Shown: positions 1 through 64,000 of the stretch, piece after piece
Layout of the letters: every line of letters begins with the position of its first letter
Numbering within the stretch: the stretch's first letter is position 1
From: Candidatus Kaiserbacteria bacterium
GTDB lineage: Bacteria; Patescibacteriota; Minisyncoccia; Phycocordibacterales; UBA2100
NCBI GenBank assembly: GCA_016432285.1
Contig: CP066682.1
Location: 528,428 to 592,427, forward strand
DNA: 64,000 nt
Direction of reading: 5' to 3'
Made by a program: the position numbers and the translations under genes
Notes under the pieces: generated by a model
What the model saw: only the letters and a program-made list of their open reading frames with translations
What the model was told of the DNA's origin: nothing
Databases searched by the model: none

Positions 1-1
1 A

Positions 2-388
2 ACCAACATCGACTCCGGGGTGCCAAATATCGTGCAGGATGCTGCTGCGCTTGCGCTCGACGACGACGCACACGTGGAGAGCATGCGAGCGCTCTACCGG
101 CAGAAGCGCGACATCCTGCTCCCAGCCCTGCGCGCCTCCGGGCTCGAGCCAGCAAACCCGGCCGCGAGCTTTTACGTATGGCAGAAGGTGCCGGGAAGCG
201 ATGTCGATTTCGCCAAACGCCTGCTTGATCCGGCACTCGGGATCGTCGTAACGCCCGGCAGTCTCATTTCGGAAACCTGCGAGGATGGCACGAATCCAGG
301 AGCCGGATACGTGCGCTTCGCGCTCATGCCGACGATAGAGGAAGTGCATGAAGCAGCCAGACGAATTTCATCGCAAAAATTCTCGTAG
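2..388 (+). CDS. Class I/II aminotransferase, C-terminal fragment (5' truncated by window edge). Likely LL-diaminopimelate aminotransferase given the adjacent lysA.
   Basis: Translation ends ...GAGYVRFALMPTIEEVHEAARRI, typical of a fold-I aminotransferase C-terminus. Reading frame is open to position 2. Followed 8 nt later by lysA. Confidence 0.6.
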   Translation, partial: TNIDSGVPNIVQDAAALALDDDAHVESMRALYRQKRDILLPALRASGLEPANPAASFYVWQKVPGSDVDFAKRLLDPALGIVVTPGSLISETCEDGTNPGAGYVRFALMPTIEEVHEAARRISSQKFS

Positions 389-396
389 CGTGGCTC

Positions 397-1668
397 GTGG
401 GCCAGCCCGTCGCGCAATCGGAGTACGTATCGTACAATGCGCCGATGAAATCCGTACCGTTCACAGCCGCGGAGATTGAATCGCTCATCGCCCAGCATCC
501 GACACCCCTCTATGTCTACGACGAAGCGGGTATTCGCGCGACCGCGCGAAAGTTGATCGAGGCATTCTCGTGGAATGAGGGCTTTAAAGAATACTTTGCG
601 GTGAAGGCGCTTCCCAACCCGCGGGTGCTGGGGATTCTGCGCGAGGAGGGATGCGGTGCCGACTGCTCTTCCCTTCTCGAGCTGCTGCTTGCGGAGCGCG
701 CCGGACTTTCGGGCGAGGAAATTATGTTTACGAGCAACGACACGCCGATTGAGGAGTTCGCCAAGGCGAAGGAGATGGGCGCACTCATCAATCTCGACGC
801 TCTCGAGCATCTCGACTATCTCGAAAAGGGCGTCGGGCTCCCCGATTTTCTCTCCGTGCGCTACAACCCGGGGCCGCTTCGCGAGGGCAACGCGATCATC
901 GGTAAACCGGAGGAAGCGAAGTTCGGCATGACGCGGGAGCAAATCTTCGAAGCCTACCGCCGCGCGAAAGAAAAGGGCGTCCGGAGATTCGGACTCCACA
1001 CCATGGTGGCCTCCAACGAGCGCAATGCCGAGTACTTCGTCGAAACCGCGCGCATGCTCTTCGAGATCGTGCGGGACGTGCGGCGAGAGCTCGGAGTAAC
1101 GATCGAGCTCGTGAATCTCGGCGGCGGCATTGGCATTCCGTACCGACCCGATGACACGGAGGCGAATCTCTCGAAGATTTCGGATGGTATCCGACGCCTC
1201 TTTGATGAATACGAAATGACCGGCGTGCGTCTTGCTATGGAGTGCGGCCGATACATCACGGGTCCGCACGGCTATCTTTTGACGCAGGTGCGCCACCTAA
1301 AGCATACGTACCGTGAGTACGCCGGCGTGGACGCCACGATGGCAAATCTCATGCGTCCCGGCATGTACGGGGCGTACCACCACATCACCGTGCTCGGCAA
1401 GGAAAACGAGGCTGCTTCGAAGGCGTACGACATCGTCGGCTCTCTCTGCGAGAACAACGATAAGTTCGCGATCAACCGGAAGCTACCACAGCTCCAAGAG
1501 GGCGACATCCTCGTCATCCACGATGCGGGTGCGCACGGACACGCAATGGGGTTCAACTACAACGGCAAGCTCCGATCCGCCGAATTTCTGCTGCGACCCG
1601 ATCGCAGCTTCGAAATGATTCGTAGGGCGGAAACCGTCGAGGATTACCTCGCGACCCTGCGTCTTTAG
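397..1668 (+). CDS. lysA: Diaminopimelate decarboxylase
   Basis: Orn/DAP/Arg decarboxylase family 2 motifs (TPLYVYD, FAVKALPN, GGGIGIPY, CENNDKF). GTG start at 397; an alternative ATG is at 445. Confidence 0.9.
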   Translation: MGQPVAQSEYVSYNAPMKSVPFTAAEIESLIAQHPTPLYVYDEAGIRATARKLIEAFSWNEGFKEYFAVKALPNPRVLGILREEGCGADCSSLLELLLAERAGLSGEEIMFTSNDTPIEEFAKAKEMGALINLDALEHLDYLEKGVGLPDFLSVRYNPGPLREGNAIIGKPEEAKFGMTREQIFEAYRRAKEKGVRRFGLHTMVASNERNAEYFVETARMLFEIVRDVRRELGVTIELVNLGGGIGIPYRPDDTEANLSKISDGIRRLFDEYEMTGVRLAMECGRYITGPHGYLLTQVRHLKHTYREYAGVDATMANLMRPGMYGAYHHITVLGKENEAASKAYDIVGSLCENNDKFAINRKLPQLQEGDILVIHDAGAHGHAMGFNYNGKLRSAEFLLRPDRSFEMIRRAETVEDYLATLRL

Positions 1669-1669
1669 T

Positions 1670-3256
1670 CTATTCGATTGGGAACTCGACAAGGAAGCGC
1701 GCGCCCTTTCCATTACCGTCCGATTCTGCCCAGATCCGTCCACGGTGCGCATCGACGATTGATTTCGCGATGAAGAGCCCGTAACCCGTCGAGTGCACAT
1801 TGACCTTGATCGAATCTTTGCCGTGCCCGCCCTCGGTGAAAAGCCGCTTTTTGTCTTCCGCAGTGATGCCGACACCGTTGTCCTGGACCGTCAGGCGCAC
1901 CACCTCACCGCTCGCGCTCACCGCGACCTCGATCGCACCATGGGGCGTATATTTGATCGCGTTGTCGATGAGATTGCGTATGACGTGGCGTCGGATTTTA
2001 TCTTCATCACCCTCCACCTTGGTCTCACGCTCCGTTATTTTCGTTTCAATCGTGAGACTCTTCTCAGCGGCGTTTTTTTGGAGGTCGCCGATCACTTCGA
2101 GAACCGCCTTCTTGAAATCGAAGGGCTGCTTGTTGAACGCCATGGTTCCCTTCTTGAGATTGGATGCATCGAGGATGTCCATGACGGTCGCGACTCCCCG
2201 GCGTACGCTCGCGAGGGCGCTTCCGGCCATCGACTTTAGGGGCGCGGCGACTTCTCCAAAATCGCCTTCGGCGATCGCCGCGAATCCGGCCTGGCTTTCC
2301 GTGAGATAGCCCTTCACTTCATGGCTGATGAAGTGCAGCAGGTTCTCCTGCTGCTGATTGGCAATCTCAAGCGCGTGCCGCGCTTCGATCTCCCGCTCGT
2401 TGCTTCGAAAGAGCAGCAGGCCGAGCGTGAGCACGACCCCAAAGCTCATGAGCGCCAAGAGGAAGCCGAGAATATCCTGTACGAAGAAAAATTGCGTGCC
2501 CGCGAGGATGAGGAACACGTAGAAGAGCGCTTTCACTGCCTCGTCGCCGAGCCGGAAGGTGCCGTAGCTCGTGATCGAGATCGTGAGCATCAGAATAAAG
2601 ATCGGCAGCGTGAAGAGCGCATACAGATTGATTTCGAAGATACCGCTCGCGGTCGCGATGAATTCCGTGCCGGCAAAAATACCGAGAAAGAGCACCACGG
2701 CGAGCACCACGAGCGCAATGCGGATTCGCTCGCTCCATGTACTCGCCGAGAGTGTGCGCCAGGCACCAAGCACGAGAATGGCTGCGAGAATGAGGCCCTC
2801 GAGCCAGACTTTGTAGGCGGAGAGGAACTCATTGTTCTCCATCTCGCACACCGGCTGGTACATTTCGAGCACAGCGCTGCCTCCGATCGTTATCAAAAAG
2901 GGCACGATCGCTGCGCCGAGCAGAAGGTAGCTGTACTCTCTAGGAACACTGGGTAAGAGGTCAACACACACGAACCCGAACAAAAGGAGGAAGAAGGCGA
3001 TCTCAGTGAAATCGAGCGGCGACCAGAAGGCGGCCACGAGGTGATATGAGTCGAGCATCCATACGGCCATGTCCCCGAGAAGCCAGAGGGCAAACGCGGC
3101 AGAGAAGGCGAAGAAGTACGCCGCTTTCAGCTTGTTTTGCGCCCTCCGGAGCGCGAACATGCCGAGGATGAGGGTGGCGATCGCCGGGATGAGGTGCGAA
3201 TAGAGGGCGAGGTCGCGAAATTCGGCAGTCGTTGCAAGGCAGGTGTTGATGTCCAT
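1670..3256 (-). CDS. Sensor histidine kinase with a large multi-TM N-terminal sensor domain
   Basis: At least 8 hydrophobic helices, then an H-box (HFISHEVKGY) and HATPase_c G-boxes (GYGLFIAKSIVDAHRGRIW). Start taken at the internal ATG (MDINTCL...) so that it abuts the upstream gene stop at 3258. Confidence 0.8.
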   Translation of the reverse strand: MDINTCLATTAEFRDLALYSHLIPAIATLILGMFALRRAQNKLKAAYFFAFSAAFALWLLGDMAVWMLDSYHLVAAFWSPLDFTEIAFFLLLFGFVCVDLLPSVPREYSYLLLGAAIVPFLITIGGSAVLEMYQPVCEMENNEFLSAYKVWLEGLILAAILVLGAWRTLSASTWSERIRIALVVLAVVLFLGIFAGTEFIATASGIFEINLYALFTLPIFILMLTISITSYGTFRLGDEAVKALFYVFLILAGTQFFFVQDILGFLLALMSFGVVLTLGLLLFRSNEREIEARHALEIANQQQENLLHFISHEVKGYLTESQAGFAAIAEGDFGEVAAPLKSMAGSALASVRRGVATVMDILDASNLKKGTMAFNKQPFDFKKAVLEVIGDLQKNAAEKSLTIETKITERETKVEGDEDKIRRHVIRNLIDNAIKYTPHGAIEVAVSASGEVVRLTVQDNGVGITAEDKKRLFTEGGHGKDSIKVNVHSTGYGLFIAKSIVDAHRGRIWAESDGNGKGARFLVEFPIE

Positions 3257-3257
3257 A

Positions 3258-4055
3258 TCAGAGGTAGCGTTCGATCTTTTTTGGATAGGAATCCCAGAAG
3301 GCGCGCGTCTCCTCACCTTTCGGGACGAGCTCCACCACAAGCGGTGGATAGCCGAAGCGCGCCTCGATATTTCTGAAGGCAGGGAGCATGATCGCCTTCA
3401 CGAATACGCGCTCGGCCTCGGTGGGCTCGAAGTGCTCGAAGAGAATCGCGTCGCGAACAAAAAAGGCAAGCAGCTCCTCGTAATAGAGATGCGCGAGATC
3501 TCCATGGCGGGTAAACCACGGAGTGGCGTCGTAGCAGAGCTTCTCCACCTTCATTTTGGTAACACTCGCGAGAAGTCGGTGGTGGAACTCGACGAATTTC
3601 TCGCCGTTCTTGCACCGCACGTCGGAAAAGGATTTCCCGGTGTACGCATTGAAATCCACGACTGTGCGATATTTGACCATGTCCCTGCCGTCGGAGCCGG
3701 TGAATTGGTACACCGGAAGTTTTCCGAGCGAGCGTTTGTACGGATTGCCCGTTGAGACAAACTTGTCTCCGTGGTACTCCAGGACGAGCGGCGTCAGCGG
3801 CAGATCCTTGACGGTGCGCAAAAAACGAAGCAGCTCATGTTGCGGCGTTGCCACCTGTCTGAAAAAGATAGCAAAGGGCTCTTGCCGTTTCAGTGGGATC
3901 ACGGGGTCCTTCATGTATTTGCCCACCTGCGTCTTGAGGTGTGGGCTGCGGCGCCTGCGGCGCAGCTCCTCAAGTGCATCCCTTGATGGTACAGAGGGAA
4001 ATTCGGCTGTCATCGGTACTTCAAGAAGCTGCGCTGGAGGAAGAATCTCGCTCAT
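3258..4055 (-). CDS. Hypothetical protein (266 aa), no recognised domain
   Basis: Long ORF tightly packed (about 2 nt gaps) between the Cys-rich protein gene and the histidine kinase. Start at MSEILPP chosen to avoid overlap. Confidence 0.5.
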   Translation of the reverse strand: MSEILPPAQLLEVPMTAEFPSVPSRDALEELRRRRRSPHLKTQVGKYMKDPVIPLKRQEPFAIFFRQVATPQHELLRFLRTVKDLPLTPLVLEYHGDKFVSTGNPYKRSLGKLPVYQFTGSDGRDMVKYRTVVDFNAYTGKSFSDVRCKNGEKFVEFHHRLLASVTKMKVEKLCYDATPWFTRHGDLAHLYYEELLAFFVRDAILFEHFEPTEAERVFVKAIMLPAFRNIEARFGYPPLVVELVPKGEETRAFWDSYPKKIERYL

Positions 4056-4057
4056 AA

Positions 4058-4390
4058 TTATTCCATGCACGCGATTTCTTCTTGATCGGAGCATTTCAAC
4101 TCCTCGCAGTCAGTGCCCGGACAAACATTCGCACAGGAATTGTCTTCGCAGGTATCGAACGCGCGCGCGGGGACCGCAAAAAGCCGGTACGTCTCGAGCT
4201 CATTGGGAGGGCACTCTTCCTCGTCGCAGTCGCGCGTGTAGCAGTCACTCGACGACTGGCATGGAGCCTCAACGAGGAAACTGTACTCTTCGCGCAGCAC
4301 ATATCGGTCGAAGCTGAACGCGAGCGCAATTACAACGGCTCCCAGGAGCAACCATTGCGGTGCAGTTATTGTTCGGAGCGCGGGAATCAT
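4058..4390 (-). CDS. Small exported Cys-rich acidic protein (about 110 aa) with an N-terminal signal/anchor
   Basis: N-terminal R + hydrophobic stretch (MIPALRTITAPQWLLLGAVVIALAF), then 10-11 Cys in C-x4-5-C spacing embedded in D/E-rich sequence. Confidence 0.5.
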   Translation of the reverse strand: MIPALRTITAPQWLLLGAVVIALAFSFDRYVLREEYSFLVEAPCQSSSDCYTRDCDEEECPPNELETYRLFAVPARAFDTCEDNSCANVCPGTDCEELKCSDQEEIACME

Positions 4391-4395
4391 AGGTG

Positions 4396-5052
4396 TTAGG
4401 TCTGCGTCGCAAAGAGCTGCCAGAGATAGAGGACGATCTGCACGATGACGGTCCAGCGAAGCGTCCAGTACCCGTTGGAGAGGACGACGCTCGACCAAAA
4501 GATTGCCCAGTCCCTGCCACGAAGCCCTTTGTAACGGTCATCCTTATGCCGGAAATACACTGCCGTCATGAAAGGATCTGTGTGGATCGAGAGCACTAAA
4601 AAAGCTGGCATGCCGCCAAGTCGCGTAAGCCGGTGGAGAAAGCGCCCGAAGCGGTGCTCATGCTCTTCTTCGTCGCGCCATTCCTTGAGGAGCTCAAAGC
4701 CGAACCAGTCAACCTTGGCCCAATCGTAGAGCCGCAGGTACACAAGGCAGATGAGTGCCGAAATCGGCATCATGATGAGGAAGGCGGCAAGGGAGCCGTA
4801 CCAGGGACCCCAGAGATTCGTGGCCGTGGCAACGACGACGCCGTACAAGAGCCAGTCGAAGAGAAACTCCTCGATTTTTTTTCCGGTGTGGCCGACGGCC
4901 AGAGTGCCAATGCGCTCTTTGTGCCGTGAAAACCAGGCGAACACGCCGCTTCGGAGCGGAGTTGACTCCATGGAGAAACTGTAGTCGGCAAACGACCGCA
5001 TTACAAGGCGGGGCTGTGCAGAAAAATGAAGGAAAAGTGCAACGCTGTGCAC
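4396..5052 (-). CDS. Hypothetical integral membrane protein (about 4 TM helices)
   Basis: Hydrophobic helices. First gene of the co-directional cluster 5052->1670. Start is uncertain: GTG at 5052, or ATG at 5001 or 4971. Confidence 0.45.
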   Translation of the reverse strand: MHSVALFLHFSAQPRLVMRSFADYSFSMESTPLRSGVFAWFSRHKERIGTLAVGHTGKKIEEFLFDWLLYGVVVATATNLWGPWYGSLAAFLIMMPISALICLVYLRLYDWAKVDWFGFELLKEWRDEEEHEHRFGRFLHRLTRLGGMPAFLVLSIHTDPFMTAVYFRHKDDRYKGLRGRDWAIFWSSVVLSNGYWTLRWTVIVQIVLYLWQLFATQT

Positions 5053-5167
5053 AGAGCACCCCTCAGCCTGCCTAATTTCAGCTACACTGAAAGCGGGTCC
5101 CGATTGACATACCGACGCTCATTAGTACGCTGTCACTATCGCGAATTATTTGCATTAAACAACTATC

Positions 5168-6589
5168 ATGTTTTCGATCCGCGCGTGCCATTTTGCCATC
5201 CTCGTATCACTCCTTGCCATTCTCGCTGTGCCCGCATTGACTCGCGCAGAGTCCGTTTGCCCATACTTGTGGAGTCGAGATCTTCGCCTCACGAGCGTCG
5301 GTGAGGACGTCCTGAAGCTTCAGCAGTTCCTCAACGCGTCAGAGGAGACGCTCATCGCATCTGCGGGAGTCGGCTCCCCCGGACAGGAATCCACTATCTT
5401 CGGCGCCAAAACGAAAGCTGCGGTCGCGAAGTTCCAGGAAAAATACTTCAACGAGATCCTCGCACCGAACGGGCTCACGAAGGGCACGGGCACCGTGGGG
5501 CCATCCACGCGCGCAACCCTCAACACGCTCTGCATCCTCTCCCCCGCTTCTGCATCCAGCGCAGATGGAACGGAGGCAAGCGTCAATGATGCCCTCACTG
5601 TAAGCGATCCGGGGCAGCCCGACACGTCTTTGGCACCCTCGAGCGCCGGGGTTCTCTTTCACACATTCACGCTCGCCGCGGGCAGTAAGGACGTGCTGGT
5701 GTCAGAAGTGGTGCTTGAGCGCACGGGCTTCGGCTCGGACGGTGCCTTCGCAAACTTCGGCTTGTGGGACGAGGACGGTCTTCAGGTGGGACCGGTCGCC
5801 GCTCTCAACTCGCAGCATCGGTTGGTCTTTCGCAGATCGTTCACGATTCCGGCCGGGCAGGAGCGCACCTTCGAGGTGTACGCCAACATGAACGTCGACC
5901 TTTCGTCGTACGAAGGGCAAATGCCGGTGATCCAGCTCCTCTCGCTCAGCGCCTCTTCGCCCGTCGAGGGGCAGCTGCCGCTTCGAGGTACACCACAGAC
6001 CGTCAACAACACGCTCACCGTGGGCGGAGCTGATGCGACGCTCTCCGAGTACGATCCGCATGGTGCCACGACACGCTACATCGACGACACCAACGTACGC
6101 TTTGCAGGCATTCGCATCGCGGCGCACTCGCAGGAAAGCCTCACCTTTACGAGCATCATCTGGACGCAGGCGGGCACCGCGGGCGCGGGAGATATCGCCA
6201 ACGTCAAAACGGTTGTGAACGGAGTCGAGTACCCTGCCATTCGGAGTCCCTATTCGGAAAAAGAATACGTTACGCTTTTTGATCCCGGCATCGTTATCGA
6301 AAAAGGTCTTTCCATCGATGTGTACGTGAAGGGCGATCCGCTTCCGGGTGCGGCCAATCGCACCATCAAGTTCGACATTCGCGACATCAACGACGAGGTG
6401 GGACTCGACGGCAACCTCTACGGCTTCGGCGTCGGACTCTCGCCTGTCGGCAACACGGACGTCGCCGGAGCGGAATCGGCGTTTATCACGAGCGACGGGA
6501 CCACCGATGGCGACACAGGGAGCCCGTTCTTCTCGGGCTCCACGATCACGATACGGGGTGCGACGGCAACTGGCGTCGGCAAGATGTAG
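5168..6589 (+). CDS. Secreted protein with an N-terminal peptidoglycan-binding (PG_binding_1) domain
   Basis: Signal peptide (MFSIRACHFAILVSLLAILAVPALTRA), then a PG_binding_1-like segment (GEDVLKLQQFLN...IFGAKTKAAVAKFQEKY). Confidence 0.7.
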   Translation: MFSIRACHFAILVSLLAILAVPALTRAESVCPYLWSRDLRLTSVGEDVLKLQQFLNASEETLIASAGVGSPGQESTIFGAKTKAAVAKFQEKYFNEILAPNGLTKGTGTVGPSTRATLNTLCILSPASASSADGTEASVNDALTVSDPGQPDTSLAPSSAGVLFHTFTLAAGSKDVLVSEVVLERTGFGSDGAFANFGLWDEDGLQVGPVAALNSQHRLVFRRSFTIPAGQERTFEVYANMNVDLSSYEGQMPVIQLLSLSASSPVEGQLPLRGTPQTVNNTLTVGGADATLSEYDPHGATTRYIDDTNVRFAGIRIAAHSQESLTFTSIIWTQAGTAGAGDIANVKTVVNGVEYPAIRSPYSEKEYVTLFDPGIVIEKGLSIDVYVKGDPLPGAANRTIKFDIRDINDEVGLDGNLYGFGVGLSPVGNTDVAGAESAFITSDGTTDGDTGSPFFSGSTITIRGATATGVGKM

Positions 6590-6590
6590 C

Positions 6591-7100
6591 TCAGCTTCTT
6601 ACAAAAGCGAGTGCGGCGTAGGAGCACAGAAGCCACCAGAAGGCGTAGAGGTCGCCAAAGATCGCCTCGACGCTCGGTCCGAACTGCCACACGGCGGAGA
6701 GGCTTGGTGTTGAAATCCAAATCACCGCAAGAATCGCTGCCGCGGCAACTCCTGTGATCGCAGCCTGGAGGGGCTTCCCCGCGCCTCCGCCCCAGGAAAG
6801 TCCGATTCTGGAGATAAAAATATACAAAGCGACCACTAGCACGGCGAACAGTATCGTCTGCATAACGGGGGTGTTGAATTGCTCAGTGATTCCGCCGACG
6901 AACATGGCGTTGCCGATCGTCCCGCGCAGGAGCACAGCCGCAGGGAGTGCGAGCGCGAGCGTGCTCACACGCTCCGAGCCGCTCCGCACTGTTATGAAGG
7001 CCGCAAAGAGCGCGAAGCCGCCAATGATGATCCAGTCGGTCGGAATGTTTGTGAAGAACGCGAGCAAGTCCTCAAGATTCATTCCCAAAGTATAGCCCAC
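6591..7100 (-). CDS. Hypothetical membrane protein
   Basis: 169-aa ORF with about 5 hydrophobic helices, convergent with the PG-binding gene. Confidence 0.45.
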   Translation of the reverse strand: MGYTLGMNLEDLLAFFTNIPTDWIIIGGFALFAAFITVRSGSERVSTLALALPAAVLLRGTIGNAMFVGGITEQFNTPVMQTILFAVLVVALYIFISRIGLSWGGGAGKPLQAAITGVAAAAILAVIWISTPSLSAVWQFGPSVEAIFGDLYAFWWLLCSYAALAFVRS

Positions 7101-7107
7101 TTCTCGC

Positions 7108-8184
7108 CTAGAGCCCCTCTTTACGCAGTTTTTCTACAATTTCGCGAGCCGCACGCGATAACTTCTTCGGAAACTCGATGTCGACACGCACGAGAAGGTC
7201 TCCGCGCAATCCCCTACCGTGCGGAACGCCTTTCCCATGTATGCGAATCATCTCACCGTGCGCAACGCCCGCGGGTACCGACACCGTCTGATCTCCATCG
7301 AGCGTGCGAATCGTATATTCCCCACCGAGTAGGGCATCCGTGAGCTTGATCGGGAGTGCGGTGAGGAGATTATGCCCCTCGCGCGTAAAGGCGCGATCGG
7401 GCCTCACATGTAATTTGATATAGAGATCACCGGCTTTCGCGCCCGGGAGCGCTTCTCCGCGACCCGGCATGCGAATCATTTCGCCGTCATCCACGCCCGC
7501 CGGGATATGTACGAGGATCTCCTCCTCGCGCTTGCGGACGCCCGCGCCGCGGCAGCTCTCGCACGGCTTTTCAGGCACTTCGCCGCGGCCGTGGCACTTC
7601 TCGCACGTGCGTGTCGTTGTAATGTTGCCGATGAGTGAGCTTCGTGTCTCGCGAATCTCGCCTTTGCCGTTACAGATGGTGCAGGAGCGCATCTTACTGC
7701 CGTGCGCCGCGCCCGTCCCGGCACAGATCTCGCAGGTACCCACCTTGGAAATGAGGACGCGGCGTTCGATTCCGAAAATGGACTCGCGAAACGAAAGCTC
7801 GATGTCGATGGAAATATCGCGTCCGCGCCGAGCCTGCGTGCGGCCGCCGAAGATGTCCCCGAATATGTCGCCGAGGTCAAACTCGAAGGCGTTGCCTTGT
7901 CCGAATCCGCGAAATCCCGCGAAATTGGAGAAGTCGAAATTGCCAAATCCTCCCTGGGCCCCCGCGCCGGCGAAGGTGCGGCCGTATGTGTCGTACTCGG
8001 CGCGCTTCTTCTTGTCGGAGAGGACTGCGTACGCCTCGCTCGCTTCCTTGAACTTCGCCTCGTCGCCGCCCTTCTTGTCGGGATGATATTTGTGGGCGAG
8101 CTTCCTGAACGCCGATTTTATCTCTTCGTCGGAGGCCGTTTTCGATACACCGAGGATCTCGTAGTAATTTTTCATGGGAAGCAT
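7108..8184 (-). CDS. dnaJ: Chaperone DnaJ
   Basis: J-domain (YYEILGV...HPDK), G/F-rich region and a CxxCxGxG zinc-finger repeat. Probable start at ATG 8175 ([10 protein letters not shown]). Confidence 0.9.
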
Positions 8185-8238
8185 TATATGCGCGTGTCTT
8201 ATCGGCGCAAAGCGCCGGTCTTCCTCTTTCGCTTGACT

Positions 8239-10080
8239 CTACTTGTTTTCTTCCTCCGGGGGTTTCTCGTCTTTCGGGGGTGGCTGCTGCATCGCTTGCC
8301 CGATTGCGCTTAATGCCGTCGAGAGCGCCTCGGAGGCAGCTTTGATCGCAGTTGCATCAGCGGCACCACGTGCACTTTTCAGTGCGTCTATCTTTTCCTG
8401 CACATTTTTGCGAATATCTTCGCTTACTTTATCGCCGTGCTCCTTCAGTGCCTTTTCGGCCTGATACACCATCTGATCGGCGACGTTCTGTGATTCGATG
8501 AACTCCTTCTTCTTGCGATCTGATTCGGCATTGACCTCGGCATCTTTACGCATTTTCTCGAGGTCGGTGTCGGAGAGGCCGGAGGAGCCTTCGATACGGA
8601 TCGACTGCTCCTTGCCGGAAGATTTGTCCTTGGCTTTCACCGTGAGAATGCCATTTGCGTCGATGTCAAAGGAGACCTCGACCTGTGGAGTGCCGCGCGG
8701 CGCCGGCGGAATCCCGTCGAGGTTGAAACGGCCGAGCGATTTGTTGTCTCCCGCCATCGGTCGCTCACCCTGCACTACGTGGATCTCTACCGACGGTTGG
8801 TTGTCCGATGCTGTAGAAAATGTCTGCGCGCGAGAAGTGGGGATCGTCGTGTTGCGCTCGATCAGTTTCGTCGCGACGCCGCCCAGCGTCTCGATTCCAA
8901 GCGAGAGCGGTATGACATCGAGAAGGAGCACATCCTTCACGTCTCCCTGAAGGATCCCGCCTTGGATCGCCGCACCGATCGCCACCACCTCGTCTGGGTT
9001 GACGCTCATATTGGGTTTCTTGCCGAAAAACTGCTCGACAGCTTTCTGCAAGGCGGGCATGCGGGTCTGTCCGCCCACCAGGATCACCTCGTGGATGTCC
9101 GGGTTCTTAAAGGGCGAGGCCTCCATGGCACGCTTCGAGATCTCGATCGCACGATCGACGAACTCCCGAGCCAGCTCCTCGAGCTTCGCGCGTGTCATTT
9201 TGATGAGAAGGTGCCGCGGACCCGATGCGTCGGAGGTGATGAACGGGATGTTGATTTCCGACTCCAGCGCGGTCGAGAGCTCGATCTTCGCCTTTTCTGC
9301 CGCCTCGTCGAGCCGCTGCCGCGCGAGCGGATCGGTGCGCACGTCGATTCCCGATTCTTTCTTAAACTCGTCCGCGAGCCAGTCGATGATCTTCTGATCG
9401 ATGTCTTTGCCTCCGAGGTGCGCGTCGCCATCCGTTGATCGCACTTCGATCACGTCGTCCCCTACCTCAAGCACCGAAATGTCGAACGTGCCGCCGCCGA
9501 AGTCGAAGACGACGATCTTTTCGTTTTTCTTCTTGTTGAAGCCGTAGGCAAGAGCAGCAGCGGTCGGCTCGTTGATGATGCGCTTTACCTCAAGGCCCGC
9601 GATCTTCCCGGCGTCCTTCGTGGCCTGCCGTTGCGAGTCATTGAAATACGCGGGGACTGTGATGACGGCCTCGGTGATCGGCTCCCCAAGGCGAGCCTCG
9701 GCGTCGACTTTCAATTTTTGGAGGATCATCGCCGAAAGCTCCTCCGGACGGAACCACTTCTCTCCCATCTTCACCTCAATGCCGCCGTTGCCGGTCTTTT
9801 GCGTCTCAAAAGGTACCGCGGCGCGGTCCTTGGCGACGCCTGCCTCGTCGAACGTGTGCCCGATAAAGCGCTTGATCTGATACACGGTGTTCTTCGGGTT
9901 TGTGACTGCCTGGCGGCGGGCAAGGAGGCCCACGAGCCGCTCGCCCGTTTTGGAGGTGGCGACGACCGATGGCGTCGTGCGCGAGCCTTCAGCATTTTCA
10001 ATGATTTCCGGTTCGCCACTCTGCACGACCGCCATCGCGGAGTTGGTAGTACCGAGATCGATTCCAAGAATTTTTGCCAT
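8239..10080 (-). CDS. dnaK: Chaperone DnaK (Hsp70)
   Basis: [18 protein letters not shown]..., full-length Hsp70 signatures. Confidence 0.95.
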
Positions 10081-10135
10081 GATGTGGTGCTTAGCCGCTA
10101 ACGAAATCTATATATAGTGTGCCGCGGCCGTGGTG

Positions 10136-10726
10136 TCAAACGGACGACTTGATGATGACGTGCGCGGGCCGCAACACTCGCTCACCGGCGCGATAGCCGT
10201 AGCGTAGAATCTTCACAACACTGCCCGGCTCACCCGCGAGATCTGCCCGCTCCTCCACCGTCTCGTGCCGCAGGGCGTTGAAGGCCTCGCCCACTTTGCC
10301 GCAACGCTCGATGCCGTGGCGTCGAAGTGCATCAAGAAGTTGATCCCGTACCAACTCCATTCCCTTCTTCCATCCATCGGACACCTCGCCCCAGCTTTCG
10401 GAGCCTGCCGCCAAATCGAAGCTGTCGAGCGCCGGAATGATGTCGTGTACAAGGGCTTCTCGCAGAGCCTCTGCCGTGCGGCTCGCACGAGATTCGGCCT
10501 CTTTGCGCACGTTGACGCTGTCGGCCTTGCAGCGCTGCCAGCCGTCGAGGTACTGCTGTCGCTCGGCTTTCACCTTTTCGAGTTCGGCCTTCAGTTTCTT
10601 CAGCTTTGCGTGCGCAGCAGCAAGATTGCCGAGCTCCGCTTCGGGTTCAAAATTGACGTCGTCCGTTGAGGAAATGTCCGAGTCGTGCTCGGCACCAGCG
10701 CCTTCGTGTCGATCGTGTTCGGCCAT
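10136..10726 (-). CDS. grpE: Nucleotide exchange factor GrpE
   Basis: Coiled-coil N-terminal region plus a GrpE C-terminal domain. ATG at 10726 is preceded by TATAAT. The longer TTG start at 10762 is less likely. Confidence 0.85.
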   Translation of the reverse strand: MAEHDRHEGAGAEHDSDISSTDDVNFEPEAELGNLAAAHAKLKKLKAELEKVKAERQQYLDGWQRCKADSVNVRKEAESRASRTAEALREALVHDIIPALDSFDLAAGSESWGEVSDGWKKGMELVRDQLLDALRRHGIERCGKVGEAFNALRHETVEERADLAGEPGSVVKILRYGYRAGERVLRPAHVIIKSSV

Positions 10727-10809
10727 GGCGCGGCGATTATACCACTTTGCGTTTTTCGACAAAAGAAAGCGGCCGCCGGGACAAACCCAGACGCGGCCGC
10801 GGCACGAAT

Positions 10810-11118
10810 TTAATCGCGCTCGTTTTCGGGAACGACGCGGACTGCATAAAAGAGCAATCCGTACCGCTCTCTCAAAATTCGGACGTTTTCGTCCGGACTC
10901 TCTCTTCCCTTACCGAGCTCTGCGACCCACTGTCGGAGGGCTTTCGGTATATCGCGTTCACTGACCGTGCCGCCATCTCTCGGGAGGGCAACGATCTGGT
11001 CGGCAAGGCGATAAAAGTCGAATGCCCGTGGTGGTGCTTTTGCAAGAAGCAGGGCGATTTCGACTCCAAGGAAAAGGAGGAGCACGATTGTTCGTGCGTG
11101 ACTTTCAAACTGACGCAT
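10810..11118 (-). CDS. Hypothetical small membrane protein (103 aa) at the head of the grpE-dnaK-dnaJ cluster
   Basis: ATG at 11118 is preceded by AAGGGG (SD-like). One N-terminal TM helix. The longer TTG-start version would overlap the predicted promoter. Confidence 0.4.
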   Translation of the reverse strand: MRQFESHARTIVLLLFLGVEIALLLAKAPPRAFDFYRLADQIVALPRDGGTVSERDIPKALRQWVAELGKGRESPDENVRILRERYGLLFYAVRVVPENERD

Positions 11119-11169
11119 CGGAGCACCCCTTGATACGAGTTGTGGGTCCGTTTGCGCCTCCCAAATTTC

Positions 11170-11262
11170 AGTATTGCACAAAAAAGCCCCGTTGTCAATA
11201 CAGAGACCTCAATACAGAGACCTGGTCTCTGGGGTTTTCACAGAGGACAGGTCTCTGGGATT
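11170..11262 (-). promoter_or_regulatory. Predicted sigma70-type promoter with an overlapping cluster of GAGACC/GGTCTC repeats (candidate operator) upstream of the hyp-grpE-dnaK-dnaJ genes
   Basis: On the minus strand: TTGACA (11198-11193), a 17-nt spacer, then TGnAATACT (-10 at 11175-11170). Two tandem 14-bp direct repeats TCAATACAGAGACC (11195-11208, 11209-11222), an inverted repeat CAGAGACC-T-GGTCTCTG, and a further CAGAGGAC..GTCTCTG copy. Confidence 0.4.
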
Positions 11263-11273
11263 TTGATGCGAGA

Positions 11274-11301
11274 AAAAGGCCCCACCGGGGCCATTTTCTA
11301 T
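11274..11301. terminator. Bidirectional rho-independent terminator downstream of rpsI
   Basis: AAAAAGGCCCC-ACCG-GGGCC-ATTTTCT: a GC stem flanked by A-run and T-run. Confidence 0.55.
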
Positions 11302-11318
11302 CGTTTGCCACAACTTGC

Positions 11319-11717
11319 TTAGCGTTTCGACCACTGCGGGGCGCGGCGAGCGGCCTTGAGGCCGAACTTCTTGCGCTCCTTTGCGCGCGGGTCGCGCTTT
11401 AGAAAGCCTCGCACTTTGAGATCCTTTCGTTGTTCCGGCACGACTTCGGAGATCGCGCGCGAGAGGCCGTGCCTCACGGCTTCTGCCTGGGCCTTCAGTC
11501 CCCCGCCGTGCACCTTCGCGGATACGGCGTAGTTGGCACCGAGCACTTGGAGCGGGGCGAACGCGGTCTTCACCATGACCTCAAGTGGAAAATAGTCATC
11601 GGCGCTCTTGCCGTTGACCGTCATCGAGGCGCTCTTACTCTCCGTGATGCGCACGCGCGCCGTCGCCGTCTTGCGGCGACCGATTGCTTCCGTATACCGG
11701 GTGTCCTTTGCGCTCAT
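11319..11717 (-). CDS. rpsI: 30S ribosomal protein S9
   Basis: C-terminus ...GLKAARRAPQWSKR and overall S9 pattern. Confidence 0.95.
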   Translation of the reverse strand: MSAKDTRYTEAIGRRKTATARVRITESKSASMTVNGKSADDYFPLEVMVKTAFAPLQVLGANYAVSAKVHGGGLKAQAEAVRHGLSRAISEVVPEQRKDLKVRGFLKRDPRAKERKKFGLKAARRAPQWSKR

Positions 11718-11719
11718 AC

Positions 11720-12076
11720 TTATGCGTTGATGGTGAGATTTTTAATGCGTGCTGTGCGGAAGGTATTGCGCGGCAGCATGCGCAGTACGGCACGCTTCAG
11801 AGGTTCGGCCGAGCCGCGGCGAGCAGAGAGTGACTGGAAGCTCTCGCGCTTCAAGCCGCCCGGATATCCCGAGTACGTGAGATAGGTCTTTTTGATGCGC
11901 TTACGGTCGCGCACAGAGAGCTTCGAGACATTGTTGATCACTACCTTCACCTCGCTGCGCTTATTCGGCGTGTAGTCCGCGCTCATTTTACCCATGAGAG
12001 CTTTCGCGGCTTCGGAGGCCACGCGTCCGAGCGTCTTGCCTGCTGCGTCGATGGTGTATTCGGTCATATTAGACAA
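11720..12076 (-). CDS. rplM: 50S ribosomal protein L13
   Basis: L13 signature sequence. Upstream of rpsI, as in the canonical rplM-rpsI pair. Confidence 0.95.
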   Translation of the reverse strand: MSNMTEYTIDAAGKTLGRVASEAAKALMGKMSADYTPNKRSEVKVVINNVSKLSVRDRKRIKKTYLTYSGYPGGLKRESFQSLSARRGSAEPLKRAVLRMLPRNTFRTARIKNLTINA

Positions 12077-12422
12077 ATTCGATTCGCGCCGACTCGATCA
12101 TGCGCTTCCCCACGCGGCCGAGACGCACGATGCGCGTGTAGCCGCCGCTGCGTTTCGCGTAGCGAGGAGCGAGCGTGTCGTGCAGTTTCTTGATAGTTTC
12201 GGCGGAATTACCGACGATCGAAGCGGCCGCCCTTCGACTTCCCGCCGTGTTGGACTTGCTCTCGGTGATGAGGCGCTCCACAAAGGGCCTGAGCTCCTTG
12301 GCCTTGGCGACCGTCGTTACGATCCCCTCCTGCAGCACAAGCGAGCGTGCGAGCGAGCGAAGCAGCGCAGTACGCTGACTCTTTACGCGGTGCAGTTTTC
12401 GCTTCGCTTTGTGATGACGCAT
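12069..12422 (-). CDS. rplQ: 50S ribosomal protein L17
   Basis: MRHHKAKRKLHRVKSQRTALLRSLA... L17. Confidence 0.95.
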   Translation of the reverse strand: MRHHKAKRKLHRVKSQRTALLRSLARSLVLQEGIVTTVAKAKELRPFVERLITESKSNTAGSRRAAASIVGNSAETIKKLHDTLAPRYAKRSGGYTRIVRLGRVGKRMIESARIEFV

Positions 12423-12424
12423 AG

Positions 12425-13396
12425 TTACTGAGTGCGGAGCGTAAGTCCGAGGTTGGAGAGCGAGCGTTTGATGTCCTGCAAACCCTTCTGGCCTAGGCCC
12501 TCGATCGAGAGGAGGTCATCCTCACGCTTGCGAACAAGGCCGCCGACGGTGCGGATCGATGCGTTGTCGAGTGCCGCTTCCACGCGTTGTGGCAGGTTGA
12601 GCTCCGTGATGCGCGTCTTGAGGATTTCCGCGTCCATCGGCGGCATTTTCTCATCGCGCATACCGCGCTCCTTTTCGGACGCAGGCGCGATCTCCGTCGT
12701 GTCTTCCTCCTTGAAGCCGACAACGGCTTTCAGCTGGTGGATCATGGTTTCGATGGAGCGCTCGAGCGCCTCTCGCGCACCCAGCGTGCCGTCAGTCTCG
12801 ATGAGAATGCGGAGGCGGTTGAAGTCGGTCCGGTCCCCCACGCGCATGTTCTCCACCTCGTAGTTGACGCGGCGGATCGGGCTGAAAATCGCATCGAGTG
12901 CGATGGTGCCGATGTCGACACGCTCCTTCTGGTGTGCTTCTTTCGGGATGTATCCGAGTCCTCGCTCGGCGCGAAGCTCCAGCTCGAGCGTGGCCTTGCC
13001 GGTGATTTCGGCGATGTGGCTCTCGGGATTGAGGATTTCCACCTGCCCCGGGAGCTTCAAGTCTGCCGCGGTAACTGTCTTCGGCCCTTTGACCGAAAGC
13101 GTGATCGTTTGCGCCTCGTCGGTGAGGATCTTGAGACGGATCTTTCTGAGATTGAGAAGCATCGTAACGACGTCTTCCTTGACGCCGTCGATGGTGGAAA
13201 ATTCATGCGAAACGCCTGGGATCTTGACGTGCGTGACGGCAGCGCCCGGAAGCGAGGAGAGGATGATGCGGCGGAGCGAGTTGCCGAGCGTGTAGCCGTA
13301 GCCTGGGTAGAGGCCGTCTATTTCGTACGTACCGGTTCGCTCCGTTTCGGAGACGACGCGGGGCTTGCTCGGAAGCGCGATGTGATAATCAGACAT
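12425..13396 (-). CDS. rpoA: DNA-directed RNA polymerase alpha subunit
   Basis: N-terminal domain (GYGYTLGNSLRRILLSSLPG) and C-terminal domain. Located between rpsD and rplQ. Confidence 0.95.
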   Translation of the reverse strand: MSDYHIALPSKPRVVSETERTGTYEIDGLYPGYGYTLGNSLRRIILSSLPGAAVTHVKIPGVSHEFSTIDGVKEDVVTMLLNLRKIRLKILTDEAQTITLSVKGPKTVTAADLKLPGQVEILNPESHIAEITGKATLELELRAERGLGYIPKEAHQKERVDIGTIALDAIFSPIRRVNYEVENMRVGDRTDFNRLRILIETDGTLGAREALERSIETMIHQLKAVVGFKEEDTTEIAPASEKERGMRDEKMPPMDAEILKTRITELNLPQRVEAALDNASIRTVGGLVRKREDDLLSIEGLGQKGLQDIKRSLSNLGLTLRTQ

Positions 13397-13474
13397 AAGG
13401 ATGATGGACCTGTTCGGATATCCTTTAGACGAATAAAAAATGCCGCGAGAAACAAAACGCCCGCCAGTGTACCA

Positions 13475-14083
13475 CTATCTGCTGTAAAACTCAAATACCG
13501 TGGCGTAATCGAGGACGGTCTCTCCGGGCGTGTATACAGGCTCACCGAGCACCAGCACCTCGAGCGTGCCGCGGTCGAAATTGAGCCACTGCGGCGGTGT
13601 GCGGCCTGTTGCCTCCTCGCTCGCGAAGACTGCAAACAAGGGGCTCCGGCGGCTTCCCTCGCGAACCGTGAGCTTGTCGCCCTTTCTGAGCGCGTGCGAA
13701 GGGGTGGTGATCCGACGTCCGTTGACGAGCACGTGCCCGTGGCTTACGAGCTGCCTCGCGGCGCGGCGCGTGGGGGCAAGGCCTGCGCGATACACGACGC
13801 TGTCGGCGCGCATCTCAAGCGCGCGGTGAAGTGCGGTCGACGGGTCGGGTGCGGTGTATGCCACCTTGGCGTAGTTGGAGAGCTGGCGCTCCTGAAGGCC
13901 GTACGTGTAGCGCACACGCTGCTTTTCGAGCAACTGGCGGCCGTAGTCGGAGGCGCCGCGCGGGCGGCGTTTGGTCTTCACGGAGCGTGCTTCGGAGAGC
14001 GCGAACTTCTGCGACTGCGTCTGCTCGAAGACCGCAGCACCGAGTCGTTTGGCGATCTTGTATTTTGATTTGACGGGCAACAT
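13475..14083 (-). CDS. rpsD: 30S ribosomal protein S4
   Basis: S4 N-terminus plus an S4 RNA-binding domain. Confidence 0.95.
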   Translation of the reverse strand: MLPVKSKYKIAKRLGAAVFEQTQSQKFALSEARSVKTKRRPRGASDYGRQLLEKQRVRYTYGLQERQLSNYAKVAYTAPDPSTALHRALEMRADSVVYRAGLAPTRRAARQLVSHGHVLVNGRRITTPSHALRKGDKLTVREGSRRSPLFAVFASEEATGRTPPQWLNFDRGTLEVLVLGEPVYTPGETVLDYATVFEFYSR

Positions 14084-14103
14084 AAAAATATTCGTGCGGC
14101 TGA

Positions 14104-14538
14104 CTAGACGCGGCGAGGCTTCGGAGCGCGGGGGCCGTTGTGCGGCACCGGTGTGTCGTCGGCGATTCTGGTAATCTCAATTCCCTTTCCGGCAAAACCA
14201 CGAAGGGCGGATTCGCGACCGGCGCCAACGCCGCGGATCACGACGTCGACTTCCTTCAGGCCGATGATGTTGGCTTTGTCGCCCACGAGCTCCCCCACCT
14301 TGGCAGCCGCAAAAGGCGTGCCCTTCTTCGCGCCCGAAAAACCGAGCGCCCCAGAAGACGACCACGCGACAGCGTTGCCCTCCTTGTCGGTGAGCAGCAC
14401 CTTCGTGTTGTTGTAGGTCGCGTGCACGTGGAGCGTACCCGCGAGGATGTTCTTTTTGGCCACGCGAGCGAGCGAGCGCGACTTGAGGCCCTGATCCACA
14501 GTGCCTCCCGATTTACGAATGATGCGTTTCTTTCCCAT
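14104..14538 (-). CDS. rpsK: 30S ribosomal protein S11
   Basis: ...HVHATYNNTKVLLTDKEGNAVAWSSSG... S11. Confidence 0.95.
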   Translation of the reverse strand: MGKKRIIRKSGGTVDQGLKSRSLARVAKKNILAGTLHVHATYNNTKVLLTDKEGNAVAWSSSGALGFSGAKKGTPFAAAKVGELVGDKANIIGLKEVDVVIRGVGAGRESALRGFAGKGIEITRIADDTPVPHNGPRAPKPRRV

Positions 14539-14541
14539 AGT

Positions 14542-14922
14542 TTATGTTTTCTCCAGCTTGCGGCGACCGCTGGTCATAGTCTTTCTCACGTTGCCGCGAA
14601 TGGTACGGGAGTTGGTCTTGGTGCGCTGCCCGCGGACCGGGAGCTTCTTCTGATGGCGGACACCTCGGTGCGCCTTGATGTCGCGGAGGCGTCGGATGTT
14701 GGCGCTGATTTCGCGGCGGAGCTCGCCTTCGAGTGGGAACTTCTCGATCATTTCGCGAAGCGCTGCCTCCTCTTTCGCGCTCAAATCCGCAGGACGCTTT
14801 CCAAAGTCGATTCCGAGTGCCTCAAGCGTCGCTTGTGCGCGGGGTCGGCCCACGCCGTAAATGGCGGTGAGCGCGATTTCGAGGCGCTTTTCCGGGACTG
14901 TTACTCCTGCAATACGAAGCAT
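14542..14922 (-). CDS. rpsM: 30S ribosomal protein S13
   Basis: MLRIAGVTVPEKRLEIALTAIYGVG... S13. Confidence 0.95.
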   Translation of the reverse strand: MLRIAGVTVPEKRLEIALTAIYGVGRPRAQATLEALGIDFGKRPADLSAKEEAALREMIEKFPLEGELRREISANIRRLRDIKAHRGVRHQKKLPVRGQRTKTNSRTIRGNVRKTMTSGRRKLEKT

Positions 14923-14952
14923 ACGATGGTGAAATAAATATTCGATGTATGA

Positions 14953-15066
14953 ATTGCTCCTAGCCTTGCCGCTGCTTGTGGCGGGGGTTGGTGCAGATGA
15001 CCCAGAGGCGGCCCCTGCGTTTTACGGTGCGGCAACGCACACAGATCTTTTTGACCGACGCTTTCA
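14953..15066 (-). CDS. rpmJ: 50S ribosomal protein L36 (not in the supplied ORF track because it is under 60 aa)
   Basis: Manual minus-strand translation gives [38 protein letters not shown]36 zinc-ribbon pattern, in the canonical position between infA and rpsM. Confidence 0.85.
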
Positions 15067-15079
15067 CTTTCATGGAATA

Positions 15080-15286
15080 TTAGAATCTGCGTATGATGCG
15101 CGCCCGCCCGCCGTACGGGTCGAGCTGAACGCTTACCCGGTCGCCGACCAGAACCTTAATTCTGTGCAGGCGCATTTTACCCGCAAGGTACGAAAGAATG
15201 GTCTCGCCGTTTTGGAGCTTGACTCGAAAAAGAGTATTGGGAAGGGCCTCATCGATGATTCCCTCAACAACCTCAGCTTCTCCCAT
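15080..15286 (-). CDS. infA: Translation initiation factor IF-1
   Basis: S1-like fold sequence ...GIIDEALPNTLFRVKLQNGETILSYLAGKMRLHRIKVLVGDRV... Confidence 0.9.
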   Translation of the reverse strand: MGEAEVVEGIIDEALPNTLFRVKLQNGETILSYLAGKMRLHRIKVLVGDRVSVQLDPYGGRARIIRRF

Positions 15287-15325
15287 ATCTTGCGCGCCAA
15301 AGAGTATCAGCCTTGCCTCAAAAGG

Positions 15326-16684
15326 TCAAGCATTTCCTGCCGCTTTCGGCTCCCCGATCTTGATTTGTATGTCCGCCGGGTCCGTCGGGAAGGTTTTTTT
15401 CCAGAACGGTTCGATGCGCGCCTTCGCCTCTTCTATGCTCGGGAAGGTGCCGAGGATCGTTTCGAAGGCGCTCTCCTCGCGCCCGGCGAGCGCGGCGGCG
15501 AGCGCCGGAGCGTCGACATTCCATACTAAGGTGGCACTTCCTCGGAGCGTGAACTCCAAGGGGCCGTCCGAAAGCGCACCCGTGGTCGCGGCAGCGGCAG
15601 TCAGATTTTCTCCTGGGCGCAGCTGCACGCTTCCTTCTGCCGCGTCGGCACTCACGCTTTGCGCAACGACTGCGGCAAAGGCGGGTGCGGGGAAAACAGG
15701 GATCTCAACGCGCGCTTTCTCGTAGATGCGGACGCCTCCTCCAGCCTCTGTCGTGGGCGGCATCGCCTCGTAGGTAACGCGCGCGAGATCGGGGAACGCG
15801 AAACTATTTGCATCAGTAGCGGCACCGGCCGACTCACGCACCTTGCTCTCGAGGCGGTTCCGCATGCTCGCGCGCGCGGCGTCGAGCGTGCTTTCCGCAA
15901 CACGCGGACGCTCGCCCGCGAATCCGCCGCTCATCGCAGCGCTCGATTTTGCGTACACTTTCGCGTACATATCGGGGGATGATTTGAGACCAGGGAGCGT
16001 GAAGCGCTCAATCGGCCCGATGTTGTATTGCTCTCCCGGAGCGTCGGCGATCACCGTCACGCTGACACGGCCAGGAGTGGTGCCAGATTTGCCAGGTACG
16101 CTGACCTCGGCCGGTACGCGGAACACGAGTCCGTCGGGAGTTTGGAATCTGGTATTTTTGATGAGCTTCACAGGCGAGGCGGAGTATTCGTTGTATACGG
16201 TGATCGTACCGCTCGCGCGCTCCTGCACGTTTTCGGTACCTTCCGCATCGACGACTTCCGATTCCTCCAACTCCACTGTCTCTAAAGTGTACGGCAGTGT
16301 GCCCGCTGCGGCAGTGGCGGCCGGATACGCGGTGAAGCGCGCGGTCTCGTCGAAGACGACAGTGTGCGATCGGGGCGTCACGCTCACGCTCGTGGGCCGC
16401 AGTGCGATCAAAGCAATCGCGCCGAGCACAAGAACCGATGCTCCCGCAGCGACCCACAACCATACGCGGGTAGAACTCTTGCCTGTGCCGGCTGAAATCG
16501 GACCACCAGTTTCTCGAACGTCGCCGATCTCCCGTGGGCGCTGCGGCCGGGGAGATACCGGAATGTTGCGGATCGTTTTTTCAACATCCTGCACCGGCGT
16601 GATGGGGATTTGGCGCGCGGGAGGCGGAGGTGGAGGTGTTGGCTCGCTTGGCGGTGTGATGTCCTGAAAATAGTCTTTCGCCAT
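15326..16684 (-). CDS. Single-pass membrane protein with a Pro-rich cytoplasmic N-terminus and a large extracytoplasmic domain
   Basis: PPSEPTPPPPPPARQIP..., then a TM helix (WLWVAAGASVLVLGAIALIAL), then about 350 aa of Ala/Thr/Val-rich sequence. Start taken at ATG 16684 (MAKDYF). Confidence 0.5.
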   Translation of the reverse strand: MAKDYFQDITPPSEPTPPPPPPARQIPITPVQDVEKTIRNIPVSPRPQRPREIGDVRETGGPISAGTGKSSTRVWLWVAAGASVLVLGAIALIALRPTSVSVTPRSHTVVFDETARFTAYPAATAAAGTLPYTLETVELEESEVVDAEGTENVQERASGTITVYNEYSASPVKLIKNTRFQTPDGLVFRVPAEVSVPGKSGTTPGRVSVTVIADAPGEQYNIGPIERFTLPGLKSSPDMYAKVYAKSSAAMSGGFAGERPRVAESTLDAARASMRNRLESKVRESAGAATDANSFAFPDLARVTYEAMPPTTEAGGGVRIYEKARVEIPVFPAPAFAAVVAQSVSADAAEGSVQLRPGENLTAAAATTGALSDGPLEFTLRGSATLVWNVDAPALAAALAGREESAFETILGTFPSIEEAKARIEPFWKKTFPTDPADIQIKIGEPKAAGNA

Positions 16685-16710
16685 GGTTGTTGTGAAGTAT
16701 ATCACTCGCG

Positions 16711-17868
16711 CTATTCGTCGCGCCCTTCAATGTTGACAAGTGCAAGGCTCGTCGCAAATCCCGCATCACTCTGAAGCTGCTCTCCGATATCGACGAATCG
16801 CGTAATCGCTGCACCGGCGATTTGTTCGGCCGCAAAAGGACGTGTGGTAACGGTGAACTGCGTAAAGTCGATGCGGGAAAAGAATTGCTGGAGCCACGAG
16901 GCGATGTCGTCTTCCGCGGTGAATAAAAGGCGATTGGGGAGGCGTGCTCTCGTGGCTATCTTCCCCATCCCCTCGCCGAAGATCTTGGCGAGGTCGGGCT
17001 CGACTTTGGCGATGGCGGCTTTGATCGCCTCACAACTCTCGTTCTCGCACTGATCGTGCGCGAGCATTTTCATGAGCGAAAGCGTCTCTTCCGGCATGCG
17101 ATCCGAGGCGATCTTCCTGAGTATCGAACGACTGCCTTCCGGAACGACCGTGTGATCAACGGTAACGCCTTGGCGCACGGCCGTGATGTCGGTGCCCTCG
17201 CTCGTAACGTCGACCACGAGACAATCCTTCGGCAAGTCGTGATTCTCGCGAAGAATCGAGAGAAAGGCGCGGGTCGGAGATCGAAATGCCACCTGCAAAC
17301 CCGGAAAAACGGCGCCGAGTGTTTCTTTTACCGAAGCGCGGACGTTTTTATCGCACTCGCTCACGAGCACGGAGACCGCGATGTCCGACGCTCGCTTCCC
17401 TTCGGGCTTACTCGTCGGATATCCCTGTAGCTCCACGCGGACGACGCTCGCTTCCATGATCGCGCTCTTGTCGAACTCCTGCTCCTGCGCGAGTGTTTCC
17501 TTTGCGAGTCGCCCAATGATCGCTTCGTCGATGAGCGTGGGCTCGGGAAATGTGGAACTCCCGCGGATGGTCTTGGAGCGCACCCAGGGCGCGTGGACGA
17601 TCGCGTACACGTCGGAGACTGGCTCCTTGTGCTTGTCGGCGTAGTGTTTCAGGGCAGTCTCGGCGCTCTCGCGCAAAAGCGTGGCGAGTGCGGAAGCGGT
17701 CTGAGCCGGCTCACGTTTCTCTTGCGGCAGGTACCCCCGCTGCTCCACGAGGACTTTGGAAGGCGCGGTGCCGCCGAAAGAAACGATCGCAATCCCAGCG
17801 CTGCCGCTTCCCACGTCGGCCACAGCAGCGACGCGCGCACTCTTTTTCCCAACAAACGGGATCATCAC
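16711..17868 (-). CDS. Actin-fold ATPase of the FtsA/PilM family
   Basis: Phosphate-1-like N-terminus (VAAVADVGSGSAGIAIVS). An FtsA-like segment (DVYAIVHAPWV...). A phosphate-2-like segment (CLVVDVTSEGTDITAV). Immediately upstream of the Pro-rich membrane protein. Confidence 0.6.
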   Translation of the reverse strand: MMIPFVGKKSARVAAVADVGSGSAGIAIVSFGGTAPSKVLVEQRGYLPQEKREPAQTASALATLLRESAETALKHYADKHKEPVSDVYAIVHAPWVRSKTIRGSSTFPEPTLIDEAIIGRLAKETLAQEQEFDKSAIMEASVVRVELQGYPTSKPEGKRASDIAVSVLVSECDKNVRASVKETLGAVFPGLQVAFRSPTRAFLSILRENHDLPKDCLVVDVTSEGTDITAVRQGVTVDHTVVPEGSRSILRKIASDRMPEETLSLMKMLAHDQCENESCEAIKAAIAKVEPDLAKIFGEGMGKIATRARLPNRLLFTAEDDIASWLQQFFSRIDFTQFTVTTRPFAAEQIAGAAITRFVDIGEQLQSDAGFATSLALVNIEGRDE

Positions 17869-17886
17869 CCGAAAGTATAACGCGGA

Positions 17887-19800
17887 TTACTGCAAGATCG
17901 CCTTGATCCTGCGGATACCGGCGGCTACTGCCTCCTCTTTCTTGATTGTGAAGATCCCAGAGAGCTCGCTCGTGTTGTGGACGTGCGGCCCGCCGCAAAA
18001 TTCCATCGAGAACGCGTTTTCGAAATGCGGATTGTCCGCATTCGCGCCCGCGGGCCCGATCGAGTATACGGACACCATGTCGGGATACTTGGCGCCAAAC
18101 TCGCGCTCCGCGCCGAGCCCCTCCGCCCGCTCTTTTGCGATCGTGGAGTGCGTCACCGGTAGGGCTTCTCGGATCTTTTCGTTGACGATGCGCTCTACCT
18201 CAGCAAGCTGCTCTTTCGATACTTTCTCGCCATGCGAGAAGTCGATGCGGAGGCGCTCCTGCGTAATGTTGGATCCACGCTGCTTCACATGTGGGCCGAG
18301 TACAATCTGGAGCGCCTTCAAGAGCAGGTGGTGCGCGGTGTGGAGGCGTGTCGTCTTCTCGCTCGTATCCGCGAGACCTCCCTTGAATTTCTGCTCCAAT
18401 CCGGCACGCGAGACATTTTTGTGCCGCAGCATGCGCTCATTAAATGCGTGGCTGTCGACTGCAAGGCTGCGCTCTGCTGCCAATTCCTGAAGCATCTCGA
18501 AGGGAATGCCGTGCGTCGTAACGAGCTCAAAAACCGCGTCGGCCGAGAGCCCGTCCCGCGACGCTGCCTCGAAGGCCTTCATTCCCTCCACGAGCGTTCG
18601 GGCGAATTGCAGTTCCTCTTTGCGAATCTCATCGCGCACGAGCGCGGCGGGCAGCTCGCCCTCGAGCTCCGGATACGCGTGTTTGTATTTTTCGATGATC
18701 ATCGAGCTCGCGCGCACGAGCATGCTGTCTTCGGCATCTTTATCCTGCACACCGAGCTTGCCCGCATGGAAAGACGCGCGGCGAATCAGGCGCCGGAGCA
18801 CGTAGCCGCGCTCCACGTTGGTGGGCTTCACGCCGTCCGCGATCATGAAGGTGGCGGCGCGGACGTGGTCGGCGATGATGCGGAAGGATCTGGTGTGGCG
18901 GCTGTCGTTGTACGGCTTCTTCGAAAAATGTTCGAGGAGCTCGATGATCTCGACGAGCGCGTCAATCTGGAAGACGTCGGGGTTGTCTTGCGAGGCGGCG
19001 GCGATGCGCTCCAGTCCGCCGCCGAAATCGACGTTGGCCTTCGGCAGCTCCCCAAAGGTGCCGTCTTCTTTCTTGATGTACTGCATGAAAACGGAGTTGC
19101 CGATTTCCATGAAGCGTCCGCAGTCGCAGTTGGGGTGGCATTCGAGGCCAAATTTCGCGTCGTGCGGCGTGCCAAAATCGTAGAAGACTTCCGAATCCGG
19201 GCCGCCCGGCTCCCCTGCCGGCATTTTGTCGGGAGTACCGGCACGGCTCCACCAGTTTTTCTTGGCGTCGTAATAAAAGATGCGCCCCTCCCGCATCCCG
19301 AGCCGCGCCGCGTCCGTCTCGGAGCCCACCACGACATCCTTCGCCTCGATGCCCTTCAATGCGAAGAGCTGCTTCCATATCTCGGCCGATTCGGTGTCGC
19401 GGGGAATGCCGTTTTCTTCGTCGCCGATAAAGACCGTTACAAAGAGCTTTGCGGGATCCAGTCCGATTTCCTCTGTCAGGAATCCGAAGAACCACGGCAG
19501 CTGCTCCTTTTTGAAGTAGTCGCCGAGCGACCAGTTGCCGAGCATTTCAAAAAATGTGGTGTGCCGGTTGTCGCCCACCTCTTCGATGTCTTCCGCCCGA
19601 AAAGATTTTTGCGAATCGACGAGCCTCTGACCGGAAGGATGATCTTTGCCAAGGAGGTACGGAATCAGGGGCTGCATGCCGGAGCCGGTAAAGAGCGTCG
19701 TCGGGTCGTTCTGCGGCACGAGCGGCGCGGAAGGAATGAGCACGTGCCCGCGCTCACTGAAGTAGCGGAAGTAGGCTTCGCGAATGTCACTGATCTTCAT
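17887..19800 (-). CDS. alaS: Alanine--tRNA ligase, short form lacking the C-terminal C-Ala domain
   Basis: Class II aaRS catalytic core (FTGSGMQPLIPY, FFEMLGNWSLGDYFK) and editing-domain HxxxH / CGGPH motifs. ATG start at 19800 (MKISDIREAYFRYF). The Arg-rich upstream extension is judged spurious. Confidence 0.85.
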   Translation of the reverse strand: MKISDIREAYFRYFSERGHVLIPSAPLVPQNDPTTLFTGSGMQPLIPYLLGKDHPSGQRLVDSQKSFRAEDIEEVGDNRHTTFFEMLGNWSLGDYFKKEQLPWFFGFLTEEIGLDPAKLFVTVFIGDEENGIPRDTESAEIWKQLFALKGIEAKDVVVGSETDAARLGMREGRIFYYDAKKNWWSRAGTPDKMPAGEPGGPDSEVFYDFGTPHDAKFGLECHPNCDCGRFMEIGNSVFMQYIKKEDGTFGELPKANVDFGGGLERIAAASQDNPDVFQIDALVEIIELLEHFSKKPYNDSRHTRSFRIIADHVRAATFMIADGVKPTNVERGYVLRRLIRRASFHAGKLGVQDKDAEDSMLVRASSMIIEKYKHAYPELEGELPAALVRDEIRKEELQFARTLVEGMKAFEAASRDGLSADAVFELVTTHGIPFEMLQELAAERSLAVDSHAFNERMLRHKNVSRAGLEQKFKGGLADTSEKTTRLHTAHHLLLKALQIVLGPHVKQRGSNITQERLRIDFSHGEKVSKEQLAEVERIVNEKIREALPVTHSTIAKERAEGLGAEREFGAKYPDMVSVYSIGPAGANADNPHFENAFSMEFCGGPHVHNTSELSGIFTIKKEEAVAAGIRRIKAILQ

Positions 19801-19848
19801 TGGCCTAAAAATAGCGGTTTTTCGGCAAAAGAAAAGGCCTGAGACGCG

Positions 19849-20310
19849 ATGATTGCGCGCACGCAAAGGTCGTGGCACAGTCCATCGCGAGCGAATCAGA
19901 CGCGAAGGAGAACGCTCATGTTGCAAACTCGTTCAATTCCCGAGCCGCCGAAGCTGGAAGAGATGTGCATCCGGCTTCGTAAGTTCCTTGAATCCGCGGA
20001 CGTCGAGCCGCACAAGGCGTTGGAGACCGTCGAGAGCATCAAGCAATCCGTGCGCCCTAGCCCTACGGGCGAGCTTGCGAAGATGGGCTTGAAGCCGGAC
20101 ATGTTCCTCGATGGCTTGCGCAGCTACCATATCCCTCTCTTGTCGCGTATGACGGGAAAGCTGGCGCGGCCCTCGTATGTCTATTTCGAGATTGCGGTTC
20201 TCGTGGACGGTTGCGGCTGTTCGTACCGCTGGTGTGCCCAGAAGCTCGGTATTCCACTTGGAACCGTGCGCTCTCGCCTCCACCGCGCGCGAAAAGCCCT
20301 GAACGCCTAA
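19849..20310 (+). CDS. Small protein with a sigma-70 region-4-like HTH only
   Basis: C-terminus YFEIAVLVDGCGCSYRWCAQKLGIPLGTVRSRLHRARKALN matches the sigma70 region 4.2 HTH. No region 2 is recognisable. Start is ambiguous (19849 or 19918). Confidence 0.5.
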   Translation: MIARTQRSWHSPSRANQTRRRTLMLQTRSIPEPPKLEEMCIRLRKFLESADVEPHKALETVESIKQSVRPSPTGELAKMGLKPDMFLDGLRSYHIPLLSRMTGKLARPSYVYFEIAVLVDGCGCSYRWCAQKLGIPLGTVRSRLHRARKALNA

Positions 20311-20379
20311 AGCTCGCTCCTCGTGCCACAATCGGCACGGGGAGCGCTTTGTTTTGCACCGCTTCTGTCTTACTATGCC

Positions 20380-21654
20380 GCGATGCAGCACACGCTCCAC
20401 ACACTCAAAAACGGCCTCCGCATCGTGCTCCTCCCGATGCCGGGCAACGAGACCGCAACAGTGATGGTGATGACAGGCACCGGATCGCGCTACGAAAGCG
20501 AGCGTGAGAATGGCCTTGCCCACTTTCTCGAGCACATGTTTTTCAAGGGCACCAAAAAACGCCCGAGCGCCAAGGCGATCAGCGAGGAGCTCGATGGCGT
20601 GGGGGCCCTGTACAACGCCTTCACCGCAAAGGAGCGCACCGCGTATTTCGCGAAGGTCCGCAGCCAGTATCTCGACACGGCTCTCGATGTGATCAGCGAC
20701 ATCTTCCTCAACTCCGCCTTGCCCGCAAAAGAGATCACAAAGGAGCGCGGCGCCGTGATTCAGGAGATCGACATGTACGAAGACATGCCGATGCGGACGG
20801 TCGACAACGTGTTCGACGCACTCCTCTTCGGGCAAGAGCATCCGCTCGGCCGCACCATCCTCGGACCCAAGGAAAACATTCGCACCTTCGAGCGCGCCGA
20901 CTTCGCGGCATACTTGAAGCGCAACTACACCCCGCACAACACCGTGGTTTGCGTCGCCGGCTTGTTCAACGAAAAGAAGGTGCTCGCGAAAATACAGAAA
21001 GATTTCGGCAAGCTTCCCGAAGGTGCACCGCCGACGTTCGCCACATTTGCATCGACGCAAACCGCAGCCCGCATGTCGGTGCGGGAAAAGAAGACTGACC
21101 AGACACATTTCATTCTCGGCGTGCCCGCCTACCCGTATCTCCACAAGGACGAATTCGCGCTCGCCGTGCTCGCCACCATTCTCGGCTCCGGTATGTCGAG
21201 CCGCCTTTTTCTCGAAGTGCGCGAGAAGCGCGGGCTCGCCTACTCGGTGCACGCGTGGATCGAGCGCTATCCCGACACCGGATACCTCGCCGTGCAGGCG
21301 GGGGTGGAGCACGGGAAGCTCGAAAAAACCATCGAGACAATTCTCGCAGAGTTCAAAAAAATAAAACATACAAAAGTATCAAAGGCGGAGCTGGAGAAGG
21401 CCAAAGCGTTCATCAAGGGCACCATGACGCTCTCACTCGAGACGAGCGACGAGCTCGCAGGCCACGCCGCGTCGACGCTGATCAACATCGGCCGTGTCCG
21501 CCCGCTCGACGAGATTCTTGCGGGTATCTCATCGGTAACCGCATCCGACGTGCAGCGCGTGGCAAAAGACGTGCTCCGCTCGGAGAAGCTCAATCTCGCC
21601 GTCATCGGCCCGCATCCTGAAAAAGAAAAATTCCTTTCCCTACTACATCTCTAA
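20380..21654 (+). CDS. M16 (pitrilysin/insulinase) family zinc peptidase
   Basis: HFLEHMFFKGT (HxxEH inverted zincin motif) plus downstream E residues. Start at MQHTLHTLKNGLRIV. Confidence 0.8.
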   Translation, partial: AMQHTLHTLKNGLRIVLLPMPGNETATVMVMTGTGSRYESERENGLAHFLEHMFFKGTKKRPSAKAISEELDGVGALYNAFTAKERTAYFAKVRSQYLDTALDVISDIFLNSALPAKEITKERGAVIQEIDMYEDMPMRTVDNVFDALLFGQEHPLGRTILGPKENIRTFERADFAAYLKRNYTPHNTVVCVAGLFNEKKVLAKIQKDFGKLPEGAPPTFATFASTQTAARMSVREKKTDQTHFILGVPAYPYLHKDEFALAVLATILGSGMSSRLFLEVREKRGLAYSVHAWIERYPDTGYLAVQAGVEHGKLEKTIETILAEFKKIKHTKVSKAELEKAKAFIKGTMTLSLETSDELAGHAASTLINIGRVRPLDEILAGISSVTASDVQRVAKDVLRSEKLNLAVIGPHPEKEKFLSLLHL

Positions 21655-21692
21655 GCATTCTAGTTTTTTGCGAATAACCGCAATAAGCAACC

Positions 21693-22313
21693 ATGGAAGC
21701 ACTATTTTTTATCGGCTCGATTTTGGGAATACATATATTTGGATGGCTTTTCGCACCGGGGCCGATGACGGTACTCATCATGCGCAACTCGCTCATGTAT
21801 TCTCGGAAAGCGGGCATATGGACTGCGCTTGGAATAGCCCTCGGCAACTTTGTCCACATCACCTACTCGGTCGCAGCCATAGTGCTCATAGTATCGCTCG
21901 CTGAACCAATGCTCACTGTCGTCAGATATCTGGGAGTCGCGTACATCGCATACCTCGGCGTAAAAACAATTCTTGCCAAATCTAATGGCCAATCGAATGA
22001 CGCAGCAATCAAAAATGGAATTTCTGCGTTTGCCGCATTTCGAACGGGATTTCTTGCCAACCTTTTGAACCCCGGTGCGTCACTTTTCTTCGCAAGCATT
22101 TTCGCCACTGTCCTATCGTCCGGCTTTCCAGTCTGGGTTCTCTACACGCTCTGGATTGCAATGCCGCTCAATTCACTTTTCATGGCCTCCTTCCTCTCCG
22201 TTTTCTTCTCTCACGCAAAGATCAAGGCCCTTTACGCAAGATACGAGCGATTCGCCAACATAATTCTCGGCGGGGCACTTCTTCTGCTCGCCGTCTTAAT
22301 CGCTCTGAAATAG
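21693..22313 (+). CDS. LysE/RhtB family amino-acid exporter
   Basis: About 6 TM helices in a 206-aa membrane protein. N-terminal PGPMTVLIM motif region is typical of LysE-type translocators. Confidence 0.7.
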   Translation: MEALFFIGSILGIHIFGWLFAPGPMTVLIMRNSLMYSRKAGIWTALGIALGNFVHITYSVAAIVLIVSLAEPMLTVVRYLGVAYIAYLGVKTILAKSNGQSNDAAIKNGISAFAAFRTGFLANLLNPGASLFFASIFATVLSSGFPVWVLYTLWIAMPLNSLFMASFLSVFFSHAKIKALYARYERFANIILGGALLLLAVLIALK

Positions 22314-22384
22314 CCGACCGGCTAGATGGTTTTGAGATTCGAGATCCTATTTAGGGTTTCGACGGGACGGGTGGCTGTCACGCG

Positions 22385-23062
22385 TTATAGCCAATCGATT
22401 GGTTTCTTGTCTTTGGCAACAAGATACTCGTTGGCGCGGCTGAAGGGCTTGGAGCCGAAGAATCCGCTCGCAGCCGAGAAGGGCGATGGGTGCGCCGATT
22501 CGATCACGCAGTGTTTCGAGCGGTCGATGTGCGCGCCTTTTGCCTTGGCGTAGTTGCCCCAGAGAATAAACACCAGTCCTTCGCGCTCGTCGGAGAGCTT
22601 TCGGATCACGGCGTCGGTAAATTCCTCCCAGCCCTTCCCTTGGTGCGAGCCGGCTTGCCGTGCGCGCACGGTAAGCGTGGCGTTGAGCAGGAGCACTCCC
22701 TGCGTGGCCCAGCGCTCCAAATCGCCGCTACGATTTTTCAGAGGTTCTCCAAGGTCGCTCGCGATTTCTTTAAAGATATTTTGAAGCGATGGAGGAAGCG
22801 CGACATCTTTGCCGACAGCAAAGCAGAGTCCGTTGGCTTGATTCGGACCGTGATACGGATCCTGGCCGAGGATGACGACTTCTACTTTGTCGAACGGACA
22901 GAGGTCGAGCGCACGAAAGATGTGTTTCGGAGGCGGGTACACGATTGCGTGCTGGTACTCCCCTTTCACGAACTCCGTCAGTTTTTGAAAATACTCCTTC
23001 CCAAACTCTTCCTGAAGCACCGCCTTCCACGAAGGCTCGATCTTGATGCGATCCTCGCTCAT
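22385..23062 (-). CDS. ung: Uracil-DNA glycosylase (family 1)
   Basis: VVILGQDPYHGPNQANGLCFAV, LLLNATLTVRARQAGSH, ESAHPSP. Start at ATG 23062, overlapping the upstream stop (ATGA). Confidence 0.85.
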   Translation of the reverse strand: MSEDRIKIEPSWKAVLQEEFGKEYFQKLTEFVKGEYQHAIVYPPPKHIFRALDLCPFDKVEVVILGQDPYHGPNQANGLCFAVGKDVALPPSLQNIFKEIASDLGEPLKNRSGDLERWATQGVLLLNATLTVRARQAGSHQGKGWEEFTDAVIRKLSDEREGLVFILWGNYAKAKGAHIDRSKHCVIESAHPSPFSAASGFFGSKPFSRANEYLVAKDKKPIDWL

Positions 23063-24096
23063 GCGTGCGGATCGGGGTTTTCGAGATAAATCTGCGCGAT
23101 TCCCTCCAGCACCTCCGCCGACAAAGTGATGTCGCCCGCGATGATGTTGGTCTTCAACTGGTCGAGCGAGGTAGCGCCGATAATCGTAGAGGAGACAAAC
23201 GGGCGCGACACGACGAAGGCGATCGAGAGCTCGGCAGGGTCGAGCCCGTGATCTTTCGCGAGCGCCACGTATTTCGCGATGGTCTTCTGGCTGTGCGGAG
23301 CGTTGTATCGCTGCGAGCTCCGATTCCAGAGGGTGAAGCGCGCTCCCGGCGGTCTTGCGCCGTCCAGATATTTCCCCGTGAGCGAGCCGAACGAGAGAGG
23401 CGAATACGCGAGGAGAGCGATCTCTTCCTTGAGGCACATCTCCGAGAGACCGATCTCAAAGGTGCGGTTGAGGAGCGAGTACTGATTTTGAATGGAAACG
23501 ATCCGCGGCAGACTTTTCTCCTTCGCGAGCCGCACATATTCCATAACGCCCCACGGCGTTTCGTTGGAGACCCCGATGTATCGCGCCTTCCCGCTTTGCA
23601 CCACTTCCGCAAGCGCCTCAAGCGTCTCCTCAATCGGCACGCCCTCCCGCTCAATCTGCTCGTATCCGCGAATACCGAAATAGTTGGTCGCGCGATCCGG
23701 CCAGTGCACCTGGTAGATGTCGACGTAATCGGTGTGGAGGCGCTCCAGCGTGCCATCGATCGCGGCGAGAATATTTTTTCGATCGAGCCGCGTCGGAGTG
23801 GCGCGGTACCGCAGCGGCGCTTCCGGCCCCGCGACCTTGCTCGCGATCACAAGATCCTTGCGTTTGCCGCGCCTCTGAAGCCACGAGCCGATAAAAGATT
23901 CAGTGTCTCCTTGCTTTTCTTTGACAGGTGGGACGGGATAGATCTCGGCAGTATCGATGAAGTTGATCCCCTGTGAAATGGCGTAGTCGAGCTGCTCATG
24001 CCCCTCAGCTTCGGTGTTCTGTTGGCCCCAGTTCATGGATCCGAGGCAGACGGCCGAGACTTTGAGATCGGTACGCGGAAGCGCTGTATATCGCAT
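23059..24096 (-). CDS. Aldo/keto reductase family oxidoreductase
   Basis: AKR motifs (FIDTAEIY, LDYVDIYQVHWPD, IGVSNE). Confidence 0.85.
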   Translation of the reverse strand: MRYTALPRTDLKVSAVCLGSMNWGQQNTEAEGHEQLDYAISQGINFIDTAEIYPVPPVKEKQGDTESFIGSWLQRRGKRKDLVIASKVAGPEAPLRYRATPTRLDRKNILAAIDGTLERLHTDYVDIYQVHWPDRATNYFGIRGYEQIEREGVPIEETLEALAEVVQSGKARYIGVSNETPWGVMEYVRLAKEKSLPRIVSIQNQYSLLNRTFEIGLSEMCLKEEIALLAYSPLSFGSLTGKYLDGARPPGARFTLWNRSSQRYNAPHSQKTIAKYVALAKDHGLDPAELSIAFVVSRPFVSSTIIGATSLDQLKTNIIAGDITLSAEVLEGIAQIYLENPDPHA

Positions 24097-24188
24097 CGGC
24101 CGATTGTATCAAACTTGACCCACACCCCGCATGTACCGCATAGTTCTCGCGGAATTAATTTTGTGTTCTCCACAGAAGGAACGAGCCG

Positions 24189-24491
24189 ATGCAAGCCGAA
24201 AAGCCTGATTTCGAGGAATTTCACGGAGCGATGGCCGACGCGCTCGCCGAGCTTTTCGATGATGACGAGAGCTTCGACATGTCGATCATCGAGCGAATGA
24301 AGAAGGAGGGCGCCGATTTCGACTTCGCGTCGAGCGGCATCGACTCTCTCGACTTGCTCGACGTTCTCTACGTTCTCGACAAGCGTCTCCATGTGCATGT
24401 CAGCTTCGAGAACATTGCGCTGCAGAGCGACGGGAAGGTAACGATGGGCGCCCTGCACGCTCACACCCGCTATCGCCCTATCGTGCGATAG
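24189..24491 (+). CDS. Acyl-carrier-protein-like (phosphopantetheine-binding) small protein
   Basis: GIDSLDLLDVL resembles the PP-binding site (DSL). Acidic 100-aa protein. Followed by a hairpin terminator. Confidence 0.45.
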   Translation: MQAEKPDFEEFHGAMADALAELFDDDESFDMSIIERMKKEGADFDFASSGIDSLDLLDVLYVLDKRLHVHVSFENIALQSDGKVTMGALHAHTRYRPIVR

Positions 24492-24534
24492 CGCGATCAA
24501 CAATCCGGCCTCCGCGCGTGCGGGGGTCGTTTCT

Positions 24535-24789
24535 TTAGAGCGCGCCCTCGAAGCTCAAGATCTCGCGCTTGCGGAGCGTGCCGCCTCTGTTGTAGCCGCC
24601 CATTCCCCCATCGGTGCGAACGACGCGGTGGCACGGAATGCTCTCATCGTAGTTGGTGCGCATGATCGCGCCCACGGCGCGCGCGGCGCGCAAATTGCCC
24701 GCGCGGGCGGCCACCTCCTTGTACGTCATTGTCTTTCCCTCGGGAATGCGCCGCACGATGTCTCGCACTTTGTCTGCAAAACTTTTCAT
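24535..24789 (-). CDS. Standalone methylated-DNA-protein-cysteine methyltransferase DNA-binding/active-site domain (MGMT C-terminal-domain-like, 84 aa)
   Basis: PCHRVV active-site motif with a retained Cys, in the HTH context ...AVGAIMRTNYDESIPCHRVVRTDGGMGGY. Start ATG 24789 overlaps the upstream gene stop. Confidence 0.65.
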   Translation of the reverse strand: MKSFADKVRDIVRRIPEGKTMTYKEVAARAGNLRAARAVGAIMRTNYDESIPCHRVVRTDGGMGGYNRGGTLRKREILSFEGAL

Positions 24790-25598
24790 ATTTTGAGTTT
24801 GGCAGTTGTGCCCGCCGGATTCGGTGAAGCTCCTTTTTTGGCGAGCGCCTGGAGCTTCTTGCCGGCTGCCTCCCGGTAACGGCAGTAGTCGCATTCAGCC
24901 GATGGAGCAGGGATCTCCTCCGAATCGAGACACGCCTTGATCTCCTTCAGCGTGCCGTCGATCCACGAGTCGTCGCCTTCGTGCGGTACGAGCGTGATCT
25001 CAAACTTCAGTACGCCGTCGAAGGCCTTTTCGTCGCGCGAGGCGTTACAGTACACGAAATAGCCCGTGTCCGACACGTCGAAATCGTTTTTTCGCAACAG
25101 CCATTGGTAGACCTCCATCTGTCGCTTGTAGCCATCGTGCCAATCCTCGTCGAGCGCTTCGATCTTTTTGTCTTTGCTCGTCGCCTTGTAGTCGACGACG
25201 ATCAGCTTGCCGTCTTTTCCCTTCCACACGTCGTCGACGCCGCCCCGCACCAAAAGGCCCGTCTCCTTGTGCCGGTGCTGCACGCCGCGTTTCAGCGCGT
25301 CGCGCCACGCGTCCATCTCCGGGTGATCAAAAGGCACGGCGTCGACGCCATATTGCTGCATGAGGGGATGCGGAGTCTGGGTGCTGCGGTGGCCATCGAA
25401 TTCTTTTTTGAGAAGCGCGTCGACCGCTGAGTTGAGGTTGAAGGGAAAACCGGGCGGCCGCGGTGTGCCGAGCTTGTTGTCGACATAAAAGCAGCGCGGG
25501 CACTCCGTAAAGAGATCGATTTTGGAGCGCGAGAGCGTCCAGTGATTGCCACCGTAGTTCCAATTGGGATTTCGATCGGGTTTGTAGTAGTCGCTCAT
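24786..25598 (-). CDS. Cas4-like / RecB-family PD-(D/E)XK nuclease with predicted Cys4 Fe-S ligands (not CRISPR-associated here)
   Basis: N-terminal CPRCFY (Cas4-like C-P-R...Y). LIVVDYKATSK (D...(D/E)xK core). C-terminal ECDYCRYR. Start at MSDYYKPDR. Confidence 0.6.
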   Translation of the reverse strand: MSDYYKPDRNPNWNYGGNHWTLSRSKIDLFTECPRCFYVDNKLGTPRPPGFPFNLNSAVDALLKKEFDGHRSTQTPHPLMQQYGVDAVPFDHPEMDAWRDALKRGVQHRHKETGLLVRGGVDDVWKGKDGKLIVVDYKATSKDKKIEALDEDWHDGYKRQMEVYQWLLRKNDFDVSDTGYFVYCNASRDEKAFDGVLKFEITLVPHEGDDSWIDGTLKEIKACLDSEEIPAPSAECDYCRYREAAGKKLQALAKKGASPNPAGTTAKLKI

Positions 25599-25669
25599 CC
25601 GCAGAGTATACCACCAGAAAAAAATCGCTCGCGCGGCGAGCGATTTTGATTTTCCCCGGTCGCGCCGGA

Positions 25670-26026
25670 TCAGTTCTTTTGCAAGTAGCACCGCGCAGGG
25701 TCGCCATTGCGCTTCTGCGAGCAGAAGCCGTTGATGGTTTTCGGCTGAGCGGGGTGCAACGCGTAGTTCACGACGTTGACGATCGAGTCTTCGTCGGAGA
25801 CGTAATACACGCGATCCGCACACTTCGCCACCAGAACGACCGAGCTACCGACCTTTTTCGCGCCATGAAACTCGCACGAGATCCCGGTGGCGACGATTTC
25901 GCTCCGGTTTTCGAGGTATTTCTTTGCGAAGAAATTAGCCCCGAGCGAAAAGACGATAACGCCGCCAAGGATCCACAGTCCCAGATCGCACGACTCGCGC
26001 GCGTAGGCAGTTGACGAGTTCTTCAT
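25670..26026 (-). CDS. Small hypothetical exported/membrane protein
   Basis: N-terminal TM helix (LGLWILGGVIVFSLGANFF), 118 aa. Confidence 0.35.
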   Translation of the reverse strand: MKNSSTAYARESCDLGLWILGGVIVFSLGANFFAKKYLENRSEIVATGISCEFHGAKKVGSSVVLVAKCADRVYYVSDEDSIVNVVNYALHPAQPKTINGFCSQKRNGDPARCYLQKN

Positions 26027-26100
26027 CGAAACCTCCCTGATGAATGCAGCGAGGATTAGCCGCATTCCGCGGTATCTGTACCACGCGCAAAGTTGCGTGT

Positions 26101-26601
26101 CTACGCCGTGTGATTTGGCGGCGCGGGTTGCTGACTCTGCTCCACAAACCAGTGCTTGAAGCGCTGCTCCACGTACCACATGCCGGTAAACATGAGGAGC
26201 GTGAGGAGCGTGGCGAAGACGGCGACAGCCACGAGGCCGTACCCGACGGCCATGCCGACGCCTGTCGCGATCCAGAGCCCCGCGGCCGTGGTAGCACCAT
26301 GCACCGAATCCTTGCGAAAGATAATGAGCCCGCCCGCCAGAAAGCCGATGCCCATGATGACCGCCGCAGCTACGCGAAGCGGATCGAAATTTAAAAGGCC
26401 AATGTACGCCGCATCAACGGCGCTGGAGGTAACCACAAAAAGGCAGGCACCGAGCGAGGCAAGGCCGAAGGTGCGCGTGCCGGCCGATTGCCGCGCCACG
26501 ACGGCCCGCTCCGTGCCGATGAGGCCACCGAGCAGCATTGCCAAAAAAAGTTTGCCGAAGACGACGATGGTCGGATCCGCGAAGGGCACGCTTTCGAGCA
26601 T
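26101..26601 (-). CDS. MgtC/SapB family membrane protein
   Basis: N-terminal LLGGLIGTERA... motif and hydrophobic core typical of MgtC. Confidence 0.7.
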   Translation of the reverse strand: MLESVPFADPTIVVFGKLFLAMLLGGLIGTERAVVARQSAGTRTFGLASLGACLFVVTSSAVDAAYIGLLNFDPLRVAAAVIMGIGFLAGGLIIFRKDSVHGATTAAGLWIATGVGMAVGYGLVAVAVFATLLTLLMFTGMWYVEQRFKHWFVEQSQQPAPPNHTA

Positions 26602-26616
26602 AGGTGCAGTATATCC

Positions 26617-27438
26617 CTACACGCCGCACAGTTGCCGCGCTTCTTCGAGCACTTGTGGAATACGCGCCGGCTTCACGCCGTACTCCTGGAGCACATGCGG
26701 CGCAGAAACGTGCTTGCAGAGGACGACGCGGTTTTCGAGAAGCCGGTGCTTCTCGCCTTCGGAGAGCGTGGTGAGACACGTCAGGGGATGCACGCCGCCT
26801 TCCTCGATCATTTGCATGAGATTGCGCCCCTGCGGGTAGTCCCAGCCCATGAGCGTGAGATTGGCGCACTGCGAATACCGGATTGCGTTGGAGGTGAAGG
26901 AGGTGTTGGTCACGAGCCATCCTTCGTCAACGTGCGACTGCCCATGCGCTAGTTTCAAGTCCTCGTACCGCGCGTGCACGTAGAGCGCGTCTTTGATGTC
27001 GGTCTTGCCGCCCGGCTCGTTATGGAATTTGGCCTCGATGCCGATCCGCTTCCCGCCCTTTTCGGCGAGCACGTCCACTTCGTGTTGCGCGCACCGCCCC
27101 GAAAGGGCGACGCCGGTCCGGGCGCTCCAGCCATGCGCGCGCATCACCTCCGCTAGGAATTGCTCGAAGGGAAATCCGGAGGGGCCAAGCTCGAAGAGAG
27201 CGCGCTTCACTGAGTAGCGCGCGGCCACGTGGTGCGGCTCCGTAGTGCGCAGCAAATGGTACGCATGCCGATAGATTTGCTCGGTCGTCATGCCGGGCTT
27301 GAGCTCCTCCAGCACGCGCGCCGCGATCTTCGCGCGCGTCGTGGAAGAAGCGCCGGAGTGCTCAAGCGAGTGCTCGAGCTTCACCGGGTCGAAGGGCTCC
27401 TGCTCGCCGTCGGCCTTCGTGATGAGCACGTTCTTCAC
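26617..27438 (-). CDS. ATP-cone domain fused to a restriction-endonuclease-like (PD-(D/E)XK) domain
   Basis: N-terminal ATP-cone pattern (MKNVLITKADGEQEPFDPVKLEHSL...). Then VDVLAEKGGKRIGIEAK (D...ExK). GTG start at 27438 chosen so the protein begins at the ATP-cone and does not overlap mnmA. The ORF-track start at 27600 would overlap mnmA by 128 nt. Confidence 0.6.
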   Translation of the reverse strand: MKNVLITKADGEQEPFDPVKLEHSLEHSGASSTTRAKIAARVLEELKPGMTTEQIYRHAYHLLRTTEPHHVAARYSVKRALFELGPSGFPFEQFLAEVMRAHGWSARTGVALSGRCAQHEVDVLAEKGGKRIGIEAKFHNEPGGKTDIKDALYVHARYEDLKLAHGQSHVDEGWLVTNTSFTSNAIRYSQCANLTLMGWDYPQGRNLMQMIEEGGVHPLTCLTTLSEGEKHRLLENRVVLCKHVSAPHVLQEYGVKPARIPQVLEEARQLCGV

Positions 27439-27472
27439 TCCTCTATTGTATCTCGCGCAGATGCGAATCTTC

Positions 27473-28522
27473 TCACCTACGCTGTGGACGAACAGTTCCT
27501 CCTCCCACAATTTCGTCACCACGATAAAGTGCGATGCTCTGCCCCGGCGTTGCGATGCGCGGTTCGTCGAAGCGAACGACTTTGTCTGCGAATACTGCAC
27601 CGACGGGCTCCTCTCGGTACCTCACAACCGCGCTGATCGCGGCGCCATTCTCCGGCGGGTCGTCGACCCAGCTCACGTTCTCGATCTCGGCTTCCTGTGT
27701 CGCCGCATCCGTTTTGCGCGACGAGACGGTGATCGTATTGTTCGACACATCTATGGCAACGACGTAATGCGGTACGTGAGTGTCGCCCTTCTGCACTAAA
27801 AAGCCATGCCGCTGGCCGAGCGTGTAGAGTGCGGCGCCGCTGTGGTTACCGATCACGTTGCCTCGCCCATCAAGGACATCGCCCGGCTTTAACGCGATGT
27901 AGCGCGAGAGAAATTCGGGAATCGACACGTCACCCACAAAGCAAAGCCCTTGGCTGTCGTGCTTTTGTGCGACCGGGAGATCGCGCCGCCGCGCGTCGAC
28001 GCGCACTTCACTTTTCGTGAGGGCGCCCACCGGAAACAGGGTGCGCTCGAGATCCTCCTTCGTCAGCCGATACAGAAAATACGACTGATCTTTCGCCGGA
28101 TCCACCCCTTTTCGGAGGGTGAGGGATTTCGTAAATCGATCATCGCTGATGCGGGCGTAGTGACCGGTCGCGATTTTGTCGGCGCCGCTCTCGTGTGCCC
28201 ACCGTGCGAAGTGACCAAACTTGATCGAGCGATTGCAGAGTACGTCGGGATTCGGCGTGATGCCGCGCTCGTAGTCGCGCACCATTTCCTCCACCACTTC
28301 TCGTTTGTATTCCTCGGAGAGGTCGATCTCTTTGAAAGGTATCTCGAGCGCGGCGCATACGCGCATCGCGTCGAGCCGATCCTCCCGCCACGTGCATTCG
28401 GTAAACTCCGGCTGCCAGATTTTTATGAACGCGCCAACGACCTCGTATCCCGCATCTTTGAGGAGCGCTGCCGAGACGGCGCTATCGACACCGCCCGAAA
28501 GCCCGACAAACACTTTTTGCAT
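27473..28522 (-). CDS. mnmA: tRNA-specific 2-thiouridylase
   Basis: PP-loop (VGLSGGVDSAV) and overall MnmA pattern. Confidence 0.9.
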   Translation of the reverse strand: MQKVFVGLSGGVDSAVSAALLKDAGYEVVGAFIKIWQPEFTECTWREDRLDAMRVCAALEIPFKEIDLSEEYKREVVEEMVRDYERGITPNPDVLCNRSIKFGHFARWAHESGADKIATGHYARISDDRFTKSLTLRKGVDPAKDQSYFLYRLTKEDLERTLFPVGALTKSEVRVDARRRDLPVAQKHDSQGLCFVGDVSIPEFLSRYIALKPGDVLDGRGNVIGNHSGAALYTLGQRHGFLVQKGDTHVPHYVVAIDVSNNTITVSSRKTDAATQEAEIENVSWVDDPPENGAAISAVVRYREEPVGAVFADKVVRFDEPRIATPGQSIALYRGDEIVGGGTVRPQRR

Positions 28523-28539
28523 GCGGGCACACTACCACA

Positions 28540-29571
28540 TCAGCTCCCGAGATACAGACGTTTCTTTCGCAGGTGCTCCTCGTACGTTTTCGAGTAGTAC
28601 GTGACGCCATTGCGATCGGCAAGATAAAAGAGGTAGTTGCTTTTGATTGGATCCGCTGCGGCGCGCAGAGAATCGAGCGAGGGGCTCCCGATCGCGGTGG
28701 GCGGCAGGCCTTTCCGTTTGTACGTATTGTATGGGTCATCGTCGGCGAGATCGGCGACCGTAAGATCGAAGCTCCCCTTCCCCAGCGTGTACAAAAAGGC
28801 CGCGTCAACCTGCAACAGCATGCCCCGATCGATCCGATTCCACAGCACGCCCGCGATCCGCCGCCGATCCTCGCTGTTGCGCGCCTCTCGCTCCACGAGC
28901 GAAGCCATGATCACGAGATCCTCGAGCGACCTTCCCGAAGCGTCGATCAACGGCTGTATCTCCGCAGTACGCGCGTCGAAATTCTGTCGCATCGTTTGGA
29001 GGATCAACTCGTCGGTCGCGTTGGGGAGAAAGAAGTACGTATCGGGAAAGAGAAAGCCTTCGAGCGGCTGCGCGTTGCGGAGAAAGCGCTCCTCGTCGAA
29101 GCGCTGCAAGTGCGAGAAAAGATCCGCCATCTCTTTCGTCATCGCGCCTTCGACGACGCGGAAGCGCTCCGGCTCGAGACCGTACGCACCGAGGGAGACC
29201 GCGCGCGCGATCGAAAAGAGACTCCGCGGCTGCTTGAAAAGATAGTCGCCTGCGTGCACCTTACCCTCCGCGCCAGTTACCTTCATCAGGAGTTTGAGTG
29301 CGGTAGCTGAGCGTACCACCCTCATCGCCTCCAACGTTGCCGCGGCATCAGAAAGTGACGCTCCCTGCTCGATCGTAACGAGAAGCCCCGTCGGAAAATC
29401 CTCGGGCGGGCGGATGAGCGCCGCATACGCGTAGCCGCCGAGGAAGCCCACCAGAATCAACGCGATCAGACTGCGCCGATTGGCGTGCTTCTGCCAGCGC
29501 TGCGCGAGCGTCTGCCTCAAGAGCGAAGCACGATCAAACACACGCGAGAGTATGGCGAGAAAAGATTGCAT
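28540..29571 (-). CDS. mltG: Endolytic murein transglycosylase MltG (YceG family)
   Basis: N-terminal TM helix, then a YceG-like domain (…FLFPDTYFF…, …YNTYKRKGLPPTAIGSP…). Confidence 0.85.
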   Translation of the reverse strand: MQSFLAILSRVFDRASLLRQTLAQRWQKHANRRSLIALILVGFLGGYAYAALIRPPEDFPTGLLVTIEQGASLSDAAATLEAMRVVRSATALKLLMKVTGAEGKVHAGDYLFKQPRSLFSIARAVSLGAYGLEPERFRVVEGAMTKEMADLFSHLQRFDEERFLRNAQPLEGFLFPDTYFFLPNATDELILQTMRQNFDARTAEIQPLIDASGRSLEDLVIMASLVEREARNSEDRRRIAGVLWNRIDRGMLLQVDAAFLYTLGKGSFDLTVADLADDDPYNTYKRKGLPPTAIGSPSLDSLRAAADPIKSNYLFYLADRNGVTYYSKTYEEHLRKKRLYLGS

Positions 29572-29580
29572 GGAAGTGCG

Positions 29581-31002
29581 CTACTTCGGCAGGTTCGGCG
29601 GCGGCGCAGCCTTCTTCGAAGGAATGCGCTGGAGGCCGGGCGATTTGATCGCACCGGAGACGGGGTGCCAAAGGCTCGCGAGAATCTCCGTCGACATGAT
29701 GTTGTGCGGTATCACCCACTTGCCCATGAAGGTGTTGCGGCGGCGGTAGCAGTCAAAGAAACGCCGTGCGTGAAGATCCCACCGCATATCCCAGAGATCT
29801 TGCCACGGATAGTCGAAGGGCGTGTGCCAGCGGCGCGGCCGGAGCTGGTTGGAGAATTGCGGATTGGCGAAGGGGCGCCAGATAAAGCGCATCTGGAACC
29901 AGCCGTGGGAGCCGAAAAGCTCCGGCGGCGCGATGTACACGCCTCGAAGACTCACGCTAAAGGGGTACTTACCCATGTTGCGGTCCATGGAGCGGATGAG
30001 CTCGGTCTGGCGATACTGTTGAATACGCACGTAACTTCGCCACTTGTCTTTCTGAATGTCGCCGACGGTCTCGAGACGGATCTTATCGATTTCCTCTTTG
30101 ATGAGACTCGTATAGAGACCTTCGGTCTCCCACCATCGTCCGTTCTTTTTGCGGCGATAGTCTTTGTTGGGCGTCATGAGGATCTGGAGCCAGATCTGCT
30201 CCTGCGGCTTCATGCTGCTCAAAAATTCGATCACGGTCGCGAGCGGATCGACTTTGAACTCCTCTTTCGGATCCTTGTCGAGCTCGTAGTCGATATATGT
30301 CTTCAAGGGATACGCGTCGCTGCGCGGTTCGTAGCGGTGATCGGTGGCGTAGACCGTCTCGCGCTTCGGGTCGTACACGTATTTCATCGCGTAATCCTCG
30401 GCCTCCACGATTTCGACTTCCGGATACTGCGAGTAGATCGCCGCCTCGACGTTGCTACGCCAGTAATCCCACGTCCAGATATAAAACTTCACCTCGCCGC
30501 CAAAGGAGCACAGCTCCAGGGACCATACGGGATACATCTGCCCCTTCCACACGCGGTGGTAGAAGGTGGTCTCACCCGATTGGGCCCAGAGGTGCGAGAG
30601 AGCGACCTCCATACCGCGGGGCGATTTGACGAGATCGCGCGGCATCTTCACCTCGAGCAGGATCGGATGCTTGTGCGCGAGAAAATCCGACCGGACGTAC
30701 CACAGCCACGCCTTCCACCCGCCCGCGAGCGCTACCGGGAAAACCCACAGCGGCGAGGTGCCCACCACCCAGGCCAAGGTAAAGAGAAAGAAATCCGGGA
30801 TGAGTCGCGCGAGCACAGCGAGGAGCCCAAGGAAGACCATCGAAAGGAAGATGCCCCGCGAGATTCCCATGAGGTTCCCGACCACACCCTCGATGACATT
30901 GTCCCAATTGAGGGAAATGAGATCGCTCACCAGCGAGCGTGGTACAGCGGTCGTGATTGCCTCCGGGCGATCTTCGCCGACGCCGGGAATACTGAGTGCC
31001 AT
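29581..31002 (-). CDS. Hypothetical Trp-rich polytopic membrane protein (473 aa)
   Basis: 2-3 N-terminal TM helices, then a large domain unusually rich in W/Y/R. No recognised family. Confidence 0.5.
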   Translation of the reverse strand: MALSIPGVGEDRPEAITTAVPRSLVSDLISLNWDNVIEGVVGNLMGISRGIFLSMVFLGLLAVLARLIPDFFLFTLAWVVGTSPLWVFPVALAGGWKAWLWYVRSDFLAHKHPILLEVKMPRDLVKSPRGMEVALSHLWAQSGETTFYHRVWKGQMYPVWSLELCSFGGEVKFYIWTWDYWRSNVEAAIYSQYPEVEIVEAEDYAMKYVYDPKRETVYATDHRYEPRSDAYPLKTYIDYELDKDPKEEFKVDPLATVIEFLSSMKPQEQIWLQILMTPNKDYRRKKNGRWWETEGLYTSLIKEEIDKIRLETVGDIQKDKWRSYVRIQQYRQTELIRSMDRNMGKYPFSVSLRGVYIAPPELFGSHGWFQMRFIWRPFANPQFSNQLRPRRWHTPFDYPWQDLWDMRWDLHARRFFDCYRRRNTFMGKWVIPHNIMSTEILASLWHPVSGAIKSPGLQRIPSKKAAPPPNLPK

Positions 31003-31222
31003 GCTCTTAGTGTAGCATCACGAAAATTGAAACGGCTCCCGTGAGGGAGCCGTTGTTCATTAGTGACTATTGGAAGCCGAGAATACCTCGCGGCTTTGCC
31101 GCGAGGTTGGGAGGCTGACAGATTTGAGGCGGCGGTGGCCGCCTCGCCTTCCAAAAAAACAGCCCGGTGTCGGCCGCACAATGCTCCGCGGCTTGCCGCG
31201 GAGATGTGACGGACGACCTGTT

Positions 31223-32245
31223 TTATTTTGCGAGCGAGTATCTGCCGTCGGGCTGTCGCGTAAACATGGAGTTCTGCAAATTGACGGCGATCGTCGCGTC
31301 TTTGACGTAGCGTTCGCGCTTGACGCGATCCACGATCTCATCGCGCGTGAGAGGCCCTTCTCGATTGAGGATGCCGCGGATCACTTCGCGCACGACGCCC
31401 GGCTCGTATCCCCATTCTTTGAGGGCGTAGAGGCCACGGCCCACGAGCACGAAACGTCCGTCCTTGATGAGCTCGTTGTGGGTCGTCGCCGGATGAGCCT
31501 TGCGAGTGAAAAGCTTCTCGATACCCTTGGCGACCTCGATGAAGTGCATCGGCGAGCCGTGACGCTTCAGGGTGAGGTAGGCGAAGTCGCGCGTGTTCTT
31601 GATGCGCACGTGGGGGGATTCCATCCTGCCCCATTCGCCGAGCGGATTTTTGCCAAGCCGTTTCGAAATCGTCAGCCAACGCACCGTCGTGTCGGCGCCG
31701 CGATTTTTAATTCCCTCCTGCTTCAGATATTTCGTGAAGAGTTCAATGAATTCCTCTTCCGGCGTGAGGCGGTGCGGCTCGATGGACTCGTACAAATTGG
31801 TGAGCGCCCGCTCGATCGCGTCGGCGAGCGTCTCATCGATGTGCCAGCGCGTGCGGAAGTTGGCGTCTTCGCGCCGGTCTTCAAAATGGTGTCCAACGGT
31901 GAGGAGGAAGGTAACGTGGTTGCGCTCGGTGTCGCTCTTGGGGACGTGTTTGTGGATGGTTTCCTCCGCCACGACGCCCCCGAGCTCGTGGAGCGCTTGT
32001 TTAAGACCCTCCAAATGCTGGAGGGCTTTCTGGTACGCCTCGGATTCGCGAATCTGCGCGAGGCTGTGGTTTTCGATTTGGCGAATTCGCTCCCTGGTGA
32101 TGCCGTACTCCTGCCCGATCGCGTCGAGCGTGCGGCTCTCGCCCTTTTGGTTGAGGCCGAAACGGTCGGTGAGAACCTTCCGCGATCGCTCGGGAAGGTC
32201 GGCAAGGAGCTCTTTCGTTACGTTTTTGGGGGAAAAGGTAAGCAT
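31223..32245 (-). CDS. Sigma-70 region-4 domain fused to a HARE-HTH-like C-terminal domain
   Basis: N-terminal LPERSRKVLTDRFGL...LDAIGQEYGITRERIRQIENHSLAQIR (region 4.2-like). C-terminal ...DGRFVLVGRGLYALKEWGY (HARE-HTH hallmark, as in RpoE delta). Confidence 0.55.
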   Translation of the reverse strand: MLTFSPKNVTKELLADLPERSRKVLTDRFGLNQKGESRTLDAIGQEYGITRERIRQIENHSLAQIRESEAYQKALQHLEGLKQALHELGGVVAEETIHKHVPKSDTERNHVTFLLTVGHHFEDRREDANFRTRWHIDETLADAIERALTNLYESIEPHRLTPEEEFIELFTKYLKQEGIKNRGADTTVRWLTISKRLGKNPLGEWGRMESPHVRIKNTRDFAYLTLKRHGSPMHFIEVAKGIEKLFTRKAHPATTHNELIKDGRFVLVGRGLYALKEWGYEPGVVREVIRGILNREGPLTRDEIVDRVKRERYVKDATIAVNLQNSMFTRQPDGRYSLAK

Positions 32246-32400
32246 GTTTGACTCGGGTTTGTTCCCGTGTTTTGCGTTATATCAAGCATACGATGAGCTG
32301 TCAAATCCTAGCGATTTCGGATATCCCAATCCACAGGGTATCCGCCGATTCGGCGATTTCCTTCCGGCCGCACAAAGGTCGACCGTGCTACTATCAGCCC

Positions 32401-33789
32401 ATGGCAGAGAAATCCGTGCGCGTGCCACCCCAAGACGTGGAGATGGAAAAGGCACTTCTCGGCGCGCTCCTCCTGAGCCAAAACGCAATCTACGAAGTAG
32501 TGGACATCGTCGGCGTCGACTCCTTCTACGCCGGCAAGCATCGCGTCATTTTTGACGCCATGCTCGCCTTGCACACCAAGGGTGAGCCGATCGACGTAGT
32601 TACGCTCTCCGCGAAACTAAAGGAGCGAAAGCAACTCCAGGAGATTGGCGGCGCGGCTTACCTCTCCGAGCTCGCGGGCAGCGCAGCCTCCCCCGGCAGC
32701 GCCCGACACTACGCACAGGTGGTCCAGACCAAATTCGTGCTGCGCTCGCTCATCAACGCCGCCGACACCATCGGCGAGCTCGGCTTTCAAGAGGATCGCG
32801 ACATCGAAGAAATTCTTGATGAGGCGCAGTCAGCCGTCTTCGCCGTGTCGCAGGCGCCGATGCTTCGCTCCTTCAGCGAGATCAAGGAGGAGCTCACCGA
32901 AGCATGGGAGCGGCTCGAGCACCTCCAAAAGCACACCGCCTCGATCCGCGGCGTCCCGACCGGCTTCCCGCAGCTCGACAATCTACTGGCGGGCCTTCAG
33001 AAGTCGGATCTCATCATCCTGGCTGCGCGCCCCAGTATGGGTAAGACAGCGCTCGCGCTCGACATCGCGCGGCAGAGCGCCACGAAGCACGGCACGCCGG
33101 TCGGCATCTTCTCGCTCGAAATGAGCTCGCAGCAGCTCGTCGATCGTATGCTCGCGGCGCAGGCGGGCGTCAATTCATGGCGATTGCGCACCGGCCGCAT
33201 CAAGGACGAAGACGAGTTCGAGCGCTTGCAGGAAGGCATGAGCGTGCTCTCGGAAGCTCCCATTTTCATCGACGACAAGCCGTCGACTACCGTGCTCTCG
33301 ATGCGATCCGTCGCGCGCCGTCTCAAATCCGAAAAAGGTCTCGGGCTCATCATCGTCGACTACCTCCAGCTCATCACTCCGACGCATGCGCGGGGCAGCG
33401 ACAACCTCGTGCAGCAGGTAACGGAGATCTCGCGCTCGCTAAAGGCCATGGCCCGCGAGCTCGAAGTGCCGGTCTTAGCGCTCTCGCAGCTCTCGCGCGC
33501 GGTGGAGCAGCGTCGCGGCCGGCCTCGCCTCTCGGATTTGCGCGATTCCGGCTCGATCGAGCAAGACGCCGACGTCGTGATGTTCATCCACCGCGACGAC
33601 AAGATGAACGACAACTCCGACCGGCCGGGTATCGCAGAGATCCTCATCGAAAAGCACCGTAACGGCCCGGTGGGCAAGATAGACCTCAAGTTTGACGAAG
33701 AAAGGACTACCTTTATCACGATCGACAAAAGCGACTTCGGCGACTTCACGCCCGAAGCGGAGGTCGAGGAGGAACAGGCCCCCTTCTGA
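32401..33789 (+). CDS. dnaB: Replicative DNA helicase DnaB
   Basis: DnaB N-terminal domain and RecA-like core (Walker A ARPSMGKTA). ATG at 32401. Confidence 0.9.
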   Translation: MAEKSVRVPPQDVEMEKALLGALLLSQNAIYEVVDIVGVDSFYAGKHRVIFDAMLALHTKGEPIDVVTLSAKLKERKQLQEIGGAAYLSELAGSAASPGSARHYAQVVQTKFVLRSLINAADTIGELGFQEDRDIEEILDEAQSAVFAVSQAPMLRSFSEIKEELTEAWERLEHLQKHTASIRGVPTGFPQLDNLLAGLQKSDLIILAARPSMGKTALALDIARQSATKHGTPVGIFSLEMSSQQLVDRMLAAQAGVNSWRLRTGRIKDEDEFERLQEGMSVLSEAPIFIDDKPSTTVLSMRSVARRLKSEKGLGLIIVDYLQLITPTHARGSDNLVQQVTEISRSLKAMARELEVPVLALSQLSRAVEQRRGRPRLSDLRDSGSIEQDADVVMFIHRDDKMNDNSDRPGIAEILIEKHRNGPVGKIDLKFDEERTTFITIDKSDFGDFTPEAEVEEEQAPF

Positions 33790-33794
33790 ACGGC

Positions 33795-34391
33795 ATGGAC
33801 CCGATCGAGCGGCTCGCCGCTATCTTCGAGCGCTTTCCGGGCATCGGTCCGCGACAGGCCGGCCGCTTTGTGCAGTTTCTCCTGCGCGCTTCCCCAAGCG
33901 TCCGGAAAGATTTGATCGATTCGATCGCGAGTCTCTCAAAAGGCGTGAAGCTGTGCCCGCAGTGCTTCCGCCACTTTGTCGGCGCTGAAAAAATCTGCTC
34001 GCTGTGCGTGGCGACGCGGGATGATTCCTTACTCGCCGTCGTTGCGAGCGACGCGGATCTTGCCGCGCTCGAGGGGAGCGGCATGTTCAAGGGCCGTTAC
34101 TTCGTGCTCGGCGGCACGATCTCGCTCGCGTCGGAAAAACTGAAGGGTCTTCGGGTGCAGCAGCTTCTCGAGACGCTTCGCTCCCGTGAAGCCCTCAAAG
34201 AGATTGTGCTTGCCTTCCCAGCGAATCCCGAGGGCGACATCACCGCGATCCGCATCAAAGAGGAGCTCGCATCCGTGGCAGCGGAGCGCGACGTCAAAAT
34301 CACCTCACTCGGCCGCGGACTCTCGACCGGCTCGGAATTGGAGTATGCCGACCCCGACACGATCAAGAGCGCCCTGGAGGGTCGGCACTAG
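33795..34391 (+). CDS. recR: Recombination protein RecR
   Basis: HhH N-terminus, C4 zinc finger (CPQC...CSLC) and Toprim domain. Confidence 0.9.
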   Translation: MDPIERLAAIFERFPGIGPRQAGRFVQFLLRASPSVRKDLIDSIASLSKGVKLCPQCFRHFVGAEKICSLCVATRDDSLLAVVASDADLAALEGSGMFKGRYFVLGGTISLASEKLKGLRVQQLLETLRSREALKEIVLAFPANPEGDITAIRIKEELASVAAERDVKITSLGRGLSTGSELEYADPDTIKSALEGRH

Positions 34392-34447
34392 CGCCCTGTA
34401 CTCGAATGTGATGTAGTGTCGGCGGGTCAACCATAGGGAGAAAACCC

Positions 34448-34795
34448 GTGACCGAACATATCGCGAATCGGCGTTACATCGGCCGCCTCATACTGGAAGA
34501 GAAGCTGTCAGACCTATCGCTCGCCGCCCTCGTAACCGCCGGCAGTCTGCTCGCTCTGCTCCTCGGTCTTGTTTACCGCGCCGCTCCGCAGGGAGGACCG
34601 TTCTCGAGCGAGGATGCCTTGTTGGTGCTTCTGGTGATTGTCTTCGCGATCGTCTTGTTCATTGTTCTGACGGCCGACTACCATATCACCAAGTACCGCG
34701 TGAAGAGCGGACGCTTCGCCGACGGTTCCGACCAACACGAGTGCCTGCTCCTTGAGTTGGCGAAGTATCGGCTTGAGCGCAACTTGCTCTACTGA
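34448..34795 (+). CDS. Hypothetical small membrane protein
   Basis: Two hydrophobic helices, 115 aa. Confidence 0.35.
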   Translation: MTEHIANRRYIGRLILEEKLSDLSLAALVTAGSLLALLLGLVYRAAPQGGPFSSEDALLVLLVIVFAIVLFIVLTADYHITKYRVKSGRFADGSDQHECLLLELAKYRLERNLLY

Positions 34796-34805
34796 GCAGA
34801 TCGCC

Positions 34806-34852
34806 ACAAAAAAATGGCCGCACGGCGAAATCCGGCGGCCATTTTCATTTTC
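34806..34852. terminator. Bidirectional rho-independent terminator
   Basis: AAAAAAATGGCCGC-acggcgaaatcc-GCGGCCATTTTCATTTTCT. Confidence 0.55.
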
Positions 34853-34860
34853 TCGTTTGA

Positions 34861-35253
34861 CTACATCTGCGGCGGCAGGTTGTCTCCCCTACCGTATCGC
34901 GCGTTCAGCGCATCGATGATCGCATTGATGCTCTCAAAAGTAGTGGCGGTGTGGTGCTCGTCTTTCTCACCTCCATCCTCCGCGACACCGTTACCTGCTT
35001 GCGCGATGAAATACTCGAGATTGTCAAAGGTCTGATTGCATTCGGCCTCTGTGTCCGGACCCTTTGAGAGCGCCTTCAAATCAGCGACTACCTGCGCACG
35101 CTTTTGGGCGAGAGCTTCGGCCGATGGCACGGCGAGTGAAAGGCCGTGAGATTCGAGAGTGCGCGTGTTCTGGAGTCCAAGCAGGTGCCGCTCGGAAATG
35201 TCGCGCTCGCTTTCTTGTGGGGCTCTCCGATCGAAACGCTCCGACGAGCCCAT
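34861..35253 (-). CDS. Hypothetical acidic protein (130 aa) immediately downstream of rplU
   Basis: ORF continues after the rplU stop (35256) and ends at a strong terminator. Composition looks protein-like, unlike the R-rich spurious upstream part of the same ORF. Confidence 0.4.
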   Translation of the reverse strand: MGSSERFDRRAPQESERDISERHLLGLQNTRTLESHGLSLAVPSAEALAQKRAQVVADLKALSKGPDTEAECNQTFDNLEYFIAQAGNGVAEDGGEKDEHHTATTFESINAIIDALNARYGRGDNLPPQM

Positions 35254-35255
35254 AC

Positions 35256-35576
35256 TTATGGAAGCGCGGTGATGCGCACTTTGGTGAATGGCTGGCGATG
35301 TCCGCGCTTGACGAAGTGGCGGCTTTTCTGGCGATAGCGGATCACCGTAACCTTGGCGCTGCGGCCCGCCTCGATCAGCTCTCCTGTCACTTTCGCGCCG
35401 CTGATGTAGGGCGCGCCCACCTTGGTCTCGGAGCCGTCGTCGGTGAGGAGGACCTTGTCGAAGGTGATCGTCTCTCCCTTTTCGGAAACGTCGGCGAGCT
35501 TTTCCACGCTCAAAACGCTGTCTTTCGTAACAACGTACTGCTTGCCGCCGGTCTCGATGATCGCAATCTTGGCCAT
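35256..35576 (-). CDS. rplU: 50S ribosomal protein L21
   Basis: MAKIAIIETGGKQYVVTKDSVL... L21. Confidence 0.9.
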   Translation of the reverse strand: MAKIAIIETGGKQYVVTKDSVLSVEKLADVSEKGETITFDKVLLTDDGSETKVGAPYISGAKVTGELIEAGRSAKVTVIRYRQKSRHFVKRGHRQPFTKVRITALP

Positions 35577-35645
35577 GAAGTGCGCGCACTATAGTCGATT
35601 GCGACATTTTATGCAATAGTCAAGGCCGCACAGGAGGGCAAGGTC

Positions 35646-35894
35646 ATGTTTGTGCGAAGTGGAGACTACTTACTCGGGGAGGCGCCGCAACCGCCTGCCA
35701 AAAAGACGTCGCGCGCGGCGATCGTCATCCTGCTTTTCTGCCTCGCCGTCGGCAGCGTGTTGTGGTTTGCCTCCTTCAGTTTTGCACTTGAAGGCAGCAT
35801 CCGGTCCGAGGCATTCCTCAAAATCGGGACGATCATCGCCCTCATTGGCACGACCGTCTTCTTCGTGGATTTCTGGTTCGCGAAGACGCAGTAA
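35646..35894 (+). CDS. Hypothetical small membrane protein
   Basis: Two TM helices, 82 aa. Confidence 0.3.
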   Translation: MFVRSGDYLLGEAPQPPAKKTSRAAIVILLFCLAVGSVLWFASFSFALEGSIRSEAFLKIGTIIALIGTTVFFVDFWFAKTQ

Positions 35895-35950
35895 GCAGGG
35901 GCCCGGCAGCATCACGTTGCCGGGCCCTCGTTATTCGAAGATTGGAAAAT

Positions 35951-36997
35951 CTACTCCATGAGCGGCTTTTCTCTCTTGTGAAAGTAATAGACCAGATTGT
36001 AAATGAGACCCTTTACCGCAAGCTCAAACGCGTGCGAATCTCTTGAATACATTTCTATACCCTTTGCATGTATGTCGCCGGTGATCGTTACGACGCGCTT
36101 GCCGGGGTTTTCGGCTCTGATCTTGTCCAGCGCCAATTTCATAAACACCGTCCTCGCATCGCCCGTGTACGACACGTCATGTCTCGCGTAGTATCGATGA
36201 TCCGCGCTATTTTGGTTGAGGTACACCGAGAGCATGAGAGACGGCGGCGTGATGCCGAGCTGCGTGACAAACCATGACAAACCGTATTCCTTCAGCCACT
36301 GCGATCGCTCGCGCGGATCAAAAAGATTCAGGCGGTACATCGCGAGCGCAAGCGCCAGTCCACCGACGGTCGCCAGGAGGCCCACCCTTCCCCCAGAATT
36401 GCCCTCCAGGTACTGCACTTCTTTTCCTTGCCTCTTCGCGTATTCACCGAGGTGCTTAAAAAAACGTGACGAATATTCTAGAGCCACGATATCGGTTCGT
36501 TTTTCCTTAATTGCTTCATACACTTCTTTTTTTACTTGCTGCCATCCGTGGGCATCGTGCTGAAGCCCGATGTTTAGGTAGGAATGATCTTCCGTTTCGG
36601 CATATGTATAATCCTCTTCCCTCTCCGTACTCGGGGCGACATGATCCTCATCGCTAAAGTTGAGATTCTCCCCATCATCTACGATCGCCGAACCGAAGAG
36701 TGAGCCGACCGCGAACACCTGCGCCGCATGCGGAGATGTAGCAATGGAATTGCCGACAACGCTTATGAGGTATTGAAACTCCTTCTTTTCAAAAAAATTC
36801 GAAGGAATTGCTGCGAGCATTTTTTGCGCCTCCTTCTCAACTGAACCTGCCGGATATGCTGACTCTTCAGCAGCAGTAAAATCGGCAAGTGCCACGTCCG
36901 GCTTCAATGTAAATAGTGCGCTGGCCGCAAGGCCACCGGCTAAAAAGTCTCTTCTCGAAATTGTCGCACTCTCATGTGGCCGCTTTTGCTTCTCCAT
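35951..36997 (-). CDS. Hypothetical exported protein with a Tat-like signal peptide
   Basis: MEKQKRPHESATISRRDFLAGGLAASALFTLKPDVALA carries the S-RR-x-F-L twin-arginine motif. About 310-aa mature domain, no recognised family. Confidence 0.5.
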   Translation of the reverse strand: MEKQKRPHESATISRRDFLAGGLAASALFTLKPDVALADFTAAEESAYPAGSVEKEAQKMLAAIPSNFFEKKEFQYLISVVGNSIATSPHAAQVFAVGSLFGSAIVDDGENLNFSDEDHVAPSTEREEDYTYAETEDHSYLNIGLQHDAHGWQQVKKEVYEAIKEKRTDIVALEYSSRFFKHLGEYAKRQGKEVQYLEGNSGGRVGLLATVGGLALALAMYRLNLFDPRERSQWLKEYGLSWFVTQLGITPPSLMLSVYLNQNSADHRYYARHDVSYTGDARTVFMKLALDKIRAENPGKRVVTITGDIHAKGIEMYSRDSHAFELAVKGLIYNLVYYFHKREKPLME

Positions 36998-37001
36998 GCG
37001 A

Positions 37002-38036
37002 TTACTCCTCGACCGAGGGTTTCTCGAGCAGATCCGGCTCGACGCCCATTTTGGCACCCGCGATGCGGTACACGTCTTTGTCGATCTTGCCGAGCTCTTT
37101 GTATGCACTGTTGTAGTGCGAGACGGTTGTGCCGAGTGAGACGCCGAGTTTGCGGTAGTACTCCTCGTAGGAGCCCAGGTGCTTCCCCAGCTCCCCCACG
37201 CGCTTCTGGATTTCCTCCGCACGCTTTTCGATTTCCAGCGCCTTGAGACCCTGCAAAACGGTCTGCAAATACGCCAGGAAGGAGGTCGGCGAGACGATGA
37301 TTACTTTGTATTTGGATGCGGCACGCTGGATGAGATTCTCGTCTTCGCCCGCACCGACTTGATTGGTGAGAAGATCGTAGTAAATCCCCTCGCTCGGAAT
37401 AAACATGAAAGCGAAATCCATCGTGCCTTCTTCCGGTCGGATATATTTGGCGGTCTCTTGGATCCGCAGCTTCAGGTCATTGACGAATGTCTTTTCGAGC
37501 GCGGCGCGCTCGGAGGATCCGGAAGGCGCCGCCACGAAGCGGTTGTAATTTTCAAGCGAGAACTTTGAGTCGATCGGGACGAGCTTTTCGTTGACGAAGA
37601 CGGCGGCATCCACGATCTCGCCGTTTTTGAAAGGATGCTGCATCTTATACATGCCGGCCGGCAAGACGTTTTTCAGCACCGTCTCAAGAAAGTATTCCCC
37701 GAGTATCCCGCGCTGTTTCGGATTTTTGAGAATATCCTGGAGCGATTTGAGCTGCTCGGCAAAGGATTGCGTCTGCCGGCCGATTTCTTTGACCGAGGTG
37801 ATCTCCTGCGTGATCTCCTTGATGATTCTCGTTGATTCCCCAAGCTGGCTGCGCATCGTATCGTGCATCTGCTTGCTGGATTCGTGAAGGCGCGAGTCGA
37901 GCGACCGGCCGAGCTCCTGCATCTGGTTTTGCAGGAGCACGAGCCCCTGCGTGTCGGCCTTCTCTTTGGGGCGGAGCAGGAAAAAGTACGCAACGAGCGC
38001 GAGATTCGCAAGAAGGAGCGCGACGATCAGCCATTC
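37002..38036 (-). CDS. rmuC: DNA recombination protein RmuC
   Basis: N-terminal TM helix, coiled coil and an RmuC C-terminal domain. Start at MEWLIVALLL. Confidence 0.8.
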   Translation of the reverse strand, partial: EWLIVALLLANLALVAYFFLLRPKEKADTQGLVLLQNQMQELGRSLDSRLHESSKQMHDTMRSQLGESTRIIKEITQEITSVKEIGRQTQSFAEQLKSLQDILKNPKQRGILGEYFLETVLKNVLPAGMYKMQHPFKNGEIVDAAVFVNEKLVPIDSKFSLENYNRFVAAPSGSSERAALEKTFVNDLKLRIQETAKYIRPEEGTMDFAFMFIPSEGIYYDLLTNQVGAGEDENLIQRAASKYKVIIVSPTSFLAYLQTVLQGLKALEIEKRAEEIQKRVGELGKHLGSYEEYYRKLGVSLGTTVSHYNSAYKELGKIDKDVYRIAGAKMGVEPDLLEKPSVEE

Positions 38037-38072
38037 CATACGGCTATCGTAGCATGTGGTATATTTTCCCCT

Positions 38073-38525
38073 ATGTTGACTCAAACGATCCGCTCCGACA
38101 TGACGGCCGCGATGAAGGCGAAGGATCCGATCCGGCTCAATACGCTCCGCGGCGCTATCACCGCATTCACCAACGAGCTCGTGGCGAAGGGCCGGAAGCC
38201 GACGGAGGAGCTCGCCGATCCGGAAGCCGTAACAGTGCTGAAGCGTCTCGCGAAGCAGCGCAAGGAAGCGGCCGATGTGTACACCTCGGGTGGCAGAAGT
38301 GAACTCGCCGAAAAGGAACGTGCGGAGCTGAAGATCATCGAAGGGTACCTGCCGCAGACGGCCTCCCGTGAGGAAATCGAAAAAGTAGCGCGCGCGAAAA
38401 TGACCGAGATGGGTCTCGCGGATCCATCAGGTGCAGGCAAACTCACCGGGGCGGTGATGAAAGAATTCGCCGGCAGAGCGGATGGGGGCGATGTGAAAGA
38501 CGTGGTCGCGGGTCTTTTCAAGTAG
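38073..38525 (+). CDS. GatB/YqeY domain protein
   Basis: LTQTIRSDMTAAMKAKD...RLNTLR...EIEKVARAKMTEMG, typical of YqeY. Confidence 0.8.
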   Translation: MLTQTIRSDMTAAMKAKDPIRLNTLRGAITAFTNELVAKGRKPTEELADPEAVTVLKRLAKQRKEAADVYTSGGRSELAEKERAELKIIEGYLPQTASREEIEKVARAKMTEMGLADPSGAGKLTGAVMKEFAGRADGGDVKDVVAGLFK

Positions 38526-39495
38526 CGTCCGACCCCTCTGTTTTCCTCGCCTTCTTTTCGAGATACGGGTAGTAATCCTGCCGGATCTTTTCCGTGGCCC
38601 ACTCGTACATCTCCATCACGATATTTTTTCCGCGCGCCCCGCGCGCGTAGAGCGCGGGGCATCCGGTGCGGATCTCGCGCGGCTTTCCCACCGAGTTCGC
38701 CAGCCAACGGCGCGTATCTTCGGCAAGTTCGAGGCGCATGGCATCCCCTTCGCCCACGATTTCGAGATGCCGCAGCCATGGCTCCTCATGCGTGCGCAGG
38801 CGGTCGCGCTCGCCCGCCACTTGATCCGAGAGATGGCTGAAGGCGCTCAATTCCATCTGCGCGATCGTACGCACCAGCTCGGCGTTGTTGCGTGCGATGA
38901 TCTCGAACTCTTGTGGAGAAATATCGCGGTGCGCCCGTTCCTCAAAATACTTCGGAATGCTCTGGAGCGTGCCCCACACGACGCTGCACGCCGTCTCGAT
39001 GCCCGACTGGAGACGGGTGCGCATGTCGACCGCCCGCAGCTTCGGCAGAATCTCGTTGTAGCGGCGGTACGCACGGTCGTCGAAGGAAGACTGCTCGCTC
39101 CCCACGCCGACCGCGAGCCTGCGCTCCTCGCACCAGCTCGTGATCGCGCGGCTGACCTGCATGTACATTTCGGACTCGAGCGCGTTCAAGACGTGCAGGC
39201 CTCCGAGCCGCTCTTCCGGGAGCGGGCGCGTGCGCTGATAGTGTCTTCGGATTCCTTCGACACGCGGCCACAGGCTCTGGAGAGATGCGACTACAATCGC
39301 ATTTGCCTCGAGTTTCCGGTCCGCATCACTCGGATCATCGCCCTCTGCAAAAGTATGCTCCGGTGAGAGACGCGGGATCGGCACCACCGGATTTTGAGCG
39401 TTGATATGCTTGAGGGTCGGCACCGTGCCTGCCTGCACCGCCTCCTTCTTCTCTCTGACGCGCTCGATATTGCGGATTTTTTTCTCCGAGTCCAT
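38518..39495 (-). CDS. Hypothetical protein (325 aa)
   Basis: Long ORF immediately downstream of the MFS gene. No recognised domain. Confidence 0.45.
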   Translation of the reverse strand: MDSEKKIRNIERVREKKEAVQAGTVPTLKHINAQNPVVPIPRLSPEHTFAEGDDPSDADRKLEANAIVVASLQSLWPRVEGIRRHYQRTRPLPEERLGGLHVLNALESEMYMQVSRAITSWCEERRLAVGVGSEQSSFDDRAYRRYNEILPKLRAVDMRTRLQSGIETACSVVWGTLQSIPKYFEERAHRDISPQEFEIIARNNAELVRTIAQMELSAFSHLSDQVAGERDRLRTHEEPWLRHLEIVGEGDAMRLELAEDTRRWLANSVGKPREIRTGCPALYARGARGKNIVMEMYEWATEKIRQDYYPYLEKKARKTEGSDAT

Positions 39496-39498
39496 GGC

Positions 39499-40707
39499 CT
39501 AAGCCGCGCTTGAGACGAAGCGTTGGAGCGAAACGGTCAGTCCTGCCGCAAAAGCCGCGACGCCAAGCGCGAGTGCGAACGCCACGGGCAATGACACGAA
39601 TGATGCGGCCGCCCCCACGAAGATACAGAGCACAATCTTGCCCGAGGCGCGCGCCATTTCTTTGAGCGTGGTGTACTCGTCGATGAAGGTGCCATGGTCG
39701 CTCGCCTGTTGTTGCACAAACGGATCATGGAGCGTGCCGCGTGAAGGCAGCGTCGCGTACGAATACGTGTCGGCGAGAATCACGCCGACCGGTGTGCCGG
39801 CGGCAAGCCGGAATATCCAGCCGGACATCGCGAGCACGGTATGCACGCGCGGCGAATCGTGAAGCTCGAATCGTTTGAACCACCTCCCGAGCACGGCGCG
39901 CGAAAGAAGGATCGCAAGGAGCGTAAGCGAGACCACGATGCCGAGCGCGGCGTACGAGGAGTCGAGGATGAAAAAGATCGCGAGCGGCCAGATCAAAAAA
40001 AGCGCCGCACCTTGCACGCCTTCGAGCAAAGAATTGAGCACGAGCGTGTTGTTCCGCTCACGGGCAAGCTGGACAAACGTGTACAGATAAGCCCACGAAT
40101 ATTTCTCTCGCGTATTTTTCACAAAAAGCGCCGGGACGATCGAGAGGATAAGAAAAATGGAGGTGCCAAAGAGGATCCGGATCGGCTCCGAAGGATACGA
40201 AACGAGCGTGAGTGCCGCAAAAAGCGGCATCAGAGCGACCAGTATTTCAAAGAGTGCGTGCAATCGCGAGTGCCGGTGCGGTGTCGCGGCCCGCGAGAGC
40301 CGATAGGGCACAAAGTAGAGCGCGCGGTATGCGCCGAGCAAAATCGCAAAGAGCGCGACTCCCCACACGAGCGAGTCGCCGACGAAAAGGCCCATGAGAG
40401 CGCCGCCGAGCACGGTGTACGCGAGTGCGGCGAGCGCGGTGCCAGTGATCAGGGCTCGCTTCGTACCGGTACGGAGGTGCGCGGCGGCAATCGGCGTCAA
40501 CACCACGGTGATCCCCTGCGCCAATCCGTAGACAAGAAGCAACGCGACGAACGCGCGCCCTGCATCCCCCGAAAGCACGTAGAAATACTGAAAGACGAAG
40601 ATCCATGCGAAGGCGCTCGTAAGTGCAAGCCCCAGCCGCAGCAACAGGCGATGCGTCGAGAGGAGCGCGTCGTCCGCGCTGCTTCGAGCAAGAAGCGGCT
40701 CGCTCAT
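39499..40707 (-). CDS. MFS-type transporter (about 12 TM)
   Basis: Repeated hydrophobic helices, about 400 aa. Start at MSEPLLARS, 4-nt overlap with the upstream small gene. Confidence 0.6.
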   Translation of the reverse strand: MSEPLLARSSADDALLSTHRLLLRLGLALTSAFAWIFVFQYFYVLSGDAGRAFVALLLVYGLAQGITVVLTPIAAAHLRTGTKRALITGTALAALAYTVLGGALMGLFVGDSLVWGVALFAILLGAYRALYFVPYRLSRAATPHRHSRLHALFEILVALMPLFAALTLVSYPSEPIRILFGTSIFLILSIVPALFVKNTREKYSWAYLYTFVQLARERNNTLVLNSLLEGVQGAALFLIWPLAIFFILDSSYAALGIVVSLTLLAILLSRAVLGRWFKRFELHDSPRVHTVLAMSGWIFRLAAGTPVGVILADTYSYATLPSRGTLHDPFVQQQASDHGTFIDEYTTLKEMARASGKIVLCIFVGAAASFVSLPVAFALALGVAAFAAGLTVSLQRFVSSAA

Positions 40708-41063
40708 GCGAGGGCGGTGCGCCTGCGGAACCAGGGTGCCGCAAGCGGCGCAAGCGCGACGATCGCGTATCCGAGCCACACGTTCCAATCGGCAAACAAG
40801 CTCCACCCGGTGAACGGCACGCTGAAGATCGCATCCAGTGCGGCGGCGATGAGCGCCCACGCAAGCGAGTACGGCGCGATGTCGCGCCAGCTTTGCGTGC
40901 GGAGCGAATTGCCCGCGATGATGCCGAGCGTAATCAGCACGGAGAGGCTCACGAGCCGTGGTACTAACCCCTCGACGAATCCGTAGGTTACAAAGCCGGA
41001 CCACAATAGGAACATGACCGAATAGATCACGATGCCATATCCGAAAAGGTGGCCGTACTTCAT
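40704..41063 (-). CDS. Hypothetical small membrane protein
   Basis: About 4 TM helices. Translationally coupled to the MFS gene. Confidence 0.4.
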   Translation of the reverse strand: MKYGHLFGYGIVIYSVMFLLWSGFVTYGFVEGLVPRLVSLSVLITLGIIAGNSLRTQSWRDIAPYSLAWALIAAALDAIFSVPFTGWSLFADWNVWLGYAIVALAPLAAPWFRRRTALA

Positions 41064-41259
41064 ACCTCTATTATGCGCGAGATCCATATGTATCCGCCCC
41101 ACTGCCCGCTCTTCATGTGGATAGCAAACGACAACAGCTCCCTCGCGGGAGCTGTTGAAAAGCCGAGCAGGATGCTGGAGCTTATGGCGCCTAGCGAGGA
41201 GCGAAGTGAAAGTTTACTTTCACTTCGTCCGAGCGACGGCGACAAGCGCGCAACGCGCG

Positions 41260-41610
41260 CTACCAACGTCCGCCACCGTTGCTGCGGCCACCACCGCCAC
41301 CACCGCGGAAATCGCGGCGTGGCTCCATCGGGCGCGCTTCGTTGACCGTAAGGGTGCGGCCTCCGAAATCCTTGCCGTTCCACATATCGATCGCCTTCAT
41401 CGCCTCCTCGTCGGACGTCATCTCGACGAAACCAAAACCCTTCGAGCGTCCGCTCATCTTGTCCATGATGATGACCGCCGAAGAGACCGATCCCGCCTGC
41501 GAGAACGCGTCCTTGAGCTCAGAGTCGGTCGTTGCGTAGGGCAATCCACCGACGTATAGCTTCTTTGCCATGAGAGTCGTTTCTTGTTGCTTGTATAAAA
41601 TGTAAACCAA
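41260..41610 (-). CDS. RRM-type glycine-rich RNA-binding protein
   Basis: RNP-2 (KLYVGGL) and RNP-1 (KGFGFVEM), then a GGGGGRSNGGGRW tail. Start is either 41610 (SD AGGGGA) or 41571. Confidence 0.8.
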   Translation of the reverse strand: MVYILYKQQETTLMAKKLYVGGLPYATTDSELKDAFSQAGSVSSAVIIMDKMSGRSKGFGFVEMTSDEEAMKAIDMWNGKDFGGRTLTVNEARPMEPRRDFRGGGGGGRSNGGGRW

Positions 41611-41732
41611 CCTTTCCCCTGCTTATACGCAATGGAAACCTTACATTCGCGCCAATACTATACGCGCCGTATGAGTAGTCAAGAGGCCTTCTGTTTACAA
41701 AGAATGCTGTATACTGTGCCTACTTTCTCGAT

Positions 41733-42692
41733 ATGGCTGCAAAAAACGGCTCTATCTTTGCCAACCTTGCGCTCGAGTTTGTGCGCGTAACCGAGGTGGG
41801 CGCGATCGCCGCGGCCGCCTGGATCGGCAAGGGCGACGGCAAGGCAGCCGACCAGGCCGCAGTGGACGCGATGCGCACGTATTTCAATACGATCGACTTT
41901 CGCGGCGAGATCGTGATCGGCGAGGGAGCCAAAGACGAGGCGGCCGAGCTCTACATCGGCGAGCAGCTCGGGAGCGGCAAGGGCCCGCTCTTTGAAATCG
42001 CAGTCGATCCCTTAGAGTGCACCGATTCGGTGGCGCACGGGCGCACCAACGCGATCTCGGTAATCGCCACCGGCCCCGAGGGCTCTCTCTATCGCGCGGC
42101 CGATTCCTACATGGAAAAGATCGCGGTCGGCCCGCACGCGAAGGGCGCCATCGACATCGACGCCTCCCCCACCGACAACGTACGGAAGGTCGCGAAAGCA
42201 CTCGGCAAAGAAGCGAGTGAGCTCACGGTAGCGATTCTCGATCGGGATCGTCACAACGATCTTGTGGCAGAGGTGCGCGCGGCGGGAGCGCGCGTGCGCC
42301 TTTTCACCGATGGCGACGTGGCCATGGCGATCGCCACGTGCACACCTTCTTCTGTCGACATGCTCCTCGGCGTAGGCGGCAGCGCAGAAGCGGTCATTAC
42401 TGCGGCAGCCATGCGATGTCTCGGAGGCGAGCTGATCTGCCGCTGGAAGCCGAAAGACGAGAAGCACGTCGCGCGGCTCCACAAGGCGGGCGTGACGGAT
42501 TTCTCGCAGGTGTTCCGCGCGGTTGATCTCGCCAAGGGCGACAACGTCAGCTTCACCGCCACCGGCGTCATGACGGGCCCGCTCGCGATCGGGGTGAAGG
42601 TGGGCGCAAAGCACACGGAGACCCACTCAATCGTGATGACCTCGAACCCGCGCACGGTCCGCAAGATCAAGACGCGGCATTTAGAAGATTAA
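41733..42692 (+). CDS. glpX: Fructose-1,6-bisphosphatase class II
   Basis: GlpX N-terminal and metal-binding segments (AAAWIGKGDGKAADQAAVDAMR). Confidence 0.9.
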   Translation: MAAKNGSIFANLALEFVRVTEVGAIAAAAWIGKGDGKAADQAAVDAMRTYFNTIDFRGEIVIGEGAKDEAAELYIGEQLGSGKGPLFEIAVDPLECTDSVAHGRTNAISVIATGPEGSLYRAADSYMEKIAVGPHAKGAIDIDASPTDNVRKVAKALGKEASELTVAILDRDRHNDLVAEVRAAGARVRLFTDGDVAMAIATCTPSSVDMLLGVGGSAEAVITAAAMRCLGGELICRWKPKDEKHVARLHKAGVTDFSQVFRAVDLAKGDNVSFTATGVMTGPLAIGVKVGAKHTETHSIVMTSNPRTVRKIKTRHLED

Positions 42693-42701
42693 TTTTTAAT
42701 T

Positions 42702-43730
42702 ATGAACGCAGATATTTTAAAAAAGACGGCGAAGCAGATGGTCGCGGGCGGCAAAGGCATCATCGCAGCCGATGAGAGCGCTTCCACATGCCAGAAGCGG
42801 TTCGACTCGGTCGGCCTCGAGTGCACCGAAGAAAATCGCCGCCTGTACCGCACGACGATGTTTGAGAGCGAAGGACTCGGGCAGTACATCAGCGGCGTCA
42901 TTTTGTACGACGAGACGATCCGGCAGAAAGCCGGTGACGGCACGCCGGTATCGGAGCTGCTTGCCAAAAAAGGAATCCTCCCGGGCATCAAGGTAGATGC
43001 GGGCGCCAAAGAGCTCGCGTTGCATCCCGGAGAGAAGGTAACCGAAGGACTCGACGGCCTGCGAGAGCGGCTTGCGGAATACAGCGCGATGGGCGCGAAG
43101 TTCGCCAAGTGGCGCGCGGTGATCACCATCGGCCAAGGCATTCCGAGCGACGCGTGTCTCCACGCCAATGCGCACGCACTCGCCCGCTACGCTGCGCTCT
43201 GCCAGGAGGCCGACATCGTACCCATGGTGGAGCCGGAAGTACTCATCGACGGCGATCACTCGCTCGAGCGCTGCATGGAGGTAAGTCTGGCGGCTTTGCA
43301 AAAGACGTTTGAAGAATTGAAGGGGCAGGACGTACTCATGGAAGGCACGATCCTGAAGGCAAGCATGGTGATTTCGGGCAAGAAGGCCGCGAAGCAGTCG
43401 AGCGTGCAGGAAGTCGCCGCTGCGACGGTGAAATATCTGAAAGAGACGGTGCCCGCAAATCTTGCGGGTGTCGTCTTCCTCTCCGGCGGCCAGGGCGACG
43501 AGCAGGCTACCGCGCACCTCGATGCCATGAACAAGATCGGCGGGCTGCCGTGGCCACTTTCTTTCTCCTACTCTCGAGCAATTCAAAATCCGGTGCTGAA
43601 AAAGTGGGCCGAGAATCCGGCGCAGAACGCGAAAGCGGCGCAGGACATCCTCCTCTTCCGCTCCAAGATGAACTCCCTCGCGGCGCAGGGCACCTACTCA
43701 TCCGAAATGGAGAACGATCGCCCGTACTGA
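42702..43730 (+). CDS. fba: Fructose-bisphosphate aldolase, class I (eukaryotic type)
   Basis: GKGIIAADES, FAKWR, and a PMVEPE...DGDH...LEGTILK Schiff-base lysine region. Collinear with animal/plant aldolase A. Confidence 0.85.
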   Translation: MNADILKKTAKQMVAGGKGIIAADESASTCQKRFDSVGLECTEENRRLYRTTMFESEGLGQYISGVILYDETIRQKAGDGTPVSELLAKKGILPGIKVDAGAKELALHPGEKVTEGLDGLRERLAEYSAMGAKFAKWRAVITIGQGIPSDACLHANAHALARYAALCQEADIVPMVEPEVLIDGDHSLERCMEVSLAALQKTFEELKGQDVLMEGTILKASMVISGKKAAKQSSVQEVAAATVKYLKETVPANLAGVVFLSGGQGDEQATAHLDAMNKIGGLPWPLSFSYSRAIQNPVLKKWAENPAQNAKAAQDILLFRSKMNSLAAQGTYSSEMENDRPY

Positions 43731-43735
43731 CGTCC

Positions 43736-44557
43736 ATGGATTCCTTGGAGAGCGGCTCGTCCGGCAAGAAACGCGAGTTTACACCTCCCGACAAAGCGTT
43801 CGAGAACGATTTAAAACGTTTCGGCACTCCTGGCACGTCAGAACGGGAGAACCTTCTGCGTTATGCAACCTCTTTGTACCACAACACCGACGAAGCTGAG
43901 TCGGCGGTACAAGAAACGGTTCTGCGGGCTTGGCAGAATCATCACGCCTATCAAATGGGCACCAACATGGCAGCATGGCTCACGACGATTGTAAAGAATA
44001 ATTTCATGCAGAGTCACCGGAGTCGAAACAGAGTTACCAAATATGCAAAGGAGTATCGCAATAGGGCCATCGGTGAGAGAACTCTTTCGGATGATCCGTT
44101 CCGCGCCCTTTTGGTCAGCGAAAAGCACCGCAATTTTGAGCATCTGCCCGAAGAAGTGAAGGGCGCAGTCATCGCCGTCAATGACACCGGCACCTTTGAG
44201 GAGGCCGCAAAACGACTCGGCATCTCTGCCGCTCGCGTGGAACGGCTCCTTGAGAGTGCCGTCTCGGCACTTGAGCACGAAGAAGGCCGCCCCGAGGCAC
44301 GCAACGCAAGAGAGCGAGCGAGGGATGCCGATGCGGAGTTGTCCGCGGAGGATTTGGAGAAATACCTTCCCCTCCTACCCGCAAAACATCGGGATATTTA
44401 CAGGAGTGTCGTCATCGAGAATAAAACATATCCCATGGCCGCAGCCGAACTCGGCGTACCGGAGGGCACGATCAAATCGAATCTCGGACGTGCGAGACAA
44501 CGGCTGGCCGAATTGAAGCGATCGGACCAATCGAGTAGTGGCGAGACACCTGCATAA
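43736..44557 (+). CDS. ECF-type sigma factor with an apparent duplicated region-4 HTH
   Basis: Sigma70 region 2 (ETVLRAWQN...WLTTIVKNNFMQSHR). Two region-4-like segments (LPEEVKGAVIAV...AAKRLGISAARVERLL and LPAKHRDIYRSVVIENKTYPMAAAELGVPEGTIKSNLGRARQRL). ATG 5 nt after the fba stop. Confidence 0.65.
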   Translation: MDSLESGSSGKKREFTPPDKAFENDLKRFGTPGTSERENLLRYATSLYHNTDEAESAVQETVLRAWQNHHAYQMGTNMAAWLTTIVKNNFMQSHRSRNRVTKYAKEYRNRAIGERTLSDDPFRALLVSEKHRNFEHLPEEVKGAVIAVNDTGTFEEAAKRLGISAARVERLLESAVSALEHEEGRPEARNARERARDADAELSAEDLEKYLPLLPAKHRDIYRSVVIENKTYPMAAAELGVPEGTIKSNLGRARQRLAELKRSDQSSSGETPA

Positions 44558-44678
44558 CGCCCCACTTACAAGGTTCGACCTCGTACCAGAATAACCTTGT
44601 GCAAAGCCACCGATTGGCGACAACTTTTGGACGCGTTACAAGGTTGAACCTTGTAGTGGTTGTGCGCAGGCCCCAAGC

Positions 44679-45863
44679 TTAGACGACGCCGAATTTTTTG
44701 CCGACGGAGGTGAATTTCTCGACTGCCCTTTGGATGTCTTCTTTCGTATGCGCCGCGGAGATCTGCACGCGGATGCGAGCCTTACCCTTGGGGACCACCG
44801 GATATGCGAAGCCGATCACGTAGATGCCCTCGTCGAAGAGCGCCTTCGCCATGTCGACTGCTTTCTTCTCGTCGCCGAGCATGATGGGTGTGATGGGGTG
44901 TTGCGCGTCCGTCACTTTGAAGCCGTTTTGCGCCATGAGCTCCCGGAAGTATTTCGTGTTGTCCCAGAGGCGCTCGCGCACTTCGGGATGCTTTTGCACG
45001 TAATCCAGCACGAAGATCGAAACCCCGGCGATACCGGTGTCGAGCGCGTTGGAGAAAAGATACGTGCGAGAGCGGTTGCGCAAATAATCCGCTGCCTCCT
45101 TGCGCGTGGCGTTGAATGCCCCTCCCGCTCCCCCGAGCGCCTTGCCGTACGTGCCAGTGATGAAATCGACGCGATCCATGACGCCGCAGTGCTCGTGTGT
45201 GCCACGCCCGCTTCCGCCCATGACGCCCGTCGCATGCGCATCGTCGATCATGACGAGCGCATGGTACTTGTCAGCCAGCTCGCAAATCTCCGCGAGCGGC
45301 GCCACGTCGCCGTCCATGCTAAAAACCCCATCGGTCGCGATCACTTTGAGCCGCTTGTCTTTGACGAGCTTGAGTTTCTCCTCCAGGTCGGCCATGTCCA
45401 TGTGTTTGAAGATGTGTCGCTCGGCCTTCGAGAGCCGGATCGCATCGATGATCGAGGCGTGATTGAGCTCGTCGGTGATGATCGCGTCTCCTTCCCCAAA
45501 GAAGGTCTGAAAAAGTCCGACGTTGGCCATAAAGCATGAGGAATAGGTAACAGCGTCTTCGGTGCGCAAAAATGCGGCGGTCGCCGCTTCGAGATCTTTG
45601 TGGAGCGTCTGTGTGCCGCAGATAAAGCGTACCGAAGCGAGGCCGAAGCCCCATTTCCTGATCGTTTCGTCCGATGGCCCCTCGAGCAGCTCTGTGCCCG
45701 AAAAACCGAGATAATTGTTGGCGCAGAAATTGAGGAGCTTCTTGCCGGCAACCACTATCTCCCGGCCCTGCTTCGATTCGAGCACGCGCTCTACCTTGTA
45801 GGTGCCGTTCTCTTTCGCGGCTGCAAGCTCGGCCTCTAAGATCGGCTTCAAAGCGTCATACAT
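44679..45863 (-). CDS. kbl: 2-amino-3-ketobutyrate CoA ligase (glycine C-acetyltransferase)
   Basis: AOS-family PLP enzyme (TYGKALGG lysine region). Paired with tdh. Confidence 0.8.
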   Translation of the reverse strand: MYDALKPILEAELAAAKENGTYKVERVLESKQGREIVVAGKKLLNFCANNYLGFSGTELLEGPSDETIRKWGFGLASVRFICGTQTLHKDLEAATAAFLRTEDAVTYSSCFMANVGLFQTFFGEGDAIITDELNHASIIDAIRLSKAERHIFKHMDMADLEEKLKLVKDKRLKVIATDGVFSMDGDVAPLAEICELADKYHALVMIDDAHATGVMGGSGRGTHEHCGVMDRVDFITGTYGKALGGAGGAFNATRKEAADYLRNRSRTYLFSNALDTGIAGVSIFVLDYVQKHPEVRERLWDNTKYFRELMAQNGFKVTDAQHPITPIMLGDEKKAVDMAKALFDEGIYVIGFAYPVVPKGKARIRVQISAAHTKEDIQRAVEKFTSVGKKFGVV

Positions 45864-45970
45864 ATTCGCGCAGTATACACAGCAATTCTTGAATGCGCCG
45901 ATGAAGATCGACTTGAATCTCTCGCGAAACGTGGTACAATTAAGTTCGCTACAACCAGTGGAGATCTCGA

Positions 45971-46132
45971 ATGTTCATCGATTCCGACGGCATCGATCTC
46001 GGTGGCACCCTTGGAGCCTTTTTTGGCACCGACGTGGCAGAGTTGCCGCTGAAATCTCAGTTGAAAATCTACGCAACGCTCGCGGCAGTTGCGACGATCG
46101 TGGTGTCCGCCCTCTTGTACTATCTCGGCTGA
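45971..46132 (+). CDS. Possible 53-aa tail-anchored small membrane protein (not in the ORF track)
   Basis: ATG preceded by GGAG. C-terminal hydrophobic helix. Followed by a stem-loop terminator (46160-46200). Confidence 0.25.
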   Translation: MFIDSDGIDLGGTLGAFFGTDVAELPLKSQLKIYATLAAVATIVVSALLYYLG

Positions 46133-46192
46133 TGGGGATTCGATCCCCCGCTGCCAAACGTGCCCCGGGGAAACCCGAGGCACGTTGTTTAT

Positions 46193-47398
46193 TCAGCCGT
46201 TGATTTTGAAAACAAACTTTGGATGCTCCTGCAAAGCTCTCTCGAACGACTCCGGCGTAAACTTCGCGAAATCGAGCACGGTGCCCTTCCCTTCTTTTAG
46301 AATCTTCGTCCAGATCGCTTCCTGAATGCCGTTCTGCTTGTCGGAGAGCATGCGCTGCGCGATTTGCCAGGTCTGAAAAATACGCCGGCCGATGATGCCG
46401 TGCAGCGTAAGGCCGCGCATGATCACGCGCGGTGAAAAATGCGGGATCGTAAGGTCGCCGTCTTTGATCCCAAAGAGAATCACGTGCCCGCCGCGACGGG
46501 TGCTTTCAATGCAGTTGTTGATCGAGGAGAACGGCCCGGCCATCTCCATGGAAATGTCGACGCCCTTGCCGTAGGTGAGTTCCATGATTTTGTCGACAAC
46601 TCCTTTGTCTGCCTCCCATTCCTCCCGTTTCTTCCCCTTTTCGATCAAAATCGTCTCGTGCGCGCCGAGCTCCTTTGCCAGCTTGAGATTCTGTTCGTTC
46701 ACATCGACCGCAATGATCTTGGCCGCGCCGAAGCGTTGCAAAAGGAGGATGGCGAACATGCCGATCGGGCCTGCACCCATGATCGCGACGCGCTGTCCGC
46801 GAAAGTCGGTAACGGTGCATGCGTGCACCGCATTGCCGAAGGGATCGTAAATGGCGGCGATTTCGGGCCGGACGCGGCGATCGTCTACGGCCCAGAGATT
46901 TTTGGCGGGGATCTTTACGTACTCGGCGAAAATACCGTCGGTCGAGATGCCGAGAATCTGCTCGTTGAGGCACACGTGCTCCTCACCGATGCGGCACTGG
47001 TAGCAGCGGCCGCAGGTGATGTGTGAATCACCAGAGACCAGCGCACCGACTTCGATTTTGGCGGGGTTCTTCTGATCCTGGTCGTGGTAGAGCCGCTCCA
47101 CCATGGAGCCGACTTCCACGATCTCTCCCAAAAATTCGTGGCCGGTCACGCGCATCGTTTTGCCCTCCCGCTTCAGCGAATCGTGTACCAAATCTTTAAA
47201 GGCGGAGCGACTCCAGAGGCCCTTGTCGGAGCCGCACACTCCCGCGTACTTCATTTTGAGAATGACCGCCAAGGCGTCGTCCGGATTCTTCTTCTCGTCC
47301 AGAGTCGGCATCGGAACCTCCCGCATCACGAAGCCTCGGCTCCCCTCCCAGCCATCCTTTTCGATATCGAGCGTCAGGGCCTTGACCGTAGTACTCAT
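46193..47398 (-). CDS. tdh: L-threonine 3-dehydrogenase (Zn-dependent MDR family)
   Basis: GHEFLGEIVEVG zinc-ADH signature and GAGPIGM Rossmann motif. Adjacent kbl. Confidence 0.8.
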   Translation of the reverse strand: MSTTVKALTLDIEKDGWEGSRGFVMREVPMPTLDEKKNPDDALAVILKMKYAGVCGSDKGLWSRSAFKDLVHDSLKREGKTMRVTGHEFLGEIVEVGSMVERLYHDQDQKNPAKIEVGALVSGDSHITCGRCYQCRIGEEHVCLNEQILGISTDGIFAEYVKIPAKNLWAVDDRRVRPEIAAIYDPFGNAVHACTVTDFRGQRVAIMGAGPIGMFAILLLQRFGAAKIIAVDVNEQNLKLAKELGAHETILIEKGKKREEWEADKGVVDKIMELTYGKGVDISMEMAGPFSSINNCIESTRRGGHVILFGIKDGDLTIPHFSPRVIMRGLTLHGIIGRRIFQTWQIAQRMLSDKQNGIQEAIWTKILKEGKGTVLDFAKFTPESFERALQEHPKFVFKING

Positions 47399-47451
47399 AG
47401 AGCGCAGCTTATCAAAAAAACTTCATCTGTCATACAATTGGTGTTCACCGT

Positions 47452-48156
47452 ATGAATGCCGAACGATTGGACAGGACGCGAAGCAACGAGCTCGACCCGA
47501 TATGGGCCACCGCATCGGTTCATGCCTTGCAACAAGGCGGCACGCAGGGAGCGCCTATAGTGCACGAAGACGATCGAGAGATCGTTCATCGGCTCGTGGA
47601 TATGCCCCGAAAAGTAACCGGTATCTCGCGGGCTCGACTCGAGCTCGACCATCGCACCATCAAGGCACGCGAATCCTCTCGCAGAAGCTACGCCCTGAAT
47701 TTCAAATACGTTGCGGACCAACCTGAAGACAATCCACTGCTCGCCGACCTCTTTTTCGGGTCGGAGGATTTTCGCACCTTCTCTTTAAGCCATCGTGAAG
47801 TGCTGCCCGGAATGCGACGAAAGAGTATCGGCAGCGACCTCTTGCACGACGCGGAGCAGTGGTTTGCGGCTTTGGCAGCCGCACGAGGCGAGCCGCTTCT
47901 TCTCAAGATACCGGCCGCACAAATCGGCGTCATTCACTGGGCGCTGCAAAATGGGTACGAGGTGGAGCCGTGGGATAAAAGCCTTCTTGAAAGAATACAG
48001 AACCATCCCGAACAGTTTGATATTCACGATGTGGAGAGACCAGACACAGGCGTCGGTGAGCAGTACATTTTTCCCAAAAACATGAGGGATCAAAATATCA
48101 AAACGGCGATCCGACTCAACATGACCAAGACGATCGAGGCTTCGAAAGAGGGGTAA
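47452..48156 (+). CDS. Hypothetical protein, possibly GNAT-fold acetyltransferase-like
   Basis: RRKSIGSDLLHDAEQWFAALAAARGEPLLLKIPAAQIGVIHWALQNGYE resembles GNAT motif A/B. Confidence 0.4.
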   Translation: MNAERLDRTRSNELDPIWATASVHALQQGGTQGAPIVHEDDREIVHRLVDMPRKVTGISRARLELDHRTIKARESSRRSYALNFKYVADQPEDNPLLADLFFGSEDFRTFSLSHREVLPGMRRKSIGSDLLHDAEQWFAALAAARGEPLLLKIPAAQIGVIHWALQNGYEVEPWDKSLLERIQNHPEQFDIHDVERPDTGVGEQYIFPKNMRDQNIKTAIRLNMTKTIEASKEG

Positions 48157-48163
48157 TCACTCG

Positions 48164-48181
48164 GTGGACCAGAGGGGAATC
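48164..48181. repeat. 18-bp direct repeat copy of the tRNA-Ala 3' end
   Basis: GTGGACCAGAGGGGAATC occurs at 48164-48181 and 48303-48320. The second copy is part of the tRNA. Confidence 0.6.
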
Positions 48182-48303
48182 TCCCTCGCCTCTCGCTTCG
48201 CCGTCGCTCAGCTCGGGCTGGGCACCGCCTCGCCGTTCGGCCTACTGGCCTCACATTGCTCCGGCGTCCAATTCCCCACAAAAGCGCACGGCGCTTTTTT
48301 CTG

Positions 48304-48375
48304 TGGACCAGAGGGGAATCGGACCCCTGACCTTCTCATTGCAAATGAGACGTTCTACCACTGAACTACTGGCCC
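48304..48375 (-). tRNA. tRNA-Ala (anticodon UGC), no encoded CCA
   Basis: Minus-strand sequence GGGCCAGTAGTTCAGTGGTAGAACGTCTCATTTGCAATGAGAAGGTCAGGGGTCCGATTCCCCTCTGGTCCA folds as a cloverleaf. G3:U70 is the Ala identity pair. Anticodon loop TTTGCAA. Terminator hairpin follows at 48281-48303. Confidence 0.85.
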
Positions 48376-48444
48376 AATCTCCTCAACTAGAGAAATGTAG
48401 CAATTCGGGACAAAAAAGCCAAAACAATATATAGTTTTGCTCTT

Positions 48445-49332
<888 letters not shown>

Positions 49333-49333
49333 C

Positions 49334-49906
49334 ATGACCGGAGTCTTGGCACTCCAGGGAGATTTTGCGGAGCATGTGAGAGTGCTCGAAGCGCTCGGCG
49401 AAAAAGCCACGCTCGTCCGCCTGCCCGCGGACCTCGCGAAGGTCGAACGGCTCATCATCCCCGGGGGCGAAAGCACGACAATCGGAAAACTGCTCGAGCA
49501 AAGCGGACTCCTCACCGCGATCAAGAAACGCGCGAAAGCTGGAATGCCGATCTGGGGCACCTGCGCAGGCGCGATCGTACTGGCGAAGCACATCGAGGGC
49601 GGCAGAGCTGATCAGAAATCGCTCGGGCTCCTCGACATCACGGCCCGCCGCAACGCCTACGGCAGGCAGCAAGAGAGCTTCGAGACCTCGATCATGATCC
49701 CGACCATTTCAAAAAAGAAAATCGCTGTCGCTTTCATCCGTGCGCCGATTCTTACGCGGCCCGGCAAAGCGGTGAAAGTGCTCGCCACGCGCGGCAAAGA
49801 AATTATCGCCGTGCAGCAAGGCGATCTCCTCGCCACCACTTTCCACCCAGAGATACCTGGCTCAAAGCAGTTTCATTATTATTTTCTCAACATGGGTTCG
49901 CACTGA
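49334..49906 (+). CDS. pdxT: Pyridoxal 5'-phosphate synthase glutaminase subunit
   Basis: Class I glutamine amidotransferase (GTCAG catalytic Cys, HPE). ATG 2 nt after the pdxS stop. Confidence 0.9.
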   Translation: MTGVLALQGDFAEHVRVLEALGEKATLVRLPADLAKVERLIIPGGESTTIGKLLEQSGLLTAIKKRAKAGMPIWGTCAGAIVLAKHIEGGRADQKSLGLLDITARRNAYGRQQESFETSIMIPTISKKKIAVAFIRAPILTRPGKAVKVLATRGKEIIAVQQGDLLATTFHPEIPGSKQFHYYFLNMGSH

Positions 49907-50052
49907 TTTGTGCGATCTCACCGACCTGCTATAGTTGCAGCGTGCCGATGTTGACCGCAAGGTAACGCCGATCACCGAGCCTCCCGCGCGGAGGCTTTTT
50001 ACGTTCTCTACAGCTCCCATAGTTCCCACAGCAATGCAGAGGAGGAGGCAAA

Positions 50053-50982
50053 GTGAATACGACCACATTGAACGCGAGTGCCGTCTTTGTCGGGCAGGCG
50101 ATTCTTGACCAGATCGCCCGCGTCAACGAGATGCCGGGTTGCGATAATCGCGAGCGGGCTCGCCCCGGTGAAATCGGCTTCCAGGCAGGCGGCAACGCAA
50201 CCGTCGCGGGACTCACCTGCTCGGCGCTTGGATGGCAATCCGCTATCGTCAGCGGCGTCGCCGATGACGATGCGGGCCGGCTCCTGGAGCCCAAGATGCG
50301 TGCGCACGGCGTCCACTGGCTCCCGCGTGCCATGGAGCGGACGCCGATCGCCATGGTGATCGTCAATCCTCACGGAAGGGCGATCGTCACCAGCTCCGAC
50401 AAGGAGGCCGAATCGTACTCGCAGGACTTTCCGCGGCTCGACCTCGAAGACTGTCGACTTGTCCATGTAGACGGACGCCAACGCGATGCGGCGGAATACT
50501 ACGTGGACGAAGCAGTGCGTCTCGGCATTCCCGTCAGTATCGACGTCGGCCGCCAACGGCCTGGCATCGAGAAGCTCTTGGCGAAGGCGCGCTTTGCGTC
50601 GGTCTCGTCGAAGTACTGCCACGATACCGGCCGCACGCCGGAGAAAACGCTTGCTGACCTGCGCCGTCACGCGGAGGTCGGGATCGTCACTCTTGGCGAA
50701 AAAGGACTCAAATACTTCGTCAAGGACGGGCCGATTGAGACACTGGAAGCGTTTCCGGTGCCGCACACGGCGATCGTCGACGAGAGCGGCTCGGGCGACC
50801 TCCACAACGGCGCCCGCTGCTTCTCGCACCTGTACTGGCCCGATCGTGGCTGGGAGTGGCACCTGCGGTTCGCCAACGCCGTCGTCGCGTGGAAGCTCAC
50901 GCACTTCGGCAATGCTTCGCCCACGCTCGGTCAGGCCATGCTGACGCTTCGCCACTACGGAATCCGCGAAGTCGCAGCCTAA
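50053..50982 (+). CDS. PfkB-family carbohydrate/nucleoside kinase
   Basis: Ribokinase-like fold with C-terminal DESGSGDLHNGA (PfkB signature 2). GTG start with GGAGG upstream. Confidence 0.7.
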   Translation: MNTTTLNASAVFVGQAILDQIARVNEMPGCDNRERARPGEIGFQAGGNATVAGLTCSALGWQSAIVSGVADDDAGRLLEPKMRAHGVHWLPRAMERTPIAMVIVNPHGRAIVTSSDKEAESYSQDFPRLDLEDCRLVHVDGRQRDAAEYYVDEAVRLGIPVSIDVGRQRPGIEKLLAKARFASVSSKYCHDTGRTPEKTLADLRRHAEVGIVTLGEKGLKYFVKDGPIETLEAFPVPHTAIVDESGSGDLHNGARCFSHLYWPDRGWEWHLRFANAVVAWKLTHFGNASPTLGQAMLTLRHYGIREVAA

Positions 50983-51039
50983 GCCACTGTCTGTGGGAAC
51001 ATGAACCAGGACCCCGCGGCAACGTCGCGGGGTCTTTCT

Positions 51040-52008
51040 TTACCCGCGTGCCATACGGATTGCGTGTTCCAAAAATTCCTTGAGCGAGGAGCCGACTGCT
51101 TCAAGCGCACGCGGAAATGCGGAGCCCTCAAAGAGATGCGGAATCGAGTCGACCTCGAGCACGTGCGGGCCCCTGCGCGTGAGAATGATGTCGACGCCCG
51201 CGTAGTGCGCCATGGAGAGCGAACGGTACGCGGATTTCGCGAGCTCGGCGATCTGCTGTTTTTGCTCGATCGTAAAATTGCTCGGCACGTTGTGCTTCAG
51301 AATCCCCTGCTCGTGATGCGCGGATTCAACGTAGCGCGACCCGGCGGGCCTCACCACATGCGCGGGCGGCAGCGCGTAGAGATCTTGTCCGCGGAAATTT
51401 TCGATAACGCCCACGTGAAATTCGTCGCCCATCAAAAACTCCTGCACGATCGCCGCGCCGTACGAATCGAGCACATCGGCGATCGCCTCTGCGAGTTCGA
51501 GGACTGTCGGCGCGTATTTGATTCCGTACGAGGAGCCTTCGCTCACCGGCTTTACCACATACGGCGGGCCGAACTGCTGGAAGACCGCCTGCGCCATGTC
51601 CCCCGTGCTCATGTCGTTGCTCAGCGTAAACGCGACACTGCGCGGCGTCTGCACTCCCGCGCGCTGGAAAAAGGTGCGGGCGCGTACCTTGTTGAGCGAA
51701 AAGCCCGATGGAAGCGCGCGGGAGCCTGGGTACGGCACGCCGGAGCGGTCGAGAATGCGGTGCACCGATCCGTCTTCCCCGACGCCGCCATGGAGGGCGC
51801 TCACGACCACGTCGATCTGCGCGAGCGCGCGCGCCGGCGTAACGGGCTTCCCCCGCAAGTGCCAGAAGCCCTGCTTGTCGATCAGGATGTCGCGCGTCTC
51901 GTACGCATCCTCCGGGAGCGCCGCCATGATCGCCGCGCCCGTTTTGAGCGAGAGGTTGTATTCGTTGGATGTGCCGCCGCGCAGCACCCCGACGATCGTC
52001 TTTGCCAT
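51040..52008 (-). CDS. ddl: D-alanine--D-alanine ligase
   Basis: ATP-grasp Ddl pattern (GVLRGGTSNEY, ...PYVVKP...). ATG at 52008. Confidence 0.85.
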   Translation of the reverse strand: MAKTIVGVLRGGTSNEYNLSLKTGAAIMAALPEDAYETRDILIDKQGFWHLRGKPVTPARALAQIDVVVSALHGGVGEDGSVHRILDRSGVPYPGSRALPSGFSLNKVRARTFFQRAGVQTPRSVAFTLSNDMSTGDMAQAVFQQFGPPYVVKPVSEGSSYGIKYAPTVLELAEAIADVLDSYGAAIVQEFLMGDEFHVGVIENFRGQDLYALPPAHVVRPAGSRYVESAHHEQGILKHNVPSNFTIEQKQQIAELAKSAYRSLSMAHYAGVDIILTRRGPHVLEVDSIPHLFEGSAFPRALEAVGSSLKEFLEHAIRMARG

Positions 52009-52090
52009 GAAAAAAGTATAGCACCAAAAAGAAACGACGCCGGGAAATCCGGCGTCGTGAATCGCTGACGAATGATCGGTCGGTGGTGTT

Positions 52091-52489
52091 TCACCACGAC
52101 CGAAGCGATTTACGAAGGATAGAAAACCGGGTATCGCAGTCCGCACAGATGACGGTACCGGCGACATCTTCGACCCAGTTGTAGTAGCCGCAGTGCGGGC
52201 AGCGCACGTCCGTGGCGTAGCGGCCGATCGTAACTGTCGGCAACTTCGGGCTCGCCACGATGCGTGTGATTTCCGACATCGGCGCGACCGGATTGCGCTC
52301 GCGGAACTTCGCATTGCGGTGCGCGTCGGCGCGAGCTGCTTTGATGATCACCGGACCGCCCATCGCTGTGCGGCATCGGGGATGGTTGCACCGCAAGCGA
52401 CCACGGCCGAGTGGCGTGAAGGTGCAGGCCTGTTTTCCGTCTTTCTCCCGCGCGGGAGTCGGACGACTGCTCAAGGTACGTTCCAACAT
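52091..52489 (-). CDS. Hypothetical small zinc-ribbon protein (62-132 aa, start uncertain)
   Basis: C-terminal CPHCGYYNW...CADCD double knuckle. Confidence 0.3.
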   Translation of the reverse strand: MLERTLSSRPTPAREKDGKQACTFTPLGRGRLRCNHPRCRTAMGGPVIIKAARADAHRNAKFRERNPVAPMSEITRIVASPKLPTVTIGRYATDVRCPHCGYYNWVEDVAGTVICADCDTRFSILRKSLRSW

Positions 52490-52531
52490 TTCTTTTCTCC
52501 CTGGTAGTTGGTCGCGTATTTGTACGGCAAA

Positions 52532-53815
52532 TCAAATGCCTGTCAAACTCCTTCGCCGGCGCTTGCGGTGCCAGCCGATCGCGAAGCGGTGCGCCTCGTT
52601 GTTGGCGAGCAGAATGTCTTTTTCGTAGAGCTCGATCGCTTTGCGGTCGCCGATCAGACGCTCCGGGCGATGAAATTCGTTCTTCACAACGCCGACGAGC
52701 GGAATCAGCAGCCCCGCCTCCTTCAAAAGCCGCTCCGCTGCCCGCATCTGCGCGACTCCCCCGTCGACGACGAAGACGCGCGGGAGCGGCCACTCCGGAT
52801 GATTGAGCCGCCGCGAGAGCGCCTCGCGCAAGGCCGCCACGTCGTCGTTGGTGGCGCTCCTGATCTTAAACTTGCGGTACGAATTCTTGTCGGCGTGCCC
52901 ATCCTCCACCACAGTCATCACGGCCACCGTCTCCGTGCCTCCCGTGTGCGCGACGTCGTAGCTTTCTATTCGCGTGCCTGCGGCGCGAACGATTCCACCA
53001 GTCGCGATCCGTCGGTCTTCCTTGATGAGCGAGACGTCGCGCACATGTTCGAGCGCGCCGATCTGCCGCTTCAGAAGTGCGGCCTCTTCAAAGCGTTGCT
53101 CACCCGCGGCCTTTTTCATATCGACGGCCAACTGCCGCTTCAGTCCCTTGAAGTTGCCCCTAAAAAGCTCCGCGAGGTGCCTGATCCGATCGGCGTACTC
53201 TTTTTTGCTCATCTCGCCCGTACACACTCCGGGACAAAGCCCGATCTGGCGATTAAAACAGGGCCGGCACAAGGACTCCCCTTGTGCGGCCTTTTTTTTG
53301 GTCATTTTTTGTTGATCGGGGCACGGGACGCATGTGGAATCGCGGTATGGAAAGATGCGACGCACCAACCGCAGCGCCTCCTGGAGCGAACCGCCTTCAG
53401 GAAATGGCCCGAACAGGTGTTTGATGTCAGCCTTGTGCCAACCGTGGTAGAGCTCGCGTCCGCGCACCGGCAGGAGTCGCGGAAAATCTTCCTTCGTGAT
53501 GACGAGGTAGTTGTAACTTTTGTTGTCCTTCTCATCGACGTTGTAGGGCGGCTGATGCCGTTTGATGAGACTCGCTTCGAGAATAAGGGCTTCGAGCACC
53601 GAATCGGTCCTCTTGTGCGAGATCGAATCTGCACTCGCCACCATGCCCACGATGGCAGGACTTCGCGCGAGGGCGAGATCGCTCGAGAAGTAGCTGCGTA
53701 CCCGATCCCGGAGCGAGGCCGCCTTACCGATGTAGAGGATTTTTCTCCTCTTCCTGAAGAGGTAGACACCGGGGCCGTCGGGCAATTTGATTTTTTTGAG
53801 TTCATCCTTTGTCAT
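52532..53815 (-). CDS. uvrC: Excinuclease ABC subunit C, short form (lacks the C-terminal HhH)
   Basis: GIY-YIG N-terminus (GVYLFRKRRKILYIGKA), UvrBC-interaction region and RNase H-like endonuclease domain. Only 427 aa. Confidence 0.8.
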   Translation of the reverse strand: MTKDELKKIKLPDGPGVYLFRKRRKILYIGKAASLRDRVRSYFSSDLALARSPAIVGMVASADSISHKRTDSVLEALILEASLIKRHQPPYNVDEKDNKSYNYLVITKEDFPRLLPVRGRELYHGWHKADIKHLFGPFPEGGSLQEALRLVRRIFPYRDSTCVPCPDQQKMTKKKAAQGESLCRPCFNRQIGLCPGVCTGEMSKKEYADRIRHLAELFRGNFKGLKRQLAVDMKKAAGEQRFEEAALLKRQIGALEHVRDVSLIKEDRRIATGGIVRAAGTRIESYDVAHTGGTETVAVMTVVEDGHADKNSYRKFKIRSATNDDVAALREALSRRLNHPEWPLPRVFVVDGGVAQMRAAERLLKEAGLLIPLVGVVKNEFHRPERLIGDRKAIELYEKDILLANNEAHRFAIGWHRKRRRRSLTGI

Positions 53816-53908
53816 CGTCGATGAGTATACCTAATTGACGATCTCGCGCCCGTACTGTTTGATGCTCGGGGGACTGCACACAGCCCGCAGTCCAAAAAGG
53901 AGAGACCC

Positions 53909-54439
53909 ATGAGTGAGCCATTGCTTGTGCCATACGGCACCGTGGCGCGCCCCGTGGGGTTCGCCGTACTGATCATTGATATGCAGCCGGAGTATTTCAA
54001 AAAACCGACGCGCCGCAAACGCGAGCGAATGCTTGCCGCGCAGCAGCAAGCCTTGGCATTCTGCGCCACGATTGATATCCCCGTCGCCATGGTTGAGTTC
54101 GGCGCCGAGGAGACCATTACGGAAATCTCTGCATCCGTACATCGTGTCCCGCGGAGCGTGCGATTACGCAAGCACAGCGCGGATGCGTTTTTCGAGACCT
54201 GCCTCGACGAGCAGCTGCACGCATGGCATGCACGCACGCTTGTCCTCGCGGGACTCGTTGCGGGCGGATGCGTACTCGCGACGGCTCGGTCGGCCCTCTC
54301 GCTCGACTACAACGTACGAACGAGCGAGGCACTGATCGGCGACGAGGATTGCGACAACCTCGAAATCACCGTCGACAAGTGGTACCGCGAACGAAACCTT
54401 CTCATCGACCCTGATATGCGACTCCTCTTTGGGTCGTGA
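53909..54439 (+). CDS. Isochorismatase-family cysteine hydrolase
   Basis: VLIIDMQ...LVLAGLVAGGCVLATA. Followed by a strong hairpin terminator. Confidence 0.75.
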   Translation: MSEPLLVPYGTVARPVGFAVLIIDMQPEYFKKPTRRKRERMLAAQQQALAFCATIDIPVAMVEFGAEETITEISASVHRVPRSVRLRKHSADAFFETCLDEQLHAWHARTLVLAGLVAGGCVLATARSALSLDYNVRTSEALIGDEDCDNLEITVDKWYRERNLLIDPDMRLLFGS

Positions 54440-54476
54440 GCGCGCCGGATCCACGGATCCGGCGCGTACCTTTTCC
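54440..54476 (+). terminator. Rho-independent terminator
   Basis: GCGCGCCGGATCC-ACG-GATCCGGCGCG followed by TACCTTTTCC. Confidence 0.6.
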
Positions 54477-54480
54477 CCGT

Positions 54481-54625
54481 TTGACATTTCCAAAAAAAGG
54501 AATAGACTTATGCTTTAATGTCTCTCCCAGAGCGCAATCACACCGGCACCCGAAAGGGTGTATTTTTGTATCCCGCTGAAAGCGGGCTTTTTTTTACCTC
54601 GAGCGCCGAGAGGCCGCACGTATGA
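54481..54625 (+). promoter_or_regulatory. carAB promoter plus leader-peptide/terminator attenuator
   Basis: TTGACA (54481), about 16 nt, then TAGACT. A 35-codon leader ORF (54518-54625, MSLPERNHTGTRKGVFLYPAESGLFFTSSAERPHV*) whose TGA overlaps the carA ATG. Within the leader ORF: a U-rich tract, then hairpin CCCGC-TGAAA-GCGGG followed by 8 U (54572-54595). Confidence 0.45.
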
Positions 54626-55671
54626 AGCTCCACCTCGAAGATGGATCGATGTGGGAGGGTCAGAGCTTCGGCGCACCTATCGCCAAAGGTCGACAGGTGC
54701 ACGGCGAGGTCGTTTTCAACACAGGCATGGTGGGCTACCCGGAAGCCCTTACCGACCCATCGTACGCGGGCCAGATACTCGTCACCACCTATCCCCTCGT
54801 CGGCAACTACGGCGTTCCTGATCCGAAAACACTCGAATCCGAAAAGATCCAGATCAGCGGGCTCGTGATCTCCGAATACTGCGAAGAGTACAGCCACGCC
54901 GGCGCTGTGCAGTCACTCTCTGAGTGGCTACGGGCCGCGGGGGTGCCGGCCATCAGCGGAGTGGATACACGTGCGCTCACGAAGCGCTTGCGAGAGCACG
55001 GCGTCATGCTCGGACAGCTCTCCGAGGGTCGTCCCGCCAAAAAATTCATCGACCCCAACGAGCGAAATTTGGTTGCCGACGTGAGCCCTCGCAAAAAGAA
55101 AGTGTACGGATCCGGCACGGTAAAGATCATCGCGCTCGACTGCGGCATGAAGGAAAACATCGTCCGCTCGCTGGTGCGAAAAAATGTGACGCTCGTGCGC
55201 GTCCCGTGGGACTACGACTTCACCAAGGAAAAGTACGACGCGCTCTTTATTTCGAATGGCCCGGGAGATCCGACGCAGTGCGCCGCGACGATCGAGCACA
55301 TTCGCTATGCAATAAAGAAGAATAAGCCCATCCTCGGCATCTGCCTTGGCAATCAGCTCCTCGCGCTCGCCGCAGGCGCCAAGACCTACAAGCTGAAATA
55401 CGGCCATCGCTCGCAAAACCAGCCCGCCATCGAGGCGGGGACCGATCGTTGCTACATCACTTCGCAAAACCACGGATTCGCCGTCGACGAAAAGTCGCTC
55501 CCCCCAGGATGGGAGCCGTGGTTCCACAACGCCAACGACGGCAGCAACGAGGGCATCCGGCACAAGACGAAACCATGGCGCTCCGTACAGTTCCACCCCG
55601 AGGCATGCCCCGGGCCCACCGACACCGCCTGGATCTTCGACGATTTCCTCCGCTCTCTCAAAGCCGTATGA
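54622..55671 (+). CDS. carA: Carbamoyl-phosphate synthase small (glutaminase) subunit
   Basis: CPSase small-subunit N-terminal domain and GATase catalytic triad region (GICLGNQ). Confidence 0.95.
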   Translation: MKLHLEDGSMWEGQSFGAPIAKGRQVHGEVVFNTGMVGYPEALTDPSYAGQILVTTYPLVGNYGVPDPKTLESEKIQISGLVISEYCEEYSHAGAVQSLSEWLRAAGVPAISGVDTRALTKRLREHGVMLGQLSEGRPAKKFIDPNERNLVADVSPRKKKVYGSGTVKIIALDCGMKENIVRSLVRKNVTLVRVPWDYDFTKEKYDALFISNGPGDPTQCAATIEHIRYAIKKNKPILGICLGNQLLALAAGAKTYKLKYGHRSQNQPAIEAGTDRCYITSQNHGFAVDEKSLPPGWEPWFHNANDGSNEGIRHKTKPWRSVQFHPEACPGPTDTAWIFDDFLRSLKAV

Positions 55672-58600
55672 CGCGTACACCGAAAAAAGTGCTGCTCCTT
55701 GGATCCGGCGGCCTTCGCATCGGCCAGGCGGGCGAGTTTGACTACTCCGGCTCTCAGGCAATCAAGGCGCTGAAAGAAGAAGGCATCCGCGTCGTGCTCA
55801 TCAACCCCAATATCGCCACGGTGCAGACCGACGAAAAACTGGCCGACGAGGTGTACTTCCTGCCGCTCACTCCCGAGTTCACCGAAAAAGTGATCCGCAA
55901 AGAAAAGCCCGACGCGATCCTGCTCTCCTTCGGCGGGCAGACGGCCCTCAATCTCGGTCTGACGCTTGAAAAGAAAGGTGTCTTGAAGAAATACGGCGTG
56001 CGTGTGCTCGGCACTCCCGTCGCGACGATCCGCGACACCGAGGATCGCGACCTCTTCGTCAAACGCCTCGGCGAAATCGGCGTCAAAACGGCCCGCAGTA
56101 TCGCCACCGCCTCCGTAGCGGAAGCCGCTCAGGCCGCCTCAAAGATTGGCTACCCCGTGATGGTCCGCTCGGGTTTCGCTCTCGGCGGCGAGGGATCCGG
56201 CGTAGTGCGCTCCGAAGAGGAGCTGCGCGCCAAACTCGAGGAGGTGTTCCGTTCGGTGCCGCAGGTACTCGTCGAGGAATACCTCGGCGGCTGGAAAGAG
56301 ATCGAGTACGAGGTCGTGCGCGACAGGGCCGACAACTGCATCACGGTCTGCAACATGGAAAATTTCGATCCCATGGGTATCCACACGGGCGAATCCATCG
56401 TGGTCGCTCCTTCGCAGACGCTGACCAACGCCGAGTACCACGGCCTCCGCGAGATCGCGATCCGCACCATCCGGCACCTTGGGATCGTCGGCGAGTGCAA
56501 CATCCAGTACGCCTTGAATCCGGAAACTGGCGACTACCGCGTGATCGAGGTCAACGCGCGCCTCTCGCGCTCCTCCGCCCTCGCCTCCAAGGCGACTGGC
56601 TATCCGCTCGCGTTCGTCGCGGCGAAGCTTGCGCTCGGGTACACGCTCACCGAAATCACAAATTCCGTTACGCGGGAGACGATCGCCTGCTTCGAGCCTG
56701 CACTCGATTACGTCGTTTTGAAGATTCCTCGCTGGGATCTCAACAAGTTTGAAAAGGCCGCGCCGCGAATCGGCACCGAAATGAAGAGCGTCGGCGAAGT
56801 GATGGCGCTCGGGCGCAATTTCGAGGAGGTGCTTCAGAAGGCGCTCCGGATGCTCAACATCGGCGCCTACGGCCTCACCGCGCACAAGGGCGAGAATTTC
56901 CGGATTCCTGACTTTGACGACGAGATCAAAAACGCGACGACGCGGCGCGTCTTCGCAATTGCCGAAGCGCTCAAAGCCGGCCGCTCCGTCGAATCGATTC
57001 ACAAAGCGAGTGCGATCGACCCGTGGTTTTTGCACAAAATGCGGCGGATCATGGAGATCGAGCGTTCGCTCGCTCGCGGCACTCTCACGCCCGCACGCAT
57101 GCGCGAAGCGAAGCGTGCGGGCTTTTCGGACGCGCAGATCGCCGTCATCCGGAAATCCACGGAAGCCTCGATTCGAAAAGCGCGCAAGCGCATGAGAGTC
57201 CTGCCGGTCGTCAAGCAGATCGACACGCTCGCGGGCGAATTTCCCGCGCAGACGAATTACCTCTACATGACGTATCACGGCACCGAACACGATCTCGTGC
57301 GCGGCAAAAAGCAGGTCGCGGTCTTGGGAAGCGGACCCTATTCGATCGGCTCCTCGGTGGAGTTCGACTGGTCGAGCGTCCAGGCGCTGCATACGCTGAA
57401 AAAGGAGGGCTTCGGCACGATCATGATCAACTACAATCCCGAGACCGTCTCCACCGACTACGACGAATCCGACCGTCTCTACTTTGAGGAGCTCTCGCTC
57501 GAGCGTGTCTTGGATATTGCAGATTTTGAAAAGCCAGCAGGAGTCATCGTCTCGACCGGCGGTCAGATCCCCAACAACTTGGCACTGAAGCTGCGAAAGA
57601 GAGCCGTGCCGATCCTCGGTACCAAGCCGGAAGACATTGATCGCGCTGAGAACCGGCACGTCTTCTCGAAGCTCCTCGACCGGCTCGGCGTGGACCAGCC
57701 AGAGTGGGCGGAGCTCACCACGCTCACGGCAGCCGAAAAAGCCGCGGAGCGGATCGGCTATCCCGTGCTCGTGCGGCCGTCGTACGTGCTTTCGGGAGCT
57801 GCGATGAGCGTCGCGCAAGACAAGGAATCGCTCGTGCGTTTCCTGAAGCGAGCCGTCGACATCTCCTCCGACTACCCAGTCGTTATTTCCAAATTTATCG
57901 AGAACGCGCGTGAAATAGAAATCGACGGCGTCGCACAAAAAGGCAAGCTCCGCGTGTACGCGATCACCGAGCACGTGGAGAACGCCGGTAAGCACTCGGG
58001 GGACGCAACGGTAGTGCTGCCGCCCCAGCGCACGTACATTGAGACGATCCGCCGCGCGCGGCAGATCGCCAAGGCGATCATCAAGGAACTGAAGATCACC
58101 GGTCCCTTCAACATCCAATTTCTAGCCAAGGACAACCGCCTCCAGGTCATCGAGTGCAACCTCCGGGCATCCCGTAGCTTCCCCTTCGTCTCGAAAGTTA
58201 CAGGGTACAACTTCATCGACATCGCGACGAAGGCGATGCTCGGCAAGGATGTCTCGGCGGACTACCGCACGCTCGAGCTCGATCTCGTGGCGGTTAAATC
58301 GCCGCAGTTTTCGTACGGGCGCATCAAAGGAGCGGATCCCGTCTCATACGTGGAGATGGCTTCCACGGGCGAAGTGGCGTGCTTTGGCGACACGTATTCA
58401 GAGGCATTGCTGAAGTCGATGATGGCAGCGGGTTTTCGCCTTCCCAAAAAGAACGTTCTCGTCTCGCTCGGAAAGGAGGAGAACAAGGTAAAGCTCCTGC
58501 CGAGCATCGAACTGCTCTCCGGTATGGGCTTTAAGATATTCGCAACCGAAAATACTGCCGACTTTCTTCGCGAGAGCGATGTCGCGTGTGAGAAGGTCTA

Positions 58601-58859
58601 CAAAATCAGCACCCACAAGCATCCGAATGTCGGCGATCTCCTTGCAAAAGGTACGCTCGACCTCATCATCAATATCCCAACCCGCGCATTTCAGAGCGAA
58701 AACACCGACGGCTTCACGATCCGCCGCAAGGCCGTCGACACCAACGTGCCGTTGATCACCAATCGCCAACTTGCGGAGGCTTTCGTCGCGGCGCTTGCCG
58801 AACAGAAAGGCAACGGCCTTCACGCAAAGTCGTGGAGAGAGTATCGGAACGGCTCTTAA
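55668..58859 (+). CDS. carB: Carbamoyl-phosphate synthase large subunit
   Basis: Two ATP-grasp halves, oligomerisation domain and MGS-like C-terminal domain. ATG overlaps the carA stop (ATGA). Confidence 0.95.
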   Translation: MTRTPKKVLLLGSGGLRIGQAGEFDYSGSQAIKALKEEGIRVVLINPNIATVQTDEKLADEVYFLPLTPEFTEKVIRKEKPDAILLSFGGQTALNLGLTLEKKGVLKKYGVRVLGTPVATIRDTEDRDLFVKRLGEIGVKTARSIATASVAEAAQAASKIGYPVMVRSGFALGGEGSGVVRSEEELRAKLEEVFRSVPQVLVEEYLGGWKEIEYEVVRDRADNCITVCNMENFDPMGIHTGESIVVAPSQTLTNAEYHGLREIAIRTIRHLGIVGECNIQYALNPETGDYRVIEVNARLSRSSALASKATGYPLAFVAAKLALGYTLTEITNSVTRETIACFEPALDYVVLKIPRWDLNKFEKAAPRIGTEMKSVGEVMALGRNFEEVLQKALRMLNIGAYGLTAHKGENFRIPDFDDEIKNATTRRVFAIAEALKAGRSVESIHKASAIDPWFLHKMRRIMEIERSLARGTLTPARMREAKRAGFSDAQIAVIRKSTEASIRKARKRMRVLPVVKQIDTLAGEFPAQTNYLYMTYHGTEHDLVRGKKQVAVLGSGPYSIGSSVEFDWSSVQALHTLKKEGFGTIMINYNPETVSTDYDESDRLYFEELSLERVLDIADFEKPAGVIVSTGGQIPNNLALKLRKRAVPILGTKPEDIDRAENRHVFSKLLDRLGVDQPEWAELTTLTAAEKAAERIGYPVLVRPSYVLSGAAMSVAQDKESLVRFLKRAVDISSDYPVVISKFIENAREIEIDGVAQKGKLRVYAITEHVENAGKHSGDATVVLPPQRTYIETIRRARQIAKAIIKELKITGPFNIQFLAKDNRLQVIECNLRASRSFPFVSKVTGYNFIDIATKAMLGKDVSADYRTLELDLVAVKSPQFSYGRIKGADPVSYVEMASTGEVACFGDTYSEALLKSMMAAGFRLPKKNVLVSLGKEENKVKLLPSIELLSGMGFKIFATENTADFLRESDVACEKVYKISTHKHPNVGDLLAKGTLDLIINIPTRAFQSENTDGFTIRRKAVDTNVPLITNRQLAEAFVAALAEQKGNGLHAKSWREYRNGS

Positions 58860-59083
58860 AAGGAGCGGGAGACCGTGCTAGGGTCTCCCGAAGCGGGAAA
58901 CAAGAGCACCGAGTGCGCACTCGAATGCGGATGGCCCGCTTGAGCGCGCCGGCGGACGAGCGTGAGGTTGCGGATTGTACATGATCCGTATCACGCGCGG
59001 GTATACCGGCGTTGACTCCAGAGCAGCCGACGACGCAAAACGCCGTCGGACCATGGCCCATTATTCATCCTGCCTCCGCAATA

Positions 59084-61711
59084 TCAAGAGCGTTTTTTCA
59101 ACACCCGCTTCAGGTAATATCCCGTGTGCGAGCCGTCGGTTTTTGATACCTCCTCGGGCGTGCCCTTGGCGATGATCTTGCCGCCGCGCTGCCCGCCCTC
59201 CGGCCCCATATCAATGAGGTAATCGGCGCACTTCAGCACGTCGAGGTTGTGCTCGATCACGACGACCGAGTTCCCCCGCTCCACGAGCTTCTCCAAAATC
59301 TGGATGAGCTTCGCCACGTCGTCGTAGTGGAGACCGACCGTGGGCTCGTCGAGGAGGTAGATCGTCTTTGTGGTGAGCGGGCGGTACAGCTCCGAGGCGA
59401 TCTTGACGCGCTGCGCCTCGCCGCCAGAGAGTGTGGTCGCGCTCTGCCCGAGCTCCAGGTAGCCGAGTCCCACGTCGGCCAGCGTTTGCAACCGGTCCGC
59501 GATCGCCGGAATGTCCTCGAAAAATTGCTGCGCCTCCTCGACGGTCATCGAGAGAATGTCGTGGATGCTCTTTTTCTTGAATTTCACTTCGAGCGTTTCT
59601 TTCATGAAACGCTTGCCGTTGCACACGTCGCACGTTACGTATACGGTCGGCAAAAAGTGCATCTCGACCGCCACGAGGCCGTTGCCCTGGCAGGCTTCGC
59701 ACCGGCCGCCTTTTACGTTGAAAGAGAAACGCCCGGGACCCCAGCCTCGCGCCTTCGCCTCCTCGCTCATGGCGAACATGTCGCGGATGTGCGTCCACGC
59801 GCCCGTGTAGGTGGCGGGATTCGAGCGGGGCGTGCGGCCGATGGCCGATTGATCGATCAGAATCGCGCGGCCGAGATAATCGGTGCCGGTAAATTCGGCC
59901 GCGTTGTACGTCTTCGGGCTGCGATAGCGCTTGTCGAAGCGCGCTTGGAGATTGCGGTGCAGGATTTCGTAGAGAAAGGTCGATTTGCCCGAGCCGGAGA
60001 GCCCCGTGATGCACACGAGCTTCCCGAGCGGCACATCGACATTGACCCCGTCGAGATTAAACTTGCGAGCGCCGCGAATTTTAATCTTGCCGCGATCCAC
60101 CGTGCGACGCTTTTCCGGTATTTCGATCCGCTCCTCCTCGCGGAGGTACGAGAGCGTGCGCGAGCCAGATTTGTTGGTTTTGGCCGTCAAGAGATCTTCG
60201 AGCCAGCCTGAGACCACGATGCTGCCGCCGTGCGTGCCTGCACCCGGCCCGAGATCGACGAGAAAATCCGACGCGTAGATCGTGTCTTCGTCGTGTTCCA
60301 CCACGAGCACGGTATTGCCAAGATCGCGGAGGTGCTTCAGCGTCTCGATGAGCTTGTCGTTGTCGCGCTGATGCAGCCCAATCGTCGGCTCGTCCAAAAC
60401 GTAGAGCGCCCCCACGAGGCCGCTCCCGAGCTGCGATGCGAGCCGGATACGCTGCGCCTCGCCGCCGGAGAGTGTGTTGGCCTTCCGGTCGAGCGTGAGG
60501 TACTCAATGCCGACGTTGAGCATGAACTGCAAACGGCTTGTGATTTCCTTGATGACCACGCGCGAGATTTCCTCTTCTTTTTTGGTGAGCTTCAGCTTCG
60601 AGAAAAAGTCCATCGCGTCCTCGATCGAGAGCGAGGCGAGCTCGACGATATTCGATCCGCGTGGATTTTCCACCAGATCGGATCCTTTTTCGGATTCGCG
60701 CGTTTTTGTGCCGAGAAAGACGCTGAGGGATTCGGGCCGGAGTCGCGCGCCTTTGCAGACATCGCACGGCTCGTCGCTAAAAAGGTACTTCGTGCCGATC
60801 CCCTTGCACTCCGGACACGCGCCGTACGGCGAGTTGAACGAAAAGAGGCGCGGCTCGACTTCCGGAAACGAAAATCCGTCGTAGGCGCACATGAATTTGG
60901 CGGACACGACACGGCTCGCTCCCGCAGGGTCCACGATCTTTACGAGGCCGTCCGACTCATGCAGCGCGCGCTCGATGGCTTCGGCTGCGCGCTCACGCGA
61001 GCCTTTCGGGTCGTCACTGAACTCGGAGACGAAGATCTCGTCAACGATCACGTCGATGGAGTGCTTAAAATTTTTCTTGAGATCGATGCGCTCACGGAGC
61101 GACTTCTCCTCTCCGTCGACGAAGACATTCTCGTATCCCTTGTTGAGGAGGTCGTACAAAAGCTGGTAGTACTCGCCCTTGCGCCCGACCACGACCGGCG
61201 AGGATATGCGGATTTTTGCGTGAGAGACACCCTTGATGAGCTTTTCTCCTTTTCCGGCAGCGCTCTTCGGAGCACCCTCTACGGAGCCGAGTATCGTTTC
61301 GAGAATTTCTTCATTGGAGAGCTTGCGGATCGGCCGACCGCAGACGAGGCAATGAGGCTTGCCAACCCGAGCGTAGAGCACCCGGAGGTAATCGTAGATT
61401 TCGGTGATCGTCGCGACCGTCGAGCGGGGGTTGTTGGAGCGGCTCTTTTGGTCGATGGAAATGGCAGGCGAGAGGCCGGAGATCTCGTCGACGTCGGGCT
61501 TCTGCATTTGACGCAAAAACTGCCGCGCATACGCGGAGAGCGACTCGACGTACTTGCGCTGCCCCTCCGCGAAGATCGTGTCGAACGCGAGCGAAGACTT
61601 CCCGCTTCCCGAAAGACCGGTAAAGACGACCATCTTGCCGCGCGGAATCTCGACGCTCACGTTCTTGAGGTTGTGCGTCCGTGCTCCTTTGATGATTATT
61701 TTGTCTTCCAT
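59084..61711 (-). CDS. uvrA: Excinuclease ABC subunit A
   Basis: Two ABC ATPase modules with zinc fingers ([14 protein letters not shown]..., CxxC pairs). Confidence 0.9.
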
Positions 61712-61775
61712 ATAACGAAACCCGCCCCTCATGTGCGCGAGGGGGTAGAAAGGGCACTATATCACAGACGACTGG

Positions 61776-62351
61776 TCAGTCCGAGATCGGGAGTCCGCCG
61801 GAATCTACGTGCCGAATTTCTTTGTAGAGCGTGTTGCGGACCAGCGCGGGCTTTCCATCTTTTTCGACGACGTAGTAGGCGAAGCCGCGCATTTTTTTTA
61901 CCGATTCGTAGTCGGCATGCACCGGCATCGATGCGGAATCCCCTGCTCCCGCCACTGGGCTGTCGTCGGCGGTTACAAACCACGTCGCACCCGTGTTGAC
62001 CGCAAGGTGCCCAACGTTTGGCGGCATGTACACCGAATCCCCTGCCTTCACGGGGATCGCTTTGAATTCTTCAACCACGTCCGGTACACGCGGATCGGCG
62101 AGTTTCTGTTGCAAAATAACGCCCTCGCCCGCCAGTATCCAGTAAGTCTCGTCGAGTTCATCCACGTGGTAGTGCCCGTACGTCTTGATGTATTCGCCTC
62201 CCACCGTGCCGGCTTCCCAGATCGTGATATTTCGCTTCTGCGAGCCACCGCGGATCATATGGTAATGGGCGGCGGGACCGGGCGCATCAGGAACCATAAG
62301 GACCTCGCGCATCTTTTCGTGAGTCCGCGCTGCGTATGGCTCAAAGCCCAT
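61776..62351 (-). CDS. Cupin-type (archaeal-type) glucose-6-phosphate isomerase
   Basis: TYGHYHVDELDETY (G-H-x-H...E metal motif), then ...GHLAVNTG. About 190 aa. Matches the cupin PGI family rather than the PGI/PGM superfamily. Confidence 0.6.
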   Translation of the reverse strand: MGFEPYAARTHEKMREVLMVPDAPGPAAHYHMIRGGSQKRNITIWEAGTVGGEYIKTYGHYHVDELDETYWILAGEGVILQQKLADPRVPDVVEEFKAIPVKAGDSVYMPPNVGHLAVNTGATWFVTADDSPVAGAGDSASMPVHADYESVKKMRGFAYYVVEKDGKPALVRNTLYKEIRHVDSGGLPISD

Positions 62352-62367
62352 AGATCTGCGTATTCTA

Positions 62368-63288
62368 CTACGTAAAGAGTGCGGCTTCCTCCTCAAGCCG
62401 GATGCCAAATTTCGCGAGCACGGCCTCCTTGATGAGTCGCGCGAGCTCCAGTACGTCTTCCGCGCTGGCGTCCCCCGTGTTCACGATGTAGTTGGGGTGC
62501 TGCACGCTGGCGATCGCCCCGCCCACCTGCGCACCTTTGAGGCCTGCCTTTTCGATCAGCCATCCTGCGGGCACGCGCCCTTCGCGCGATTTCACTCCCT
62601 TTTCGCGCTCGAAAAGATCCTGCACCTCTTGCGGAGCGACCGGATTCATAAAGAACGAGCCCGCGGCCCGGACATTCTGTAGATGGCGCTTCTCGCGCTC
62701 GCGTATGGTTTCCTCGATGAGCGTCTCGCTCGCAGCCCGGTCGGTCGGTTGGAGCTGAAGCACGACTCTCGTGATGATCCACTCCGGATGGTCTTTAAAA
62801 AAGCTGTGCCGATACGAGAAATCGCATTCTTCATTGTTGAAAAACCGCGTCTCGCCGCTTTCGGCATGGAGAGCTGACACGCGCACGATAAAATCCTTGA
62901 TTTCGGAGCCGAACGCGCCGGCGTTGCCACGCGCGGCGCCCCCCACACCTCCCGGGATCCCTGCAAGCTTTTCCCACCCGCCGAGAGCCTGCGTCGCCAT
63001 CGCACGAATGAGCTCCAGGAGATTGGTCGCAGCCCATGCGTCCACCGAGGATCCCTGCACGCTCCAGAGGTTGCCGACAAAGCGGATCACCAAGGAATCG
63101 AGACCCTGATCCGGGAGGAGCACATTGCTCCCGCCGGAGAGAACGACGAAGCCGATCTTCCGCTCCCGCGCCCACTCGATCGCCTCACGAATCTGCTCTT
63201 CGGTTCGCACGTCAACGAGGAAGCGCGCCGTCCCGCCGATCTCAAAGGTAGTCAAAGGAGCGAGCGGCACGTTTTCTCTGATGTCCAT
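62368..63288 (-). CDS. murB: UDP-N-acetylenolpyruvoylglucosamine reductase
   Basis: FAD-binding PCMH domain (FEIGGTARFL..., VLSGGSNVL) and MurB C-terminal domain. ATG at 63288. Confidence 0.85.
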   Translation of the reverse strand: MDIRENVPLAPLTTFEIGGTARFLVDVRTEEQIREAIEWARERKIGFVVLSGGSNVLLPDQGLDSLVIRFVGNLWSVQGSSVDAWAATNLLELIRAMATQALGGWEKLAGIPGGVGGAARGNAGAFGSEIKDFIVRVSALHAESGETRFFNNEECDFSYRHSFFKDHPEWIITRVVLQLQPTDRAASETLIEETIREREKRHLQNVRAAGSFFMNPVAPQEVQDLFEREKGVKSREGRVPAGWLIEKAGLKGAQVGGAIASVQHPNYIVNTGDASAEDVLELARLIKEAVLAKFGIRLEEEAALFT

Positions 63289-63353
63289 GTAAGCACTATA
63301 CGGCACCGGGCAGAATATAAAAAAAGAAAGCGGGCCCCTCCAACCCGCTTCAG

Positions 63354-63632
63354 TCACTTGGTCACCTGCACGAAACCCTGGCCGACCCCCCTTGCATTGA
63401 GCTCGAGGCCGAGCCGTGCGTACTTGCGACGCAAGTAGGCAGCGCAGATGATCCCCTCTCCCGTTTGTCCGTGGACAACCCGAAGAAAGAGTTTTTGCAT
63501 GTCGAGCGGCACGGATTCCGAGTCTTCGATCACTCCGTCCTTGGAGAGCATGGTCCACTCGCGGCCATCGGTTTGACCGATGAATGTGACGGACGTCGGA
63601 TACGCTTGCCGCGGGTTGCTTCCCGGCCTCAT
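63354..63632 (-). CDS. Hypothetical small protein
   Basis: 92-aa ORF followed by a strong minus-strand terminator (63318-63345). No recognised family. Confidence 0.3.
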   Translation of the reverse strand: MRPGSNPRQAYPTSVTFIGQTDGREWTMLSKDGVIEDSESVPLDMQKLFLRVVHGQTGEGIICAAYLRRKYARLGLELNARGVGQGFVQVTK

Positions 63633-63802
63633 CCGCGGCTCGATCGTAACGCTCAGCAGTTTTCCGTCCCTTATCGCTTTCGCGATTCTGACGGCATTGA
63701 TGTTCGGTCTTTCGCACCAGCACCACATTGCGGAGTCTCCTCAACAGAAAACTCCCCCACGGTCATGGTTTGCTCGAATCACCAAAAGGTCAATCCCCTC
63801 GT

Positions 63803-64000
63803 TCACTTTGACTTCACCTTCTTTTCACTTTTCTCCAATGTGAGAATTTCGTCTCGGAGAAGCGCAGCGGTCTCGAAATCGAGGCGATCCGCCGCCTCGT
63901 GCATCTGCCGCCGCTTGTCCTTGAGAAGCTTCTCCATATCGCCTCCGTACGTCGAGGAATCCATGCGGGCGAGTTCGCTCACCGCGCGCTTCCGCGAGCG
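63803..64000 (-). CDS. uvrB: Excinuclease ABC subunit B, C-terminal fragment (5' part lies beyond the window edge)
   Basis: Minus-strand translation ...MEKLLKDKRRQMHEAADRLDFETAALLRDEILTLEK... is the UVR domain of UvrB. Stop at 63803-63805. Confidence 0.75.
   Translation of the reverse strand, partial: RSRKRAVSELARMDSSTYGGDMEKLLKDKRRQMHEAADRLDFETAALLRDEILTLEKSEKKVKSK

Follow-up and report, generated by a model that had tools for sequence, protein, structure and literature searches.

This analysis reveals that four co-directional minus-strand genes of a Candidatus Kaiserbacteria MAG, here called A, B, C and D, constitute a real conserved unit in which three protein families described in no database are joined to a many-helix histidine kinase. 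The module is conserved in about a hundred loci from uncultured Patescibacteria, and we consider it plausible, if short of probable, that it works as one membrane signalling unit whose core handles a cationic amine (polyamine or derivative). The genomes of Patescibacteria are tiny and encode few signalling systems, and a kinase module present across many of their lineages is probably central to the way they read their surroundings or their host.

Organization and conservation of the module

In the window (the whole 64-kb stretch of DNA that was analysed), the four genes were assigned from the ORF listing and the strand read. Gene A (4396-4971, minus strand) begins with ATG and encodes a membrane protein of 191 aa and four TM helices, the 4-TM protein of an earlier note on this DNA, which matches the deposited protein P0226. 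It is followed by gene B (4058-4390, minus strand), whose translation and homologues indicate a signal-anchored, acidic protein of 110 aa with ten cysteines, by gene C (3258-4055, minus strand), coding for a cytoplasmic protein with a putative, remotely HUP/class-I-aaRS-like Rossmann fold, and by gene D (1670-3256, minus strand), coding for a 528-aa histidine kinase recognized by HATPase_c, NCBIfam kinase models and conserved kinase boxes. The tight packing described in the earlier note holds, although the gaps are 5 (A/B), 2 (B/C) and 1 nt (C/D) rather than 2-6 nt; similarly, its third protein is indeed undescribed but counts 265 instead of 266 aa. Upstream of A, a divergent gene (F) encodes a PG_binding_1 protein, and the intergenic region between them (4972..5167, no strand assigned) is presumed from its position to hold the operon promoter. 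A consensus scan gave no sigma-70-like site there, such hits being overall no commoner than in shuffled sequence, and promoter, terminator and Rfam scans of the operon region returned nothing informative.

The four families are found together in 24 of the loci compared (L001-L024), three of which (L021, L023 and L024) display the order A-C-B-D, and again in many of 80 further metagenome loci. Sufficient flanking sequence was available for 38 non-redundant loci, of which 32 contain D, 31 contain A and 27 contain B; the median C-to-D gap across loci is 8 nt. Where ORFs intervene between the module genes, they form a mixed set (DUF4143 ATPase, prolyl oligopeptidase, PALP, PHP, NUDIX). It could be argued that the four genes are mere neighbours sharing a transcript without functional link, or that the Cys-rich ORF is spurious, given that CPR genomes are dense and that convergent genes abut here, the stop codons of lysA and D being 1 nt apart. 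However, the families stay linked through rearrangements in dozens of independent loci, at identities down to about 30% and with varying flanking genes. These synteny data already refute the absence of a link, to which we leave next to no chance, and they bear out the four-gene unit of the earlier note.

The proposal that the three proteins other than the kinase fall outside all described families was likewise upheld. Pfam and NCBIfam gave no match for A, B or C, and scans of 87, 41 and 23 family members yielded nothing usable; the four-gene operon is not described in the Lipocone and PSP papers either. The A-C pair occurs without kinase in seven loci (L030, L031, L069, L083, L085, L091 and L113), the first of which comes from a Gammaproteobacteria MAG whose A is 33% identical (E 2e-20), and A, B and C occur together without kinase in L061 and L062. 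At 50% identity, the C family forms at least 928 clusters, and it extends beyond the Patescibacteria phylum. The A-C pair is the older core of the module, existing without the kinase.

The Cys-rich anchored protein

The earlier note had counted about ten cysteines in the acidic product of gene B, and there are exactly ten, at positions 44, 50, 55, 60, 81, 86, 90, 95, 100 and 108 (spacings x5, x4, x4, x20, x4, x3, x4, x4 and x7). They all fall in the ectodomain C44-E110 (4061..4261, minus strand; net charge about -14, or about -14/-15 when the tail is taken as 67-70 residues), downstream of a hydrophobic segment, W13-F27 (4310..4354, minus strand), predicted from hydropathy to be a signal anchor. 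A word-index search with B alone recovered only B, and homologues were therefore taken from ORFs beside C, which B homologues adjoin in 48 of 100 non-redundant loci. In these 48 homologues, the hydrophobic anchor spans 15-26 residues, with an uncharged run of median 19, and is followed by a conserved juxtamembrane spacer with a fixed length of 15 residues. The ten Cys columns are conserved and every ectodomain is net negative. B is a genuine conserved gene and not a spurious ORF, as the earlier note had allowed it might be. A Pfam scan of 23 family members found nothing meaningful and NCBIfam nothing. The deposited genome apparently carries no annotation for B, and a gene caller overlooked it in one relative or more, so that databases under-count the module.

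The even number of cysteines, together with the loss of C3 and C4 as a pair in at least six homologues, fits structural disulfides, and the ectodomain probably contains five of them. B looks like a membrane-anchored disulfide domain or subunit, not a diffusible ligand or a secreted peptide signal. This view differs from that of the earlier note, which saw a resemblance to a Cys-rich ligand paired with its sensor. Spelled out, such a model would have B processed and released as a peptide sensed by D in an agr-like autocrine loop, with A as processing or export protein. In agr systems, agrB, agrD and agrC code in this order for a polytopic protein, an exported protein and a multi-TM kinase, the first two being small. 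The module resembles AgrB-AgrD-AgrC-AgrA in combining such proteins in one operon and loosely recalls their order, and gene callers often miss B, as they do small peptide genes. Yet no AgrB or LytTR match was found, neither A nor B qualifies as an AgrB peptidase or AgrD propeptide, B forms a folded domain of some 70 residues instead of a short propeptide, and C is an additional component. B retains a TM-length anchor and the conserved spacer, accompanies A and C in the two kinase-free loci mentioned above, and is missing from many loci that contain D. The peptide-signal model is already disfavoured by these observations, and we regard it as very improbable.

The histidine kinase and its regulators

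D matches HATPase_c (E 1.7e-24) and NCBIfam kinase models, and it possesses the H-box His as well as the N, G1, F and G2 boxes of a HisKA/HATPase_c two-component kinase. The predicted phospho-accepting residue, H312 (codon 2321..2323, minus strand; motif FISHEVKG), is conserved in 23 of 24 sequences, and N428, N432, D459, G461, G463, F473, G491 and G493 in 23-24 of 24. The HisKA Pfam model matches homologues (L004, L032 and L034) and not D of the window. On the basis of these residues, D is most likely an active histidine kinase. Its sensor region (residues 1-283; 2408..3256, minus strand), delimited by hydropathy, conservation and the family HMM, contains nine hydrophobic segments connected by loops of about 20 residues or fewer, in line with the minimum of eight TM helices proposed before. 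In 56 of 58 full-length hits the family HMM includes the N-terminus, TM domain and kinase core being conserved together, and C6, C137 and W58-D62-W66 stand out among 52 homologues. No sensor domain was detected in D. As its input region consists only of a nine-helix bundle running into the DHp helix, the signal is probably read via partners or within the membrane.

Kinases that depend on accessory proteins are among the closest parallels. As in BceS-BceAB, LiaS-LiaF, GraS-GraX-VraFG and WalK-YycHI, a kinase with neither an extracytoplasmic nor a cytoplasmic sensor domain of its own and with a canonical HisKA-type catalytic core is co-transcribed with membrane or ectodomain proteins. However, those kinases have two TM segments while D has nine, and the partners of D come from undescribed families, with a cytoplasmic Rossmann-like protein (C) in addition. 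BceS/LiaS-type intramembrane sensing, defined by two TM segments and an extracellular linker below ~25 residues, has only its short loops in common with D. The regulators near the module also differ, being receiver-only and absent from the window, where phmmer with five receiver sequences found no receiver domain and a receiver HMM run against the six-frame translation reached a best E of 0.45. The absence of a response regulator from the 64 kb is therefore borne out. Calling D an orphan is correct for the window and for Kaiserbacteria-type loci (no receiver in L001-L025) but not for the family, since receiver-only genes directly follow D in L036, L080, L087 and L092, and in L114 another comes after the gene for a second kinase. 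All response regulators near D have a REC-only or REC-REC architecture.

The cysteines of B and D raise the possibility of an extracytoplasmic redox or metal sensor, in which the thiol/disulfide state or metal loading of B and the outer cysteines of D would set kinase activity. Ten conserved cysteines in an acidic domain are in line with this idea, as are C6 and C137 of D, which are 98% conserved and, in an N-out topology with nine TM segments, both predicted to lie on the outer side. Against it, the even number and paired loss of the B cysteines fit structural bonds, and no CxxC, His or Met metal motif is conserved. Such a sensor would also leave unexplained C, the kinase-free A-C pairs and the polyamine, SET and GNAT neighbours described below, and we hold it to be unlikely.

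Genes A and C and a candidate amine-handling function

A has no known relatives. Its conserved residues are Y43, Y82, D88, D132-P133 and R153-D154-W155, and four Asp are conserved or nearly so. Assignment to the DedA/VTT proteins was rejected: VTT hits were sub-threshold in 5 of 41 members, and hhalign of the family against five E. coli DedA proteins gave a probability of 4.9%. Regarding C, the closest folds are class I LysRS (1irx) and the putative cysteine ligase BshC (4wbd), a remote resemblance to HUP-class proteins, which also include nucleotidyltransferases and cyclodipeptide synthases. C has no sequence similarity to any of them; profile searches of PDB sequences returned nothing and Foldseek against the PDB gave none that reached E 1e-3. 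In the loop following beta-1, (F/L)xR(Q/H)(V/I)A(T/S)PNxE, the HIGH-position His lacks conservation, and C does not display the nucleotide-binding motifs HIGH and KMSKS (or HxGH/ISSTxxR), no KMSKS-like motif having been noticed among the conserved positions inspected. Conservation in C mainly affects acidic and aromatic residues, at the C-terminal ends of the strands: R66, E93, D176 and E207 end beta strands, E74 opens the first helix, and Y192 and W254 are also conserved.

AdoMet_dc adjoins the module in 11 fetched loci (9 non-redundant), SpeE in 5 fetched loci, and L004/L005 and L018 carry an HSS-like gene. Fusions of C with SET or with GNAT occur, SET stands beside C as a gene or fusion in 27 of 100 loci, and an EamA transporter occupies the position of A in loci that lack A. 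In several lineages the module adjoins AdoMet_dc-family, SpeE and HSS-like genes, which recall the polyamine clusters of CPR bacteria and other phyla (SpeD/SpeDC, SpeE, HSS). A published study (PMC10407285) reports that AdoMetDC homologues of CPR bacteria, Kaiserbacteria included, are polyamine enzymes that have neofunctionalised. These neighbours suggest that a polyamine-like cation is handled or sensed at the cell surface.

Our best reading is that of a sensor that depends on accessory proteins and is linked to a cationic amine. The conservation, anatomy and neighbourhoods of the module, and less firmly the fold class of C, are shown by the results above; its substrate, the physical complex and the direction of signalling are what we infer from gene neighbourhoods and conserved residues. 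In the most likely mechanism, A would move the amine across the membrane, as suggested by the EamA transporter replacing it in some lineages, and C may bind or convert the amine, in view of the acidic and aromatic residues at its strand ends. B would present an acidic surface outside the cell, and D may signal how this machinery stands by transferring phosphate to a receiver-only protein. Some relatives encode that protein beside D, while the Kaiserbacteria genome would carry its gene at another place or lack it. The conserved Asp of A and D62 of D, flanked by W58 and W66, also count in favour of this mechanism. Several observations weigh against a polyamine. None of the module's proteins is a polyamine enzyme of a described family, and the seeds used detected no polyamine gene in the window; the decarboxylase beside D, for which a polyamine role was rejected, is LysA of lysine biosynthesis. 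AdoMetDC or SpeE is found in only about 10% of non-redundant loci, as a raw frequency. A has no detectable transporter homology, to SMR or EamA proteins included, and SET, GNAT, peptidases and UDP-glucose dehydrogenase would equally fit envelope modification.

The module could indeed be a machinery for modifying envelope charge with its own sensor, following the logic of Dlt or MprF plus GraS/ApsS. In Dlt, DltA is cytoplasmic, DltB polytopic and DltD anchored, a layout that the cytoplasmic enzyme, polytopic protein and anchored ectodomain of the module resemble. C would be a cytoplasmic ligase or transferase activating or attaching an amino compound, A a membrane component, B an anchored extracytoplasmic helper and D an adjuster to surface stress, a scheme that we consider unlikely. 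The folds closest to C agree with it, as do neighbours acting on amines or on the wall, namely GNAT, SET, LD-carboxypeptidase, Peptidase_M20 and M28, the PG_binding_1 gene F and a UDP-glucose dehydrogenase located between D and REC-REC. Nevertheless, C lacks the conserved HIGH His and a Gly-rich nucleotide loop, no KMSKS-like motif was noticed in it, no carrier protein or lipid-linked enzyme recurs nearby, and the few wall-related neighbours vary between loci.

Returning to the amine, the stronger proposal of a new and widespread Patescibacteria system for sensing and handling polycations (polyamines) appears to us rather unlikely, although a little less so than the envelope machinery. C would then be a HUP-derived polyamine enzyme or binder, A a small transporter, and B with the nine-TM D an extracellular receptor with receiver-only output. 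If true, such a system might read host-derived polyamines in these episymbiotic bacteria. Three of the four module proteins represent unannotated families, and naming them together with the polyamine link provides concrete experimental targets. The earlier note had overlooked the older A-C core, with its recurrent polyamine, SET and GNAT neighbours.

Organization and conservation of the four-gene module

Genes A (4396-4971, 191 aa), B (4058-4390, 110 aa), C (3258-4055, 265 aa) and D (1670-3256, 528 aa) are all transcribed from the minus strand of the window with spacings of 5, 2 and 1 nt (A-B, B-C and C-D). The tight packing reported in the earlier note was therefore right, with small corrections to the gaps (1-5 nt) and to the length of C, previously given as 266 aa. 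The product of C is 100% identical to a protein deposited as hypothetical and encoded on an 859-kb contig of a Candidatus Kaiserbacteria MAG, which assigns the window to a CPR/Patescibacteria genome. Scans of the window proteins A, B and C against Pfam and NCBIfam returned zero matches, in line with the initial impression that they belong to no recognized family. The kinase gene D is convergent with lysA (397-1668, plus strand; TIGR01048, 301.7 bits), itself preceded by a DAP aminotransferase fragment (20-388, plus strand), and their stop codons lie just 1 nt apart, leaving no space for a terminator. On the other side, two genes lie between A and dnaJ: F (5168-6589, plus strand), whose 473-aa product is secreted and contains a PG_binding_1 domain, and E (6591-7100, minus strand), encoding a 169-aa multi-TM protein without family match. 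Synteny of E, F and dnaK-dnaJ with the module is restricted to the closest relatives, beyond which the flanks vary.

Gene C has 74 close homologues, every one unannotated, and the four families are found together in essentially all sufficiently long loci around them, down to ∼31% identity in C. A metagenome scan seeded with another C clade added 80 loci with the same families, and removal of duplicates left a non-redundant set of 100 loci with C. Of these, 38 extend at least 2.5 kb upstream and at least 3.5 kb downstream; 32 of the 38 contain D, 31 contain A and 27 contain B. The families thus recur together, although the order is sometimes rearranged: a distant clade displays A-C-B-D (L021, L023 and L024), and L022 shows an inserted SET gene and an inverted A. 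The median C-to-D gap is 8 nt but reaches 400-800 nt in eleven loci, which is explained by a SET gene between C and D where one is present. Persistence of gene content through reordering commonly marks a functional unit and argues that A-B-C-D forms one; chance adjacency of the four genes is excluded, since their association survives rearrangement while the flanking genes change. The solid finding is that the region encodes a conserved sensory module, with three accessory proteins coupled to a multi-TM kinase devoid of input domain. Systems of this general type, with a kinase relying on accessory proteins, are already known. A literature search including comparative-genomics studies found no description of the A-B-C-D operon; A, B, C and the nine-TM sensor domain of D are undescribed families.

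The kinase and its putative receiver-only partners

D matches HATPase_c (Pfam, E 1.7e-24), many NCBIfam kinase models cover residues 320-555 of its longest ORF (556 aa, as submitted), and conservation extends to the phospho-accepting His and to the N, G1, F and G2 boxes. Nine hydrophobic segments were counted, in agreement with the multi-TM kinase first proposed; the loops are of ∼20 residues or fewer, and the final TM continues straight into the DHp helix. In 56 of 58 full-length matches, the D family HMM extends over the N-terminal membrane region; sensor bundle and kinase core therefore evolve as a single orthologous family. The most conserved N-terminal residues among 52 homologues are C6 and C137 (98% each) and an aromatic set including W58, W66 and W78, with D62, between W58 and W66, at 83%. 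Given nine TM segments and the basic residues on predicted inner loops, an outward orientation would be expected for both C6 and C137. These two cysteines of the membrane region (window 2408-3256) may form a disulfide connecting the N-terminal tail to the TM4-TM5 loop.

The 64 kb was searched for a receiver domain by phmmer, using five receiver sequences, and by scanning the six-frame translation with a receiver HMM; neither approach found one, which bears out the reported lack of a response regulator. The kinase is thus an orphan in the window but not as a family, since receiver genes stand beside D in some relatives: directly after it in L036 (10251-11017), L080, L087 (2735-3133) and L092, after a second kinase gene in L114 (5042-6841), or as REC-REC proteins a few kb downstream in L053 (11799-12623), L056 and L073. 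The regulators linked to the D family all consist of receiver domains alone, either a single REC or REC-REC, and lack a DNA-binding output domain. In L053 (10489-11769) and L056 (4236-5549), a gene for UDP-glucose dehydrogenase is located between those of the kinase and the REC-REC protein.

The cysteine-rich protein B

As judged from its ten Cys columns, conserved in 48 unique homologues, B is a real gene, and the doubt about a spurious ORF can be set aside. The sole recurrent departure, seen in at least six sequences, is that C3 and C4 are absent jointly, which points to a disulfide between the two and, more generally, to structural disulfides. B seems unannotated in the deposited MAG, as C and A carry the successive locus tags HYS26_03095 and HYS26_03100, and it was also overlooked by a gene caller in L001 (5529-6001). 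In all homologues, the N-terminus consists of a short basic stretch followed by an uncharged run (median 19 residues, range 15-26), separated from the first Cys by a conserved spacer of constantly 15 residues; these features match a signal anchor more closely than they do a cleaved signal peptide. The net charge of the ectodomain is negative in every homologue, with a median of -9 and values down to -55 in those with long acidic tails. The earlier note's idea that B is a secreted ligand sensed by D is disfavoured, since B appears anchored and is also present without D.

The A-C core and a proposed link to cationic amines

C is predicted to adopt a remote HUP/class-I-aaRS-like Rossmann fold. 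Its most conserved loop follows beta-1, the HIGH position of class-I-aaRS-like enzymes; the His at this position is not conserved, and no KMSKS-like motif was noticed in the positions inspected. Conserved among 159 diverse members are the polar residues R34, R66, E74, E93, D97, N104, K107, H158, D176, Y192, E207 and E215, besides the aromatic W180, W254 and Y257. R66, E93, D176 and E207 are final beta-strand residues in the structure model and, as C-terminal strand ends are the usual ligand crevice in such folds, the putative crevice of C is acidic and aromatic. Searching 1.84 billion cluster representatives with a C profile yielded 928 members at E ≤1e-3 (499 at ≤1e-30); no Pfam domain was found in 87 members scanned, nor any sequence relative of C in the PDB.

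A Gammaproteobacteria MAG carries an A homologue (33% identity, E 2e-20) immediately before C, with B and D absent; further kinase-free orders are AdoMetDC-C-A, AdoMetDC-SpeE-C-C-A, C-SET-A and C-u185-GNAT. We consider it solid that A and C form an older, independent unit; the occurrence of C does not depend on the kinase. C is also found in fusions with amine-modifying enzymes, either a GNAT at its N-terminus or a SET domain at its C-terminus, and a SET gene or fusion occurs beside C in 27 of the 100 loci. As the NHSCxPN and post-SET Cys motifs are intact in the SET gene of L022 (5744-6355, minus strand), the SET domains beside C are probably active methyltransferases. In loci lacking A, its slot is taken by EamA (L019, L032 and L105; also L017, L097 and L108), which suggests a transport-type role for A.

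Pfam and NCBIfam matches place AdoMet_dc beside the module in 11 fetched loci, usually directly upstream on the same strand, and spermidine synthase in 5, with EamA transporters and LD-carboxypeptidase likewise among the neighbours; an HSS-like gene is found upstream in L004/L005 and L018. According to a published study (PMC10407285), CPR AdoMetDC homologues, including one from a Kaiserbacteria MAG, are decarboxylases of the polyamine pathway whose genes frequently cluster with hss or speE. Together with the acidic or aromatic features conserved in all four proteins, the recurrent location of the core beside polyamine-synthesis genes, amine-modifying enzymes and a metabolite transporter leads us to prefer a model in which the module would handle or sense a cationic amine and signal via a receiver-only protein. 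This model is weakened by the lack of a polyamine gene in the window, where the neighbouring decarboxylase is LysA, by the presence of polyamine genes in just about one tenth of loci (a raw share, uncorrected for background frequency), and by the nearest folds of C, which are ATP-dependent ligases. Its main rival is envelope modification of the Dlt/MprF type, followed by redox or metal sensing.

Duplications recur in the A-C core, with two C paralogues in L015, L076/L078, L102 and L113 (adjacent in the last two) and a duplicated A in L020, L053 and L057. The unannotated 185-aa family u185 and a GNAT gene accompany C in L077, L082, L090 (984-1541), L095 and L102, an arrangement without A, B or the module's own kinase; as kinase-like matches, L077 and L082 have only a distant protein of 966 aa, encoded on the opposite strand. 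Finally, the most distant C homologue found (P0074) stands alone between Peptidase_M20 and Peptidase_M28 genes (L026, 949-4171).

Follow-up and report, generated by a model that had tools for sequence, protein, structure and literature searches.

A candidate ribosome-dependent attenuator preceding the carAB operon in Candidatus Kaiserbacteria and related CPR bacteria

Introduction

The carAB operon of Candidatus Kaiserbacteria is preceded by a compact element of ~140 bp which is probably a translated-leader attenuator. A promoter is followed almost immediately by the start codon of a short open reading frame, terminator-type hairpins are located inside that frame, and the frame ends on the start codon of carA. 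Taking the parts together, we are inclined to read the leader as a ribosome-dependent attenuator of the pyrBI type which is also coupled into the translation of carA and carB, with UTP as its most likely input. The proposal that UTP is the signal actually sensed is made more tentatively, and solely on the grounds of gene function and of the U-tracts. More doubtfully still, the combination of a leaderless mRNA, tandem terminators within an ORF and successive leader-carA-carB junctions could represent a distinct design and the first leader-peptide attenuator from CPR bacteria. By analogy with pyrBI, the arrangement would most likely enable the cell to tune the synthesis of a pyrimidine precursor without employing a repressor protein.

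The genomes of the CPR, or Patescibacteria, are very small and encode few regulators. To our knowledge, almost nothing has been learned about their metabolic control, and no member is easy to grow. A conserved attenuator that can be read from sequence would provide the CPR with a concrete regulatory mechanism and, indirectly, it would support the occurrence of both transcription-translation coupling and leaderless initiation in these organisms. If the reading given here is true, a single initiation event at the 5' end of the mRNA gates both the transcription and the translation of carAB. If, in addition, UTP is sensed, then "repression without repressors" would have arisen independently in ultra-small, regulator-poor genomes, and such an independent origin of pyrBI-type logic, at another gene of the same pathway, would support polymerase speed as a general means of nucleotide sensing. 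Should the signal be other than UTP, the element would still constitute a clean case of an operon chained to one leaderless initiation event.

The carAB Operon, Leader ORF and Promoter

All features described here are located on the forward (+) strand of a 64-kb stretch of DNA from a Candidatus Kaiserbacteria (CPR) genome, referred to as the window. The first regulated gene, carA (54622..55671), encodes the CPSase small subunit and is 100% identical to P0001, which carries the NCBI name of a Candidatus Kaiserbacteria glutamine-hydrolysing CPSase small subunit and matches the Pfam families CPSase_sm_chain and GATase. It is followed by carB (55668..58859), encoding the large subunit, whose ATG at 55668 corresponds to codon 74 of the listed ORF and overlaps the carA stop codon within the sequence ATGA. 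Gene calls and Pfam matches were also obtained for carB in the relatives. Carbamoyl phosphate feeds arginine synthesis as well, which counts against the pyrBI-type reading, and a Pfam scan aimed at learning what it is used for revealed no pyr or arg genes among 40 neighbouring proteins of the 64-kb window.

The leader ORF, MSLPERNHTGTRKGVFLYPAESGLFFTSSAERPHV, extends over 54518..54625 and consists of 35 codons and a TGA (54623-54625) which overlaps the carA ATG (54622-54624). A leader of this length, running through a terminator and sharing its stop with the start of carA, had been proposed in the original prediction and was read at exactly this position. ATGA overlaps occur at both junctions, so that the leader, carA and carB are linked one to the next by shared stop-start sequences.

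The predicted promoter, TTGACA followed by TAGACT, was also located where it had been placed, and it is conserved in the relatives. The -35 hexamer TTGACA (54481..54486), which was read in the sequence and recovered in a consensus scan, is separated by a 16-nt spacer from the -10 hexamer TAGACT (54503..54508), detected in the same scan, and together they score 10/12; two promoter-like sites were found in the region 53700-55200 where 0.5 were expected. TTGAC[AT] occurs at an equal spacing in 13 of the 14 relatives, the remaining one, L001, carrying TTTACT. The -10 position is occupied in the relatives by TATACT, TACACT, TACAAT or TATAAT, and for all of them it fits best to TAnACT with a 16-nt spacer. 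The motif is not confined to carAB; TAnACT also occurs at 5-8 nt from the start codon, on its 5' side, in other genes of the 64-kb window, and TAnA[ACT]T ends 5-11 nt 5' of 5 of 44 gene starts, compared with a background of 0.6%.

Downstream from the -10 hexamer lies a conserved TTTAATG (54514..54520), which comprises a T-run over the predicted transcription start and then the leader ATG. The sequence TTT(T)AATG is fixed in 13 of 14 loci, with AATG beginning at the ninth nucleotide past the -10, while L001 retains TTTTAAT but has its start codon displaced 9 nt further on. Since the ATG lies just 9 nt or so past the -10, there is no space for a Shine-Dalgarno (SD) sequence and the mRNA would be nearly leaderless, with a predicted 5' UTR of ~0-3 nt. 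Putative leaderless starts are common in the Kaiserbacteria genome, in which most genes lack an SD sequence, and the neighbouring gene uvrC also has a leaderless start.

An SD-like GAGAGG is present 8 nt before the carA ATG (54608..54613). It is specific to the window, where it sits in a 21-nt extension that is absent from the relatives, and it can pair with positions 54520-54526; in most relatives no comparable SD sequence occurs ahead of carA. The nearly leaderless start of the leader, combined with the SD-less carA of the relatives, suggests that translational coupling forms part of the mechanism. The gap between terminator and carA ATG amounts to 5-26 nt in most loci, and no separate carA promoter is visible between them. 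Both the near-leaderless start and the general absence of an SD sequence before carA in the relatives had been overlooked in the original prediction.

Conservation among Relatives

The comparison was based on 14 distinct related carA loci, with carA identities of 68-100%. Among the loci, L084 and L178 originate from Hainich samples. The promoter, start ATG, hairpin or hairpins and stop-start junction recur across all 14, although these loci are phylogenetically close and do not amount to 14 independent observations. Equivalent ORFs of 17-60 codons extend across every hairpin in each of the 14 relatives. The leader stop overlaps the carA ATG, again as ATGA, in 13 loci, and in L180 the leader ends with a TAA that is followed by 3 nt and then the carA ATG.

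Taken singly, the window provides weak evidence for the leader ORF because its frame stays open in 29% of dinucleotide shuffles. No in-frame stops occur in the leader frame, where the two remaining frames contain 4 and 10, but shuffles leave the leader frame open 11-56% of the time and the absence of stops is, therefore, weak as a standalone statistic. For this reason, conservation of the frame across differing lengths was used instead. Between the conserved ATG and carA, eight different distances occur (83, 89, 92, 95, 98, 104, 164 and 179 nt), every one of them in frame, and generating these eight lengths requires at least seven frame-preserving indel events, with a probability by chance of ~(1/3)^7. 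The original prediction had been made to depend on conservation of the leader ORF, and the ORF is maintained in frame in 14/14 relatives despite its eight lengths.

The encoded peptide shows no comparable constraint. Substitutions in codons 2-10 of the relatives are distributed 10/10/10 over the three codon positions, and selection appears to act on translation of the leader and not on the peptide sequence. In view of this equal change at the three positions, both a functional small protein and a sequence-specific stalling peptide were rejected.

The element can be described generally as TTGACN-16-TAnACT-N3-5-TTTTAATG, followed by an ORF that crosses at least one terminator and ends at a start codon. 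None of 115 non-CPR carA loci showed the complete architecture; about 5 of them carry a 25-60-codon ORF with a stop overlapping the carA ATG. In the set of loci screened for a terminator-like hairpin ending no more than 30 nt from the carA ATG, one was found only in the two CPR loci of that set and, in a weak form, in the non-CPR locus L077. Moreover, a covariance model, R1, when applied to the 64-kb window and 33 loci, yielded one match per CPR locus, with no second copy or other match elsewhere in the 64-kb window and none in 20 non-CPR carA loci; one marginal match (L083, E = 0.64) was disregarded.

Hairpins and Terminators

Two hairpins lie within the leader ORF of the window and both were flagged by a terminator scan, which detected five sites in the region as against 1.5 expected. 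Hairpin 1, GCACCC-GAAA-GGGTGT (54546..54561; ~-9.6 kcal/mol), could act as a pause hairpin or as a first terminator and it is followed by a tail consisting of A, U5 and GU (54562..54569). The downstream intrinsic terminator (54572..54595) has the form originally predicted, with CCCGC-TGAAA-GCGGG (54572-54586), a single C, and U8 (54588-54595).

Hairpin 1 occurs at codons 10-15 in 12 of the 14 loci, with an almost invariant stem and with flanks that are highly conserved in nucleotides (AAGAAC on the 5' side and UAUUUUU on the 3' side), and in L174 it carries the compensatory pair CGCCC/GGGCG. ATTTTT is invariant in these 12 loci, in which the run extends to 5-7 U, and the base that follows ATTTTT takes all four values. 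L084 carries a U7 run without hairpin 1, and L001 has A-tracts in place of a U-tract ahead of the terminator. In most lineages hairpin 1 and its U-tract are followed, 10-22 nt later, by a second and stronger terminator. The terminator hairpins of the relatives have energies of -7 to -12 kcal/mol and U-rich tails.

Hairpin conservation had been suggested as a check on the prediction, and compensatory changes are seen in the terminator helix of the relatives. In alignment A1, columns 73/81 contain CG five times, GC five times and UA once, columns 70/84 contain CG five times and UA three times, and 89% of the cells of the helix pair, compared with 30-52% for slid partners. Loop sequences differ freely in both hairpins (GAAA, GCCC, GCTC, ACCC, ATCC, GCAT, AGCA), and no conserved internal loop or junction able to form a pocket was found in the leader hairpins of the relatives.

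The U-rich pause region of the original prediction was only partly upheld. The U-rich stretch is present at 54563-54567, but it is best seen as the tail of the first terminator-like hairpin, and not as a free-standing U-rich region; in L180, hairpin 1 with a U7 tail is the sole terminator before carA. None of the leaders compared contained a U-rich region other than terminator tails. Nothing sets hairpin 1 and its U-tract apart from an ordinary terminator, and they therefore provide no independent evidence of a dedicated UTP-sensitive pause.

In the window, an alternative pairing is possible between the 3' arm of hairpin 1 and the terminator's 5' arm (GGGUGUA...UAUCCC, -5.4 kcal/mol). This pairing is weak and it is not conserved in the relatives, where the same 3' arm pairs with a UACCC in the spacer, outside the terminator, and cannot, therefore, serve as an antiterminator. 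An antiterminator was rejected as a general mechanism because the alternative pairing overlaps the terminator in the window only. In several minimum-free-energy folds, a purine-rich AAGAAG on the 5' side pairs with the pyrimidine-rich tail of the terminator, in varying register; this pairing was set aside because of the variable register and because purine and pyrimidine runs pair promiscuously.

Proposed Mechanism

For the pyrBI-type attenuator that we favour, transcription would begin at the sigma-70-type promoter and produce a nearly leaderless mRNA opening with the codons of the leader ORF. Still inside the ORF, the polymerase would then encounter hairpin 1 with a tract of U5-7 and afterwards, for the majority of lineages, a stronger terminator. 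With no ribosome near the polymerase, the hairpins would fold and transcription would stop before carA, whereas a ribosome loaded at the 5' AUG and trailing closely would cover or melt the hairpins and the polymerase would enter carA. The ribosome would stop at the UGA on the carA AUG and re-initiate there, and it would do so again at the ATGA of the carA/carB junction; re-initiation by one ribosome at both junctions would mean that translation of the operon is chained to that of the leader. Following the logic of pyrBI, a scarcity of UTP would slow the polymerase at the U-tracts, the ribosome would catch up, and read-through would increase. Actual termination at the carAB leader, its suppression by the ribosome and the re-initiation events are all steps that we infer from the sequence, and we know of no demonstration of tight ribosome-polymerase coupling in CPR bacteria.

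Alternative Readings

The same hardware could respond to general translational capacity, for instance to how fast the cell grows or how efficiently leaderless mRNAs are initiated, or it could set a fixed expression level, with no specific sensing of UTP. We consider this rather unlikely. All the structural evidence for an attenuator fits it equally well, and it is in keeping with the confinement of U-rich sequence to terminator tails and with the lack of a U-tract upstream of the terminator in L001; furthermore, in a genome that is poor in SD sequences and rich in leaderless starts, a starter ORF coupled through ATGA could serve just the translation of carA. However, the pyrimidine precursor made by carAB, and the sensing of UTP by the known analogue (PMC4824070), speak for UTP, as does the invariance of ATTTTT, with the next base free, in the 12 loci with hairpin 1. 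In addition, if just the translation of carA were at issue, carA could itself be leaderless, as is uvrC, and the placing of terminators inside an ORF argues for a regulated decision.

An attenuator operating through RNA alone, in the manner of a riboswitch, with hairpin 1 or the leader binding a PyrR-like protein or a small molecule and with the ORF incidental, is improbable. PyrR attenuators occur in Gram-positive bacteria. High nucleotide conservation in the stem and flanks of hairpin 1, and a peptide sequence without selection, both speak for such a regulator, but the loops of the two hairpins vary freely and no conserved internal loop or junction is there to form a pocket. An RNA regulator of carA is known elsewhere, namely the Polynucleobacter carA motif (PMC8632094), but when 54300-54800 was scanned against Rfam at E <= 10, no PyrR binding site and no riboswitch family was obtained; generic terminator look-alikes (RyhB, Trp leader and others) alone appeared, with 11-18 bits, the best of them 14-18, against gathering values of 35-55. 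Moreover, the eight in-frame lengths, the zero in-frame stops, the fixed ATG and the stop-start junctions in 14/14 loci would all be left unexplained.

Still less probable is an independent small gene, for which the promoter, ORF and terminator would produce their own small protein or small RNA. A promoter, an 80-nt transcript and a strong terminator are indeed how a small RNA gene is built, and terminated carA leaders of Pseudomonas syringae accumulate as small RNAs (PMC4997734). Nevertheless, the peptide varies from 17 to 60 residues without codon-position bias, the element occurs in every case joined to the start of carA and was found nowhere else in the 64-kb window or the loci searched, and carA has no visible promoter of its own after the terminator.

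Finally, an arginine attenuator of the trp/his type, in which a ribosome stalled at Arg codons would select an antiterminator over the terminator, is scarcely credible and was rejected: carbamoyl phosphate is a precursor that also feeds arginine synthesis, the 5' arm of hairpin 1 holds one Arg codon (CGC or CGA) in most leaders, and pairing of the hairpin 1 3' arm with the terminator 5' arm is possible in the window only, but the Arg codon, the sole one at a fixed position, is single and not conserved (His in L166 and L168, Gln in L180), no run of regulatory Arg codons was found in the leaders of the relatives (0-2 in most 28-35-codon leaders, 3 in L164 and 3-7 in the long L170 and L174), and the alternative pairing, which in the relatives falls outside the terminator, has an energy of -3 to -9 kcal/mol versus -7 to -12 kcal/mol for the terminator.

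Comparison with Known Leaders

The closest parallel to the favoured pyrBI-type attenuator is pyrBI itself, where a coupled ribosome suppresses a terminator inside the leader gene (PMC4824070, PMC5021804). The pyrBI-like architecture originally proposed was well supported by comparing the E. coli pyrL-pyrB region directly, from NC_000913, and reading the same order of parts: a promoter, a leader ORF, a hairpin, a U5 tract and a U8 intrinsic terminator inside the ORF. The terminator is in the same frame in both leaders, and both peptides contain P-x-x-x-G-x-F-F, a likeness that arises because a terminator in that frame imposes the pattern. In both, the leader stop adjoins the structural ATG, lying 3 nt before it in pyrL and likewise L180 and sharing bases with it at the remaining CPR loci, there is no need for a mutually exclusive antiterminator structure, and the target gene performs an early step of pyrimidine synthesis. 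No sequence homology to E. coli pyrL beyond P..G.FF emerged from the direct comparison and no Rfam leader family was found; the resemblance is, as far as the sequences can tell, one of analogy and not of homology.

There are also clear differences. The CPR element controls carAB and occurs in another phylum, Patescibacteria/CPR, and its U-tract directly follows hairpin 1 such that it resembles a terminator in its own right. In contrast to the near-leaderless start of the CPR leader, pyrL has a GGGAGG SD sequence 5 nt upstream. Similarly, pyrB has its own AGGAGA, whereas the CPR carA is mostly SD-less and overlaps the leader at ATGA, which suggests that translational coupling is built in. UTP dependence has been demonstrated for pyrBI, while for the CPR carAB leader we infer it.

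For Pseudomonas aeruginosa carAB, a leader peptide from the carA promoter region has been described and pyrimidine attenuation proposed (Kwon et al. 1994, as cited in PMC4997734). The operon is the one controlled in the CPR, here in a gammaproteobacterium and with added ArgR control, and the likeness is one of published description. P. syringae is without the leader ORF (PMC4997734). The Polynucleobacter, or beta-proteobacterial, carA motif, a riboswitch candidate, resembles the CPR element in being a conserved cis element that is located directly before carA and after a single promoter, but it is one extended imperfect hairpin beside the ribosome-binding site, with no ORF reported (PMC8632094). 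In the CPR leader, by contrast, the ORF is maintained and encloses two or three distinct hairpins of the terminator type.

A short upstream ORF also precedes a gene for the CPSase small subunit in fungi, where the arginine attenuator peptide uORF lies before CPA1/arg-2. In that system a conserved peptide stalls the ribosome in the presence of arginine and acts on translation and mRNA decay, whereas the CPR leader peptide is not conserved and the terminators are the putative effectors.

Both E. coli carAB P1 (GUUUGC) and pyrBI (AAUUUG) undergo UTP-sensitive reiterative transcription (PMC6245113, PMC6524683), and the CPR promoters share with them a T3-4 run at, or next to, the predicted start (TTT(T)AATG). 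The predicted initial transcript of L001, AATTTG, equals the pyrBI hexamer, but most of the CPR T-runs differ in preceding a likely purine start. The T-run might provide a second UTP-sensitive step, through start-site choice or through reiterative initiation generating a leadered mRNA, and possibly it just forces initiation at the A adjoining the AUG.

Organisation of the carAB leader

The leader preceding carA lies on the plus strand and begins with a promoter, detected by a consensus scan, in which 16 nt lie between the -35 hexamer TTGACA (54481–54486) and the -10 hexamer TAGACT (54503–54508), with a score of 10/12. ORF listing revealed a 35-codon leader ORF, MSLPERNHTGTRKGVFLYPAESGLFFTSSAERPHV, which starts at an ATG at 54518 and ends in a TGA (54623–54625) overlapping the carA ATG at 54622; carB starts at 55668 and overlaps the stop codon of carA in a further ATGA (55668–55671). 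Two hairpins are situated within the leader ORF and both were flagged by a terminator scan: hairpin 1, GCACCC-GAAA-GGGTGT (54546–54561), is followed by A and U5, and the second hairpin, CCCGC-TGAAA-GCGGG (54572–54586), by C and U8. The promoter, the 35-codon ORF, the terminator and the overlap of the leader stop with the carA ATG were all found where the original prediction had placed them. The carA protein is 100% identical to P0001, which is named by NCBI as a protein of a Candidatus Kaiserbacteria MAG, and the DNA of the window is accordingly assigned to CPR/Patescibacteria.

Conservation among CPR relatives

One genome scan and one metagenome scan for carA yielded two CPR loci, L001 and L084 (69% and 68% carA identity, respectively), and twelve exact-protein look-ups provided eleven further distinct upstream regions (71–80% identity). 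Together with the window these constitute 14 loci which are related (carA 68–100% identical) and hence are not independent samples. When conservation of the leader ORF and hairpin was checked, the architecture proposed for the single genome proved to be present in all 14 distinct leaders. They share a -35 element of the form TTGAC[AT] (TTTACT in L001), a 16 nt spacing and a TAnACT-type -10, followed after 3–5 bases by TTT(T)AATG, the ATG of which opens the leader ORF; L001 retains TTTTAAT, but its start ATG lies 9 nt further on. The ORFs are 17, 28, 30, 31, 32, 33, 35, 55 or 60 codons long and span every hairpin, and in 13 of the 14 the stop overlaps the carA ATG as ATGA, the remaining locus, L180, having TAA tct ATG with the stop 3 nt before carA, a spacing that matches that of E. 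coli pyrL and pyrB.

When searched with a covariance model of the leader, each CPR locus gave exactly one match, and the remainder of the 64-kb window gave none. Among 115 non-CPR carA loci, an ORF of 25–60 codons with a stop overlapping the carA ATG occurs in about five, and a terminator-like hairpin within 160 nt upstream of carA in just 14, a single one of which, the weak candidate L077, ends less than 30 nt from the carA ATG. At another non-CPR locus, L004, from a MAG of the KSB1 phylum, the carA start region is preceded at a distance of about 30 nt by a long hairpin resembling a terminator, AAAACCCCAAAACACACC...GGTTGTGTCTTGGGGTTTT (about 2930–2975), which could be either a terminator of the upstream gene or a different kind of carA attenuator.

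L180 (1409–1503) carries a minimal leader with a 17-codon ORF, MTSVAMAHKNTQQGVFF, and hairpin 1 with U7 only, followed by carA. The expanded leaders of L170 (1337–1503) and L174 (1322–1503) contain in-frame ORFs of 55 and 60 codons, respectively, ending in ATGA; here hairpin 1 and the terminator are separated by an additional long hairpin, CGCCTCGCC...GGCGGAGGCG, and carA is preceded by a conserved tail of 40 nt (..CTCTTTCGAGCT..ATCAC.GT).

Evidence for a translated leader ORF

Stop codons are few in any frame of the leaders (0, 4 and 10 in frames 0, +1 and +2) and the frame stays open in 11–56% of dinucleotide shuffles, such that missing stop codons by themselves are weak evidence for an ORF. 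Measured between the conserved leader ATG and that of carA, the distances are 83, 89, 92, 95, 98, 104, 164 and 179 nt and share a single phase, and these eight values imply at least seven frame-preserving indel events, with a chance expectation of roughly (1/3)^7; this phase conservation provides a strong sequence-based argument for a real ORF. In the alignment some single gaps are not multiples of three and are compensated nearby. Substitutions in the unstructured codons 2–10 are distributed 10/10/10 over the three codon positions, and the conserved property would appear to be that of being translated, the peptide itself not being conserved.

The two hairpins

The second hairpin varies in sequence among the relatives with pairing always kept, its stems including CCCGC/GCGGG, GCCCGC/GCGGGC, GTCCCC/GGGGAC, CCGCC/GGCGG, GCCCCC/GGGGGC, TCCCC/GGGGA and ATCCTCC/GGAGGAT. 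In a MAFFT alignment, A1, 89% of the cells pair, compared with 30–52% when the partners are slid by 1–3 columns, and true double changes are found at two positions (CG 5, GC 5 and UA 1; CG 5 and UA 3). Hairpin 1 is nearly invariant, ACACCC-N4-GGGTGT with a loop that is free to vary, and shows one compensatory variant, CGCCC/GGGCG in L174. Its start lies 27 nt downstream of the ATG in 12 of the 14 leaders, with [TC]ATTTTT invariably coming next. Since L180 has no other terminator, hairpin 1 with its U-tract is presumably able to act as one itself, and the usual state of the leader is that of two putative tandem terminators within an ORF.

Relatives can also form an alternative hairpin, GGGUGUA-UUUU(N)-UACCC, from the 3' arm of hairpin 1 and the spacer (-3 to -9 kcal/mol; e.g., L166 1442–1460), the loop of which holds the U-tract; it overlaps the terminator in the window only and might be the reason why UAC, a Tyr codon, is conserved behind the U-tract.

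Initiation and probable translational coupling

The -10 element is followed after 9 nt by the leader ATG, which leaves at most about 3 untranslated bases and no room for a Shine-Dalgarno (SD) sequence. Elsewhere in the window, five out of 44 likely gene starts have a TAnA[ACT]T ending 5–11 nt ahead of them, against a background of 0.6%. These TAnACT-type elements, on the minus strand at 53824–53829, 45872–45877, 24103–24108, 31009–31014 and 17874–17879, end 5–8 nt before the start codons of genes for uvrC, an aminotransferase, an aldo-keto reductase and two unnamed ORFs, with uvrC and the aminotransferase both showing TATACT, 8 nt and ATG. Most genes of the window show no anti-SD complementarity and, taken together, these features suggest that leaderless mRNAs are common in the Kaiserbacteria genome.

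In the relatives carA mostly lacks an SD sequence and, where complementarity is present, it is provided by the G-run of the terminator 3' arm. Combined with the ATGA overlaps of leader with carA and of carA with carB, this points to termination-reinitiation through the operon, by which one leaderless initiation would feed all three reading frames, and by their overlaps these appear to form one translationally chained unit. The window carries GAGAGG 8 nt before carA, inside a 21-nt extension that is missing in the relatives. A window-specific long-range helix pairs this SD-like sequence with the first leader codons (54520–54535 with 54603–54614; GUCUCUC/GAGAGGC and GCGC/GCGC) and may confer extra translational masking of the read-through transcript.

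Comparison with pyrBI and a possible mechanism

In E. coli pyrBI the terminator lies inside a 135-bp leader gene and is suppressed by a coupled ribosome (PMC4824070, PMC5021804). The sequence of pyrL-pyrB in E. coli K-12 exhibits TATAAT, 7 nt and AATTTG, then an ORF of 44 codons led by an SD, with a hairpin spanning nt 31–50 and UUUUUCUUC at nt 61–69; the terminator, CCCCTC-AATC-GAGGGG followed by U8, occupies nt 89–115, and the TAA stop precedes the pyrB ATG by 3 nt. The claim that the CPR leader mirrors this architecture held for the order of the parts and for the frame in which the terminator is read, both peptides showing P..G.FF. The two share no sequence homology, so that the resemblance is one of analogy, and in CPR the U-tract adjoins hairpin 1 directly, giving this hairpin the look of a terminator. 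Moreover, the CPR start is nearly leaderless whereas that of pyrL is SD-led, stop and start overlap, carA is mostly without its own SD, and both target gene and phylum are different. A passage in PMC4997734 attributes to Kwon 1994 a report of a leader peptide and pyrimidine attenuation for P. aeruginosa carAB, and the carA motif of Polynucleobacter consists of one extended hairpin, with no ORF reported (PMC8632094). No description of such a leader element in CPR/Patescibacteria was found in the literature searched.

Given the observed and conserved anatomy, a pyrBI-like attenuator is the best available, and partly supported, reading of the carAB leader. We infer that RNA polymerase would initiate at about 54515–54518, the predicted start, and that the 5' AUG would be loaded by a 70S ribosome. 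The polymerase would reach hairpin 1 and its U-tract first and the main terminator second; with no ribosome close behind, the hairpins would fold and the transcript be terminated, whereas a closely following ribosome would occlude them and allow the polymerase to read on, before terminating at the UGA of AUGA and re-initiating at carA. At low UTP levels, slow transit of the U-tracts would let the ribosome catch up and carAB expression would rise, a principle that is established for pyrBI in E. coli. There is an appreciable, if lesser, chance that the same hardware responds to general translational capacity, or is constitutive, instead of sensing UTP. An RNA-only switch binding a protein or ligand would account for the conservation of hairpin 1, but is improbable in that it leaves the conserved frame, fixed start and stop-start junction unexplained, and an Rfam search of the leader region yielded no fitting family. 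It is very unlikely that the ORF is an independent small gene, given its variable peptide and invariable fusion to carA, and attenuation at arginine codons is scarcely credible with the wrong codon content and no conserved antiterminator.

UTP-sensitive reiterative transcription occurs at T-runs of the initial transcript for E. coli carAB P1 and pyrBI (PMC6245113, PMC6524683). A run of T3–4 covers the predicted transcription start of the CPR leader (54514–54520), with TTT(T)AAT kept in all 14 leaders, and the predicted initial transcript of L001 (2886–2898) starts with AATTTG, the hexamer of pyrBI reiterative transcription. Both are reminiscent of the E. coli process, and by analogy the conserved T-run could be a second UTP-sensitive step or else a device forcing initiation at the A beside the AUG.

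Genomic neighbourhood

The window has a G+C content of 59%. Upstream of the leader lie uvrC (52532–53815, minus strand) and an isochorismatase-family gene (53909–54439); the latter is SD-led, its AAGGAGAG lying 5 nt upstream, and a GC-rich hairpin of 12 bp (54440–54466) comes after it. On the opposite strand, uvrA is located downstream of carB. Throughout the relatives, the carA leader and uvrC are immediate neighbours in divergent orientation, and the isochorismatase-family gene, present between them in the window lineage only, is thus a lineage-specific insertion. The hairpins ahead of carA cannot serve to terminate transcription of a gene upstream. No pyr or arg enzymes were detected among 40 neighbouring proteins scanned in the window. 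Two genes on the minus strand, at 26617–27600 and 31223–32245, encode proteins with unusual domain combinations, one combining an ATP-cone with an Mrr-type restriction endonuclease domain and the other sigma-70 region 4 with HARE-HTH.
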